From positions 103,509,946-103,573,945 of the forward strand of contig NC_057718.1 in assembly GCF_004010195.1 (NCBI RefSeq): a stretch of DNA of 64,000 nt, given 5' to 3'. Under the pieces are notes generated by a model. That model saw nothing but the letters and a program-made list of their open reading frames with translations. It was not told the origin of the DNA and did no database searches. The translations under genes were made by a program, and so were the position numbers. Below, in pieces: positions 1 to 64,000 of this stretch (positions are counted from its first letter, which is position 1; each line of letters starts with the position of its first letter). This DNA comes from Chiloscyllium plagiosum. Taxonomy: Eukaryota.

Positions 1-21
1 ACAATTTCATGGATTTTTAAA

Positions 22-440
22 ATTCATTCAGGGATGAGGGCAGGCCATCCCTATTTGCCCAGAGGGCAATTAAGAGTCAACCACATTGCTTTGGATCTGG
101 AGTCACATGTAGGCTTGTCTGGGTAAAGATGGCAGTTTCCTTCCCTAAAGGACATTCGTGAACCCATTGGTGGGTTCTGAGGAAGGATCACACCACACGA
201 AAAGTTAACTCTGATTTTTCTCCACGGACACAGCCAGCTCAGCTGAGCTTTTCCAGCAATTTCAGTTTTTGTTGGTGAACCGACAATCAATCAACAATGG
301 ATCAATTCTGGATGCTTAATGAATCCAAATTCAAATTCCACCATCTGCTGTGCTGGGCTTAGAACCCACATCGCCTGGACACTACCTGGGTCTCTTGATT
401 AATATTCTAGCGACAATACCACTAGGCTATCATTACCCAC
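22..440 (-). mobile_element. tRNA-derived SINE (family B), with a short PLE-type tail fragment inserted at ~172-275
   Basis: Shared core agagtcaaccacattgct...ggagtcacatgtagg...ttccttccctaaaggacatt recurs at ~13005, 21870, 22415, 55285, 58345 and 59950. A B-box-like motif lies near the minus-strand 5' end. Confidence 0.7.
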
Positions 441-619
441 CTCCCACCCCCTGAAGATGCTGTGATAAATAACCCAAAATAGGAAACCTAAAATCTTAGC
501 CAAGTAATTAAAGCAATCATCATCAAATGAGCATGGAATTTATTCAATTCAGGTAGTGGCCATTGACTGGCTTATTATTTCAAAGAGAATGTAAAATAAA
601 AGTGGGGAGGTTTTGGTAA

Positions 620-1420
620 AACTATACAAGGAACCAGTCAGACCACAGTTGGAATACTATAAACATTACTGGGCACCTTATATAACAAAAGATACATTGG
701 CGTTGGAGGCAGTCCAGAGAAGGTTCACTTGGCTGACACCAGGGATGGACGGATTGTCTCATGAGGAGAGGTAAATAGGTTGGGCCTATTTGGGGAGAAG
801 GGGAAGGAGTTGAGAGTTGCATGATGGAAGAAGGCAATGAGAGTCCCTTGGTGAAGAGGAACAGCGAGTCGATGGGGAGAGTGGGGGAATTGGAATGAGA
901 AGCCGGATCACTCACACTCATTCATTTTCAACAAAGAAAGCTTCTTTTACCAAACTGTGATTTCACTCATGTCAAAAAGCAGCAGTGTGTTAGTATAACC
1001 AGGAATGACATTTTCTCAAACATTACAGAGTTCTGCTCATTGGAATGTAGAGGAATGAGAGACGACCGTATTGAAACATACAAGATTCTCGAGGGCTTGA
1101 AGAGTAGATGCAAAAAGGTTGTTTGCCCTGGTGGGACAGTCTAGGACCAGAGGGCATCATCTCAGAGTAAGGGGTGATACAGTGAAGACAGTGATGAGGA
1201 GGAATTTCTTCTCCCAGAGGATAGTGAATCTGTAGAATTTTTGTTGAGGCTGAGGTCATTAAGTGTGTTCAAGGCTGATACAGACAGCTTTTTGATCAGA
1301 ATCAAGAGGTATGGGGAAAAGGCAGGAAAGTGGATGATCAGATCGGCCCTGACCTCACTGATTGGCGGAGCAGCCTCAGTGGGCCCAATGGCCTACTCCA
1401 GCTCCCATATTTTATGGTGT
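620..1420 (+). mobile_element. CR1 LINE 3' fragment, interrupted at 790-1039 by a duplicated unique segment
   Basis: Degenerate CR1 ORF2 C-terminal motifs (LEY..., QRRFT, WN.L) followed by the 3' UTR aatggcctactcc. Confidence 0.75.
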
Positions 1421-2249
1421 AAACTTTGTGGTTGTGACACTGAACTTCTTTTTGGAACTGGACTGGCTTCAGCATGGCAAATTCAATGCAACAGTTACTG
1501 TATTTGGTATTTCTCTGTCCTGCTCTGTTCCAGCAATATCAACAGACTCCACAGAACAAAGTAAGTCAAATATCAGAGGATTAAAACATTGCAGATTTAA
1601 ACCTCAGTTTCTTTACTGTACTGAAAATAACAAGCATTGATCTATTTACAATGAGGAACATATATACAATGTGAGATTGCAAATACAGCTCTCTGTGTCA
1701 GCAAAGCTGTCGATTGCTGAGCTGGTAATGATTGTAAGGGGGAGAGATTTATGCAGCACTGACACTACCCACCATAGTGTGTATACATTAACACTGTGAC
1801 GCACAACAATAAATGAAGATACTTCAGAGTTCATGTAAAAACATTCTCTGGAGCTGACGATGGCTCAAATCTTGGTGCATCCAGAAAATTTAAGACAGAA
1901 AAATGACAAGTTTGAAACCAATCAAATGTTGTCATGAAACCTGAACTGCTACACCATTGAGTTTTTTTTAAAGTAATCTTATCTCACCCTCAGTCAAGCA
2001 TGCAAGTTCAACAAGTATGAAATTAGCAGCTAATAGAGAGTGCCTTAAAGCTCTGCCAATTCCTCTGTCATTGCACCCATTTTCTGGAACAATGGCCACA
2101 GTCCTACATTGTTTACTTCTGAGCAGAGTTGAGGTGAAATTGTTTCACCCGAAGGATGGCGGGTGTCTAGAACTCACTGCATCCATGGTTTTGAGAACCA
2201 GGAATCCTGACTGCATTTAACAGAAAACATTTGGAGTGAATTGGAACCA

Positions 2250-2545
2250 CCATTCACAAACATCCACTCCCTCCAGCATTGATGCTCAGTAGCAGCAGTG
2301 CGTAACATCTACAAGATGCACTGCAGCAATTCACAATGGCTCCTGAGACATCTCCTTCCAAACCCATGACCACTTCCATCCAGAAGGAGAAGGGCAGCAG
2401 ATACATGGGAACACCACCCCCTGCAAATTCCCCTCCAGGACACGCAGCATCCTGACTTGGAAAAAGATCACCGTTCCATCATTGTCGCTGGGTCAAAATC
2501 CTGGAATTCACTCCCTGAGGGCATTGTGGGTCTACCTACAGCACA
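2250..2545 (+). mobile_element. LINE family B (CR1/L2 group) ORF2 3' fragment
   Basis: HSL..R..VAAV..IYKMHC...SWNSLP-like coding. Related pieces occur at ~26680, 27755, 36015 and 51995. Confidence 0.6.
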
Positions 2546-5029
2546 CAGCTGTTTTCTTTAATTCACCGGTGGGATGTGGCTGGGACAGTACTTATTGCCC
2601 ATCCCTGTAAGCCTCTTGAGAAGGTGGGTTTGAGCTGTATTCTTGAACTGCTGCAGTATGGTGAGTTGACCAGGCCTGGGAAGATGAGGCTTTCAGGGAG
2701 ACGTTGGCTTGGGGAGAAGGGAAAGGAGTTGAGAGTTGCATGATGGGGAGAAGGCAATGAGAGTCCCTTGGTGAAGAGGAACAGAGAGTCAGCTTGTGAT
2801 GGTGATGGGAGCGGGGGGGGGGGGGGAGCGGTGGTGGTGGAACTGGAATGAGAAGCCGGATCACTCACACTCATTCATTTTCAACAAAGAAAACTTCTTT
2901 TACCAAATTGTGATTTCACTTGGGTTAAAAAGCAGCAGTGTGTTAGTATAACCAGGAATGGCATTTTCTCAAACATTACAGAGTTCTGCTCAAACAATAT
3001 TCTGCTCAACTTCTGTCTCAATAACTGATCTATTTATTTCAATTGAGTGGTGGGGATGATTTTCTGATTGGGTGGAATTGAAGAATTTTACTATAGCTGT
3101 TTGTCTTTCAAAGTGGCCTACGGTCATTGTCAAAATGACACACAGAAACATAAAGTAGGCCATTCAGCCCTTCCAGCCTGCAGCACCATTCAATATGATC
3201 GTGGCTGATCATGCATTCTCAGTATCCCACTCCCACCCTCTCTCTCCACCCCCCTCGGTCCCCTTAGCCACAACGGCCATGTCCAGCTCCTTCTTGAATA
3301 TATTGAATGAACTGGCCCCAACAGCTTCCTGTGGGAGAGAATTCCACAAGTTCACAACTCTGAGGGAAGAAATTCTTCCTCATCTCAGTCCTGAATGGCT
3401 CACTCCTCATTCTTGGACTGTGACCCCTGTTTGCACTGTTTAATTTACTAAGTCCTCACGAGATCATGTTCCCATTCAGCCCGTCATATTTCTCTTCCTT
3501 TATGAAATGGGAGAACTGCCACCTTTCAACAGTCAGTTTGTTGTGAGGAACTTGCTCTTTGAAACAGACAACCTCTGGAAATGAGAGTCTCTTCCAGAGA
3601 TGCGAAGGCTGACAGAGAAGGAGGCATTTTGCAGTTTCTCATTCCGCGTCCTTATTATTTGACTTTTCTGACTGAGATTTCTACTGACATTTTCAGATAG
3701 CTCCATAACTTTTTTGTCCCAATTTATAACTGATCTCCATGCAAGAATCAGCAAGCCAGCCATGGACTTTCACTGCAGGGACACTCGGAAGCATCTACAC
3801 ATTCGTAAAAGATAGAGTCCACATGACCCTCAGAGCACCAACCACAAGCTCTGCCTGTGAGACATGATACAGAACAGCCAAGGGGTCACATACTCTGAAG
3901 GTTGTCCATCCATCCAACATAGAAAATAGGTGCAGGAGTAGGCCACTTGGCCCTTTGAGACAGCATCAGCAATGAGGAAGTGCTGTACGTGACTGGTCAG
4001 AGCACAAACAGGACATAGTGATAGGGACATGCATATCAACTCCCAAAGCAGCAGAAGAACAGAAAGGCAGGTGGAGTCTGCGGCTATGGATTACCTGGTG
4101 AAGTACGTTTAGGGAGGAACACAATCTTTTTGAGAAGCAGTTCAATACAGTTCTTAGGACTAAAGTGATCAAAAGTTATGAGGAGAAAGCTGGAACTGGG
4201 GACTGATTTGAATGAATAGCCGTTATCATATTGAATGGTGGAGCAGGTTTACAAGGCCAAATGACCTCTTGTTTTCTTTGTTTCGACAACAGCAGGATAC
4301 TATGGGCTGGAGTGAAAGAAACAGCAACAGACTAAGGCCAGTAGCAAGTCTTCCCTCTCATTCTTTTTGTCTTCCGCGTGGACCTCCGAAGTTCGCATGT
4401 GACAGAGTTCCGGAACTAGCCGTTGATGCTGCGATCAATGTCAGCACACCAAACATTTGAGCTCAATGTCAGAGTGGCTGTCGCAGCCCAGAGGGAATGT
4501 AGCCTACCACCAGTGTCACAGTGAGATAGAGACAACAGCCCTACTCACCATCTCAATCAATACCGACACCAAGTGCACAGATACACGGGCACGCAACCAG
4601 CTGAGAGCACCCAGGGCAGATGGCAGAACCTGTGGGAGCAGAAACTTTGTTCTTCAGAGTTCCAACTGTTCTTGCTTGGTCACACTGTTATCAGGTGATA
4701 AGGTTTGGACAATCATAACAGAAAACGTCACACTTTTTGTGTGTTCACATCAATCTTTCAGCACTCATTCCATTGAATAGTGAAGCAGACAGCATGGGAG
4801 GAGCCAAAGTAGGCCAGTGTTCACAGGCAAAACTCAACCAACTTATGAGTGTCGCAGTGGGCCAGACTTTACAATTCCAACAGACATCTTTACATACGTA
4901 TGACCCTCGATCAACATTTATCTGGAAATAAAACAAATATTGAAGGGATCAGCGCTGCTCCCCGAAGGATGTAGAATGTAGCAGCAGTATCCAGGGTGGC
5001 ATTTCCCCAGTCCTGGTTGAAGTGTAGAA

Positions 5030-5900
5030 GATAGTGAAATGCCAAACGGTGGAATTTGAATTTATATTAAAAATCAGGAAATAAGAGTCTAAAGATGACC
5101 ATGAAACTATTGTTAATTATCAGTTACTGGTTCACTCTTACTGGTACAATTATCTGGTTCACTGATATCCTTTCGGGAAGGAAACTGCCATCCTTACCTG
5201 GTCTGGCCTACATGTGGCTCCAGACCCACAGCAATGTGAACAAAGAACAATGCAGCACAGGAACAGGCCCTTCGGCCCTCCAAGCCTGTGCTGATACATT
5301 TTGCCCTTCCATACTAAAACTGTCTTCACTTATAGGATCCGTATCCCTCTATTCCCTTCCAATTCATGTATACATCCAGGTGTTTCTTGAATGTTGCTAC
5401 TGTGTCTGCTTCCACCCCCTCCTCTGGCAGCTTGTTCCAGGCACTCACTGCCCTCTGTGTGAAAAACCTGCCTTGCACATCTCTTTTAAACCTCCCCCCG
5501 CTCCCTGCTCCTTGAACCTGTGTCCCCCTGGTAATTGACCTCCTCCCTCTGCCCCGTCCCCCCAGGAAAAAGCCTCATACTTTCCACTCTATCCATGCCA
5601 TTATCAATCTCATAAACACCTATGAGGCCGCAACCCCCCCTCCACCACCACCACCCCCGCCCCCACGCCCTGAATCTCCTGCGTTCCAGTGAAAACAAGC
5701 CCAGTCCAAACTTTCTTCATTGCTAGAATCCCCTGTACCAGGCAACATCCTGGTGAACTTTTTCTGTACGCTCTCCAAAACATCCAGATCCTTCTGGCCG
5801 TGTGGTGACCAGAATATGGTTGACTCTTAGCTGCCCTCTGGGCAATTAGGGATGGGCAATAAATGCTGTCATAGCAGAGACACCTCATCTCATAAATGAA
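5030..5900 (+). mobile_element. SINE family B split by an antisense CR1 3' fragment (~5239-5812)
   Basis: The SINE stops at cagacccacagcaatgtg and resumes at ggttgactcttagctgccctctgggcaattaggg. The insert is a CR1 3' end on the minus strand. Confidence 0.7.
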
Positions 5901-5964
5901 ACCCATAATGCATTGGGTCTCTGTCTCCATTGAAAGTATATAAGAAAACATTTTCCAACACATT

Positions 5965-6070
5965 TCAGTTCTAAAGAAGAGTCATACCCTAGACTCAAAA
6001 CGTTAACTTTCTTTCTCCATAGATGCTGCCAGACCTGCTGGGTTTCTCCAGCAATTCCTGTGTTTGGTGT
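5965..6070 (+). mobile_element. Penelope-like element terminal (pLTR) fragment with a degenerate hammerhead motif
   Basis: AGTT-CTAAAGA-A-GAGTC-atacccta-GACTC-AAAAC-GTT-AACT followed by ctccatagatgctgccagacctgctg. Similar tails at ~28122, 38655 (-), 40010 (-) and 40560. Confidence 0.6.
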
Positions 6071-7327
6071 TGATAGACCCACACTGTGACTTAGTACTAA
6101 CAAGGTAATTGCACATTTCATCAGAAAACTTTGGACAACACCTAGATTTCAACTTGATAGAGCACCATTACAAACTGACATTATTGACACCAGTGACTGC
6201 CCAACAGCCTAGTGTTCAAGATTCTCTCAGCCCCACAGTCTGGATAATTAAAATATTCAAAAATTACCGGGTGCACATGTGTAACACAGCGATAGTAAAA
6301 GTTTACTAACTGGATGAATACTTTGGCATTTTGCTTCGTTGGTTAATCCATGCATGAATTTTTACAGCAGCTTACATAGGGTTACAGTGCTATCTCTTCT
6401 GCTTTTCAGAACTTGGGAATGAATGCAAGCAGTACGAGGATAATAAACTCTTACTCCATTTTGACATGGCAATAAGGTCTACAGAGTAAGGTCTGAGTGC
6501 ACCTCGTTATTTTCCTTCATAGTTATGGGAATGAAGAGTGGTAAGCTTTGCATGTTAAGGCTGGAAGCTTGCAATCTGACAAAACTGCTTTCTGGTGAGA
6601 GATTGAGGTCAGGATGCTGTGGCAGAATTTCTGCCTGTGAAAACTTTGTCGATCTTAATTGCGCCATCCAGGCTATTCTTTCACCACCCCTGAAACGATT
6701 CCGGTGCTGTGCAAGTATAACTGGTTGTGCTCTGGTTTAACACTGATTGGTGCAGATTCAAAGCCCCTTTTCAAGACTGACTGTCTGCAGAGACCTGGTG
6801 GAATTCTGAAGCAAGGGGGTCACAAGCAAAGGAGAAAGGCTGGTACATATTACTGGAGTAAGTAATTGGCGCTGCCAGAAAGCACTTCTGTTGTAATAAA
6901 GAACTGTGAGAGAAGCAAAGTGCTTGACTATAAATTTGTACAAGTAGACAGTTCAATTCTCACTTGCTTATCTTCCGAGCTGCTGCTCCAGAAGCAAGCT
7001 CCCTAACAGAAAAAAAAGTTCCTCTTGATTTTTCAGATATACCTTAATAATTGTTTCTCAACTGACTTTCTTCCCTCTCATTCTGGCAACTTAAATTTAT
7101 ATAGTGCCTTTCACTTAAAAAGAAGCACCCAAAGGCAATGTATGGGAGCATCAAAGAGCAAAATCCAAAGTCCTGTCATTTAAAGGGATATCAGGGCAAA
7201 TTATCAAAAGCGTGGTCAAAGTAGATTTTAAAGAACATCTTCAGAAAGCAAAGGTAATGAGGCAGAAGTACCAGAGCTTAGGGATGGATGAAGGTACAGT
7301 CACCAGCGGTGGAGTAAACAAAATTAG

Positions 7328-7643
7328 GAATCAAAGAATCCCTACAGTGTGGAAGCAGGCCATTCAACCCATCAAGTCTACACTGACCCTCCACCCAGAC
7401 CTATCATATCCTATCACTGTAACCCTGCATTTCCCATGACTAATCCACTTAGCCTGCACATCCCTGGACACTATGGGTAATTTCCCATAGCCAATCCACC
7501 CTAACCTGTACATCTTTGTGACTGCGGAAGGAAACCCACGCAGACACGAGGAGAATGTGCAAACTCCACATAGACAGTCACCCGAGGCTGGGTTCGAACC
7601 CCTGTCCCTGGCGCTGTGAGGCAGCGGTACTAACCACCGTGTC
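7328..7643 (-). mobile_element. HE1-like V-SINE
   Basis: Reverse complement of the tRNA head plus the V-domain tgtggagtttgcacattctcc and a CR1-derived tail. Confidence 0.8.
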
Positions 7644-7859
7644 TGCTCCGAGGAGTGGTCAAGAGGTCAGAATTAGATGAATGCACGGATATCAGAGATG
7701 CTCCAGGCTGAAGAAAGTTACTGAGATGGAGGCGCGGCAAGGTCATGGAAGAATGAGAGTTTTGAAATTGAAGTCAGATAATGAAGATGATTGAGCACAG
7801 GACTGATGGGCGAATCAGACTTGGAAGTAAAGATATGAAAAAAAGAGCTTTGGGAGACC

Positions 7860-8270
7860 GCTGCACCCGATGTGGCCTCCTCTACATTGGGGAGACAGGC
7901 CGCCTACTTGCGGAACGTTTCGGAGAACACCTCTGGGACACCCGGACCAACTAACCCAACCACCCTGTGGCTCAACACTTCAACTCCCCCTCCCACTCCA
8001 TCAAGGACATGCAGGTCCTTGGACTCCTCCATCGCCTATCACCCTCACCTTGACCTCCCTCCACCTATCGCATTTCCAACGTCCCTCCCCCAAGTCCCTC
8101 CTCCCTACCTTTTATCTTAGCCTGCTGGACACATTTTCCTCATTCCTGAAGAAGGGCTCATGCCCGAAATGTCGATTCTCCTGCTCCTTGGATGCTGCCT
8201 GACCTGCTGCACTTTTCCAGCAACACATTTTCGGCTCTGATCTCCAGCGTCTGCAGCCCTCACTTTCTCC
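7860..8270 (+). mobile_element. Penelope-like retroelement 3' fragment (GIY-YIG endonuclease remnant plus pLTR with hammerhead motif)
   Basis: Translates CTRCGLLYIGETGRLLAERFGEH... with an in-frame stop. It is followed by ATTC-CTGAAGA-A-GGGC-tcat-GCCC-GAAATGTC at 8142-8173. Confidence 0.85.
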
Positions 8271-8914
8271 AGGAATGGAAGGAGGACAATTGACCTTGCT
8301 GAGTGCAGATTGGGAAGTGGAAAATCAGCCAGGATCTTGGCTTCTAATTGCTATCACAGGATTAGAAGATAATTACAGATAGGAAAGGCCATTCATCCAT
8401 CCGGGATGACCCATAAAAAACACTCCTACATTCCCTTGCAGGATCCAGTTGTTTTTTGAAATGATTTCAATGTCGACACCTCCGCTATTCCGTCTGAAAA
8501 TCCTTCCTATACTTGATCACTGTTTGTAGTGATCCTGATAGGATGTGATTTGCCTTTTTAATAATTTACTTCCGTGACCCTTTGTCGCTATTCTTTTCAA
8601 AATAAGCCAAACGAAAGAAATGAATTTTTAATATGGTGGATAGAATTCCAATCAGGCTGCTTTGTCCTGGATGGTGTCAATCTTCTTGAGTGTAGTTGGA
8701 GCTGACCCCATCCAGGGCAAGTGGAGAGTATTCCGTCACACTCCTGACTTGTGCCTTGTAGATGATGGATGGGTTTCAGGGAGTCAGGAGGTCAGTTATT
8801 TGCTGCAGCATTTCTAGCCTCTGACCTGCTCTTGCAACTACGGTACATACATGCTCCAGTTATGTATGTCTGTACGGAATGGAGTTTAGGGGGGATATGG
8901 GTTGGGAGTGGAGG

Positions 8915-9490
8915 GGGTGGGGGGGTTGGAATCTGATTGAAACTTACAGAATACTGAGACGCCTGGATAGAGTGGACATGGAGAACTTGTAGGAGAGATT
9001 AGAATCTGAGAGCACAGCCTCAGAGGGAAGGGAGATTTAGAACTGAGATGATGAGGAATTTCTTCAGGGTGGGGAATCCGTGGAATTCATTGTCACAGAA
9101 GGCTGTGGAGGCCAAATCATCGAGTGTCTTTAAGTCAGAGATAAATAGTTTCTTGATTAATGAGGGGGTCAAGGATTATGGGGAGAATATGGAATGAAAC
9201 TGCCAGAGGAAGTGGTAGATGCTGGTACAGTTACATTTAAAAAGACATTTGAATAGATACATGAATAGGAACGGTTTAGAGGGATATGGGCCAAATACAG
9301 GCAGGTGGGACTAGTTTGGTTTAGGAAATGTGTCTGACAAGGACAGGTTAGACTGAAGAGACTGTTTCCATGCTGTATGACTGGATGGCTCTATGAGTGG
9401 GCAACATAAAGGGGTTGAGAAATACGTTAGCCATGACTAAATGGCCAATATCAATGGGCAAATGGCCTAATTTTGCTCCTACATCTTATG
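8915..9490 (+). mobile_element. Adjacent CR1 LINE 3' fragments
   Basis: DLIETY.IL..LDRVD-like and WN.L motifs plus two types of CR1 3' UTR. Confidence 0.65.
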
Positions 9491-9642
9491 CTCTCACCAA
9501 CTGTGACACACATTGCCCCCCTCACTTCAACCTTAGGATGCAGGTGGCGGGGAATTCAATGACAGAAATGCCCTTGAATATCCAAGGGAGACAGTCAGAC
9601 TCTGTTGTAGATGGCCACTGTGTTATTTGAATGTTATTTGCC

Positions 9643-9858
9643 ACTTGTCTGCGTGGGCTTCCTACGGGTGCTCCAGTTTCCTCCCACAGTCCAAAAATGT
9701 GCAGTTAAGGTGGATTGGCCATGCTAAATTGCCCATAGTGTTAGGTGAAGGGGTAAATACAGGGGAATGGGTTTGGGTGGGTTGCGCATCGGCAGGTCGG
9801 TGTGGACTTGTTGGGCCGAAGGGCCTGTTTCCACACTGGAAGTAATCTAATCTAATCT
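9643..9858 (+). mobile_element. 5'-truncated HE1-like V-SINE
   Basis: V-domain through gggcctgtttccacactg and an (AATCT)n tail. Confidence 0.8.
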
Positions 9859-11164
9859 CACTTTCAGCCCAAGCCTGAATGTTGCATAGGTTCTTAGCAG
9901 ACAGAGTCATTTCTCACTTTCTCAGGTAGTTGCCAATGTTGAAGCTGTACTGGGTCAGTTTGAGGAGTGGCACAGTTCATTCTAGAGCGCCACCCATCAG
10001 TAACACAGCCAGGATGCTGTTGGGACCCACAGCCGTTCCTGTGTCCAGTGTACTCTGCCATATGTTTCCTGAAGTCATGTGGAGTGAACTGAATTCACTA
10101 ATGACTGACTTCTGTGATGCTGTGGACCTCAGGGGGAGACCAAGGTGGGTGAGCCAATATGGCTGAAGATGGTTACAAAAGCCTTTTCATTTTCAATTGA
10201 ACACTGGATTCCATCATCATTATCGATGGGGATGAATCATGGCTCCTTATCGTCCTGTCAGCAGTAATGCGACTGAGACACTTTTGGTGATAGACATTTA
10301 AGTCTCTCACCCAGAGTACATTCTGTTCCCTACCCACTCTCCCTCCAAGTAGTGTTCAACATCAGGGACCATTGATTAATCTACTTATTGTGGGAGTGAA
10401 GTAGGGGGCTAAGGTGGTGGTGTTGGGTCAGGGGAGGAGAAACAAGAGTTGGGAATCAGCAGGAAATTTCCTTGCTCATTTTTAACCGAAGGCAATGACA
10501 TGTTATGGGTTCCTGAATCATTGCTGGCTAGGCAGGACAACTTGTTCCCAGATGGATACTATGTTGATCACGGTGGCTCTCAAACTCAAATTTCTGGATG
10601 ATTCGTCAAGGCCTCGGGATTATTGACCCAGTTACATAATCAATAATTTACTGAAGCCTATAAATAGATTTAAAAAATCATCAATCTCAGGTCGGGCCTG
10701 AAATTGACCCTTGTCATCTCTGGATATTTTGGGGGACAGAGTTCCAGATTTCCACTAGCCCTGTGTAATGAGGATGTGGCAAGGATGCTTCTTCCTATGG
10801 GAGAATCGAGAATTAAGAGCCACTGTTTAAAACCCCCATTTAAAAACAGAGAGAAAGCTATTTCTTTTCTTCCTCAGAATCCTTGGAACTCTCTTCCTGA
10901 AAAGTTGGCAGACGCAGTGTCCTTAAATATTTTTAAGGCAAAAGTAGATAAGATTCCAGTTAAGCAAGGGGTTGAAAGATTAAGCAGGAATGTGGATTTG
11001 TGGTTATAATCATATCAGCCGTGATCATACTGAATGGCACAGCAGGCTCTATGGGCTGAATGGCCTCTCACATGTGTGCAAGTTCTTTCTGATTTCACTC
11101 ACTCAGGGCCCTGCTCTCCCCTCCTTTCTCCATCTGAGGCAATACTGTTGTTTCAACTACACTC

Positions 11165-11425
11165 AATGATCCAGAGATGTTATGATATACTTTGAAACAG
11201 GTGGGATCTCGACCCAGGTCTCCTGGCTCAGAGATCAGGATACTACCACTGCACCACAATAGCCTGGCATTTATCCTTTATTTTTAAAGTCTATCCCGAC
11301 TCTAACCTGGACATTTTCCCAGCCAACCTATTCAGAGATATTATGACACACTGCTGGAGGAAGAGGGCTTCAACCCGGTTCTCCTAGCTCCTAGGTATGA
11401 ACACTACAACTGCACTACAAGTGTC
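11165..11425 (-). mobile_element. Two neighbouring copies of a ~110-bp tRNA-derived mini-SINE
   Basis: Reverse complements of the element seen on + at ~42810, 46275 and 46885 (tgcagtggtagt...gggttcaagtcccacctg...ataacatctctgaa). Confidence 0.6.
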
Positions 11426-11927
11426 CCTGCACCAGCCTCAGTTTATCCATTCATCATTTTAAATCTTCTAATTTCTTAGGAATATAAGCCAGATCTATAC
11501 TGTATATATTTTCCTTCATGATTTAACCATTCCGAATTTTGTTGCGAACGTATGCCTGTAAGCTTGTGCCCATTTAAACACGGTGGTGTCTAGGAAGTTA
11601 ATGTTTTTCCCTGTGTGCTGTGCCCTTGTGTTTAATGGATGGTTGATAATTACTGAGGATATTGATGAACTCTTGCAATTCTACTTTTGTATAAATTTAA
11701 ATTCCACACACATCAACACAGATAGAGAAGAGAATGTTACTACGTGAGTAAAGCTAAATTGGCTGTGGTGACCGGGGATGTGCAGGGTATGTTGGTTAGC
11801 ATTGGAAAATACACAGTTACAGGGATAGGGTAGGGGTAGTGTGTCTGGGTGGGATGCTTTTCGGAGGATGAGTGTGAACTCAATGGGCTGATTAGCCTGC
11901 CTCCATAATATTATGATTCTAAAGCTT

Positions 11928-12240
11928 GGGCGGCACAGTGGCACAGTGGTTAGCACTGCTGCCTCATAGCGCCTGAGACCCGGGTTCAATTCCTGCCTCA
12001 GGCGACTGACTGTGTGGAGTTTGCACGTTCTCCCCGTGTCTGCATGGGTTTCCTCCGGGTGCTCCGGTTTCCTCCCACAGTCCAAAGATGTGCAGGTCAG
12101 GTGAATTGGCCATGCTAAATTGCCCGTAGTGTTAGGTAAGGGGTAAATGTAGGGGTATGGGTGGGTTGCGGGTCGGTGTGGACTTGTTGGGCCGAAGGGC
12201 CTGTTTCCACACTGTAATGTAATGTAATCTAATCTAATCT
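11928..12240 (+). mobile_element. Full-length HE1-like V-SINE
   Basis: A box tggcacagtgg, B box ggttcaattcc, V-domain, CR1-like 3' end and (TAATG)(TAATC)n tail. Confidence 0.9.
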
Positions 12241-12617
12241 AAAGGAGTTACTAGAATGAAAAAAAAAGCCCCTGGAAATCAAAATATAGGCCCAAAAATC
12301 AAAAGAGAACACTCAAGTGGTGCACTCAGAAAACAAAATAAAAGTCGTTTTTGTCCTTTCAAACCACAATATCCTGCCTGAGGTCTGGAGACCAGAATTA
12401 AATGACCATCAGATTGAGCTTAAATCCATCTGCTCCATCACTTCCTTCCCAATTGTATTCCAAACCCACTTGGATGAAGACCAGAGTTCAATTAATTGAT
12501 CTTTTTAGATTATTTTTAACACTTCTCCACCAGCATAGTGTGCTTTTTTTAACATGGACATGTAGAACACCTTAACAGTCCAAGGTTTCTAATGCTCTCA
12601 GCATCAGGAAAATATTC

Positions 12618-12835
12618 GAGGTAAAAACAATGACTGCAGATGCTGGAAACCAGCTTCTGGATCAGTGGTGCTGGAAGAGCACAGCAATTCAGGCAGCATC
12701 CAACGAGCAGCGAAATCAACGTTTCAGGCAAAAGCCCTTCATCAGGAAATGATGGGCTTTTGCCCGAAACGTCGATTTCGCTGCTCGTCGGATGCTGCCT
12801 GAACTGCTGTGCTCTTCCAGCACCACTAATCCAGA
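12618..12835. mobile_element. Fold-back PLE pLTR insertion with 15-bp TSD
   Basis: Exact direct repeat ATCAGGAAAATATTC at 12603-12617 and 12836-12850, enclosing inverted arms. The minus strand carries the hammerhead core CTGATGA-A-GGGC-tttt-GCCT-GAAACGTT. Confidence 0.85.
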
Positions 12836-13210
12836 ATCAGGAAAATATTCTGGACCCCAAGTCAGTGACGTCACACTTGACCATATGGAACCATGCTGGT
12901 CCCTCACAGATACACGGCTTACTCTTTCTTCGTAAGAGTCAGTACAGGATACTCGAAAGCCAAAGCCCGATACAAATTTCTGGGAGCACTGACTGCACTT
13001 ATTCTCTAGTGGGATGTGAGCATTGCTGGTGTGCCAGCAATTGTTGCCAACCCCTAATTGTTCTTTGGCTGAGCAGCCTGCCTGAACATTTCAGAGAGCG
13101 GTTGAGGGTCAACCACTTTGCTGTGTGTCTGGAGTCACGTGTAGGCCAGACCAGGTAAAGTCGGCAGTTTCCCTCCCTGAAGGACATGAGTGAACCAGAC
13201 AGATTTCTGT

Positions 13211-13340
13211 CTGTCTGATGAAGAGCTTACGCTCGAAACATTTATTCTTCTGCACCTCGGATGCTGCCTGACCGGCTGTGCTTTTCCAGCACCACACTCT
13301 TCGACTCTGATCTCCAGCATCTACAGTCCTCACTTTCTCC
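13211..13340 (+). mobile_element. PLE pLTR fragment starting at a hammerhead core, 11-bp TSD
   Basis: TSD CAGATTTCTGT (13200-13210 and 13341-13351). Core CTGATGA-A-GAGC-ttac-GCTC-GAAAC at 13215-13239. Confidence 0.8.
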
Positions 13341-13427
13341 CAGATTTCTGTGTCAGTCAATTCATGGTCACCATTACCAAGATTAGCTTTACACTCCAGA
13401 ATTTATAAAGTTAATTTAAATTCCACC

Positions 13428-13627
13428 GTTAAAAATCACACCACACCAGGTTATAGTCCAACAGGTTTAATTGGAAGCACACTAGCTTTCGAAGTGACGC
13501 TCCTTTCCTTCATCAGAGCGTTGCTCTGAAAGCTAGTGCTTCCAAATAAACCTGTTGGACTATAACCTGGTGTTGTGTGATTTTTAACTTTGTATACTCC
13601 AGTCCAACACCGGCATCTCCAAATCAC
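13428..13627. mobile_element. Fold-back insertion of a second PLE family, 11-bp TSD
   Basis: TSD TAAATTCCACC (13417-13427 and 13628-13638). Inverted arms gttaaaaatcaca...ctagctttc / gaaagctag...tgtgatttttaac. Minus-strand CTGATGA...GAAAGCTA at 13480-13516. Confidence 0.8.
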
Positions 13628-13798
13628 TAAATTCCACCAATTGCCATGGTAGGATAGGAACCCATGTACACTATTCTGGATCAGTGGTGCTGGAAGAGCA
13701 CAGCAATTCAGGCAGCATCCGAGGACAGGCAAAATCGACGTTTCGGTACCTTTTTACCCATGTACACTACGCATTAGCCTGGGATGTCTGAATAACTA

Positions 13799-14187
13799 CC
13801 TTACCATTAAGTGTATAAGTCCTGCTAAGATTTGCTTTCCCAAAATGCAGCACCTCACATTTATCTGAATTAAACTCCATCTGCCACTTCTCAGCCCATT
13901 GGCCCATCTGGTCCAGATCCTGTTGTAATCTGAGGTAACCCTCTTCGCTGTCCACTACACCTCCAATTTTGGTGTCATCTGCAAACTAACTAACTGTACC
14001 TCTTATGCTCGCATCCAAATCATTTATATAAATGACAAAAAGTAGAGGACCCAGCACCGATCCTTGTGGCACTCCACTAGTCACAGGCCTCCAGTCTGAA
14101 AAACAACCCTCCTCCACCACCCTCCGTCTTCTACCTTCAAGCTAGTTCTGTATCCAAATGGCTAGTTCTCCCTGTATTCCGTGAGGA
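13799..14187 (-). mobile_element. CR1 reverse-transcriptase internal fragment
   Basis: Minus strand encodes [24 protein letters not shown]...FADDTKIGG and LQQDLDQMGQWAEKWQMEFNSDKCEVLHFG. Confidence 0.9.
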
Positions 14188-15261
14188 AAACTAGTCCATT
14201 AGTTTACCACTAAACTACCATCTGACACCAAACAGAATCCTGGCTATCTATCTCCTACCTCTGAAATCATTGCTGACCTTGGAACCAAACCTCTGCAGAA
14301 GGTAAATGCATTATAGCAAGAAATAGCGAGGGTTAAAACAAAATAACAACCAATTTTCACTCATAGCATTTCCTTAGCAAAGATAATCATCTATAATTTT
14401 TGATATAATATTCTAAGTTATTACAGTTTTCACTTCAAAGCTTCTTAATCGTCATGAGTTAGGGAATTTTGTTTTTTTTATTTTGGGCATGCTCCTTCCA
14501 AACCTTTTCTGAGCCAGAGGTTTTACAAATTTCAATAACTAAAGTCATGTCCAGAGATTAAAGCCCAGAAAATCAATTTGTAACCTAATGGTTTGATATG
14601 TGTCATTTTCCAATGCTCTGTCTTCTGCGAAAAGGAGTCCACCTTACTTCCTTGCTTCACCAGATCCTGGACTCTTTATTTAACAATGTAAAACATATAG
14701 GTAGGATTATGTGGCATACAAAAACAGGTCATTCAGCCCAACTAGTTATGATCCTCCTTGGGCATCCTCTTATTTTTTTCTCTCTCATATAAATCTCTTC
14801 TCCCTCATTTGCTTGTCTGGTTTTGTCTGAAATCAAATATTATTCAAATTATCCCTAATCCCTGAGTTCTACCTTCACACCATTCTCTGGCACAGCGTTC
14901 CTTCTGAATTGTATTGGGTTACTTGGTGGCTATTTTACACTGATGCCTTATCATTATACTCTTCCAACCAAGAGGAGACAGTGCCTCCATAACCACTCCA
15001 TCAACACCTTTCATTATTTTATAGTCACCTATCAACCTTCTTTTGTCAAGAGAGAAAAAAACCTAGGTTGTCCATCCTTCCCCAACACAGATTTCTGGGA
15101 TTATCTTTATAAATCTTCCTGCACCAATGCTTTGCCTTGCTATCTTATCTATAATAAGACATCCCAAAATGAACATCGAAAGTGCACTCTAACCAAGGGT
15201 TATGACAGCTTTGTGGTTCAGTTCTCTCTCTCGAAGTAAAAACCCAGAGTTTGCTTCGCTA

Positions 15262-15403
15262 GACAGAGTCACCATAGTCTCAAAGGATTGCCTTCTCATT
15301 GGAAAGAGAGATAATTGGTGAGTTTAACCTGAGGCTTCCCACACCCCAGGTGTTACCCTACATCACAAACCAGCCGTTCAGCCAACTGAGCTAACTGAGC
15401 CCC
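15262..15403 (-). mobile_element. Degenerate tRNA-derived SINE (family C)
   Basis: The minus-strand head gggctcagttagctcagttggctgaacggctgg is tRNA-like. The body tttaacctgagg recurs at ~58695. Confidence 0.45.
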
Positions 15404-15649
15404 TGCGTTGCTTTCACATGACCTATCGCACAAATTCCAGTGACTGCTACAACGGTGCTCTGAGGAACATCAGCCAGTCAGGGGGAAACAGCCAATCACC
15501 TTCTGACAAGTGAAGGAGAGAGAGTCGGATGGATTCCAAAGTAGGTGTGCAATCCTCCCCACCCAGTTCTACTCAAAATACTCCACTCAGACAACCCTGT
15601 CCAGTGGAAAACAAGAAAGATCTGCCCTCTGTCATCCAACCATATCTCA

Positions 15650-15847
<198 letters not shown>

Positions 15848-18800
15848 TTAAAGCAATCTTTTGTTTTTGGTCATGTGAGACTTTCTGTAATGCTCCTTTA
15901 TACTACACGAAACCAGGAGATTTCCTTTTTTCCTTACATTCTTCAGCCGCACACAGTACAGGTAAATTCACCTTTGGGTGCTGTTCTGATCTCGCAGCAT
16001 TAATGATTAGAAAACTCAAAATAACTTTGTTCTCACTTTCTGACACTGGGACACAAGAGCAGTCTGGTTTGCAAAGTGCACGGAGTGGCAACTGACTTGT
16101 ACCTGGAACTCCTAAAAATCTACTCCTCCGTTCGGTGCAGCCCTAAACTCCATGACTTCTCCAACCCTTTATCAGTCACTTCAACATTCTGACAAAACGG
16201 CCATTTTCAATGCCCCCAATCCCCCTCCCCCTTCCTCGCTAGGATAACTAACTTACTCCTTGCTTTTCTTCATTGCTTACATTGAAAGGGGAGGCCAAAC
16301 AGTGCTATCTGTGCCCTGGTCTTATTGAAGTACAAAAGCTTGGCTGGAGACAGCTAGTACGGTCCAGTCATTCACCTCATCCTGGACTTGTACAATCCTC
16401 TGAATGTCTGCAGTGCAGCATTGCTGGAGAGCTATTGAACAAGGAACATTTCAGGCACAGACTCAAACCATCTGCCTGTCCTTACACTGGGTACATAATG
16501 CACAGTTTGGTTTGCACAAATGGCTTTAAAGTCCATGCCAGGATTGAGAGTTTGAGACCATTATTGCTCTCGCCTGATTCTTCACACTGCAGTTTATGAC
16601 AACACTGTATACAGTACACAGACAGTGCAGCCACATGGATTACTACAATTAACAATGAGGTAGTTATACAAAGCCAAGTGGTAAAAGATCCCACCTGTAG
16701 TGTGGGGAACAGGTACAAGTCATTAACACGTAGACTACTTCAGAAGTACTCGCCACAAGGACCCACATTCTCTTTCTAAATCTCCACAGCGAAAATTATG
16801 GCAGGGATGGAGTGTTGATTTTCAGTCCCCCCAACCAATTTATGCATCTAAACTTTAGCTTCAGTGCAGAATAAAACAAACATTGTTGGCACGCTTTTAC
16901 TTTCTCCTACGTCTACGGTGTTAATGAGCTGCCTAAATCTGTAAAGGCTAGCTTCTCCATTCTCAGACGAGGGGGTCGGGAAGTTAAAAGTGCCCTACTC
17001 GATTTGGAGTTTGGGCAGTTGTACATTTGTGCTTCTTGGATACAAATCCATGTGACTGACCGTCACCTCAGTAAGAGCTGAAAGTGAGAGTAAGGCCAGA
17101 AACCATGCAGAAGATTCTGTGCCAGTACAGCAGGGGGTGCCATTCTGAGGCAAAAGGTTACTCTGAGTGCAGAGGAACAGACAATGAATCTGTATTATTT
17201 CTGACCTGAAAGTGTATGAGGCAGACACTGCATGCAAAGTCTTGCATTTCCCCAGCTTTATTCCTGACTGGCATGAAAATTAGTAGCGAATGCGAAATGC
17301 AAACAATTTGCAAAGTTAATGGGGGCCTGAAAGTGCTTAAAAATAACAGCCAGAAATAGAGTGTCATTTACCGGAGTACACAAAAATACACTCGCTGCTT
17401 CATTAATAACGCATACTGCATACAGCACGTACTCTTGTACTGTCACTGAGTCAGAGGTGGATGCTGGGAGTTGAGAGGCAAAGGCAATTTATTTCCTCCT
17501 CATTATAATTTATTAAAAGAACAGGAACAGAGGAAAAAAAAATCAACAGCTGCTCAAATAGGAACATAAATACTGCAAACACTAGATTACTCATCACAAT
17601 TAAACATCGAAGTCATGGGTACAGATTATCGATCCACAATCTGTCACAGCATCCAATCTACTGGCATCCCCTCCCCCCCCCATCCTAATATTTCTGCACC
17701 AAACCTCTTTACATACAACTTTCCATTTGTGCCAAAAAAACCTTCAAATTCATTTACTAGTAATGCCCTACTGCCTCACTAGAGAAGGATTCATTGATAA
17801 TTTATGGAAATATCTACTATAATCCAGAGATGACTTTTTCCATCTTTGTGCATCAATAGAATAATCGAGGCTTTAAAACAGCCTTTGCTTCCCATTACCT
17901 CAGGCAAAAGAATTCCTGAAAGTATGCCTTCAGGGCACCTGAATTATATACACCATTAGGAGAAGGGAAGGCTTTCTGCATGCCATATAAAACACTCACC
18001 AGTACCTCTCCTGTTTCTCTCATGTCGTGAAAGCACCAACACACGAGATACAGAAATTTTAAGTAAAGACTTATATAAAAGTTTCTGCCATTTAATCGAC
18101 ATATGTATTTGATGGGAGGACGATAAGCCTCTCAATCAATCTGTAAAGAATGATTTACCCCAAACAACTGGCCTCCGTCACATCATTAGTCCCAGGCCCC
18201 CCAAAGAACATGGTTCAACTTTCATGCACAGTTTGCTCTTCCTCCTGTTAGCAGGCAGAGGACGTTTGCTTTCATCGGGGAGGGGAAAATCACGCTGCCG
18301 GCTTGTAATCGAACACAAGATTCTCATTGCGAGCAAATGCTTTCAAATCCTCGGCTTCAGAGGTGGCAAACAGAAATGGTTAGATAACTCAGCTTCTCTG
18401 GGGGGGTGAGTCGAAGGTGTGGGTAAGAGCCGCACCTGCACAGGTGCCAACGGAAGTTACTCTCTCCACAGACATGTTTCTGCCTCATTTTTATTGCTCC
18501 TTTTTAAACACTGTTTTAAAAAAAAACTTTTCTCGTGCACTGACCTCTGAGAGCTTAAACCTTGGAGAAAACTCGAGCATCAATTTTATTGGCATTCCCA
18601 TTTTCGCTGTAATTTGATAGCGTCTCTGTGAGGTCTGGGGCTAATTTCTTTTTCTCTTTTTCTCTCTCTCTCTCTTCAGACTCCAAGCTCACTCACAGAG
18701 TGCCATATGGCAGCAGCTACAGGCCACATTTGCAAAATATCAGCGCTGACTTCATTTCTCGCTCTGACTTGCCCCCGTCTTCCAAAGCAAAGGTGAATTA

Positions 18801-19161
18801 TGAAGGGAAAACTGAAAAGGTGGAAATAATCACAGAAATGATGCTAGTCCATAAACAAGCTTACAGCCTCATTAGTACAGCAGCAGGCTCCTCTGGCTGA
18901 TTTATGCTTGGGGTTTTTTTTCCTCTGCTGATGCCATGAGGAAATGCCACAGGGCAACTGGCTGCCAACTGCTAACAGCTTCTGACAGATTCCGAGCGAC
19001 TAGTGTGAGCTGTGTTTCAGCCGTGACAGGAACTCAGAATGTCATCTCATCCACCCAGGTGTCACCCACCCCGTGTGGCCATTAAGCGGGCGGCCAACAA
19101 GGGAGACGGCTGCAGGCATTTTTCAATCGCCCCTGGCTATTTTGGAATGGGGAGGGGGGGG

Positions 19162-19983
19162 NNNNNNNNNNNNNNNNNNNNNNNNNNNNNNNNNNNNNNN
19201 NNNNNNNNNNNNNNNNNNNNNNNNNNNNNNNNNNNNNNNNNNNNNNNNNNNNNNNNNNNNNNNNNNNNNNNNNNNNNNNNNNNNNNNNNNNNNNNNNNNN
19301 NNNNNNNNNNNNNNNNNNNNNNNNNNNNNNNNNNNNNNNNNNNNNNNNNNNNNNNNNNNNNNNNNNNNNNNNNNNNNNNNNNNNNNNNNNNNNNNNNNNN
19401 NNNNNNNNNNNNNNNNNNNNNNNNNNNNNNNNNNNNNNNNNNNNNNNNNNNNNNNNNNNNNNNNNNNNNNNNNNNNNNNNNNNNNNNNNNNNNNNNNNNN
19501 NNNNNNNNNNNNNNNNNNNNNNNNNNNNNNNNNNNNNNNNNNNNNNNNNNNNNNNNNNNNNNNNNNNNNNNNNNNNNNNNNNNNNNNNNNNNNNNNNNNN
19601 NNNNNNNNNNNNNNNNNNNNNNNNNNNNNNNNNNNNNNNNNNNNNNNNNNNNNNNNNNNNNNNNNNNNNNNNNNNNNNNNNNNNNNNNNNNNNNNNNNNN
19701 NNNNNNNNNNNNNNNNNNNNNNNNNNNNNNNNNNNNNNNNNNNNNNNNNNNNNNNNNNNNNNNNNNNNNNNNNNNNNNNNNNNNNNNNNNNNNNNNNNNN
19801 NNNNNNNNNNNNNNNNNNNNNNNNNNNNNNNNNNNNNNNNNNNNNNNNNNNNNNNNNNNNNNNNNNNNNNNNNNNNNNNNNNNNNNNNNNNNNNNNNNNN
19901 NNNNNNNNNNNNNNNNNNNNNNNNNNNNNNNNNNNNNNNNNNNNNNNNNNNNNNNNNNNNNNNNNNNNNNNNNNNNNNNNNNN
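19162..19983. other. Assembly gap (N run)
   Basis: Run of N flanked by G-rich sequence on both sides. Confidence 1.
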
Positions 19984-20082
19984 GGGTGGTAGGTGTTGGA
20001 GGGGAGGGGTGAAGATTGGGGATGTGGGGGGTGGTAGGTGTGGGAGGGGAGGGGTGGAGATTGGGGGATGTGGGGATGGGGT
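19984..20082 (+). repeat. G-rich tandem repeat, ~45-bp unit, 2 copies visible
   Basis: gggtggtaggtgt(t/g)ggaggggaggggtg(a/g)agattgggg(g)atgtggg occurs twice next to the gap. Confidence 0.7.
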
Positions 20083-21869
20083 CACACAGACATTGCAATC
20101 TCTGCTCACATATGAGCGAGCCAGCATCAGCCCACTGCTCCTGCCGACCTTCTGATAAGGTTGATCCATTCAAACGGACTGGAGCTCCCCTTCCCATCTC
20201 CGTGGGCGCAGTGTGACATTATCAGATGAATTTAGGCTAATCTCTTTCGATATCGGAGGCTCTGGAACGCCACTTTAATTGTCCATATCTGATCCCATTT
20301 ATTGCCGAGTCAAGGTGCGAACTGCCCTTGTGCTCTTCACAATTTGGTCAAAAATATGATTTAAAATCAGCAGAGCTGACACACATTGCTGTTTTACAGC
20401 TGTGAGCAGTAGCGGAAACAAAAATAAAGCACAACAAACATGCCTTATTTAAGAATGCCATTGGATCAGTCGCAAATACTGCTGAGACACGGTCCTCGCA
20501 ATTCAATTTTCTAGTAATGAAGAGCATGAACTGTAAGTCAAAACTGTCAAACCTTTCATCACACTGGCTTGCCCTTTGAAAAATTTTTTTTAGAATTGTT
20601 TTTACAAAATTTTATAGGCCATGGTCTGGTGAAAGAGGCCAGTCAGTAGAGAAAGGAATTTGTATTACAATTCAACCATGGGCAATTTCTTATAAGGTCT
20701 GTGCCTATCCCCATGGAGGGCAGCAGGTGACCTGTTCAGCTTTTAGTCTGTCGGATTGCTCAGATTTCAAACACCCACTCAGCTCAAACATTGCACAGTT
20801 GTCCATTTAAGCATGCCCAGGCATTTAGGCCTCTCTATCTTGTTCCTTTCAAGAAAAGATAAAGCAGCATTTATCGTATTCAGACCATTCAATGGGTCAG
20901 AATGGTTATGTCTGCAGGGGTTCTCCTTCACACAGGTCAAAGCATTCTTCCTCCCTCCTTCCCAAAATCTAGCCACGCTATAAAAATATTTTAGTTGTCT
21001 TTTCTTTCATGGCTGCAAATGTGTTACACTCCTGTATTTTTTTAACAATGTGTGCATGTTTTCTGCGTTATATTTTAGCCTCTGTTTACTTTTTATCTGC
21101 AGGGTTTAAGATTAGCTTCAAAGAAATTAATCCAAATTTATATCCTAATATATTATTTATTCCGTTTGGCAATTTTTGTGACATTTGTCTTGCCTGAACT
21201 GCCAAGAAATGTGAATAAAATACGGTTCTTTTAAGGCTGTCCTTTTATATTTTTGCTAGTCATCGGAAAATTGGGACTTTATCCCCAACAAACTCTTAAA
21301 CTAAGTTAGAAGCATCGAGTGCTATAGGCACTGATCTTTCCTAAGCTGTTGTCTTTGACTATTGAAATAACCCAGTTCACTATGAATGAGTTTCGCTGAT
21401 AAATTGTAGCAAACGATGTCTCATTCGGTTTCCTGGATAAATGCTGTTTAAAAACAGCAGTCTCATTTGTCCGGTCACACAGCACTAGCATTATCTCAAA
21501 GCCCCGCAGCCACTCGGGTATGAATACATTAGACTCGAGGATCTGGTCATGAGCCTGAGCAGGGCAAACAGCCAAATGGCTGGGCAATGTTTCCTTTTCC
21601 TGCCACCACACTGCAGTGTGTGAACGATAGGATTCTGTCCTCTCCCTATTTTGGCTGACACTGCACCTCAACAGCAGATTTTCTGGCAAAAAGACCAAAA
21701 GATGTGGAGACCATTCACCTCTGGATGACCCCTTAAAGGCTATCTGCCTATCACTGTAATATTGCAGTCAAGAGAGGAAAAAAATGAGTTTAGCGTGGTT
21801 TAGCAAACTCTGCTATCGACAGATTTAATCATTTTATTATCCTGCAAAAGGATTTCTTTTAAAGATATA

Positions 21870-22935
21870 TTTGTTCATGGGATAAGGACTTTGCTGGTTA
21901 GGCCTGTATTTACTGTTCAGCCCTAATTGCCCAGAGGGCTGTTAGGAACCACCACATTACTGAGGGTCATGTAGATCTGACCAGGTAAGGACAGCAGATT
22001 TCCTTCCCTAAAAGACATTAGTGAACCAGACAGATTTTTACAACAGTGGATGATGGTCAGCTGATTTTTTTAATTCCAAATTACATCAACTATATTTAAA
22101 TGTCATCAGATGCCATGGTGAGACAAACTAAATTAAGAGGACTTATTTTTCAAATAGATTCTTACCGCTGCAAAGGGAGAAGGCAATTCGAAATTAGTTT
22201 ACCAAGAAAGTTTCATGAGATACACCATTGTTAGTGGAGGTGACTGACCATCAGCCAATCACAAAATGCGATAATATCTGTGCCCCAAAGTTGTTTATGT
22301 CATGTTTAGATGATACAATAATGTTGCTTATACTATTTTCTGGCATCGTTCTGTATTTTGGTTGTGGACTGAAAGCTAAGTGAAAGGGCATTCGATGTGT
22401 ATATGTTTTGTTTAGATACAGGATGTGGGTGTCACTGGCTGAGCCAGCATTTATTGCCGATCCCTAGTTGCCCCTTGAGAAGATGGTGGCAACTTGCCAT
22501 CTCGAGCCGCTGCACCCCAGTTCCCTTTTTGAGACCATTCAGTGGTTGAAACAACTAAATGACGTGCGAGGCCATTTCAGAGGGCACCAGCAACTTCAGC
22601 TCACCACCACCTTCTCAAGGGCAACGAGCGGTAGGTAATAAATGATGTTCTGCCAGTGACGCCCATATGCAAGAGTAAATTTTACAAGAAAACACAAGTC
22701 AATGGCCTACAGTCATAAATAGGTCAGACCAGATTTCCTCCCCTAAGGTGAGCCAACTGGATTTTTTACAACATTCAGTAATTGTTTCATGATGATCGTT
22801 GGATTTTCAACTCCAGATTGTTACTGAATTCAGGACCCACCATCTGTCATGGTGGAATTATAAATCTGTGCTGAGAACATTATCCTGGATCTCCAGATTA
22901 CTAGTCCAGTGACAATACCACTGGTACCACTGTAC
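21870..22935 (-). mobile_element. Two degenerate SINE family B copies with LINE-B tail pieces
   Basis: Family B motifs at 21870-22125 and 22415-22935. Confidence 0.55.
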
Positions 22936-23446
22936 CACCTAATGGGATGGGGGGGGGGAATAATTGACATGGGGAGGGACTCAAGGCACAGCAAACAAAC
23001 CCTGGTCAAACAGCTCATCAATGCAAACAAGCTACAGACTCGAGGTATAAAGAGAACCTACAAGTTACAGCACACAAAACTCATGCCCAAAACTGCAACA
23101 ACAACTTCTGATAAATGCAGAGCAAAGTGGGGACACAGCAGATTAAATGGATTGGTCCTTACATCAGTCAGGGCTAGGCTCAATGGGCTGAATGGCTTCC
23201 TTCTGTGCTGGACTATTTGATGATTTGTTTCCAATGAAATGCACCAACAAAAGGCGAGGTAAGTACAAATGATGCAGGATTGTATGATTGGCAAGGAGAC
23301 CCAGTTTACTCCATCATCTGCAATCTGCCTAGGAACAGTAATGTCAATACGAGCAAGCCTGACTCTTCTCTCTCTTTCTCGACCCCTGGCACCCCCTCCA
23401 AATACCTTCTAGGGATCTCAGTCCATAACCACAGAACTGAAACATT

Positions 23447-23752
23447 TGGTACAGTAGCTCAGTGGTTAGCCCGGCTGCCTCACAGCACCAGCGACCTGGT
23501 TTGATTCCACCCCTGGGCAATTGTATGTGTGGAGGTTACACATTCTCCCCGTGTCTATGTGGGTTTTGTCCGGGTGCTCCAGTTTTCTCCCACAGTCCAA
23601 AGATATGTAGGTTAGGTGATTGGCCATGCCAAATTATGCCATGGTGTGCAGGCTGGGTGTGAAAGGCAGGATTACAGGTATAGGGTAGGGGTGGGTGGGT
23701 CTAGGTGTGTATTCAGAGGGTCAGTGTGGACATGATGGGCTGAATGGCCTGC
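23447..23752 (+). mobile_element. HE1-like V-SINE (diverged)
   Basis: ggtacagtagctcagtggttagc head, V-domain and gggctgaatggcctgc end. Confidence 0.8.
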
Positions 23753-25669
23753 TCAGATCAGTGCACAGACATCCATGTAACAAGTATCCTTCGTGAAGCA
23801 AAGTCTGGACTCTGATTAAAGCAATGAGTACTTATACTATCTTTATTCACAATAGCAGCAAAACTACTACAGACGTTCCCTTGTATGAGTCCACATTGCT
23901 CATTTGCACACATGCTTTTTTTTAACAATCAATTTATTACAAAGAGTTTCTCTCACAGTTTATATCGCACCCAACATTCTAGATAGGCATTGCACAGCTG
24001 ATGTACTGAAGACACTTACTGGAAATCAATGCTGAAGCTGCTTCACATTTTAAGAGCTATATCATGTTCATTGTGCCTCACATGCTTTCAACCTTCTCTG
24101 TACAGTTATTGAAAAGATCAGCAACTTTAGCACAAAGTTCACATACTTCAAACTGCTAAACAACCCCGGAAAAATAGCAGTAATGTTTTTTGTTAATTAC
24201 CTTTTCTAAAATAAACATCCTCATCCTCTGCAAAAGATATATGTGACTTTCTTTTCATCGAATATTAGTATCTTTTTAATTATTGTCTTATGGAAAGCTT
24301 TGTGCAAGGTCACACTTAAATATGCCAGTCTATGGTTTGCAGTTCACAATTTTAATTACCTCCACCAATAGCAGCGTGCCTGAACTCTAGACTCCTTGAA
24401 TCTCCCAGTCTCTCTCTCTCTCTCTCATGTCCTTTATGATGCACTTTTAAAACCGCCTCTTTAATCAAGCTTTCAGCTCTCTACCCCATTAGCCATTTCT
24501 ACAGCTCAGTGTCAAGTTTTACCTCTTAATGTTCCTATATAGTTTTTTGAGATGTTTAACTGCACTCAATTAAAAATAGGTTTCTCAAGAGGCTAGAATC
24601 AGGGGGAGCGTGGATTAAACATGAGGCTGAAGGGGGTTAGAGATATGGAGAAAAGTGAGGACACAAAGGGGTTTGAAAACAAGCATGAGAATTGCATCCC
24701 ACTATTGCTTCCTAAACACCTATTTTTTTCAGAACATTAAGCTCTTGGAGGGCTATTTGACTTTGACTTTGTTGGCATGAAACCACAACTAGTCAGTACC
24801 AGGTGGTTCTTATACCTTTCTCTACTTGTATTCTCAAAGTCCAACTACAGGTATTTGCTTCCAAAATTAGGAAGGTTTTTTTAAACTGTAGGAGCTCCTG
24901 CGCGTTAACTGTTTACAAAAAGGATTAATTAATGGGAAAAAATATCAATTCACAGAAATGTTTACACCAATTTGTTTTTGTTGGTGTCACAGCTTTTCTT
25001 GGTTGAAAAATCAATTTTTTTTTAAATTTAGGGTGGGGGGGTGGTTTCAGGAACTCCCTCTGCTGTTTTGACAGGATTGCCTGTGGCTGAATGGCTCTGT
25101 GCAAGTCTGGACTATGCATCCCACCAGTTCTGTATATTCCCAGCTTAGTATTCATCTCCAGGGATCCAGCTCCACGCTGTGAACATTATTTCAGCTCCAA
25201 ACCCAGGTGCAGGTCACCCTGATTTCTGCAGCAGTGGACTTGGTCTGGGAAGGTGACAATGTTGTATGAAACATACAACAACAACCCACATTCATGCAGT
25301 GCCTTCAAAATGGCAAAATCCTATTTTCCCCCCGCCAGGGCGTTCCACTTGGGGCCATCTGGTGAAATCTTCAGGGTGGGGACTGGGGTTAAAGTAGCAC
25401 CCACCCCCTCACAACATTAAATGAGACAAATGCTGCATTTCGTTTGTTCAGTTCCATCCAAAAGGATGTGAAGCCATGGCTTGTGAGCATGTTTTCTGAC
25501 ACATTGTTAAAGTGTGCTCTCCCCGACACGGAGGTGCATAACATGAACTTTTTGAGATAATATAAAAATCCCCTTTTGCTTTGAAAAAAGGGAATCTTCA
25601 ACTTTTGTCCCTACAGCTGCCCAGACCGGAACCATCTTCAGGATAGTCTCTGACATTTTTCGGATTGCA

Positions 25670-26045
25670 GTTTCATATGAACAGAGAAAATAGGAATAGG
25701 CCATTCGGTCCTTCGAGCCTGCTCTGCCATTCAACATGATCACGGTTGATCATCCATTTCAGTCCCCTGTCCCCCTTTCTCCCCATACCCTTTGATCCCA
25801 TTCACCCTAAGAACTATATCCAACTCCTTCTTGGAAACATCCAATGTTTTGGCCTCACCCGCTTTCAGTGGTAGGGAATTCCACAGGTTCCCCACTCTCT
25901 GGGTGAAGATATTTCACCTCATTTCAGACAAAAATGGCCTCCTCCGTGACCTTAACCTGTGACCCTGGTTCCAAACTCCCTGGAGATTGGGAACTTCCTC
26001 CTGTCTAGTCCTGGTGGAATTTTATAGATTGTTTTCAGATTCCCT
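25670..26045 (-). mobile_element. CR1 LINE 3' fragment
   Basis: Antisense CR1 3' UTR (taggccattcggtccttcgagcctgctc) and ORF2 end. It probably resumes after the SINE to ~26540. Confidence 0.7.
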
Positions 26046-26062
26046 TCTTGTTTTTTAGCAAG

Positions 26063-26370
26063 AGTGGTGGCACAGTGGCTCAGTGGTTAGCACTGCTGCC
26101 TCACAGTGCCAGGGAGCCAAGTTCAATTCCAGCCTTGATCTACCATCTTCCAGTCTTTGTGGAGTTTGCGCATTCACCCTGTGTCTGCGTGGGGCTGCTC
26201 CGGTTTCCTCCCACAATCCAAAGATGTGCAGGTCAGGTGAACTGGCTGTGCTAAGTTACCCCTAGTTTTAGGTGCACTAGTCAGAGGGAAATGGGTCTGG
26301 GTGGGTTACTCTTCGGAAGGTTGGTATGGACTTGTTGGGCCAAATTTCCACACTGTAGGGAATCTAACCT
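26063..26370 (+). mobile_element. HE1-like V-SINE
   Basis: tRNA head, V-domain and ccacactgtagggaatct tail. Confidence 0.85.
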
Positions 26371-27439
26371 AATAACCTTAACTGATCTGTCAATACACCA
26401 GTCCGGGAATCAGTCTGGTAAACCTGTGTTGTGCTCCCTCCATTTGACAAAACATCTTTCCTCAAATAAAGCGAGCAAAACTACACACAGTCCTCTAGAT
26501 GTATTCACACTAAGGCCCTGTACAAATACAGCAAAACATCCCCATCCTGTATTCCAATTCTCTCTTCGATCTGAACTGGGGACAACGTTCATTCTGAAGT
26601 AAAGCTAGGCCAACCATTTCCTCCATTTTTAAAAAAAACATTGACAGCAGAATTGCAAAAGAATATATTTGGAGCAACACTACCTTGAGGTTCTCCTCTG
26701 AGCCATTGACCATCCTGACTTGGAAATATATCACCATTCCTTCAGAGATGTTGGTTTGAAATCCCAGAACTCTGTCCCTAGCAGCATCTACTGCAATGGT
26801 TCAAGATGGCGGCTCACTACCATCTTCCCAATGCATGGGCAATTCATCACTGGCCTTTGCAGTGAGACTCACGTCCTCAGAATGAATGAACAGGAGCATG
26901 TTCTGGAATGGGGTCAACACCTTCAGGTGGGGGGGGAGGATTAGGGCATGGGATTAGGGAAGCTGGAGCAAAGGAAGGTGGAAGTGGCTGAGTAAGGAGA
27001 ATGGAATAATGGGAGAATTTTCCAGAGAATAGAAAACATACTGAGGCTTGTCTACTTGAATCAATGCTTCAGCAGCTGTACAAATGACTCTGTTAAAACA
27101 AATCTCAACACAACTGTGTACAGTAGCGTATTGTTTATTAGCAGTTATCTTTAAATGAGTAATCAAGGTTCAATGTATTTGTCAACATTGAAAATAAATT
27201 CGGAAGCCGAACTGTCACATCCTTAGCTCCCAATATCTGTTATTTAAAAACATTGGGATATTTTCTGGTGCCAAAATAGGTATGGCTTTAAGAATTATGT
27301 GGCCAAAATAGCTTATCAATTCTTTAACCTAAAGAGCACTGAACTCATAAGACAGCATTCACAAATAAACATATTTTAACCCTTTGAAACATAAATGTAA
27401 AAATCCTGAAGCAACTGCTATAAGACAGAATTTTTAAAA

Positions 27440-28375
27440 TGGGGAAGATGGTGCAGTGGTAATGAATCTTAGGTTCAAATCTCACCATGGTAGATAGTGA
27501 AATTTCAATTCATTTAAAAACAAGAATCTAGTCTGATGATTATCATAGAAATTAATCTGTTTGCCCTTTAGGGAACAAAATCTGCTGTCCTCACCCCATC
27601 TGGCCTACATGTGATTCCAGACCCACAGCAATGGGTGACTCTAACTGCCCTCTGGGCAACTAGTCTAGCCAGTGATGCCCACATCTCATGAACAAATATA
27701 GAGATGTAAAACATTCTTTCATTTACATTATCTCACAAATTTTGCATTTTTGTATTCATTCATGTGGTGTAGGTAACCCTGGTGACACCAGTTTTCATTT
27801 TTTGTCTCTCATTACCCCTGAAGAAGGTGGAGGTGAGCTGCCCTCTTGAACCATTGCAGTCCATGTGCTGTAGGTAGAAGCTCAATGCTGCCAGGGAGAG
27901 AATTCCTGGATTTTGATCCCGTAATGGGGAAGAAAGAAACATTTGCATTTATATATCATCTTTTGTGGCTTCAGAATGGTTGGAAAGTGCTTTGGTACAA
28001 TGAAGTATTTATGAAGTGTTGTCACTGTTTCAACATCAGACATGTAATGATGAAATGGTGGTATAGCTCCAAGTCTGGACGGAGAATGGATTGGAGGAAA
28101 ATGTGTGGGTGGTTGCAAAAAGGTCAACTCTGCTTTCTCTCCACAGATGCTGGCAGACTTGCTGAGTGTCTCCAGAAATTTCTGTGTAAGTTTCAGATTT
28201 TGCATCTGCAGCTCTTTGTTTTATTTTGTTGTGGGTGGTGGAATTCCCTCACTCTTCCCTATGCAGCAGGTAATGCAGTTTGGAAGGAGCTGTGAAAGAA
28301 CATTGGTGACGTTCTCCCATGTGTCTTGTACACACTGTTACCACTGTGCGTCAGTGGTGGAGGGAGCGAATTCTT
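27440..28375. mobile_element. SINE family B (+, ~27440-27695) and LINE-B fragments (-) with a PLE tail piece at ~28122-28225
   Basis: Family motifs recognisable but degenerate. Confidence 0.5.
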
Positions 28376-30224
28376 AATGTAATAATCTCAAGCGCACACT
28401 TGGCAACAGTTCCCTTCGAAAACCATGAGTGTAATCTTCAAAAGGTTCAGCAAATTTATTGCACTATTTGCAAAAATGTTTTACAAGTCTGGCACTGTAA
28501 TATAAAGCACAACCTTATTGACTTCACAAGATGTTAAGATGCATTTGCCTCAGTCAAGAGCAATTATCCCATCCAACAAAGCTGGAACTATTTTCAAAAA
28601 GCTCAATATCAGCCTGTACGCTACAATGAAACCTGCCCTTGTGGTCATCCCAATTAGGCAGTCACCTTCAGTAAGATCTAAGGCTCTCCAAAAAAATCCC
28701 AAGGGTGAGTCGGTTTCACCCTTTCCAAAAATCAATTCTTTTACAGATTGATATAATTTCCTATTTTCCGTTCTCTCTCTTCTCGAACCTGTCACATCCT
28801 ACCATCTATCTCCCCCCCTGCTATTGAAAATCTCACCTCACTGATTGGCCTACATCACAGAGTGCGGAATTTATATGTCCAACGAGCGGACTGTGGCCTT
28901 GCTCATTGTGTCACGTTAAGCGCAAACCGTTTTGATTTATTATTTTAATGTGCAAGTCTGATTGCAATGTTAGCATGGGTAATAAAATCCTCTGTTTCTT
29001 TTCAGTCTCAAGAGTGAGTGAGAGTCAGAGAGACAGAAAGCAAGAACACACCAGTGGGCCATTTGAAATTGCCAGTCATTACATTCCAAGCCTTTTAGCA
29101 TGTTTCCAAATCTTTCTTTATTCATTGTGTAAACTCAAGTCTGCAGTTGACCAAATTGAGCTCTTTTTATTAACTATTGACACAGCGGATGAATAATTTT
29201 GTATATTCTACTTATCTAAAGGACACAGGCTGGGGGATAAGTAAGCTGCATGTGTCTGGCTGTTCCCTATAACAAACATGTCTTACTCTGAATTCAAACA
29301 GTAAAGATGATACCATGCAAGGATTTGACTGACATCAAGGGATTCCCCCTCATTCCTTAACATTTTTGTTGAACTGAGGAGTGGAGCTGGAGGCTGAGAG
29401 GAGGCAGATTTCTTCCGACATGTATTGAATACATATTTTGTAATTGCCTCAGTCAAGGGGTCCAAACAACTCTGAAAAGATCACTCAAATGACCAAAAGA
29501 AGCTATAGGCTCTGTTTCAATATTTTTTTTGCATAAGCAATCTTCCCATCATTTCTTGTTCAAGTTTAAAAATGCAACTAAGTGATAGTAAATGAGATGG
29601 AATATACTTGGCATGGATTTTACAACATCAGGAAATTGTTTTGACACAGGCAATGATGAGGTCGAGAAAGAACAAGGAACAGTTAAATAAATTAATGTTT
29701 CTAAATTCATCTTTACCATTAGATTGTTAGCATGCATATTACGTTTTGAAAAAACATTTACATGCAATGGTTTTCCATTTCTAAAATGGTTTTTCTTAAT
29801 TTTCTTAAATACGCAGAGTCAGCTGAGGGACAGTGCAGAAGAACAATGAAAACGTCTAGGTTTCGTGGGAGAATTAGGAATAATTACTGTCCTTTCCCTC
29901 AGACTAATGTTCATCCAACAAGTTCTTGTGCAGCTCTTAAAGTTTCTTCTCGTTTACTTGTGAGACTCATTATGATGAAAGGACACCAACATCAGGCAAT
30001 GGAAAATCGCCCATTTCTCCTGAGTGGTTTCATTGAAATGCTTAAAACATTAAGGTGTGTGTGCATGTTTTACTGTGGCTTCTATCCACTACATTTGCGA
30101 CCCCAGGAAACGTAAACATTAGTGTAGGATATGGACACAGGCCATGCTGTGGCTTGTAGCTAATCAATTTTCTGATAAACTGAAATTTGGTGGATCATTG
30201 TGCAGTAAATGATCTATTTTCAGT

Positions 30225-30770
30225 ATGTCAATGTGGCACAACCTTTGGAATACTGCATTCAATTCTGGTCTCCTTCCTATTGGAAGGATGTTGTGAAACT
30301 TGAAAGGGTTCAGAAAAGATTACAAGGATGTTGCCAGGGTTGGAGGGTTTGAGCTATAGGGAGGGGCTGAACAGGCTGGGGCTGTTTTCCCTGGAGCATC
30401 GGAGGCTGAGGGGTGACCTCACTGAGGTTTATAAAATCATGAGGGGCACGAATAGGGTAAATAGACAAGGTCTTTTCCCTGAGTTGAGGGAGTCCAAAAC
30501 TAGAGGGCATAGGTTTAAGGTGAGAGGGGAAAGATTTAAAAGGGACCTAAGGGGCAACTTTATATAGAGAGACTGGTGCGTGTATGGAATGAGCTGCCAG
30601 AGGAAGTGGTTGAGGCTGGTACAATTACAGCATTTAATAAAAGGCATCTGGATGGGTATATGATTATAAGGGTTTAGGAGGATATGGATCAAGTGCTGGC
30701 AAATGGGACTGGATCAGCATGGATGACTTGGACCGAAGAGTCTGTTTCTGTGCTGTACATCTCTACAACT
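30225..30770 (+). mobile_element. CR1 LINE 3' fragment
   Basis: ORF 30328-30567 MLPGLEGLSYREGLNRLGLFSLEHRRLRGDLTEVYKIMRG is the typical CR1 ORF2 C-terminus. Confidence 0.9.
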
Positions 30771-31721
30771 TTAAGTCACTACTTTCACAATGCAATCTTG
30801 TAAACATGTTCTCCTCTTTATTTTCTCGCAACATATAAACAGTCACAGACACCTTCCTCAACTTAGACACTGTGTTCATTCTTTGCTTTGTATTTGTCAC
30901 ATTTTACTGTCTATTGCGTGGCATTGAGACTGAACACTGAACATTGCCCAGGGTTTTCAGGGTGGAGAAATTACTTGTCCAGAGACAGAAACTGATGGCT
31001 GAGCCTAAGGTGCAGGACTGTTTGTCCATTATGTTAACTCCTCCGCAATGGCCAGGCGTGCAGGGTTACTGAGAGAACCTTTAGGGTTAGTGAATAGCAT
31101 CAAGTTGCATCCATTTGTGCCCATCTTGGGGCTGAAATATGTTTGCGTTCTGTGCTGGGAATTAAAAGAAAATGGTGTAATTTCCTGCAGCTGAGTGAAA
31201 TGTATAAATGAATAAATCCCCAAGTAGATGATTCCAAATACTCCCTGTGAGTCTTCAATTCAGGTTTGGGCCTGAACTTTATTTATCCTTTGCTCGGAAT
31301 AACTTGGATTAACTGATCTACCATGCTTTGATTTGGAAGAAAAAGCCTTCCATGTTTTCAAATCCCTCCATACCGCTCTCTACCTCTACAATCTCCTCTA
31401 GTCTGTACAACTCTCTGAGATCTCTGTGCTGCTTCTTAAAGCTGTCAAACTCTGATGAAACAAATTCCTGGAGGTTCCAATCACATGACTGCCCCCACAC
31501 CTCCTGCCATTATTCTGCCAATTTATATCCTTCCTCATGACAGAGTCCCTCCTCTGCTGAACAGAAACCAGGAGACTCATTCCCCAATTGGATGATGCTT
31601 GACTGTCAGTGAAACATTCCTGCTGAAGGACTTATGCCCAAAACATCGGTTCTCCTGCTTTCGGATGCTGCCTGACCTGCTGTGTTTTTCCAGCGCCATA
31701 CTTTTCGAGTTAGGTATAGTT

Positions 31722-32240
31722 CATGGAATCCCTTCAGCCCAACAAGTCCTCATTGACCCTCCAAAGATTAATCCACCCAGACCCATTACTCTACATTTAC
31801 CCCTGACTAATGCACCTAACCTACACATCCCTGAATACTATGGGGGAATTTAGCATGACCAATCCACCCTAACCTGCACATCTTTGGACTGTGGGAAGAA
31901 ACCGGAGTAAACCCATGCGGACACGGGGAGAATGTGCAAACTCCACATAGACAGTCACCTGCGGCTGGAATCGAACTCGGGTCCCTAGTGCCATGAGGAG
32001 AAAGTGAGGTCTGCAGATGCTGGAGATCAGAGCTGAAAATGTGTTGCTGGAGAAGCGCAGCAGGTCAGGCAGCATCCAGGGAACAGGAGAATCGCGTTTC
32101 GGGCATAAGAAGAAGGGCTTATGCCCAAAACGTCGATTCTCCTGTTCCCTGGATGCTGCCTGACCTGCTGCTCCAGCAACACATTTTCATCCCTGGTGCC
32201 ATGAGGCAATTGTGCTAACCACTGAGCCACTGTGCCACCC
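31722..32240 (-). mobile_element. HE1-like V-SINE interrupted by a fold-back PLE insertion (31999-32189)
   Basis: TSD TCCCT(A/G)GTGCCATGAGG at 31982-31998 and 32190-32206. The inverted arms meet at a truncated hammerhead (GGGC-ttat-GCCC-AAAACGTC). Confidence 0.85.
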
Positions 32241-34299
32241 TCAGGACTCTTAGCAATAAAGGGCTCAAAGAGTATGGGGTGAGAAAGTGGGAACAGGGGA
32301 CTGAGTTGGATGATCAGCCATGATCAAATTGAATGGGGGAGCAGGCTTGAAGGGCTGAACGGCCTTTCCCTGCTTCTATTTTCTCCGTTTCCATTTCTAG
32401 ACTCTTGTGCATTAAGCCCTGATTGTAATTTCACCATTAGCAGGCAGTGGCAACCCCGTTAGTAGTCTGGGCCCAAAGGCGCCTGGAATTCCCTCCCTAA
32501 ACCTCTCAGCTCCTCCACCCCTGTCTCTCTCTCTCTTCCTCAAACCCTTGGTCATCTGCCCTGGGATTTCCTTCCGTAACTCTGCACTGACCGTTAGCTG
32601 ATAATAACTTCCGTCAAATGCTTGGAACATTCCATCGCAGACAGAAATGGAAGTTGTCCTCACACAAGCCTGAGTGTTCACAGAGACACCTGGAATCTTG
32701 CTGTGCTTTCTTTTTTGACACTTGACGCTCCCACCTCCCCATCTCTCCCACCACCCTCCCTGCCCTGCAGCATTTGATTGGCTTCTCAGGCTTTGTGAGT
32801 GTGCTCCTGTCCGTTGCTTTGTCTTCCCGTGACTTACTGAATGGACTTAAGAACTTCTCTGAGAGGAGGGAAGAAAAAACTAGTGTTAAAAGGCAAGACA
32901 ACAGGAAGCTTTTACGCGGGGAAACTGCAGCTTGTGCCTTTAGCAAACAATAAGCTGGAGAGATAAAGATGCAATGGAAATGGTTTGCACAAGTCCTTCT
33001 CACAGTTTCCTGCAGAAGCTGACTTGTGAGCATGTGTGCTGTGATGATATGGGCCATTGCTGCTGTTTTGCTTTTTATTTACTTGGATGTGTTTGTTCCT
33101 GTGGAAAAGACCCTGCAAAGACAAAAAGCAGTGATAGCAGAGAGAAGGTTTGGCATTGCTTAATGCCAGATCCCTTTTCCCAGCCCTTATCAAACATATC
33201 CATCAATGGAGCCTGCCTAGTTTTCAACTTCATGAGATGGTGCTAAGATCAAATTACCTGTTAAAATGTGTGCACTCCTTCAACCAGGCGTCGCAACTTA
33301 GCAACGGAAATGGCTAAAGTTTTCCACCATCTTGCGTGGACTAAAAGGAATGTGACCTCATCTTTTGTACTTATCCCTCATTGGCAGTGTTTGAGATCTT
33401 TCACCTTACAACAGTTTAATTCCTCTCAAGGCAAACTTGGGAATGTCGAGTGTCAGGCATTTTGAAACAATCTGTGAGGGGGTCAGGTTATCGCTCTGCT
33501 TAAAGCCCTCAATGGGTATCCATGTCAAAAGTAGCCTCTTCAGCTCTGCGTTTGTTTGGCCAGGGTCACCCACAGGTCAAGCTCTTTGCCAGTTGTGAAC
33601 ACAAAGATTTCCACACCCACCCTCCCAGGCCCACACCATCCACAGGGGAACTGCTCTCGACCCACCCTCCCACTCCCCGTTTAACAGGAACAAATAATCC
33701 TCACCCTGTCAGCGCCCTCAGATACAAATAGAAAAACAGATCAGATACTCTTTCACTGTAACTATACCATGAATATGAAACACTGAACCGTTCTGTCGTC
33801 TGTCTGCGGGGAACGAAAACCGCAGCTTTGCTAGAATTTCTTTACAACGAATAGATTTTAACCCATTCAAAATCCATCCACTTAAAACAGTTAAAACTGG
33901 GCCCTCTTTCATAGACAGACAGAGACACAAAGACGCAGTAATAGGTTTTGGAATCTTTTCAGTGCCTGTCAGGTTCAAACAGAACGCCAATGAATTTGAC
34001 TATTTTTTCAATTAAACCTACGCTTCAGACCTTTTGGGTGGGTGAATGATGACCGGCCGACAACCTGGGAGCAGCAGGAGGCCATTCAGCCCCTCAAGCC
34101 AGCTGTGCCATTCAATAAGATCGCAGCTGATCAGGTTACAGCCTCAATTACATTGATTATCTTTGACTCCTTTGCTGGACTGGAATCTAACGACCTCCAC
34201 CTGAAAAATATTCAATGACCCAACCACCACAGCTCTCTACAGAAGAGAATTCTGAACACTCAAGACCCGCTGAGTAAAAGAAATACTCTTTACCTATAG

Positions 34300-34606
34300 A
34301 ATAAAATAGAAACCCTATGGTGTGGAGGCAGGCCATTCAGCTCATCAAGTCCACACCAATCCTCCGAACAGCACCCCATCCGGACCCACCCTGCATTTCC
34401 CATGGCTAACCCACCTAGCCTGCACACTATGGGCAATTTAGAATGGCCAATCCACCCTAACCTGTATATCTTTGGACTGTAGGAGGAAACCCACACAGAC
34501 ACGGGGAGAATGTGCAAGTTCCACACAGACAGTCACCCAAGGCTGGAATTGAACCTCGGTCCCTAGAGCTGTGAGGCAGCAGTGCTAACCACTGAGCCAC
34601 CAGGCC
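34300..34606 (-). mobile_element. HE1-like V-SINE nested in an antisense CR1 3' fragment (~34070-34780)
   Basis: V-domain and tRNA head on the minus strand. CR1-like sequence continues on both sides. Confidence 0.75.
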
Positions 34607-36014
34607 AACCTCTGAGCTAAACAGGTAGCACTTTATTTTTACACTGTCTCCCCTCCTTTTAAGTCTCTCCCACAAGGCGAAACAAATTGTCAGCACCCAC
34701 CCTGTCATGTCCCCTCAAGATTTTATACATTTCAGCCAGATCACCTCTCATCCTTCTTAACTCCAGTGGATAACAGGCCTGGCAATGATGCGATGATCCT
34801 AATGAAATTACAGGTTATAATGCTTGCTGCGTGTGCAGAAACTGAACAGTACAATGGTGCATAACAAGTTCAACAGGCATTTTGTCCTTTGAAAATTATA
34901 CTCTCACATCTCAACGATATGATAAATGTAACAGAGGTATTATTGGACAGCACAGTATTATCACTGGTGTGGCATATGGAGTCTAGCAGTAGTCAGTTTA
35001 TCTTCATCCGCTTTCAAGTTAAAATTAGCACAACACTGTGGTATTAGGGCTTGATTTAGTTCAGTCTACATCTCAATAATGCAAGTAATAACATCCATCA
35101 CTCGGAGAGCCACACTTCAAACAGTATTCCCATCATTATTCCGGCTCTAAACAGAATAAAAGTGAGCAATTAAGCTTTTGACCAGGATACTTAACACAAT
35201 CTCTGTGGCTGAACCAGATCTTTATGAAAGATTGGAAATAGCTGCAGCGAAATCTTTAAATGATTTTGTAAAATCCAAAGTGGCTGGTAAGCATTTTGAT
35301 GTATCATTTAGGACAAAGATGAAATGAAAGACATCTGCAGCAGGTCAAAGTTTGCTTTTGAACAGCACACACACAGTAACTAGCTTGCTCCATTCCAGGA
35401 TTTAAAGGCAGTGAATGATAATGCACAACAATTGAATGAGGATCAAATAGATACAAGCTTATTCAGTTGATAGTGCCCATCTAATCTCCAAATCAAATAC
35501 TAAAAACAAACCCAGTGGGATTAACTGCACGAAATACAGAGATAGAGACTGAGAAAAGAGTTAAAATCTCTTGTCACATCCATTGTTGTCACACTGCAAG
35601 ACCTCCTGCCATTCTGACCATATCCCACTCACTGTTGCTATCCAAATCAGTCAGAGATATACAGACTTTCTACATGCTACAAGATCTTCTCTGAAAAGTT
35701 AATGGTGTCTCTCAGAATCCACCTGCCCTCATCATCATGCACGTATTTGTGCTGCTTGTGATTTCATTCCCATTCATTGCTGATCACTGCCTTATCGCAA
35801 GATGCAATCCATCATGACAGACAAAAAGATGACTTTGGGTGATATCCATCAAGAACAGAGGTGTGCCCAGAGTGACTGGACAGCAGAGTGTCAATTGTTA
35901 TAAAAAAGGCAGCCCTGGTATGAGATTGATGTTTGATAAATACCAGGATGTACAGGTGTAGATTTTCCAACTTAATAACCAGTTGCTGTGCTGTTTTCAA
36001 TAAGCCAAGGTGCT

Positions 36015-36315
36015 TTTTTTTCATTCATTCCTGGGACTAGGGCATCACTGGCTGGGCCCAGCACTTATTGCCCTGTCCCTAGTTGGCCTCTTGAGAAGGT
36101 GGAGGTGAGATACCTTCTTGAACCGCTGCAGTCCATGACCTGTAAGTTGATCCATGATGTAGGGAAGGAATTCCAGGATTTTGACCCAGTGACAATGAAG
36201 GATCGGCAAAGCATTTTCAAGTCAGTGTGGTGTGGGGCTTGGAGGGAAACGTTCTGGGGGTGGTGTTCCCATGTAACTGCTAGCCTTGTCCTTCGAGATG
36301 GTGGTGGTCATGGTC
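36015..36315 (-). mobile_element. LINE family B 3' end
   Basis: Antisense of the tail also seen at 51995-52215. Confidence 0.65.
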
Positions 36316-37167
36316 GTTTCTGTGGTCTCCTGGAGTAATCCTGGACTATAATAGGAAGTCTGCAGAGGCTGAGTGGAAGTGCAAGTGGGGCAGAGTGAAT
36401 TAACTAAGAAGACACCCTCCGAAAGGTCCTTTAGGACTGGGTGGAGGTCAGCTCCGTCAAGGTTGGAATGGGGTCAACTTGAAAACTCCACAAATGTCGG
36501 TCAATGTGTGGCAGCGTATCAAGTGGATTGCAGCAGGCTGCGAAAAGCACTGGGTGAAAGTGATGTTAGGTCTGACCTTCTCACTCCTGACATCAGCAAA
36601 GACGGTAAGTCAGTTAGATGCTGGGTTAATGTTGGAAAACGTTTGATATTCCTCCATTACCAGCTGATTTACTTTCTCTATCGCCCTCTTGGAGAACTCC
36701 ATTGCAAAAAGAGCCAAGAGATTCTTAACATCCATGACAAGGGGATAACTGGGCCTCAGTCTGACGCCATACTTTATATCGCAGTACCTCCATCCCAAGG
36801 TCCTGCAGTGTCGGCTGAGATTAGGAGCCCACGTTTGCAGGAACACGCAAGGAACTAATAATCATTTTCTCTTCATCTGCATTCACCAGGAAAGTAATGC
36901 AGGTAAGCACTAGTTTTGGAACATCATGTGGTTGACACTTCAAAAGAACCACTCATTCAAAATGCATCTTTTGTGATTTCCTTTAGCACAAAGTATGACA
37001 AATAGATTTCCTCTGTCAACCCCATGTAACAATAACCATGAACCTGTTACCCACAAGTTGCTTCACAATATGCTTTATTCCCAATATTCTTCTAAACTGT
37101 GCAAATTATATGATGGGGGAGTGCTGGGGTAATTTCCTCTGTTCTAATTGATATAATTTGCAACTTT

Positions 37168-37453
37168 GTACAGTCCCTACAGTGTGGAAGTAGGCTGTTC
37201 GGCCCATCAAGTCCACACTGACCCTCTGAAAAGTATCCCAAGCCCACCTCTGTAACCCTGCATTTCCCATGGTCAATCCACCCTAACCTGCACATCTTTG
37301 GACTGTGGGAGGAAACTGGAGCATCCGGAGGAAACCCACACAGACAGGGGGAGAATGGCAAACTCCACACAGACCAATCACCCGAGGCTGGAATCGTACC
37401 CAGGTCCCTGGCGCTGTGAGGCTGCAGTGCTAACCACTGAGCCACCGTGCCAT
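37168..37453 (-). mobile_element. HE1-like V-SINE
   Basis: Same family motifs as 11928-12240, reverse complemented. Confidence 0.85.
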
Positions 37454-40067
37454 CCCATATAGTTTTAGCTGCACTAAATCAAAGGGAATGATTCTCTCCA
37501 TTTTTCCATAAAGCCAGTTGCAAACAATAACAGATGGAACTCCACTGATTCATTCATAGATCTTGTGATCAAAAGATGGTGGTGGCCGGGAGGACTCCCC
37601 TTTAAGACAGAGACATGGGGGATTTTCTTCCCTCTTCTTCAGAGCCTTTGGAACTCTCTTCCTCAAAGGACAAGGAAGGCAAAGCCATTGAGTATTTAGT
37701 AGTAGATACAGTCTTGACCATGAGTGAGGTGAAAGGTTATCAGATAGACAGGGGATGGGGCTAGTGAAGTTGTGGCCACAACCAGTTCAGCCATGAGCTT
37801 ACTGAATGGCACAGTGGGCTTGAGGGGCTGAATGGCCTACTCCTGCTCTCCTAATTTGCACTTTCATATTTACAGAAGATAATCTGTTGGATAGTTACAA
37901 ACATTCGTCTCTCTCTCTCTCTCTCTTAGTTAAGGTTAAGTTAAATATCATTTTCCTTTGGAGGAAGCTGCATTTTCCTAAACTTGATCCTGCAAACCAT
38001 AGCAATGTCAGACACACGTGGAGCGAAGTTGCTTTTCTGTTCATAAATGTTGTTAACATTAGCAGTTTTCGAACACCCTAAAGCTAAAATCTTGAACCCT
38101 AATTACATTTCATGAACTATTTGTTATCAATGAATATTGCCTTCACGTGGGGAAACAGCAGCAAATTGAGAAGCGTTCGGAGTATTTCTGCAAACTGAAG
38201 AGTGAAGTCAACCTCCACCTGAGCTGTGAGCCCGTTAGACCATGTTACACCTTCATTTCTGAAGATGTTGCAGCTGATGTGGACTAAGGGTCTGTATAAA
38301 GACTGCAACCTCTAAACTCAAAATCACTTTATATTTCATACATTCTGCTAATTAATTATTTACAGCAAATACAGGGATCACTCAAAATTGCAACAGAACT
38401 GTAGAACAGAGCAAGCAATCAGCCCCATTAAATTTTAGACACAAAAGTTTCTAAATTGTAGATAATTTCAGGTGAAGACATGAGCTGGCTGCTTCTTAAT
38501 ACATTTGTTTAAAAGTCCCTTCACAAACGAAAGGGGAACTTCCGCTCAACTCTACATTAACCAGGGCAGGCAGAAGTGTGCAACTCTCTCCCTCAGAGTT
38601 CTTCAATGGCTGAAATGTTCTTCAATCGAAACTGAAGAAAGATAGACTTTTACAAAACCAAGAACTGTGGGTGCTGCAAATCTGAAACAAAAACAGAAAT
38701 TGCTGGAAAAACTCAGCAGGTCTGGCAACACCTGTGGAGAGAGAAACAGAGTTAACATTTCAGGTCCAGTGACCCTTTATCGGACCCTTTTTAAGAAGTG
38801 GGGAATGTGGGTACAATTATGTTTAGAAGACATTTGGATAAGTACATGAATGGGAAAGGTTTAGAGGGCTATGGGCCAGGAGCAGGCAAGTGGGGCTAGT
38901 TTAGTTTGGGATTATGTTCGACATGGGCTGGTTGGACCGAAGGGTCTGCTTCCATGCTGGATGACTCTATGAAGAGTCACTGGACCCAAAATGATACTCT
39001 GCTTTCACTCTAGAGATAAGAATTTTATTAGGCAAAAGTGTTATGGGTTATGAAACAAGGTGTATGGGACAGCCAAAGTTCAAATCAGTAATGATTTAAC
39101 TGATGGTAGAATAAGCTTAAGAAGCTGATTGTCCTCCTCCTCTAACAGTGTAAGAAGCTGGAGGGCTGAACTGCATCTCCCTGTGTAACAGGTTGGAGGA
39201 GCTGAGTGGTCATTATCAGATTGAAGGGCTGAATGGGTTCTATTCCTGTGGTGCTCCCTGTATTCCAAACATCTTTGTTTTTAGAGGTTAACTGTGCATT
39301 TTCTAGTAAATTATTACATTATTAAACCAAATTGCTGGTGTGTATAAAATTTCAAGCACTTTTGAGTTTAGAGGTTGCAATGTTTTTACCGCAGACCCTG
39401 GGTTCACATCAGCTGAAGTACCTTTGTAAATGAAACTGGAAAATGTCGCCATGCGCCTTTGTCTAACTGGCTCACAGCTCAGGTGGAGATTGACTTTACA
39501 ACTTGAGTACAGGCCCTGGCTCTCAAAGCAAACCTACATTTCTTTTCCATTCCCCTCTGGGAATTAAAGCTTTTTTCCCCTCGCAGCACAACATTTCCAC
39601 TGTTATCAATTGAAGAGCAATAAAGCCATCAACTCCAACAACTTGTGAAAACAAGTCAAGGTCAATAAGTACTTGCATTTTTGTTTATCTTTGGGTGCAT
39701 TTGCTACTGATATTCAATTGGGTAATAAACAGTACGTCTGACAATTGCTCACAGCAAACAAGTGATGTGAAAGCTATCACAGACAAAGGGGTAATCTGCA
39801 GGTAATCAAACAACCCTGTTACAACAATTATAACTTGACGCATTAATTTATGAGACAATTGCCTGCCAATCTTTACCACCTATTGTCAACCTGGTTCTCA
39901 CGAGTGAATCGTTGAGAATTCACGTAACCCAAGCAGCAGACTTTCGAAGACATTTAGCAAGGAGGGATTTAAAGATTTTAAACTGACGCTGAGATATACA
40001 CTGAAGTAAAATCAGGAACTGCGGACACTGGAAATCTGAAATAAAAACAGAAATTGCTGGAGAAACT

Positions 40068-40547
40068 GGGCAGCACGGTGGCTCAGTGGTTAGCACTGCT
40101 GTCTCACAGTACCAGGGTCCTGGGTTCGATTTCACTCCCAGCTGACTGGGTGGAGTTTGCACATTCTCCCTGTGTCTGCGTGGGTTTCCTTTCACAGTCC
40201 AAAAATGTGCAGGTTAGGTGCACTGGCCATGCTTAATTTGTCCATTGTATCCAGGAATGCGTAGGTTAGATGAATCAGTCATGGGAAATGCAGGGTTACG
40301 GGAGAGGGGATGGGTCTGGGTGGGATGCTCTTTGGTGGGTCGGTGTGCACACAATGGGCTGAATGGCCTGCTTCTGGATCAGTGGTGCTGGAAGAGCACA
40401 GCAATTCAGGCAGCATCCAACGAGCTTCGCTGCTCCTCGGATGCTGCCTGAATTGCTGTGCTCTTCCAGCACCACTGATCCAGAATCTGGTTTCCAGCAT
40501 CTGCAGTTATTGTTTTTACCTGAATGGCCTGCAGAGATTCTATGATT
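40068..40547 (+). mobile_element. HE1-like V-SINE interrupted by a fold-back PLE insertion (40372-40519)
   Basis: TSD CTGAATGGCCTGC at 40359-40371 and 40520-40532. Near-perfect inverted arms ttctggatcagtggtgctgg.../...ccagcaccactgatccagaa. Confidence 0.85.
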
Positions 40548-41125
40548 CCCCAGCAACTCTTTCTGTTGAAAGGTCACTGGACCCAAAACATTGACTGCTT
40601 TCTCTCCACAACGCTGTCCGACCTGCTGAGTTTCTCCACGCGATTTCTGTTTGTGTTGAAATGTACTAATCTGTGCGGCAGTGCAAACCTAATTACTCAA
40701 CAATGAGCATTTCTGTCAGTAAATCTTTTGCACGGGTGGCTATTTTTGGGAAGTTTGTTGAACTGAATTCAGTCCAAGTTACATGCTCTGAGTAAGGAAA
40801 TTTGAAGATCAGGGCATTCTGTTGAAGGAATAACTTTGGGACATTGTGGTGATATTCCAATGTTGGTTCCGTAGGGATTGTAAACTGCATGCTGTGTTTT
40901 GCTTCATTGAAATCCTTTCGTTTCCCATTACTTTGGAGTTTAGGAAAGGGAGTGAGTATTTTAAAATCTGTAGCTCAGTTGTCTTACTGTATAATACCTT
41001 TCTAGGAGGCGACCAGATTTATTGTGTAAATGTGAATTTCTACCAGCGTCTTGTCTACAGTCCACAGACATAAACAAATATTGGCAGCTGGGATACAAAC
41101 TCAGGGATTGTTATTGAAGGAATGA

Positions 41126-41402
41126 TTAGATTAGACGATTAGATTCCCTACAGTGTGGAAACAGGCCCTTCGGTCCAACAAGTCCACACCGACCCTCCGA
41201 AGAGTAAGCCACTCAGACCCATTTATCCCTGACTAATGCACCTAATTTAGCACATCTTTGGATTGTGGGAGGAAACCAGAGCATCCGGAGGAAACCCACG
41301 CAGACACAGGGAAAATTCCACACAGACAGTTGCCCGTGGCTGGAATTGAACCTGGGACCCTGTGAGGCAGCAGTGCTAACTATTGAACCTCCATACCGCC
41401 CT
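41126..41402 (-). mobile_element. HE1-like V-SINE
   Basis: (ATTAG)n tail, then antisense family sequence with internal deletions. Confidence 0.8.
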
Positions 41403-41629
41403 GGATGAAATGGATGTAAAATGGCAAACAGTATCCAGATAGTACTTGGTCATATCATTACCATTTGGAGTCCTCACACAGAACAAGGGACATGCTCCTT
41501 CTGCCAGGATGTGTTGGTGACCCGAATTTGTCTCCCCGCTGGTATTCTGTCAGATACAGACTCACTATGATCTAATTGAATGGGAATACAACTCCAAGGG
41601 GCCGAATGGCCCCCTCCCGTTCCTATCTT

Positions 41630-41955
41630 AGAACACAGAACCCCTACTGTGTGGAAGGAAGCCATTTGGTGCATCAAATCCACACTGACCCTCTGAACAG
41701 CATCCCACCTAGACTCAGACCCAGCCCCCTACCTTATCCCATAATCCCATAATCCCACATTTAATCATGACCAATCCACCCTGACATGCACATCTCTGGA
41801 CTGTTGAAGAAAACGTGAGCACCCGGAGGAAACCCACACAGACATGGGGAGAATGTGCAAACTCCACACAGACAGTCGCCTGAGGCTGGAATCAAACCCA
41901 GGTCCCTAGAGGCAGCTCTCTGAGGCAGCAGTGCTAACCACTGTGCCACCACCGT
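41630..41955 (-). mobile_element. HE1-like V-SINE
   Basis: Antisense V-domain and tRNA head. Confidence 0.8.
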
Positions 41956-42809
41956 CTTCTCAACTGAGGATCCATTGGAACTTTGATATCAAGAGAAGAT
42001 GATTGAGAGTGTGATCATACCCTCTCACACTTATCATGTAATGTGCTTAGTCTGAAAGATTTGACTGAAATCGAAAATGGTGTCTCTGGTAGGTTTACTG
42101 TTTGTCAGTGACAAAATGAAATACTTTGAAGTTTCTGGGATTGAATTTTCCATGATGCAGGTTGGCATTGTTTAGTAATGCTAACTTTCAGGCCCTCACT
42201 TCCACTTTAAGCAATTAATCTGGGTATTCAGTGAAATTTCAGCAATTCAATGCTGTTATTCACACCTGTAAAATCTTCATAAATGGCTTTTGTGGAAAAT
42301 GTTCTGGAAAACACAATTTTACAGATCCACAAATACGCACTGAATAGGAGTCTAGATATCAAAATTACAAGTGAGTGCACCATGAAGAATGAATTGGAGC
42401 CATGAGCTGAAAATTCAGGAACTCATTTAAGGAATATTCATATTTTAAGATTTGGGGTTTAATACTCTGCATATCACTCCTTATAAACCACTCCCTATAA
42501 AAACACATTTCACAATTTCATCAATCATAACAGTGCTTGCAACTGTCCTTCCATTTAAAAAAAATCATGCAGACATTATTTTTCAAAGCATATTATCACA
42601 TTTCATGCAAGGCTTACTATATGACAAGGGTGCAGACTACATGTGCATGCACAATCTAAATGTTTGCCACAACGTATTTAAACATTTTAAACTTAAGCAT
42701 TTGTATTGCCAACTCATTTCCATTAACAGCTGTTACCAGGGCACTGGTAATGATGTGACTAAAGCACGTTCAATAAAGGCACTCATTGCAAGGAAACAAA
42801 GGACTCTGA

Positions 42810-42920
42810 TAGCAGCAGTGCAGTAGTGTTCCTACCTCTAGACTGGGAGGCCCAGGTTCAAGTCCCACCTGTTCTAGAGGTGCATCACAACACCTCCAAA
42901 GAGGCTAATTAAAAATATCC
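42810..42920 (+). mobile_element. ~110-bp tRNA-derived mini-SINE
   Basis: gcagtagtgttcctacctctagactgggaggcccaggttcaagtcccacctg. Paralogous copies at ~46275 and 46885. Confidence 0.6.
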
Positions 42921-43259
42921 CGTTAGGAGGGAATTAAGGTAACATTTGATCATCGAGGTTGGGAATGTCCTAATGGGCAGAGCATTTTGGGTAAGTAGGC
43001 ATTTGAAAGCGTACCCAGGCCAAAAGAGGGCCACTTGAAATCAGTCGTCAGTTCTAAAAGATCCAACATCCCTCATGTCCATTTTCCTGCCCTTTTCCCC
43101 ATAGCCCTTGATTCCCCGACTGATCAAGAATCTATCAATCTCAGCCTAATATATTCACAAGGACTTTACTCCCACAGCATCTCTGTGGCAAGGAGATTGA
43201 AAGACAAATAACCCTGACAGAGAAAAAAATTCCTCCTTATCTCACTGTTCAATTGGCAC

Positions 43260-45590
43260 CATAAGACCATAAGTTATAGGAGCAGAATTAGGCTATTCAG
43301 CCCATCGAGTCTGCTCCACCATTCCATCATGGCTCATGGGTTTCTCAGCACCATTCTCCTGCCTTCTCCCTTAACCCTTCATTCCCTCACTAATCATGAG
43401 CCTATCTATCCCTGTGTTAAATATACTCAATGACTTGGCCTCCACAGCCCTCTGCATCAATAAGCTCCACAGATTCCCCCACACTCTGACTGAAGAAATT
43501 CCTCCTCATCTCAGTTCTAAAGGGTTGTCCCTTCACTCTGAGGCTGTGCTCTTGGGTCCTAGTCTCTCCTACTGATGGAAACATCTTCTCCATGTCCACT
43601 CAATCCAGGCCCCTCACTATTCTGTAAGTTTCAATCAGATTCCGTCCCGATCCTTCTAAACTCCACCAGCACAGACCCAGACTGCTCAACCACTCCTCAC
43701 ATGACAAGCCCTTCATCCTCCTTTGGACTCTCTCCAACGCCAGCACATCCTTAGATACGGGACCCAAAACTGCTCACAATATTCTAAATATGGTCTGACC
43801 AGAGCCTTATACAATCTTTGCAGTATATTCCTTCTCTTGAAATGAATCCTAACGTTGTGTTTGCCTCCCAATTGCCAACTGAACTAGCATGTTAACCTGA
43901 GGAGAATCATTAACTAGGACTCCTAAGTCGCTTAGTGCTTTAGATTTCCAAAGCCATTCCCCATTTTAAAGAGTCGTTAACACTTCTATTCTTCCTACTT
44001 TCCCACATTGTATTCCAGCTGCCACTTCTTTGCGCACTTTCCTAGCCTTTCCATTTTCCTAATCAAGTTCCTTTGAAGCCTCCCCGCTTCCTCCACAGCA
44101 CCCGTCCCTCCACCTGTCCTGGTGTCATCTGCAAATGTAGCAGCAATGTCTTCAGCTCCTTCATCCAGATCATTAATGTATAATGTGAATAGTTGTGGTC
44201 CTAATACAGACCCCTGAGGAACTCCACTAGTCACAGCTGCCGTCCTGATATACGATACGATATACTTCCAGGTATTCTGCAATCTCACCCTCAATAATGG
44301 ACTCTAAAATCTTACCAACAACAGAGTACAGGGTCTCCCAGTCTCTGCCGTTTTCCATTTCCATTTCTATGTGTTAAATTAACCATTTTCTGGCATTTTC
44401 CCCGATTTCAGTGATTCCTGTAAGATCATGACCTATGCCTCTACAATTTCCTCAGCTATCTCCTTCAGAACCCGGGGCTGTTGTCTCTCTTGTCTGGGTG
44501 ATTTATCCCCTTTCAGAACTCCCAGCTTTCCTAACACCTTTGCCTTCATGATGACCACGACATTCACCTCTGCCCTCTGACTTTCTGGAAGTTTTGATTT
44601 GCTTCTGGTATCTTCCACCATCTTTGGAAAACTGATGCGAAGTACCTAACCAGGTCTGTCTCCATTTCTTTGTTCTCTATACGACTCCTCCAGCCCTATT
44701 TTCAAGCAGTCCAATGTCTACTCTTGACTCTCTCTTACCCTTTTGATAGTGAAAAATACTTTTGCAATCTGCTGTTATATTACTAGCTAGCTTACCTTCA
44801 TATGTCACCCTCTTTTTGCTTTTTATTAATTTACCCCCTGCTGGTTTTTAAAGGCTTCCCAATCCTTTACCTTCCCATTAATCTTCATCACATCATATGT
44901 ATTTCCTTTTGCTTTTATGCTGTCACAGCCTTCCCCTGTCAGCCATGGTCGCCTCATCCTCCCCATCATATGTTTCTTCTTCCTCGGGATGAATTTCTGC
45001 TGCTCCTCCCGAATTACCCTCAGAAACTCCAGCCATTGCTGCTTCACTGTCTTCCCTGCTCGACTCCCCTTCCAATCAACTCTGGCCAGATCCTCCCCCA
45101 TGACTTTGTAGTTACCTTTACACAACTGCAATACTGTTACATCGGATTCCAGCTTCTCCCTTTCGAACTGCAGGGTGAATTCCATCATATCATGGTCACT
45201 GCCCTCGAGGGACTCCTTCACCTTGGGCTTCCTCATCATGTCTGTCCCATTACACATCACCAAATCCAGCATTTGCCTGTTCCCTAATGGGCTCCACCAC
45301 AAGCTGCTCCAAAACCCTCTCATAGACATTCCATAAATTCCTTTTCTTGGGATCCACCACCAGCCTGATGTTCCCAGTCCGCCTGCGAACTGAAGTTCCC
45401 TATGATTTTTGGAATAGTGTCTTTCTTACAAGCCTTTTCTATCTCTTGATTGATTTTTCTTCCCCACCTCCTGACTTCTGCTTGGAAGCCTGTACATAAC
45501 TCCCATCAGAGTTGTTTTCCCTTTGTGGTTCCTCAACCCTACCTACACAGTTTCTACACCTTCCAACTCTGTATCACTTGACTAACAAGG
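43260..45590 (-). mobile_element. Long degenerate CR1 LINE (endonuclease C-terminus, RT and 3' end, with many deletions)
   Basis: ORF fragments LDLVMCN...LEGSDHDMMEF (44826-45329), KGDKSP...[35 protein letters not shown]...FADDT (43995-44294) and an (CATAAGA)-type tail at ~43260. Confidence 0.9.
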
Positions 45591-46475
45591 CATCCCCTGT
45601 CCTGGGTGTATACGCAGAAAACAAGGAAATCGAGGTCCCAACGTCATTCAATTTGTACGTTCCCAAAGCACAAAGGTGTTTCATTTCTGGTGTCACGCCG
45701 ATCTCCCCCATTTGATTGGCAACAGATCACAAATCTGCCTTTCTCACAATAAGTGGAAACGTACATAAAACCTCAGTGTCCTTTCAAACTGCAGGGAATC
45801 AGCCTTTCAACTTGGGCTAGAAACCAGTGTCAGGAAAGTAGATTGGCTGCTTCTCAGTTCAGGAATGCTCTGAGGCAGCCTTGTCGCGGAGGGGTGAAGA
45901 TGTTCCCATCTTCCTTGTCCTCCTGGCATCATTCACTTGTCCATGAAATCGCTGCAGCCATTACTCTGGCAGGGTTAGAAATGCAGCTCCTTTTTAAAGT
46001 TCAAGCAGAGTTGCTCCAGAGTCTGACAGAGAGCGGCAGATGCTGGCTGGGCTTTATATTGAGGAGCTGAGTTTTCTGCCTTCCATCGCCAGTTTGATTG
46101 AGCCCCCCCCCGTCCTCCTCTCCCTGACCTTTGATGGTCTGTATTATCCTCCATGGGCTTTGAACACACATTATTCAATCAGAAAACACATTGATTTACT
46201 AGTGGTGGTGAAAGATGGAACAAAAATACCACAGGTGACCTGTGTAAAACATTAAAAACGGGCTGAGTTTTGGGGCGGTTGGGGTGCAGTGGTAGTGCCC
46301 TTACCTTTGAATGGACAGGCCTGGGTTCAAGTCCCACCTGCTTCAGAAGTATGTCATAACATTCCTGAACAGATTGATTAAATATCCAAGAGCTGAGTTT
46401 TAGAGAGATCGGTATGGTTGGGGCTGCAGTACGTTATCCCCCCATCACACCACTTTGACATTACTGTTGCACAGC

Positions 46476-46783
46476 TCAGCATGATGGCTCAGTGGTTAAT
46501 ACTGCTGCCTTGCAGCGCCAGGGACCCGAGTTTGATTCCACCCTCGGTCTGTGTGGAGTTTGCACATTCTCTCCGTGTCTGTGTGGGTGTCCTTTCCTCC
46601 CTCAGTCCAAAGATGCGCAGGTTAAGTGCTAAATTGCCGGTAGTATCTAGGGGTGTGCAGGATAGCTGGATTGGCCATGGGAAATGCAGGGCTATAGGGT
46701 GGGTCTGGGTGTGATGCTCTTCGGAGGGGTGGTGTAGACCTGATGGGCTGAATGGCCTGCTTCCACACTGTAGGGATTCTATG
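46476..46783 (+). mobile_element. HE1-like V-SINE
   Basis: tggctcagtggtta head, V-domain and ttccacactgtagggattct tail. Confidence 0.8.
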
Positions 46784-47458
46784 AGCTCCTTGTGGACAGT
46801 GCTTGAAATGTATTTGTCCCGTTGACTAATTGGACAATTTGGTTGTGGATCTTTGGGGGGAAAAAAGCAAAGAAGACTTAGAGCTGTTGTGGTGCAGTGG
46901 CAGGGTCCCTACCTCCGAGCCAGGAGGCCTGGAAAGAAGATCCAGCTGCTCCCGAGGTGTGTAAAAACATCTCTGAACAAGTTGATGGGGAAATAAAGAG
47001 CTGGCTTCTTCCCCATTGGTGATGTTGGCTTCTGGATAGGAAAAGGTAGAAACTGGGGTTTCTGTTAAACTAAAGGTTTACAATTAAACCCTTGTGAATC
47101 TCTGAAAATGCTTTGCTGCCCAATATAACATCTGGATGCCAGTCTATTAAACAGGTCTGCACCATACCTCAGTTAAAACTGTATCCTGCTTGCTCTGGGA
47201 TGGTAAGATCAAAATCCACATCACTTCATGCACCTGCCACACCAGGTCACTATCGGAAATGCCCACAAGGATGTAAGCTACTGCATTTTAAGTTACCCCA
47301 CTGACCCTTCCATCTGAACACCACAATGCTGAAAGATAAAGAGTGAAAATCTCCCATTATAAACCATATAGTGCCAGCTCAACTCAGTCTGCAATATGAA
47401 ATCAGCAGAACTTGGATCCAGTGAGTAATCAGTCAGATATAGAGCTAGCGAGGCTTTG

Positions 47459-47750
47459 ATTAGATTAGATTACTTACAGTGTGGAAACAGGCCCTTCGGC
47501 CCAACAAGTCCACACCGACCCTCCGAAGAGCAACCCACCCAGACCCATTCCCCTACACCTAACACTATGGGTAATTTAGCATGGCCAATTCACCTAACCT
47601 GTGCATCTTTGGACTGAGAGAGGAAAGGAGACCCACACAGACACAGGGAGAATGTGCAAACTCCACACAGACAGTTGCCTGAGGCAGGAATTGAACTCGG
47701 GTCTCTGGCGCTGTGAGGCAGCAGTGCTAACTGCTGTGCCACCGTGCCGC
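47459..47750 (-). mobile_element. HE1-like V-SINE
   Basis: (ATTAG)n tail and near-identical antisense match to 11928-12240. Confidence 0.9.
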
Positions 47751-49408
47751 ACTGAAGGTAAGACACAGAGGAGCCACAATCTCACTGAAAAGCAAAAGCA
47801 GACTTGAGGGGCTGAATGGCCTTCTTCTGTTTCTGACTCCTAGGTGCTGTGCATTTCCAATAGGAGTTAATAGATGCTCTGTAAGTGACTACACTGGAGC
47901 AGATAGGAGAGGCTTCACTGATGGTGAAAGAGTTGATATTACCACAGATTCATCAGAAGGAACCATTAGTGTCACAGTTCATCGTTATTCTTGTATTATG
48001 CAGTCACATCCACAAAATATTTAGCGAGAACTGGGATGGCAAGAGGTAAGCTGCCTGCTGAGAAGCTGTGGCTTTGTTCAGAGCAGGGTCAGGCTGGAGC
48101 TGAAACAAACCTGTGACAACAGCAGCAGTAAAGGTCAATCAAAGACAGGCTAAAGCATCCACATTCTAGGTGACCTTCTAAGCTTGTGACAAATTGCCAT
48201 CAGTCGATGTCTGCTAATGACAACTGCACTCACGTTGATCAATTGTTTTATTTAAAGTGGCCGATAGGCAGCTTACAGGTCAGCCAATTTCACCTCTCCC
48301 TGCACTTGCTCAATGTAAAAAGCTTATTTCTCTGTGTTCGTCGTAAACATTAAATTGTCAGCCAGCTCCTTCTCCTCCTCGTCCCTCTGCCACCGGACCA
48401 CCTCCCACCCCCATGGTCGAGCCCTTCAGGATTCAGCAGCACCTCCAAAAGTACACAGCTTTCTCGATAGATAATGTGAAAGAGGAGAAGTATTCAGCTC
48501 TGCTGATATCACAGCAGTTTCAAAACGGTGATGCAGTGCCAAGCACACCGATGGTCACTCATCAACTGTCTTGTCAACACTATGATTTCTGTGATGTTTA
48601 AGCGTCATCTTTTGTCAGCTCAGTATCTCTGTTGGAACCCTCCAGCGTCACAGCCATTGGGATTTCCCTTTATGTGATACCTGCCTCTTCCCATCAGGAC
48701 TCCAGTTGCATCCATTACTTGATATGCACAGTCCTGTATGATCAAGCTCCATTGTATTTCATCCTGTGATTATCGAGCGAGTGAGTCAAGGCCACAGTCA
48801 ATGCTGTGAGAATCGACTGCAGCAGAGTCCCAGTGAACAGTGAGATCAGTCTGGGTACACGGGTTTAACTCAGGTAACCCTTCTTTTGTTAAGGTACTCT
48901 CACCCACCTACCCCTTCCCGGCTAAGTGCTGACTGGGTCCACCTTTGTTTGCCATTTATATAAATGATTTGGATGAGATGATAGGGGGCACGGTTCGTAA
49001 GTTTGTAGATGACACCAAAATTGGTGGAATAGTGGACCGTGAAGTAGATTATCTAAGATTGCAAAGAGATATTGATCAACTGGGGGTCATGGGGCTGAGG
49101 AGTGGCAGATGGAGTTTAATTTAGATAAATACAAAGTATTGCATTTTTGTAAAACAATCAAGCACAGGACTGACACAACAAGTGGTAGGGTCCTGGGTAG
49201 TGTTACAGAACAGAGAGATCTAGGGGTTCAAGTACACAATCCTTTTAAATTGTGGCACAGGTAGACAGGGTGGTTAAGAAGGCATCTTGCACACTTGCCT
49301 TCTTTGCTCAGACCTTTGAGTATAGGAGTTGGGGGTGTCATGTTGAGGGTGTTGAAACTTTATTGCTGGAACAGCACAGCAGGTCAGGCAGCATCCAGGG
49401 AACAGGAG

Positions 49409-49444
49409 ATTCGACGTTTCGGGCACAGGCCCTTCTTCAGGAAT
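49409..49444 (-). ncRNA. Minimal type I hammerhead ribozyme motif (mirror copy, sense to MEIS1 pre-mRNA)
   Basis: Exact reverse complement of 49712-49747. Confidence 0.75.
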
Positions 49445-49711
49445 GAGCAGAGAGTGTTCAGCAGGAGAAGATAAAAGGTAGGGAGGAGGGACTTGGAGGA
49501 GGGGCGTTGGAAATGTGATAGGTGGAAAGAGGTCAAGGTGAGGGTGATAGGTCGGAGTAGGATGGAGGCGGAGAGGTCAACAAGAAGACTGCAGGTCAGG
49601 AAGGCGACGTGGTCGACGGTGCCCTCCACCGCATCTCCTCCACTTCCAACTCCCCTCCTCCAAGTCCCTCCTCCCTACCTTTTATCTTCTCCTGCTGAAC
49701 ACTCTCTGCTC

Positions 49712-49747
49712 ATTCCTGAAGAAGGGCCTGTGCCCGAAACGTCGAAT
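49712..49747 (+). ncRNA. Minimal type I hammerhead ribozyme motif (PLE-associated)
   Basis: ATTC-CTGAAGA-A-GGGC-ctgt-GCCC-GAA-ACGT-C|GAAT. Stem I is AUUC/GAAU, the core is CUGANGA...GAAA, stem II is GGGC/GCCC, stem III is the palindrome ACGU and the cleavage triplet is GUC. Confidence 0.75.
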
Positions 49748-50382
49748 CTCCTGTTCCCTGGATGCTGCCTGACCTGCTGTGCTGTTCCAGCAATAAAGTT
49801 TCAACTTTGATCTCCAGCATCTGCAGACCTCACTTTCTCCTCGAAGATGTCATGTTGAGGTTCTACAGGGCTTTAGTGAGGCTTCTTCTGGAATACTGTG
49901 TCCCGTTCTGGTTGGTCTGTTGCAGAAAGGATATTATTAAGCTGGAGAGGGTGCAGAAGAGATTTACCAGGATGTTGCCAGGAAGGGAGGGTTTGAGTTA
50001 TAAAAATAGATTGGAAAGACTAATTCCAAGATTGGGACATTTTTCACTGGAGTGCAGGAGATTAAGGGGTAAGCTTAGAGAGGTTTATAAAATCATGAGG
50101 GGCATAGATAAAGAGAATGGCAAGAGTCTGATCCCTGGGGTGAGTGAGTTCAAAACTAGGGGGCAGATTTTCAAGGTGAGAGGAGAAAGATTTAAAAAGG
50201 ACATGAGGTGCAACTCCTTTACAGAGAGAATGGTTTGTGTGTGGAATGAGGAGGAGGTGGAGAATGTGGGTGCAATTACATTTAAAACATGTTTGGATAA
50301 GTACATGAATAGGAAAAAGATATGGACCAAGTGCAGGCAAGTGGCACTAGTTTAGTTTGGGATTACATCAGAACGGACTGGT

Positions 50383-51886
50383 TAATAGACAATAGACAAT
50401 AGGTGCAGGAGTAGGCCATTCTGCCCTTCGAGCCTGCACCACCATTCATTATGATCATGGCTGATCATCCTTAATCAGTATCCTGTTCCTGCCTTATCTC
50501 CATAACCCTTGAGAGCTCTATCCAACTCTTTCTTAAACGAATCCAGAGACTGGGCCTCCACTGCCCTCTGGGGCAGAGCATTCCACACAGCCACCACTCT
50601 CTGGGTGAAGAAGTCTCTCCTCATCTCTGTCCTAAATGGCCTACTCCTTATTTTTAAGCTGTGTCCTCTGGTTCGGGACTGACCCATCAGCAGAAACTTG
50701 TTTCCTGCCTCCAGAGTGTCCAATCCTTTAATAATCTTATATGTCTCAATCAGATCCCCTCTCAGTCTTCTAAACTCAAGGGTATACAAGCCCAGTCACT
50801 CCAATCTTTCAACATAAGATAGTCCCGCCATTCCAGGAATTTACCTTGTGTACCTACGCTGCACTCCCTCAATAGCCAGAATGTCTTTCCTCAAATTTGG
50901 AGACCAGAAATGCACACAATATTCCAGGTACGGTCTCACCAGGGCCCTGTACAGCTGCAGAAGAACCTCTTTGCTTCTATACTCAATCCATCTTGTTATG
51001 AAGGCCAGCATGCTATTAGCTTTCCTCACTACCTGCTGTACCTGCATGCTTACCTTCATTGACTGGTGTACAAGAACACTCAGATCTCTTTGTACAGCCC
51101 CTATACTAACTTGACTCCATTTAGGTAGTAATCTGCCTTCCTGTTCTTGCCACCAAAGTGGATAACCATACATTTATCCACATTAAATTGCATCTGCCAT
51201 GCATCTCTCCACTCACCTAACCTGTCNNNNNNNNNNNNNNNNNNNNNNNNNNNNNNNNNNNNNNNNNNNNNNNNNNNNNNNNNNNNNNNNNNNNNNNNNN
51301 NNNNNNNNNNNNNNNNNNNNNNNNNNNNNNNNNNNNNNNNNNNNNNNNNNNNNNNNNNNNNNNNNNNNNNNNNNNNNNNNNNNNNNNNNNNNNNNNNNNN
51401 NNNNNNGGACTTTATCAAAAGCTTTTTGAAAGTCCAGGTACACTACATCTACTGGATCTCCCTTGTCCGTCTTCAGAGTTACATCCCCCAAACATTCCAG
51501 GAGATTAGTCAAGCATGATTTCCCCTTCATAAATCCATGCTGACTCTGACTTATCCTGTTACTACTATCCAGATGTGTCGTAATTTCATCCTTTATAATT
51601 GACTCCAGCATCTTTCCCACCACTGAGGTCAGACTAACTGGTCTATAATTTCCTGCTTTCTCTCTCGCTCCTTTCTTAAAAAGTGGTACAACATTAGCCA
51701 CCCTCCAGTCCGCAGGAACTGATCCCGAATCTATCGAACTCTGGAAAATAATCACCAACTCATCCACGATTTCTAGAGCCACCTCCTTCAGTACCCTGGG
51801 ATGTAGACCATCAGGCCCCGGGGACTTATCAGCCTTCAGACCTAACAGTCTCTCCAACACCAATTCCTGGCAAATATAAATTCCCC
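50383..51886 (-). mobile_element. Young 5'-truncated CR1 LINE (RT region to 3' end) containing an assembly gap
   Basis: ORFs KSPGPDGLHPRVLKE...NYRPVSLTSVVGKMLE...QHGFMKGKSCLTNL...YLDFQKAFDKV, LYRALVRPYLEYCVHFWSP and LEFRRLRGDLIETYKI. (AATAGAC)n tail at 50383-50402. Confidence 0.95.
51227..51406. other. Assembly gap (N run) inside the CR1
   Basis: Run of N. Confidence 1.
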
Positions 51887-51994
51887 TTGGACTGAAGGGT
51901 CTGTTTCCACACTGTAGGACTCTATGATTCCAAATACCACCCTGTGTCCTGATATATATATATTAATATTGTTAATTAATCTGTGAAATGCTAC

Positions 51995-52215
51995 CACATG
52001 AAGCCTTCCACCATCTTGACTTGGAAATATATCGCTGTTCCATCACTGTCACTGGGTCAATGTCCTGGAACTCCCTGCCTAAGGGACATTGTGTGTCAAT
52101 CCACAGCACCTGGACTGCAGCGGTTCAAGAAGGCAGCTCACCCCCATCTTCACGAGGCAACCAGGGACAGGCAATAAATTCTGGCTTAGCCAGCAATGCA
52201 TATATCCTGTAAAAA
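51995..52215 (+). mobile_element. LINE family B 3' end
   Basis: TILTWKYIAVPS...SWNSLP-like coding, then gggacaggcaataaattctggcttagccagcaatg, a tail shared with SINE family B. Confidence 0.65.
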
Positions 52216-52522
52216 ACTTAATTGAAAAGCAAAATGTATGTCTCTTTGACTGAGAAGAATTCAAAAGGTTTTCCAGGCATTTTGTTTATAAAAATGCACG
52301 GTTTTGTTTTTTGACTTCACAGAATTACTCCATCCCCACATCATTCTCACTTTCTTCTGAATTGCCCTTCAGGAAACTGCTCCAGACTGCAAGTTGATTT
52401 GTGACAAAATTAAACTGGGTCAATTGCCTAATTTGTCTTCTTAAACAGGTGTGTCCTGGTCATGTACTTGCACAATCTATCCCCAGCTCACGTTTCCATT
52501 CTCTTCAGCTCACACGTACTCA

Positions 52523-53022
52523 NNNNNNNNNNNNNNNNNNNNNNNNNNNNNNNNNNNNNNNNNNNNNNNNNNNNNNNNNNNNNNNNNNNNNNNNNNNNNN
52601 NNNNNNNNNNNNNNNNNNNNNNNNNNNNNNNNNNNNNNNNNNNNNNNNNNNNNNNNNNNNNNNNNNNNNNNNNNNNNNNNNNNNNNNNNNNNNNNNNNNN
52701 NNNNNNNNNNNNNNNNNNNNNNNNNNNNNNNNNNNNNNNNNNNNNNNNNNNNNNNNNNNNNNNNNNNNNNNNNNNNNNNNNNNNNNNNNNNNNNNNNNNN
52801 NNNNNNNNNNNNNNNNNNNNNNNNNNNNNNNNNNNNNNNNNNNNNNNNNNNNNNNNNNNNNNNNNNNNNNNNNNNNNNNNNNNNNNNNNNNNNNNNNNNN
52901 NNNNNNNNNNNNNNNNNNNNNNNNNNNNNNNNNNNNNNNNNNNNNNNNNNNNNNNNNNNNNNNNNNNNNNNNNNNNNNNNNNNNNNNNNNNNNNNNNNNN
53001 NNNNNNNNNNNNNNNNNNNNNN
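52523..53022. other. Assembly gap (500 N), followed by CA-rich low-complexity sequence to ~53320
   Basis: Run of N with (CA)-rich flanks. Confidence 1.
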
Positions 53023-54069
53023 AGACACATCCTGCTCCCAAATTCACAGTCTCACATGCACACACGCCCCTATTCAGCCACATTCAGACATCACTGAGTG
53101 TGTATGTATGTGGCAGGTGTGTCAGTTTTGTTTGTGTTGGTTTTGTATGTGCCCAGCCACACAAACAAAACTATCACACCCATTACCCACATACACACTC
53201 AGTCACACATCTATACATAACCATTATATACACGTACACTCTCAAATCACTCTCGCACACATATACATAAGTACTCAGGCATTCATGTCCCCACATCTAC
53301 ATACACACACACACATTCTCTTTCAGGAATTGAATGCTAACTTGCGTTTTCCTTCCACTGGAACCACAGGGAGTTTGAAATCAGAGCAAGGTGTAGTTTG
53401 GATTGAATATTCCAACTCCGCTCTCGCTAAACACTGTAATTCTGGGCTCCTATTTGTCTAATTTTATGTCAAAAATCACTTTCCTCTCTGCAAGTGTATT
53501 CTAGACAATTCTATATGAACAGATTTTCAGTTTAGCTCTGATATAATGTAGATAGGAAATCGTTTTCCCACTATTGTTATTTCTGGCAGAATGAGTTATT
53601 AGGACTTATTTGTTGATTGAATTAATTGTTTCAAGATTCATTTCCTCAGAAAGCAAGTTTTGTGGCTAAACTGGCTAATCTATCACACGTGGCCCTTTCA
53701 AGTTGTGATTAATTACAGTTTTAACGTTCAAAATAACAGGTTAAAGTATTTTTTTAGTCTACCTCCCCAACTCCTGACAATTTCACTCCCAAAAATCCCT
53801 TTCCTGCTCTGAATGTCTCACTCAATTTACAGTGCTCCTCAACCAATGCTTAAAAAAGCCACAATTTCACACCTTCCCAAACAGAATTTATCTGGTCAAG
53901 CATATTCAACTCCATCAGAAAGTTTAAAAATGGATTTCAGAAGTTTCTTAAAAGTTCAGCAGCATAAAAGCAGATTGTAAAAGTAATGACTGAAAGACAC
54001 TAATCCTGTAATGCAGCCTGAGCTTACTCAAGCACTTCAGAGACAATCTGCAGCATCTCATTTCACTGT

Positions 54070-54280
54070 GGGGGGGGGGGGATACACACACACATATGCC
54101 TGTGTATCTATACACATGTGCAAGTATCTGTGCACACATTAGCAAGTGTATGTATATAAATGTGTGTACACGTATGTATGCATATGCACGCGCATGAGAG
54201 TGTATACACGTTAGCAAGTGCATGAGTGTATATATACACATGTATCAAGTATGTGTACATGCAAGTGTGTGTGAGCAAGT
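54070..54280. repeat. Degenerate (TG/TA/CA)n microsatellite
   Basis: Alternating purine-pyrimidine tract after a poly-G run. Confidence 0.8.
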
Positions 54281-54614
54281 GTTTTAGAAACTACTATATT
54301 AAAAATTGAAATGTTACGCGAGCTGGTGAATTAGTAACATATACATTTTATTTTCCTTAAAATTCATATAAAACATGTGAAACGTATCAGCGAGCCCTCC
54401 TCCATCCACTCAAGGTAAGTGTACCAGTTTCGGTTGTACAGAGACAAACAGCCCATGCCATCCCTGATTCAATCATTCTGTCTGTTCTCTGATCTCAACA
54501 GGGACCGCTCTATCACTGGGGGGCAACTCATCATTGCTCACGTGACTGGCTGCTGTGCAAGAGCCCTTTTCTTTCATAGTCAGGTTCCAATCTCACCCAC
54601 CTATCTCATCAATG

Positions 54615-54885
54615 CCTCCTACACTCCTGCCTCACCTCCATAACCCCTCCCTCACCACCACAACTCCTTCACTCCCCTTCACCTCCATGTTCCCTCCCCC
54701 TCCACTCCGCGCTCAGCTCCAGACCTCCTCCACGCTCCCTCACATCCATAACCCATTCTCTCTCCCTCACCCCTATACTCTTTCCCTCGCCACTCCCCCC
54801 TCACCTCTGCCCTTACATCTGTCCGTCTTCTTCCCCTCCTCCCCTCCCAACCAATCTGCCTCCCATTCCTGCCCCCACTCTAAGA
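54615..54885. repeat. C/T-rich low-complexity tract (G/A-rich in the pre-mRNA, just downstream of the exon-7 donor)
   Basis: Base composition. Confidence 0.7.
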
Positions 54886-55002
54886 TCTAATGAGTGTTTC
54901 TCATTGTCAGATGACCAGTGTATTGGCCATTAGACCCAATGGGCTGTGAGGTTTGTGTATCAGAGCGTTATCAAACAGACGGGCAATTGTTTAGTTTCTT
55001 AC

Positions 55003-55111
55003 CTGGTTCACTGCTGTTATCACCACTGTGTGATGTGTGGCCCCCACTGGAGGGGCCAGGTGTGCCACCCGAATGTGTTGATGCAGTGTCATCGTGATCC
55101 CTGTTCCAGGT
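55003..55111 (-). CDS. MEIS1: MEIS1-like homeobox gene, internal coding exon (equivalent to human exon 7), 109 bp
   Basis: Minus strand reads ...tccctccttcag|ACC TGG AAC...GAA CCA G|gtaag and encodes [36 protein letters not shown]. This closely matches the MEIS1 linker ([33 protein letters not shown]) and fits MEIS2/3 less well. Canonical AG/GT sites, phase-1 donor. Confidence 0.93.
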
Positions 55112-55595
55112 CTGAAGGAGGGAATGACACGGATAAGGGAAAATGAAAGCTGACAGCAAAACCTCCACATCACAATTTACCCCAGGCACACAAAGTACGG
55201 GGAGAACACCTTTCCTGTTTTCGGGTGGCACCGCGTACAGACCTTCATGAGAATATCGAAATGGCACTGCCTCTGAGCGGAATTCATTCGTTCATAGGAA
55301 GTGAGCGTAACAGGCTGGCCCACTATTTGATGCCCAGCCCTAACTGCCCCAGGACTGAGTGGCTCACTGGGCCATTTCAGAGGGCATTTAGAGTCAATCC
55401 CTAGTGACCTCAAGACCATATGAAGTAGAAACAGGAGTAAACCATTCACCCCAATTGCTGTGGGCCACATGTTGGCCAGGCTGCTTGAGCAGTGCAGATT
55501 TCTTTCGCTAAAAGGGGCATTAGTGAACCATGTGGACTTTCACAACAATCGACAGCAATTGCGCTCTTACTGAGACTAGTCTGAATATTTCAGAT

Positions 55596-56218
55596 CAGAG
55601 TCCAGATTAGAGTGGTGCTGGAAAAGCACAGCAAGTCAGGCAGCATCTGAGGAGCAGGAGAATCAATGTTTTGGGCAAAAGCCCTTCATCAGGAACAGAG
55701 GCAGAGAGCCTGAAGGGTGGAGAGGTAAATGAGAGGGGAGAAAGTAGCATGGAGTACAATAGGTGACTCCAGGCGTCGGGTGGTGAGGGAGCGGCGGTGA
55801 AGGAGGCCCAGGACCTCCATGTCCTCAGCAGAGTGGGAGGGGGAGTTGAAATGTTGGGCCACGGGGCGGTGTGGTTGATTGGTGCAGGTGTCCCGGAGAT
55901 GTTCCCTAAAGCGCTCTGCGAGGAGGCGCCCAGTCTCCCCAATGTAGAGGAGACTGCACCGGGAGCAACGGATACAATAAGTGATATTGGTGGATGTGCA
56001 GGTGAAACTTTGATGGATGTGGAAGGCTCCTTTGGGGTCTTGGATGGAGGTGAGGGAGGAGGTGTGGGCGCAGGTTTTGCAATTCCTGCAGTGGCATGGG
56101 AGGGTGTGTTGTTGGGGGGCGTGGACCTGACCAGGTAGTCACGAGGGAACGGTCTTTGCGGAAATCGGAAATGGATGGGGAGGGAAATATATCCTGGTGG
56201 TGGGGTCCGTTTGGAGGT
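55596..56218 (-). mobile_element. Penelope-like retroelement 3' fragment (Zn-finger, GIY-YIG endonuclease, pLTR) inserted in a SINE family B copy (~55285-56335)
   Basis: Minus strand translates CHCRNCKTC...NITYCIRCSRCSLLYIGETGRLLAERFREH...VAQHFNSPSH. A decayed hammerhead CTGATGA-A-GGGC-tttt-GCCC-AAAAC lies at ~55666-55692. Confidence 0.9.
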
Positions 56219-56596
56219 TGAGATGAATGTCAGTTCCACCAGAGTTGGATTTGAACCCATACCCCCAGTGAGTTAGTAATGCTAGATTTCTGAATTCCTA
56301 GTCCAGTGGCTTTGTCACTGCACTAACCTCCTCCACCTCATGTATATGTCAGTTTGCCTTTGTGAATTCACATCAGCGAGTTCCTGATATCAGGAAGCGC
56401 AAGTGAATACAGGTTCACATCAACACTGGAGGCTAAGGGGTCAAGGTCTCTGGGGAGAGAATGGGATTATGCTCCTTCGGTAAAGGATGAGCCATGATCA
56501 TGCTGAATGGTGGAACAGCCTGATGGGCTGAATGGTTTACTCATGCTCCTACAATTCTATGTTTTACACCACCATGGCTAAAGCAAAAGGCTTTCC

Positions 56597-57180
56597 AGCA
56601 GATGGTTATACAGGACTGTTCTGAGTTGGTCCTAGTAGATGGTTATACAGGACAGTTCTGAGTTGGTCCAAGTAGATGGCTATACAGGACAGTTCTGAGT
56701 TGGTCCTAGTAGATGGTTATACAGGACAGTTCTGAGTTGGTCCTAGCAGATGGATATACAGGACAGTTCTGAGTTGGTCCTAGCAGATGGTTATACAGGA
56801 CAGTTCTGAGTTGGTCCTAGCAGATGGTTATACAGGACAATTCTGAGTTGGTCCTAGTAGATGGTTATACAGAACAGTTCTGAGTTGGTCCTAGTAGATG
56901 GTTATACAGGACAGTTCTGAGTTGGTCCGAGTAGATGGTTATACAGGACAGTTCTGAGTTGGTCCTAGTAGATGGTTATACAGGACGGTTCTGAGTTTGT
57001 CCTAGCAGATGGTTATACAGGACAGTTCTGAGTTGGTCCTAGTAGATGGTTATACAGGACAGTTCTGAGTGGTCCTAGTAGATGGTTATACAGGACAGTT
57101 CTGAGTTGGTCCTAGCAGATGGTTATACAGGACAGTTCTGAGTTGGTCCTAGCAGATGGTTATACAGGACAGTTCTGAGT
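56597..57180. repeat. 37-bp minisatellite, ~15.8 copies
   Basis: Unit AG(T/C)AGATGGTTATACAGGACAGTTCTGAGTTGGTCCT repeated head-to-tail with 0-2 differences per unit and no spacers. Confidence 0.97.
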
Positions 57181-57639
57181 CAGGTCTCTTCTCCATCCCT
57201 TCACAATTCAATCACTTTGGCAAAGGCAATCCACAATAGAAACTGAATGCAAATATAAAATAACCACCATCTACCACAAAGAACATTTATGCATCGATAA
57301 AATATTGCTGCCTTTCTCTTCATGGCAAACATGTCTTTACACATCCTATTTATACTCTCACTCACACGTTTCTTCGATATCCATCTCCTTATTTACATTT
57401 AACTGCAATAGCAGCTTCTCGCCCAGCTACTAATTGCATTTTCTGATAGTCTCCTTTTCTAACTCACTTCCATGCTGACAGACTCTGCTGTGTAGTACCT
57501 TGGGCTGTTTTCTATGTTGATAGGTGCTCTATGAATGTTGTCATTGACCCATTGCTTGTTTGACAGTCTAACTTTATCCCAACCCTTCCCCCATTTTCAG
57601 CCACAAGTGAAAAATTAATCTCTATCCTTTGTGCAATCT

Positions 57640-57900
57640 GATTATGAAACTGAGATTTCGAGGGGATTTGAGGAGTACATTTTTCACCCAGAACATGGTG
57701 GGGGTCTGGATTGCATGGCCAGGGAGGGAAGGGGAGGTGGGAAATCTCACAGCCTTTAAAATGCACCTGCCTGAGCACTTGAAGTTTCATAACATCCAAA
57801 TGCTGAGAAGTGGGACTAGTATAGATTTAAAGGATTTATGGCAGTCCAAAGTCAATGGGCCAAACCGCCTCTTCTGTGCTGTATAATTTGATGATTCTCT
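57640..57900 (+). mobile_element. Degenerate CR1 3' end
   Basis: RFRGDLRSTFFTQ.MV.VW-like coding and the UTR cctcttctgtgctgtataat. Confidence 0.6.
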
Positions 57901-58169
57901 GAATCCAAGAACCCATGAAATATCTGATTCAGCATGACAGTGACATCACATCAATATCATTTGCACTATCACCACGCAACAGCTTCACATCATCCTCCTT
58001 TAGTATCAGAAATTACTCCAAAGAAACAATAAAGAACGTGATTTTACTCTTTCATTTTCAACCAATAACGCTAACCCCAATCACAACATGCATTTTCAAA
58101 CTGATTTTGCACTTAATAAGCATTTGACCTTAGAACAGACAGGAAGATACAGATGCATTTTTACTAATA

Positions 58170-58305
58170 TACATGCAGTCCCAAATTTATGAATGTCTGA
58201 CTTATAAATGTGGGAGTGTATAAATGAGATCCCATATAGGATATACGTATATTACATCATCAACTTACGAACATACCCAAGAACGCAACCTGTTTGTAAC
58301 GTGAT
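58170..58305. mobile_element. Possible degenerate Tigger/TcMar-type MITE remnant
   Basis: tacatgcagtccc...acttacgaac...acctgtttgtaac loosely resembles Tigger-type termini. Confidence 0.3.
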
Positions 58306-59949
58306 ATTCACTCAGGCTAGTCCTGTTTAACTGTGGGATTTGCCCAGGCCATTTCAGAGAGTGGTTAAGGGATCAACCTTATTGCTGTGGGCCAGGGTTC
58401 ATATGTAAACCAGACCTGGTAAGACTGGCAGATTTTCATACTTGAAAGAACTTGCCATGACAATCCAACCATTTCATGGCCGCCATGACTGATACGAGCT
58501 CTTTAATTCCATGCTTCATTTAATTAAATGAATACAAACACCCAGCTGATATGCTGAGATTTGAAGTTGTGTCTCCAGACTAGATTAGTAGTCCAGCAAC
58601 TGAGTTAGAGTGACTCAGATGTAACACTCATGATTGGTAAAAGATAGAGTTCTCAGACCTGTTCTGTCCTTAGAGAGAAATACAACTGGCACTGGTTTAA
58701 CCTGAGGGTCACCATGCCTCAGGTGATGGGAGAGGTTGAGAAGGAGAGTCCTTCACAAAATACCACTGGAGTTTACATAGATTAAAAGCAGTTAAATGCC
58801 CAGTAAATTAATTCATTGGTCTTTTTACTTAATTAATTCCACCCGCCCACCCCTGTGCCTGAACATACCCCGACTGCTTCCTCGAATTCAGTTCTATCAG
58901 AAGACTGAGATCAAAGTGATAAGAGATCGAATACACACATTCACAAATTCTAAATTGGAACGGGAGATGTGCAGGAGTGACTTAATCTCCAGTTTTCCTG
59001 TGGGGAAGTGCCCTGTCATCGTTTGTGACAACTCCCAGATGAGTTGGTCAAGATTAAGTGCTCCCTGTGTGGGAGCAAATGATTCTTTTTCTGCAAACCT
59101 CAACTATCTGGGCAAAATAATAAAGCAGATTTCTCCAAAACAGCATATTACTTCTGTGTCCACAAGATAAAAGTTGATCTTTTGTTCTTTTTCCAAAATA
59201 ATTAATGCCATGAGTTAAGTAATTACATCCACAAGTTGATGTTTTACACAGACACATGCAGTGAATTCGTGAGGCCTTAATATTTGAGCAGATATGTGTA
59301 TAGTCCTACCACAATGACAGTAATGTTTAACCCATTGACTAGGGCAGTGAATTATTGCAAGAGGTTTGAGTACTGTGGGTGCTAGATGCTGTAGCACTGT
59401 TTAAATTACATTCAAAGCTACATAAAAGGTTAATGGATTTGTTCAATTTAGACACTTAAATAATGAGAGAGATGACTGGTTGAAAGACATGTGGTTGTCC
59501 TGTAGTCTGAAGCTCTCCTTGGAACATGGCAGCATTGAAATTAAAGACTATGGGGAACTTGGCACCAATTGTTCAAAGTGGTGGCAACATGTCCATCCGG
59601 CAGCACCACTTTTTGAGTCTAAACATCTTAATGTGGAGGGGTGACAGAGAAAGAAGCAAATCCTGCATCCAGGTCCCAGTACAGCATGGCACATCCTACC
59701 TCTGTGCCCACCCTCTGTGGGTCAACATTCAGCTTTCTAAGTCATGCAAAGATCACGCAGCAATTTACCCTTGATGCTGAGCAGAGGTTATCGCTGAACC
59801 GAGTGGCAGCCAACAGTTTTGGCAGTTTCTAGTGTGAAGTGGGCAATTTGGAATCCCATGATTTCATGGATATTTGTTCCTCTACTCCCTCACTCTAACC
59901 CGACTTGTCCCTAACCTTAAACTGACCTATGGAGATTTTGTTCTATTCG

Positions 59950-60255
59950 TTTATAGGACATGCATATCACATTTATTGCCCATCCCTAATTGCCCAGGGG
60001 GCAATTAAGAGTCAACCACATTGCTGTGGGTCTGGAGTCAAATGTAGATCAGACCAGGTAAGGATGGCAGTTTCTTTCCCTAAAGGGCATTAGTGAACCA
60101 GATGGGGTTTTCCAACAATCAGCTACAATCCGGATTTTTATTGGGATTCAAATTCCACCACCTGGCACAGTGGGATTCACATCTGGGTCCCCATAACATT
60201 ACCTTGGTCCGTGGATTAATAGTCCAGCAGGGATAAAATTAGGTCATCACCTCCT
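59950..60255 (-). mobile_element. SINE family B, well-preserved copy
   Basis: atttattgcccatccctaattgccc...agagtcaaccacattgctgtgggtctggagtca...gtgggattcacatctgggtcccc. Confidence 0.8.
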
Positions 60256-61009
60256 GGCTAAGGTTGTAGCCAGAAACAAAGGATCTCAGGAGAGAAGTGG
60301 AAGCAGATGCTGCAGCTCTCCAATCACGTGAGCTTCTTCCTGACACCACTACTTAAACGTAATAGTTCCCTTCTGTCAGAAACAGTGAGGAACTGATGTG
60401 AATCGGGTGGGAGTGCCCCACTGAAGAGACATTGGCCTTCCCGTGTGATGGAGAAGGGGAGTCAGAAAGCTGCCTGAAAGCAGTTCTGCCTGGTTACAGC
60501 TTTAATGTGGTACCAGTTACTGTGGCTTGCATGCCCAGACAGCCTGGGAGCAGAAGGATCTGGTGCCTGGCAAGGTCCAGGGAGATGCAGCGTTTCTCTT
60601 TGTATGCGCAGACCTTGTGCAATGGATGGAGCAGGCTCCTTCATATCTGATGGAAAATCTCAGGCCTCACCTGCCTTTGGCTTTGCTCCTGAAGCTGTCC
60701 TCACCATGAGGGCCTACCCCATCAACCACTTATCCAGACAGCTCCCAGATCCCATCCTGCCTCAAGTCAGCCCTTGGGTCCCAACCAGCCACCGGACTGA
60801 AGACTGGCAGCACCCAGGAATCTGAAGATATGTAAAAATTTCCAGGCCTCAAAACGTTGGACAGTTCACACCCAGAGTGAGAAATCCAACTTTAAAGCCT
60901 GCACATCCTGGTTAGAAACAAGCTGAGAGACATGGGATTCTTTACTGTGCAGGTTGAAGGGTCATGTGGCTTTGAGTAAAAAAACGTTTGGTAGTCTTGT
61001 TAAGAATAA

Positions 61010-62420
61010 AGGAGTGGACCATCCAAAAGAGAGATGAGGAGGAACTCCTTCACTCTGGGAGGCGGGGGGAATGAGTCTTTGGGATTCTCTCCTCCAACCA
61101 ACTTTGGAAGCTCAACCTTTGAGCAGGATCAATAGATTTCAGCATACTAACGCCATGAAGGGAAAGGGAGATAGTGCAGAAACTTGGCATAGAGTGAGAT
61201 GATAAGCCATGATCTGACTGAATCTGAGATTTAAATAATATAGATGAGGCCTTTCGGGTCATTGGGTCCATATTACCAAAATAACGCTAATGTCAGTGAA
61301 TCATTGAAGCCTCACTTGGGCCAGAAGGCCTCTTTTGATTCCTATCTCCTGTGCTCCTGTGAAATTGGCAAAAAGAAGCTAATGTTTCGCACATTTGATG
61401 AAAAGATTGAGTAAACTTCTGTACCAAGCTTCTCACTGTGTTGATACGTTGACTGGACTTGACTGTTCTGACCTATGACTGGCACACAGGCTCATTAGCA
61501 CAGTTCTGCATATCACCAATATTTCAGACTAACCGAAAGGGTTAAATTGTGATTGCAGGGTTGCGCCGACTAATCTTGCATACCCTCAAGTAAAAGATTA
61601 AACAGTGAGCTGACTGTGCTGATTTGAGGTGATTAAAGGGGTTGGAAAAGTACACAGAAAAGAAATTCATTCATCAGGAGGAGAGGGGGAAGTGAGAATT
61701 CAGAATGAGGGGTTTCATCCACAAATTGGAGCTGGGCTGTTTAAGTGTGGTATCAGGGTGTCCTCATTCAAAAGAGGACAGAAACCTGGAACTGGCTGGA
61801 ACCATTAAACTGTGGGGGTGGGGATGGAGAGGGAAAGTGGGGTGTCGATGGAACATTTCAGATCTGAAATTGACCGAGATTAGGTAGGCAAGGGCATTAA
61901 CGACAGGGAGCCAAGATGCAGGTTAGCTATGATCTCACTTCTGGTCAAACATAGAGGGGGAGTGAGTATTCAGCCCCTCCAGCCTGAACCACCATTCAAT
62001 AAGATTGTGGCTGATCTGCTCACTCCATGTTCCCACTTACTCCTGATTGACCTTTCACCCCCCCTCGCTTGTCAAGTATCCATCTACCTCTGCCTTATCA
62101 ATATTCAAAGACTCTGCTTCCATCACCTTTTGAGAGTTCCAAAGGCACAGGGCAGCCATAAACAAAATAATTCTCCTCATCTGTCTTAATTGAGTGATCC
62201 CTAGCTTTTAAACAGTGTCTGTTAGTTTGAGATCCTCCCATTAGAAAAAGCATCCACCCAGTCAAGTCCTCTCAGGATCTTATATGATTCAAACAAGTCA
62301 GCTCTTAGTCTCTGAAACTCCAATAGATACGAGTCCAGTCTCTCCAACCTTTCCTCCTCAGATAATCCACTCATTCCATGTATGACTCTAGTACACCTTC
62401 CCTGACCTACTCCAAAGCCC
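61010..62420. mobile_element. Cluster of highly degenerate CR1 3' fragments in both orientations
   Basis: Residual CR1 3' motifs such as gatgaggaggaactccttcactc and tattcagcccctccagcctg. Confidence 0.5.
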
Positions 62421-64000
62421 TTTGATATCCTTTCTTTAATAAGTCTCTGGGTGACCTCTCACTATTCCAGCGTTCCTTCTCCTGGCTAAAACAATGTTCA
62501 AAAGCATTTTCTCTGTAGAAAGCAAGACCCAAAGAAATTACAATGGAAAAACAATCTCCCTTTAACAAATAGGCTAAACAAACATGGAAAAGTTAAATGC
62601 AGTGAACGTGATACTCATTTAATTTTGATCATGTCTATGCAGTGAGACTTTAATTTACACTTAGCTGATAAATGCTAAAATCAATCTGATAGAAACCTTG
62701 GATGGGCTAAAAGCTGAAGAATTATATGGGGAAGAGGTTTGCCACATGGTGAACCAGGACCATGTGGGTCACACACAGACTCAGCTTTTTGTCACTTCAT
62801 GTGTAACAAAGGGACAGAGAGGAATTCTGCATGCCTCATGGACTCAGCCCCATATCCAGTCACCCTGTGCTACTGAGTATGAAACAGACATCACTTGTTA
62901 CCACTTGGTATGTTTCAATGTCACATCCACATAGGAAAGAAATTGGCTGCAAATTAAATTTTGGGAGGATGAAAAATACAATTACAACTCGCTTTTTGCT
63001 CAAATCCGGACTTAGCCACCCAGAACAAAAAAAAATCTAATCAGCTTTCAGGACAAGTGATTAAAATGCAGCAATAAGTTGCAGGTCATTCTAGGTAGGC
63101 CTTCATGTGTACAATGTAAACTATCCTACACAGTACTGCGGATTGCAAAGTTACCTTAAGGGGGAATAATCAAACTTTTTTTTGCAAAACTCACCAAAAG
63201 ATCTATAATGCGGACTGTGTCCCTTCTCTGTTAGGATTCTCAGATTCCCTGTCATATGCTGCAACGATTAAACAATTATTGTCCATTACAACCACAACAT
63301 ACTAACAAAGCCAGGAAGTTACTTTCTCATATAGATCGAATCATGTGTTCATTTGGATGATGCACAATTTATTATGCTGCGTTTTTGGACAAATCTAAGC
63401 TGTACTTCAAAACGAGTGATATTGTCATTCAGTCCGAGGTATACGCTATTGCTTTGGAATACGATTTTTAAACAGTATCAAAGAGGAGGATTTGCAGCAA
63501 TTTAAGAAAGCTCTCCCACTGAAAGACCACTTGGAAAGAAACTACTTCTCATTCGCCTCTTTCCGTGAAGTGCACACTTTCCTCTAATAGAGCAGCAGCT
63601 AGAAATGCTAAGCCAACAAATGTTCCTTTTAAAGGAACATCATAATAACAACTTGCTTGCATGCACGGTATTTTAAAACACATGCATGACCTGCACGGTT
63701 TAAGACAGCCCACTGACCAGATACACTCTCTCCCCTACCTCAAACCCATTGAGCAGCTGAGTGCAAACTGCTCTGATTTCTGCTGATGCGAGATGCTAAA
63801 GCTCTAAGGAATAAATTCAAATTTTAAGCTAATGGAATGATAGTGTGCACATATGTGTGCTTAGCACCAATTTCCAGAAACCCCCCACTGGAATTGAACA
63901 AATACAACCAATTTAAAGCGGCAGAACTCAACGCACATCAGGATTTTTAAAAACAAAACTGTTGCTTATTTTCAGAAACTCAATCCTGAAGGGACCAGGA

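Follow-up and report, generated by a model that had tools for sequence, protein, structure and literature searches.

A truncated head-to-head Penelope-like insertion with two opposed hammerhead motifs, probably inert, in a shark MEIS1 intron

We propose that a 499-bp insert in the shark MEIS1 gene is very probably a truncated head-to-head unit of a high-copy Penelope-like retroelement (PLE), which likely landed in one recent event and is likely inert in the MEIS1 pre-mRNA. Within the window (the 64-kb stretch of DNA that was analysed as a whole), the insert forms a three-piece mosaic of an inverted pseudo-LTR, 43 nt of the element ORF, and a forward pseudo-LTR with its tail. The combination of fold-back, TSD and tail is an already published landing pattern of PLEs, of which this insert is a clean recent example. 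The mosaic spacer, the one-sided tail and the LINE setting are details beyond a first, sequence-only reading of the same DNA.

The TSD of 13 bp (TGTCATGTTGAGG) is exact at 49336-49348 and 49848-49860 and encloses 499 bp (49349-49847), matching the insert of roughly 500 bp with a 13-bp TSD that had been read initially. The inverted arms (49351-49515 and 49641-49805) measure 165 nt each, stand 125 nt apart and are complementary at 163 of 165 positions, with mismatches at 49643 and 49651. Since the first of these mismatches falls inside the ORF-derived junction piece, the initial estimate of arms of about 160 bp differing at about one position was fair. Near-identical arms and intact CpGs also support the view that the insertion is young. 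All features are collected in Table 1.

Table 1. Features of the insert, its host gene and the other fold-backs in the window
Feature	Position	Strand	Remark
Left TSD (13 bp)	49336..49348	+	exact repeat of 49848-49860
GT, two additional bases separating the TSD from the inverted arm	49349..49350		untemplated or priming slip (putative origin)
Piece A, inverted 5'-truncated pseudo-LTR, tail-less, MEIS1-sense	49351..49606	-	87% to copy 8035-8232
Piece B, 43 nt of element ORF (DVVDGALHRISSTS), between RT core and endonuclease	49605..49647	+	
Piece C, forward pseudo-LTR arm	49644..49805	+	inverted repeat; family contigs diverge before 49644
Tail, 42 nt, on one arm only	49806..49847	+	from sequence
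Right TSD	49848..49860	+	junction also in X2 and X7 contigs
Minimal hammerhead motif, MEIS1-antisense	49712..49747	+	C17 49743; predicted site; descriptor match
Minimal hammerhead motif, MEIS1-sense	49444-49409	-	C17 49413; predicted site; descriptor match
LINE ORF2 remnant hosting the insert	48940..50330	+	flanks joined after removal of the insert read as one decayed ORF
MEIS1 exon upstream of insert	55111-55003	-	AG/GT ends; donor at 55002
MEIS1 exon downstream of insert (homeodomain start)	15822-15677	-	AG/GT ends
TSD-bounded fold-back	12603-12850		exact 15-bp TSD; sense hammerhead partly covered by opposite arm
TSD-bounded fold-back	13417-13638		exact 11-bp TSD; sense hammerhead partly covered by opposite arm
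TSD-bounded fold-back	31988-32206		exact 11-bp TSD; same MEIS1 intron; without whole hammerhead
TSD-bounded fold-back	40359-40532		exact 13-bp TSD; same MEIS1 intron; without whole hammerhead

For the limits of the pieces, the right arm and right flank (49516-50400) served as a query against the contig sets of three DNA runs (X1, X2 and X7) and roughly 2% of a single-cell RNA run (X21), which are 4 of the 24 runs listed. At the left end, TGTTGA is present in both the TSD and the end of the arm, which bears on the origin of the extra GT. Bases 49516-49606 extend the inverted pseudo-LTR, matching a copy at 8035-8071, and family contigs diverge behind 49606. Ten of the 14 amino acids encoded by piece B are identical to residues 155-168 of the protein P0002, a score that 1 in 300 shuffles attained; upstream of 49605, contigs in all three DNA runs run on into sequence encoding the preceding ORF residues. 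Piece B overlaps piece A by 2 nt and, as we infer, piece C by 4 nt. The contig and read ends of other family copies cluster at 49840-49842 and 49848, which identifies 49806-49847 as the tail end of the family.

Of the 16 relatives that a protein search yielded, the best two belong to Chiloscyllium punctatum, and the longer ones have RT as well as GIY-YIG matches. In the homologues P0001, P0003 and P0010, GIY-YIG is accompanied by RVT_1 below the cut-off, and a GIY-YIG domain at 55689-56138, in the copy 55607-56216, lies above the Pfam cut-off. The source family, as read from family copies and homologues, encodes RT with GIY-YIG at the C-terminus in a single ORF, of which the insert keeps 43 nt. 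The GIY-YIG domain is preceded by a CX4CX2C linker (CHCRNCKTC in 55689-56138, CHRRNCKTC in P0001), which is absent from P0002, a protein that looks internally deleted there. A CX2-5CxxC linker is a feature of the Neptune clade and of Nematis too. The insert itself has the EN+ PLE features of an inverted 5'-truncated pseudo-LTR beside a forward copy, a 42-nt tail and a 13-bp TSD. Judged from these sequences, the source is an endonuclease-bearing Penelope-like family with a Neptune/Nematis-type linker, and the Penelope-like origin first assigned to the insert is upheld. Between 16,911 and 25,704 contigs matched per DNA run (LINE flank included, and with the summed depth not read as copy number), so the family is very abundant.

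Two copies in the window show further traits of the family. The copy 7862-8270 (+) joins an endonuclease piece (91.5% to P0002, 59 aa) to an end that is 85-87% like the arms; with nothing between its GIY-YIG piece and the pseudo-LTR, it shows another internal jump or deletion, similar to that of the insert. The copy 55607-56216 (-) is a lone, MEIS1-sense PLE 3' end about 500 nt upstream of the exon, and its hammerhead core is decayed.

In the sequence of events that we propose, the GIY-YIG endonuclease of the element would have made a 13-bp staggered cut, and both ends of the cut would have primed reverse transcription, the two start sites on the element RNA lying about 42 nt from each other. 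One cDNA may have jumped at a short microhomology from the pseudo-LTR into the ORF, at least ~0.6 kb further 5', a distance estimated from the P0002 ORF, which runs about 190 aa past piece B. The far ends of the two cDNAs would have been joined at the 2-nt overlap. The hammerheads, lying within 100 nt of the arm ends, would be passengers copied twice. The offset of ~42 nt between the arms fits the two-start-site model of the lizard element, whose protein is reported to cut and extend both strands in vitro, with two start sites whose interval equals the tail (PMC11167929). The alternative is self-priming on an antisense template, as Arkhipova et al. (PMC3846280) proposed; a palindrome is absent from the junction in the insert. 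Both hammerheads would be copied in either mechanism because they are near the ends.

Several published insertions resemble this one. According to Craig et al. (PMC8557442), PLE insertions usually have an inverted 5'-truncated copy and a tail of 30-40 bp, and Arkhipova et al. (PMC3846280) describe inverted pLTRs, mostly head-to-head, with TSDs of 8-10 bp and microhomology deletions. The insert shares with these EN+ units the head-to-head arrangement, the tail on one side, a short TSD and a microhomology-bounded internal deletion. It differs from what these reports describe in having lost nearly the whole ORF but for 43 nt, in a TSD of 13 bp compared with 8-10 bp in the rotifer, in a tail of 42 nt, and in having a 125-nt unpaired spacer and no palindrome at the inversion. 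With the Anolis Poseidon element PAc (PMC11167929) it has in common a ribozyme in the pseudo-LTR, and its 42-nt arm offset fits the two RT start sites that set the tail in that element; in contrast to the Poseidon build, the shark family has a CX4CX2C linker before GIY-YIG, of the Neptune/Nematis type (PMC8557442).

The placement of the insert within a MEIS1 intron is borne out by two minus-strand exons that match Meis1 proteins. For the downstream exon, identity is 100% with the Meis1-named proteins of five chondrichthyans and 98% with Meis2 proteins. The upstream exon shows no difference from Chiloscyllium plagiosum Meis1b over 38 aa, whereas three Meis2 proteins reach 72-74% identity in the part that aligns. 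A comparison of the MEIS exon with the ESM Atlas gave no informative match. The intron spans 39.2 kb, and the insert starts 5.1 kb past the donor. Since MEIS1 lies on the minus strand, the ribozyme in pre-mRNA sense is the left one, with its site after C49413 and not after C49743. The sequence-only reading had named C49743: a plus-strand motif does exist there, but that strand is antisense to MEIS1. From the sense site it is 33.6 kb to the intron acceptor.

The insert interrupts a LINE remnant, which we take to be of CR1 type; once its flanks are joined, the ORF2 shows a one-base frameshift beside the TSD. A related LINE remnant at 51410-51962 matches Pfam RVT_1. A stop-free frame of 211 codons (49720-50355, +) runs from the PLE arm and tail across the TSD into the end of the LINE ORF2, probably by chance. 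Elsewhere in the same intron, an inverted pair (46472-46781 and 47466-47754; ~300 bp per side, 77-93% in three blocks) contains a SINE-like repeat and is another possible long RNA duplex. Three colinear inverted blocks, ~1.0-1.2 kb apart, at 38202-38342 and 39341-39499 resemble old DNA transposon ends, and a decayed PLE pair lies between them (38660-39011).

Each arm holds an identical 36-nt motif with stem I AUUC/GAAU, CUGAAGA, one extra A, stem II GGGC/GCCC closed by the loop CUGU, GAAA, a loop-less palindrome ACGU as stem III, and a GUC site. A strict minimal-hammerhead descriptor (core, helix II, palindromic 15.2-16.2, NUH, 4-bp helix I) found just these two motifs in the 64-kb window and none in 100 dinucleotide-shuffled windows. 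Two complete type I minimal hammerheads, one per arm, had been claimed from the start, and the claim stands; all sequence features of the minimal, dimer-type form are present. As in the minimal hammerheads described from metazoan PLEs (PMC4209133), the motif is of type I with a 4-bp helix I, an extra nucleotide between 9 and 10.1, G10.1-C11.1, a palindromic 15.2-16.2 and no loop 3. Opposite-strand pairs 100-700 bp apart are reported there, and the motif centres of the insert are 297 bp apart. The insert differs in its helix II of 4 bp, and sharks are not named in the available text of that study, the supplements of which may list them.

The sequence-only reading had looked to covariance models for confirmation, which did not come: with Rfam, the 64-kb window had no match that reached gathering score, and the 19 matches obtained for 49300-49900 at E<=10 included no hammerhead family. 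Such a miss would be expected because the motif is without stem III. The miRNA-precursor matches in Rfam were rejected, being far below gathering score and reflecting the hairpin. Exact-pattern scans in metagenome contigs and in viral contigs returned no match in either. We also rejected a non-LTR retrozyme, as the two motifs are on opposite strands and there is no tandem unit.

Among family copies of at least 94% identity, no position of the core or stem II varied at 5%, in contrast to loop positions 49728 and 49730 (two of the four) and helix I position 49746. This conservation next to a variable loop suggests that the motif is probably functional in the source elements. Roughly half of the depth of the family in the DNA runs has T at 49746, where it breaks one helix I pair; the copy in the insert is fully paired. 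Both arms additionally carry AATAAA, at 49364-49359 (-) and 49792-49797 (+), and the copies 8130-8272, 13200-13345 and 31995-32109 read otherwise at this position. The sense-arm copy might serve MEIS1 as a poly(A) signal within the intron and is likewise buried in the hairpin.

The initial reading went on to suggest that a self-silencing geometry could account for the tolerance of such inserts in MEIS1. In the form weighed here, a sense hammerhead, paired with another copy or with element protein, would cut the pre-mRNA, and selection would keep intronic inserts mainly when the antisense arm masks it. We consider this very unlikely, although its structural premises are supported. The antisense arm is transcribed first, as had been stated, and folding predicts that the sense motif is completely buried in a 165-bp hairpin, the pre-mRNA strand folding to the whole hairpin at -395.6 kcal/mol. 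In growing transcripts the sense motif paired with the earlier antisense arm with a mean P of 0.95-1.0 at each of six prefixes, and stem II had P < 1e-14, as calculated by equilibrium and not kinetic folding. The distance of the site from the next exon would leave time to cleave, and antisense blocking of a fast intronic ribozyme was reported to raise mouse Cpeb3 mRNA (PMC10919898). The mammalian CPEB3 ribozyme is comparable to the motif studied here as a motif of self-cleaving type within a long intron, open to blocking by an antisense partner. It is, however, a single-copy HDV-type ribozyme with a half-life of ~2-3 min (PMC10919898), whereas the shark insert is a recent copy of a very abundant repeat, and its motif needs a partner.

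On its own, the motif would in any case barely cleave, since only a partner can provide it with a stem III. In the isolated arm stem II is predicted to form (P 0.85-0.99) and stem I to be rare (P 0.004-0.15), and stem III cannot close; the dimer geometry reaches -13.1 kcal/mol compared with -18.3 for the best alternative dimer, in energy models that omit the catalytic core. In published tests (PMC4209133), the monomer was not cleaved and the dimer only weakly. The lizard PLE ribozyme cleaved only with the element protein, and RNA-seq reads with an end at its site were absent (PMC11167929). A lone minimal hammerhead that lacks stem III and was inactive alone in such tests makes masking likely redundant, on this analysis. 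Moreover, reporter work that PMC2995048 and PMC10919898 cite found splicing to go ahead in introns cleaved by slow hammerheads and to be blocked by fast ribozymes. Among the titles returned by literature searches on masking and on shark PLE inversions, which took in few subscription papers, none concerned masking of PLE hammerheads.

The other copies in the window also speak to this question. Four further fold-backs, from at least three PLE subfamilies and with diverged arms, are bounded by exact TSDs, and the geometry arises with or without a whole hammerhead. Lone family ends lean towards the antisense orientation, as masking would have it (7 of 10; two-sided binomial p 0.34), also among those with both core halves recognisable (6 of 7; two-sided binomial p 0.125), and the only strictly intact sense hammerhead in the 64 kb is the masked one in the insert. 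For comparison, LINE pieces stand at 13 + and 11 -, and SINE pieces at 5 + and 6 -, in rough blast-based counts. The lean is not significant, its numbers being too small to decide, and it would be equally expected without any ribozyme because the sense arm carries AATAAA. Furthermore, a lone sense copy (55592-55720) has persisted in MEIS1, with CpG-type decay of its core like that of the antisense copies. In view of activity, splicing, geometry and the persistence of an unmasked copy, the claim of tolerance by masking is not supported, and we retain the reading of passenger motifs in a likely inert insert.

A related possibility, to which we give a similarly slim chance, is that in shark genomes, with their very large load of intact Penelope hammerheads, intronic sense copies cleave the pre-mRNA through pairing among themselves or with RNA and protein of the element, so that selection purges lone sense copies and spares fold-backs. 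A preprint (10.64898/2026.07.22.740005) reports hammerhead retrozymes to be depleted from Xenopus introns.

The chance is slimmer still that the hairpin matters, if at all, as generic dsRNA (through editing or family small RNA) or by burying AATAAA, with the ribozyme irrelevant. A near-perfect duplex of 165 bp and the AATAAA at 49364-49359 on the pre-mRNA strand would suit this reading, and small RNAs from Penelope copies have been described in a rotifer (PMC3846280). In the RNA run X21, the 657 matching reads came from both strands; read starts or ends piled up nowhere, and no cluster of edits was seen, a weak test in a poly(A) single-cell library of a family with many copies. On the other side, of the seven changes of A>G or T>C type listed for the insert, six (three of four and three of three, respectively) are also common in the DNA runs, as paralog variants. 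Position 49684 alone was RNA-enriched (5 of 75 reads), and it stands beside three RNA-only changes of other kinds. The same intron, moreover, has other long inverted pairs.

The tail-TSD-flank junction was found with no difference in contigs of two of the three DNA runs (X2 and X7), with just 24-26 letters on the element side, which is below our 31-letter rule; X2 and X7 are two samples from two studies, one of which may be the source of the assembly. An opposite-strand joint, 49516/49644, was seen in all four runs and was rejected as proof of the fold-back, as an ordinary contiguous pseudo-LTR gives the same joint. That the inverted arm is an assembly artefact, as three N gaps in the window, the absence of the inversion junction among the contigs listed and the reported trouble of short-read assembly with PLE inversions (PMC8557442) might suggest, is highly improbable given the exact TSD on both sides, the one-sided tail of published size, the mosaic spacer, which is unique and has clean microhomologies, the presence of the right junction in two samples, and four further fold-backs that are built alike and have diverged arms.

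Were masking to act as a filter after all, the fold-back would act as a muffler built into the element, allowing it to colonise genes by burying both its ribozyme and its poly(A) signal, and this would show that host pre-mRNA is cut by PLE hammerheads in vivo. As a passenger-bearing, likely inert unit, the insert has a modest and mechanistic value: this 499-bp fossil shows the one-sided tail, the template jump into the ORF and the head-to-head join together, and its readable parts fit the two-start-site model.
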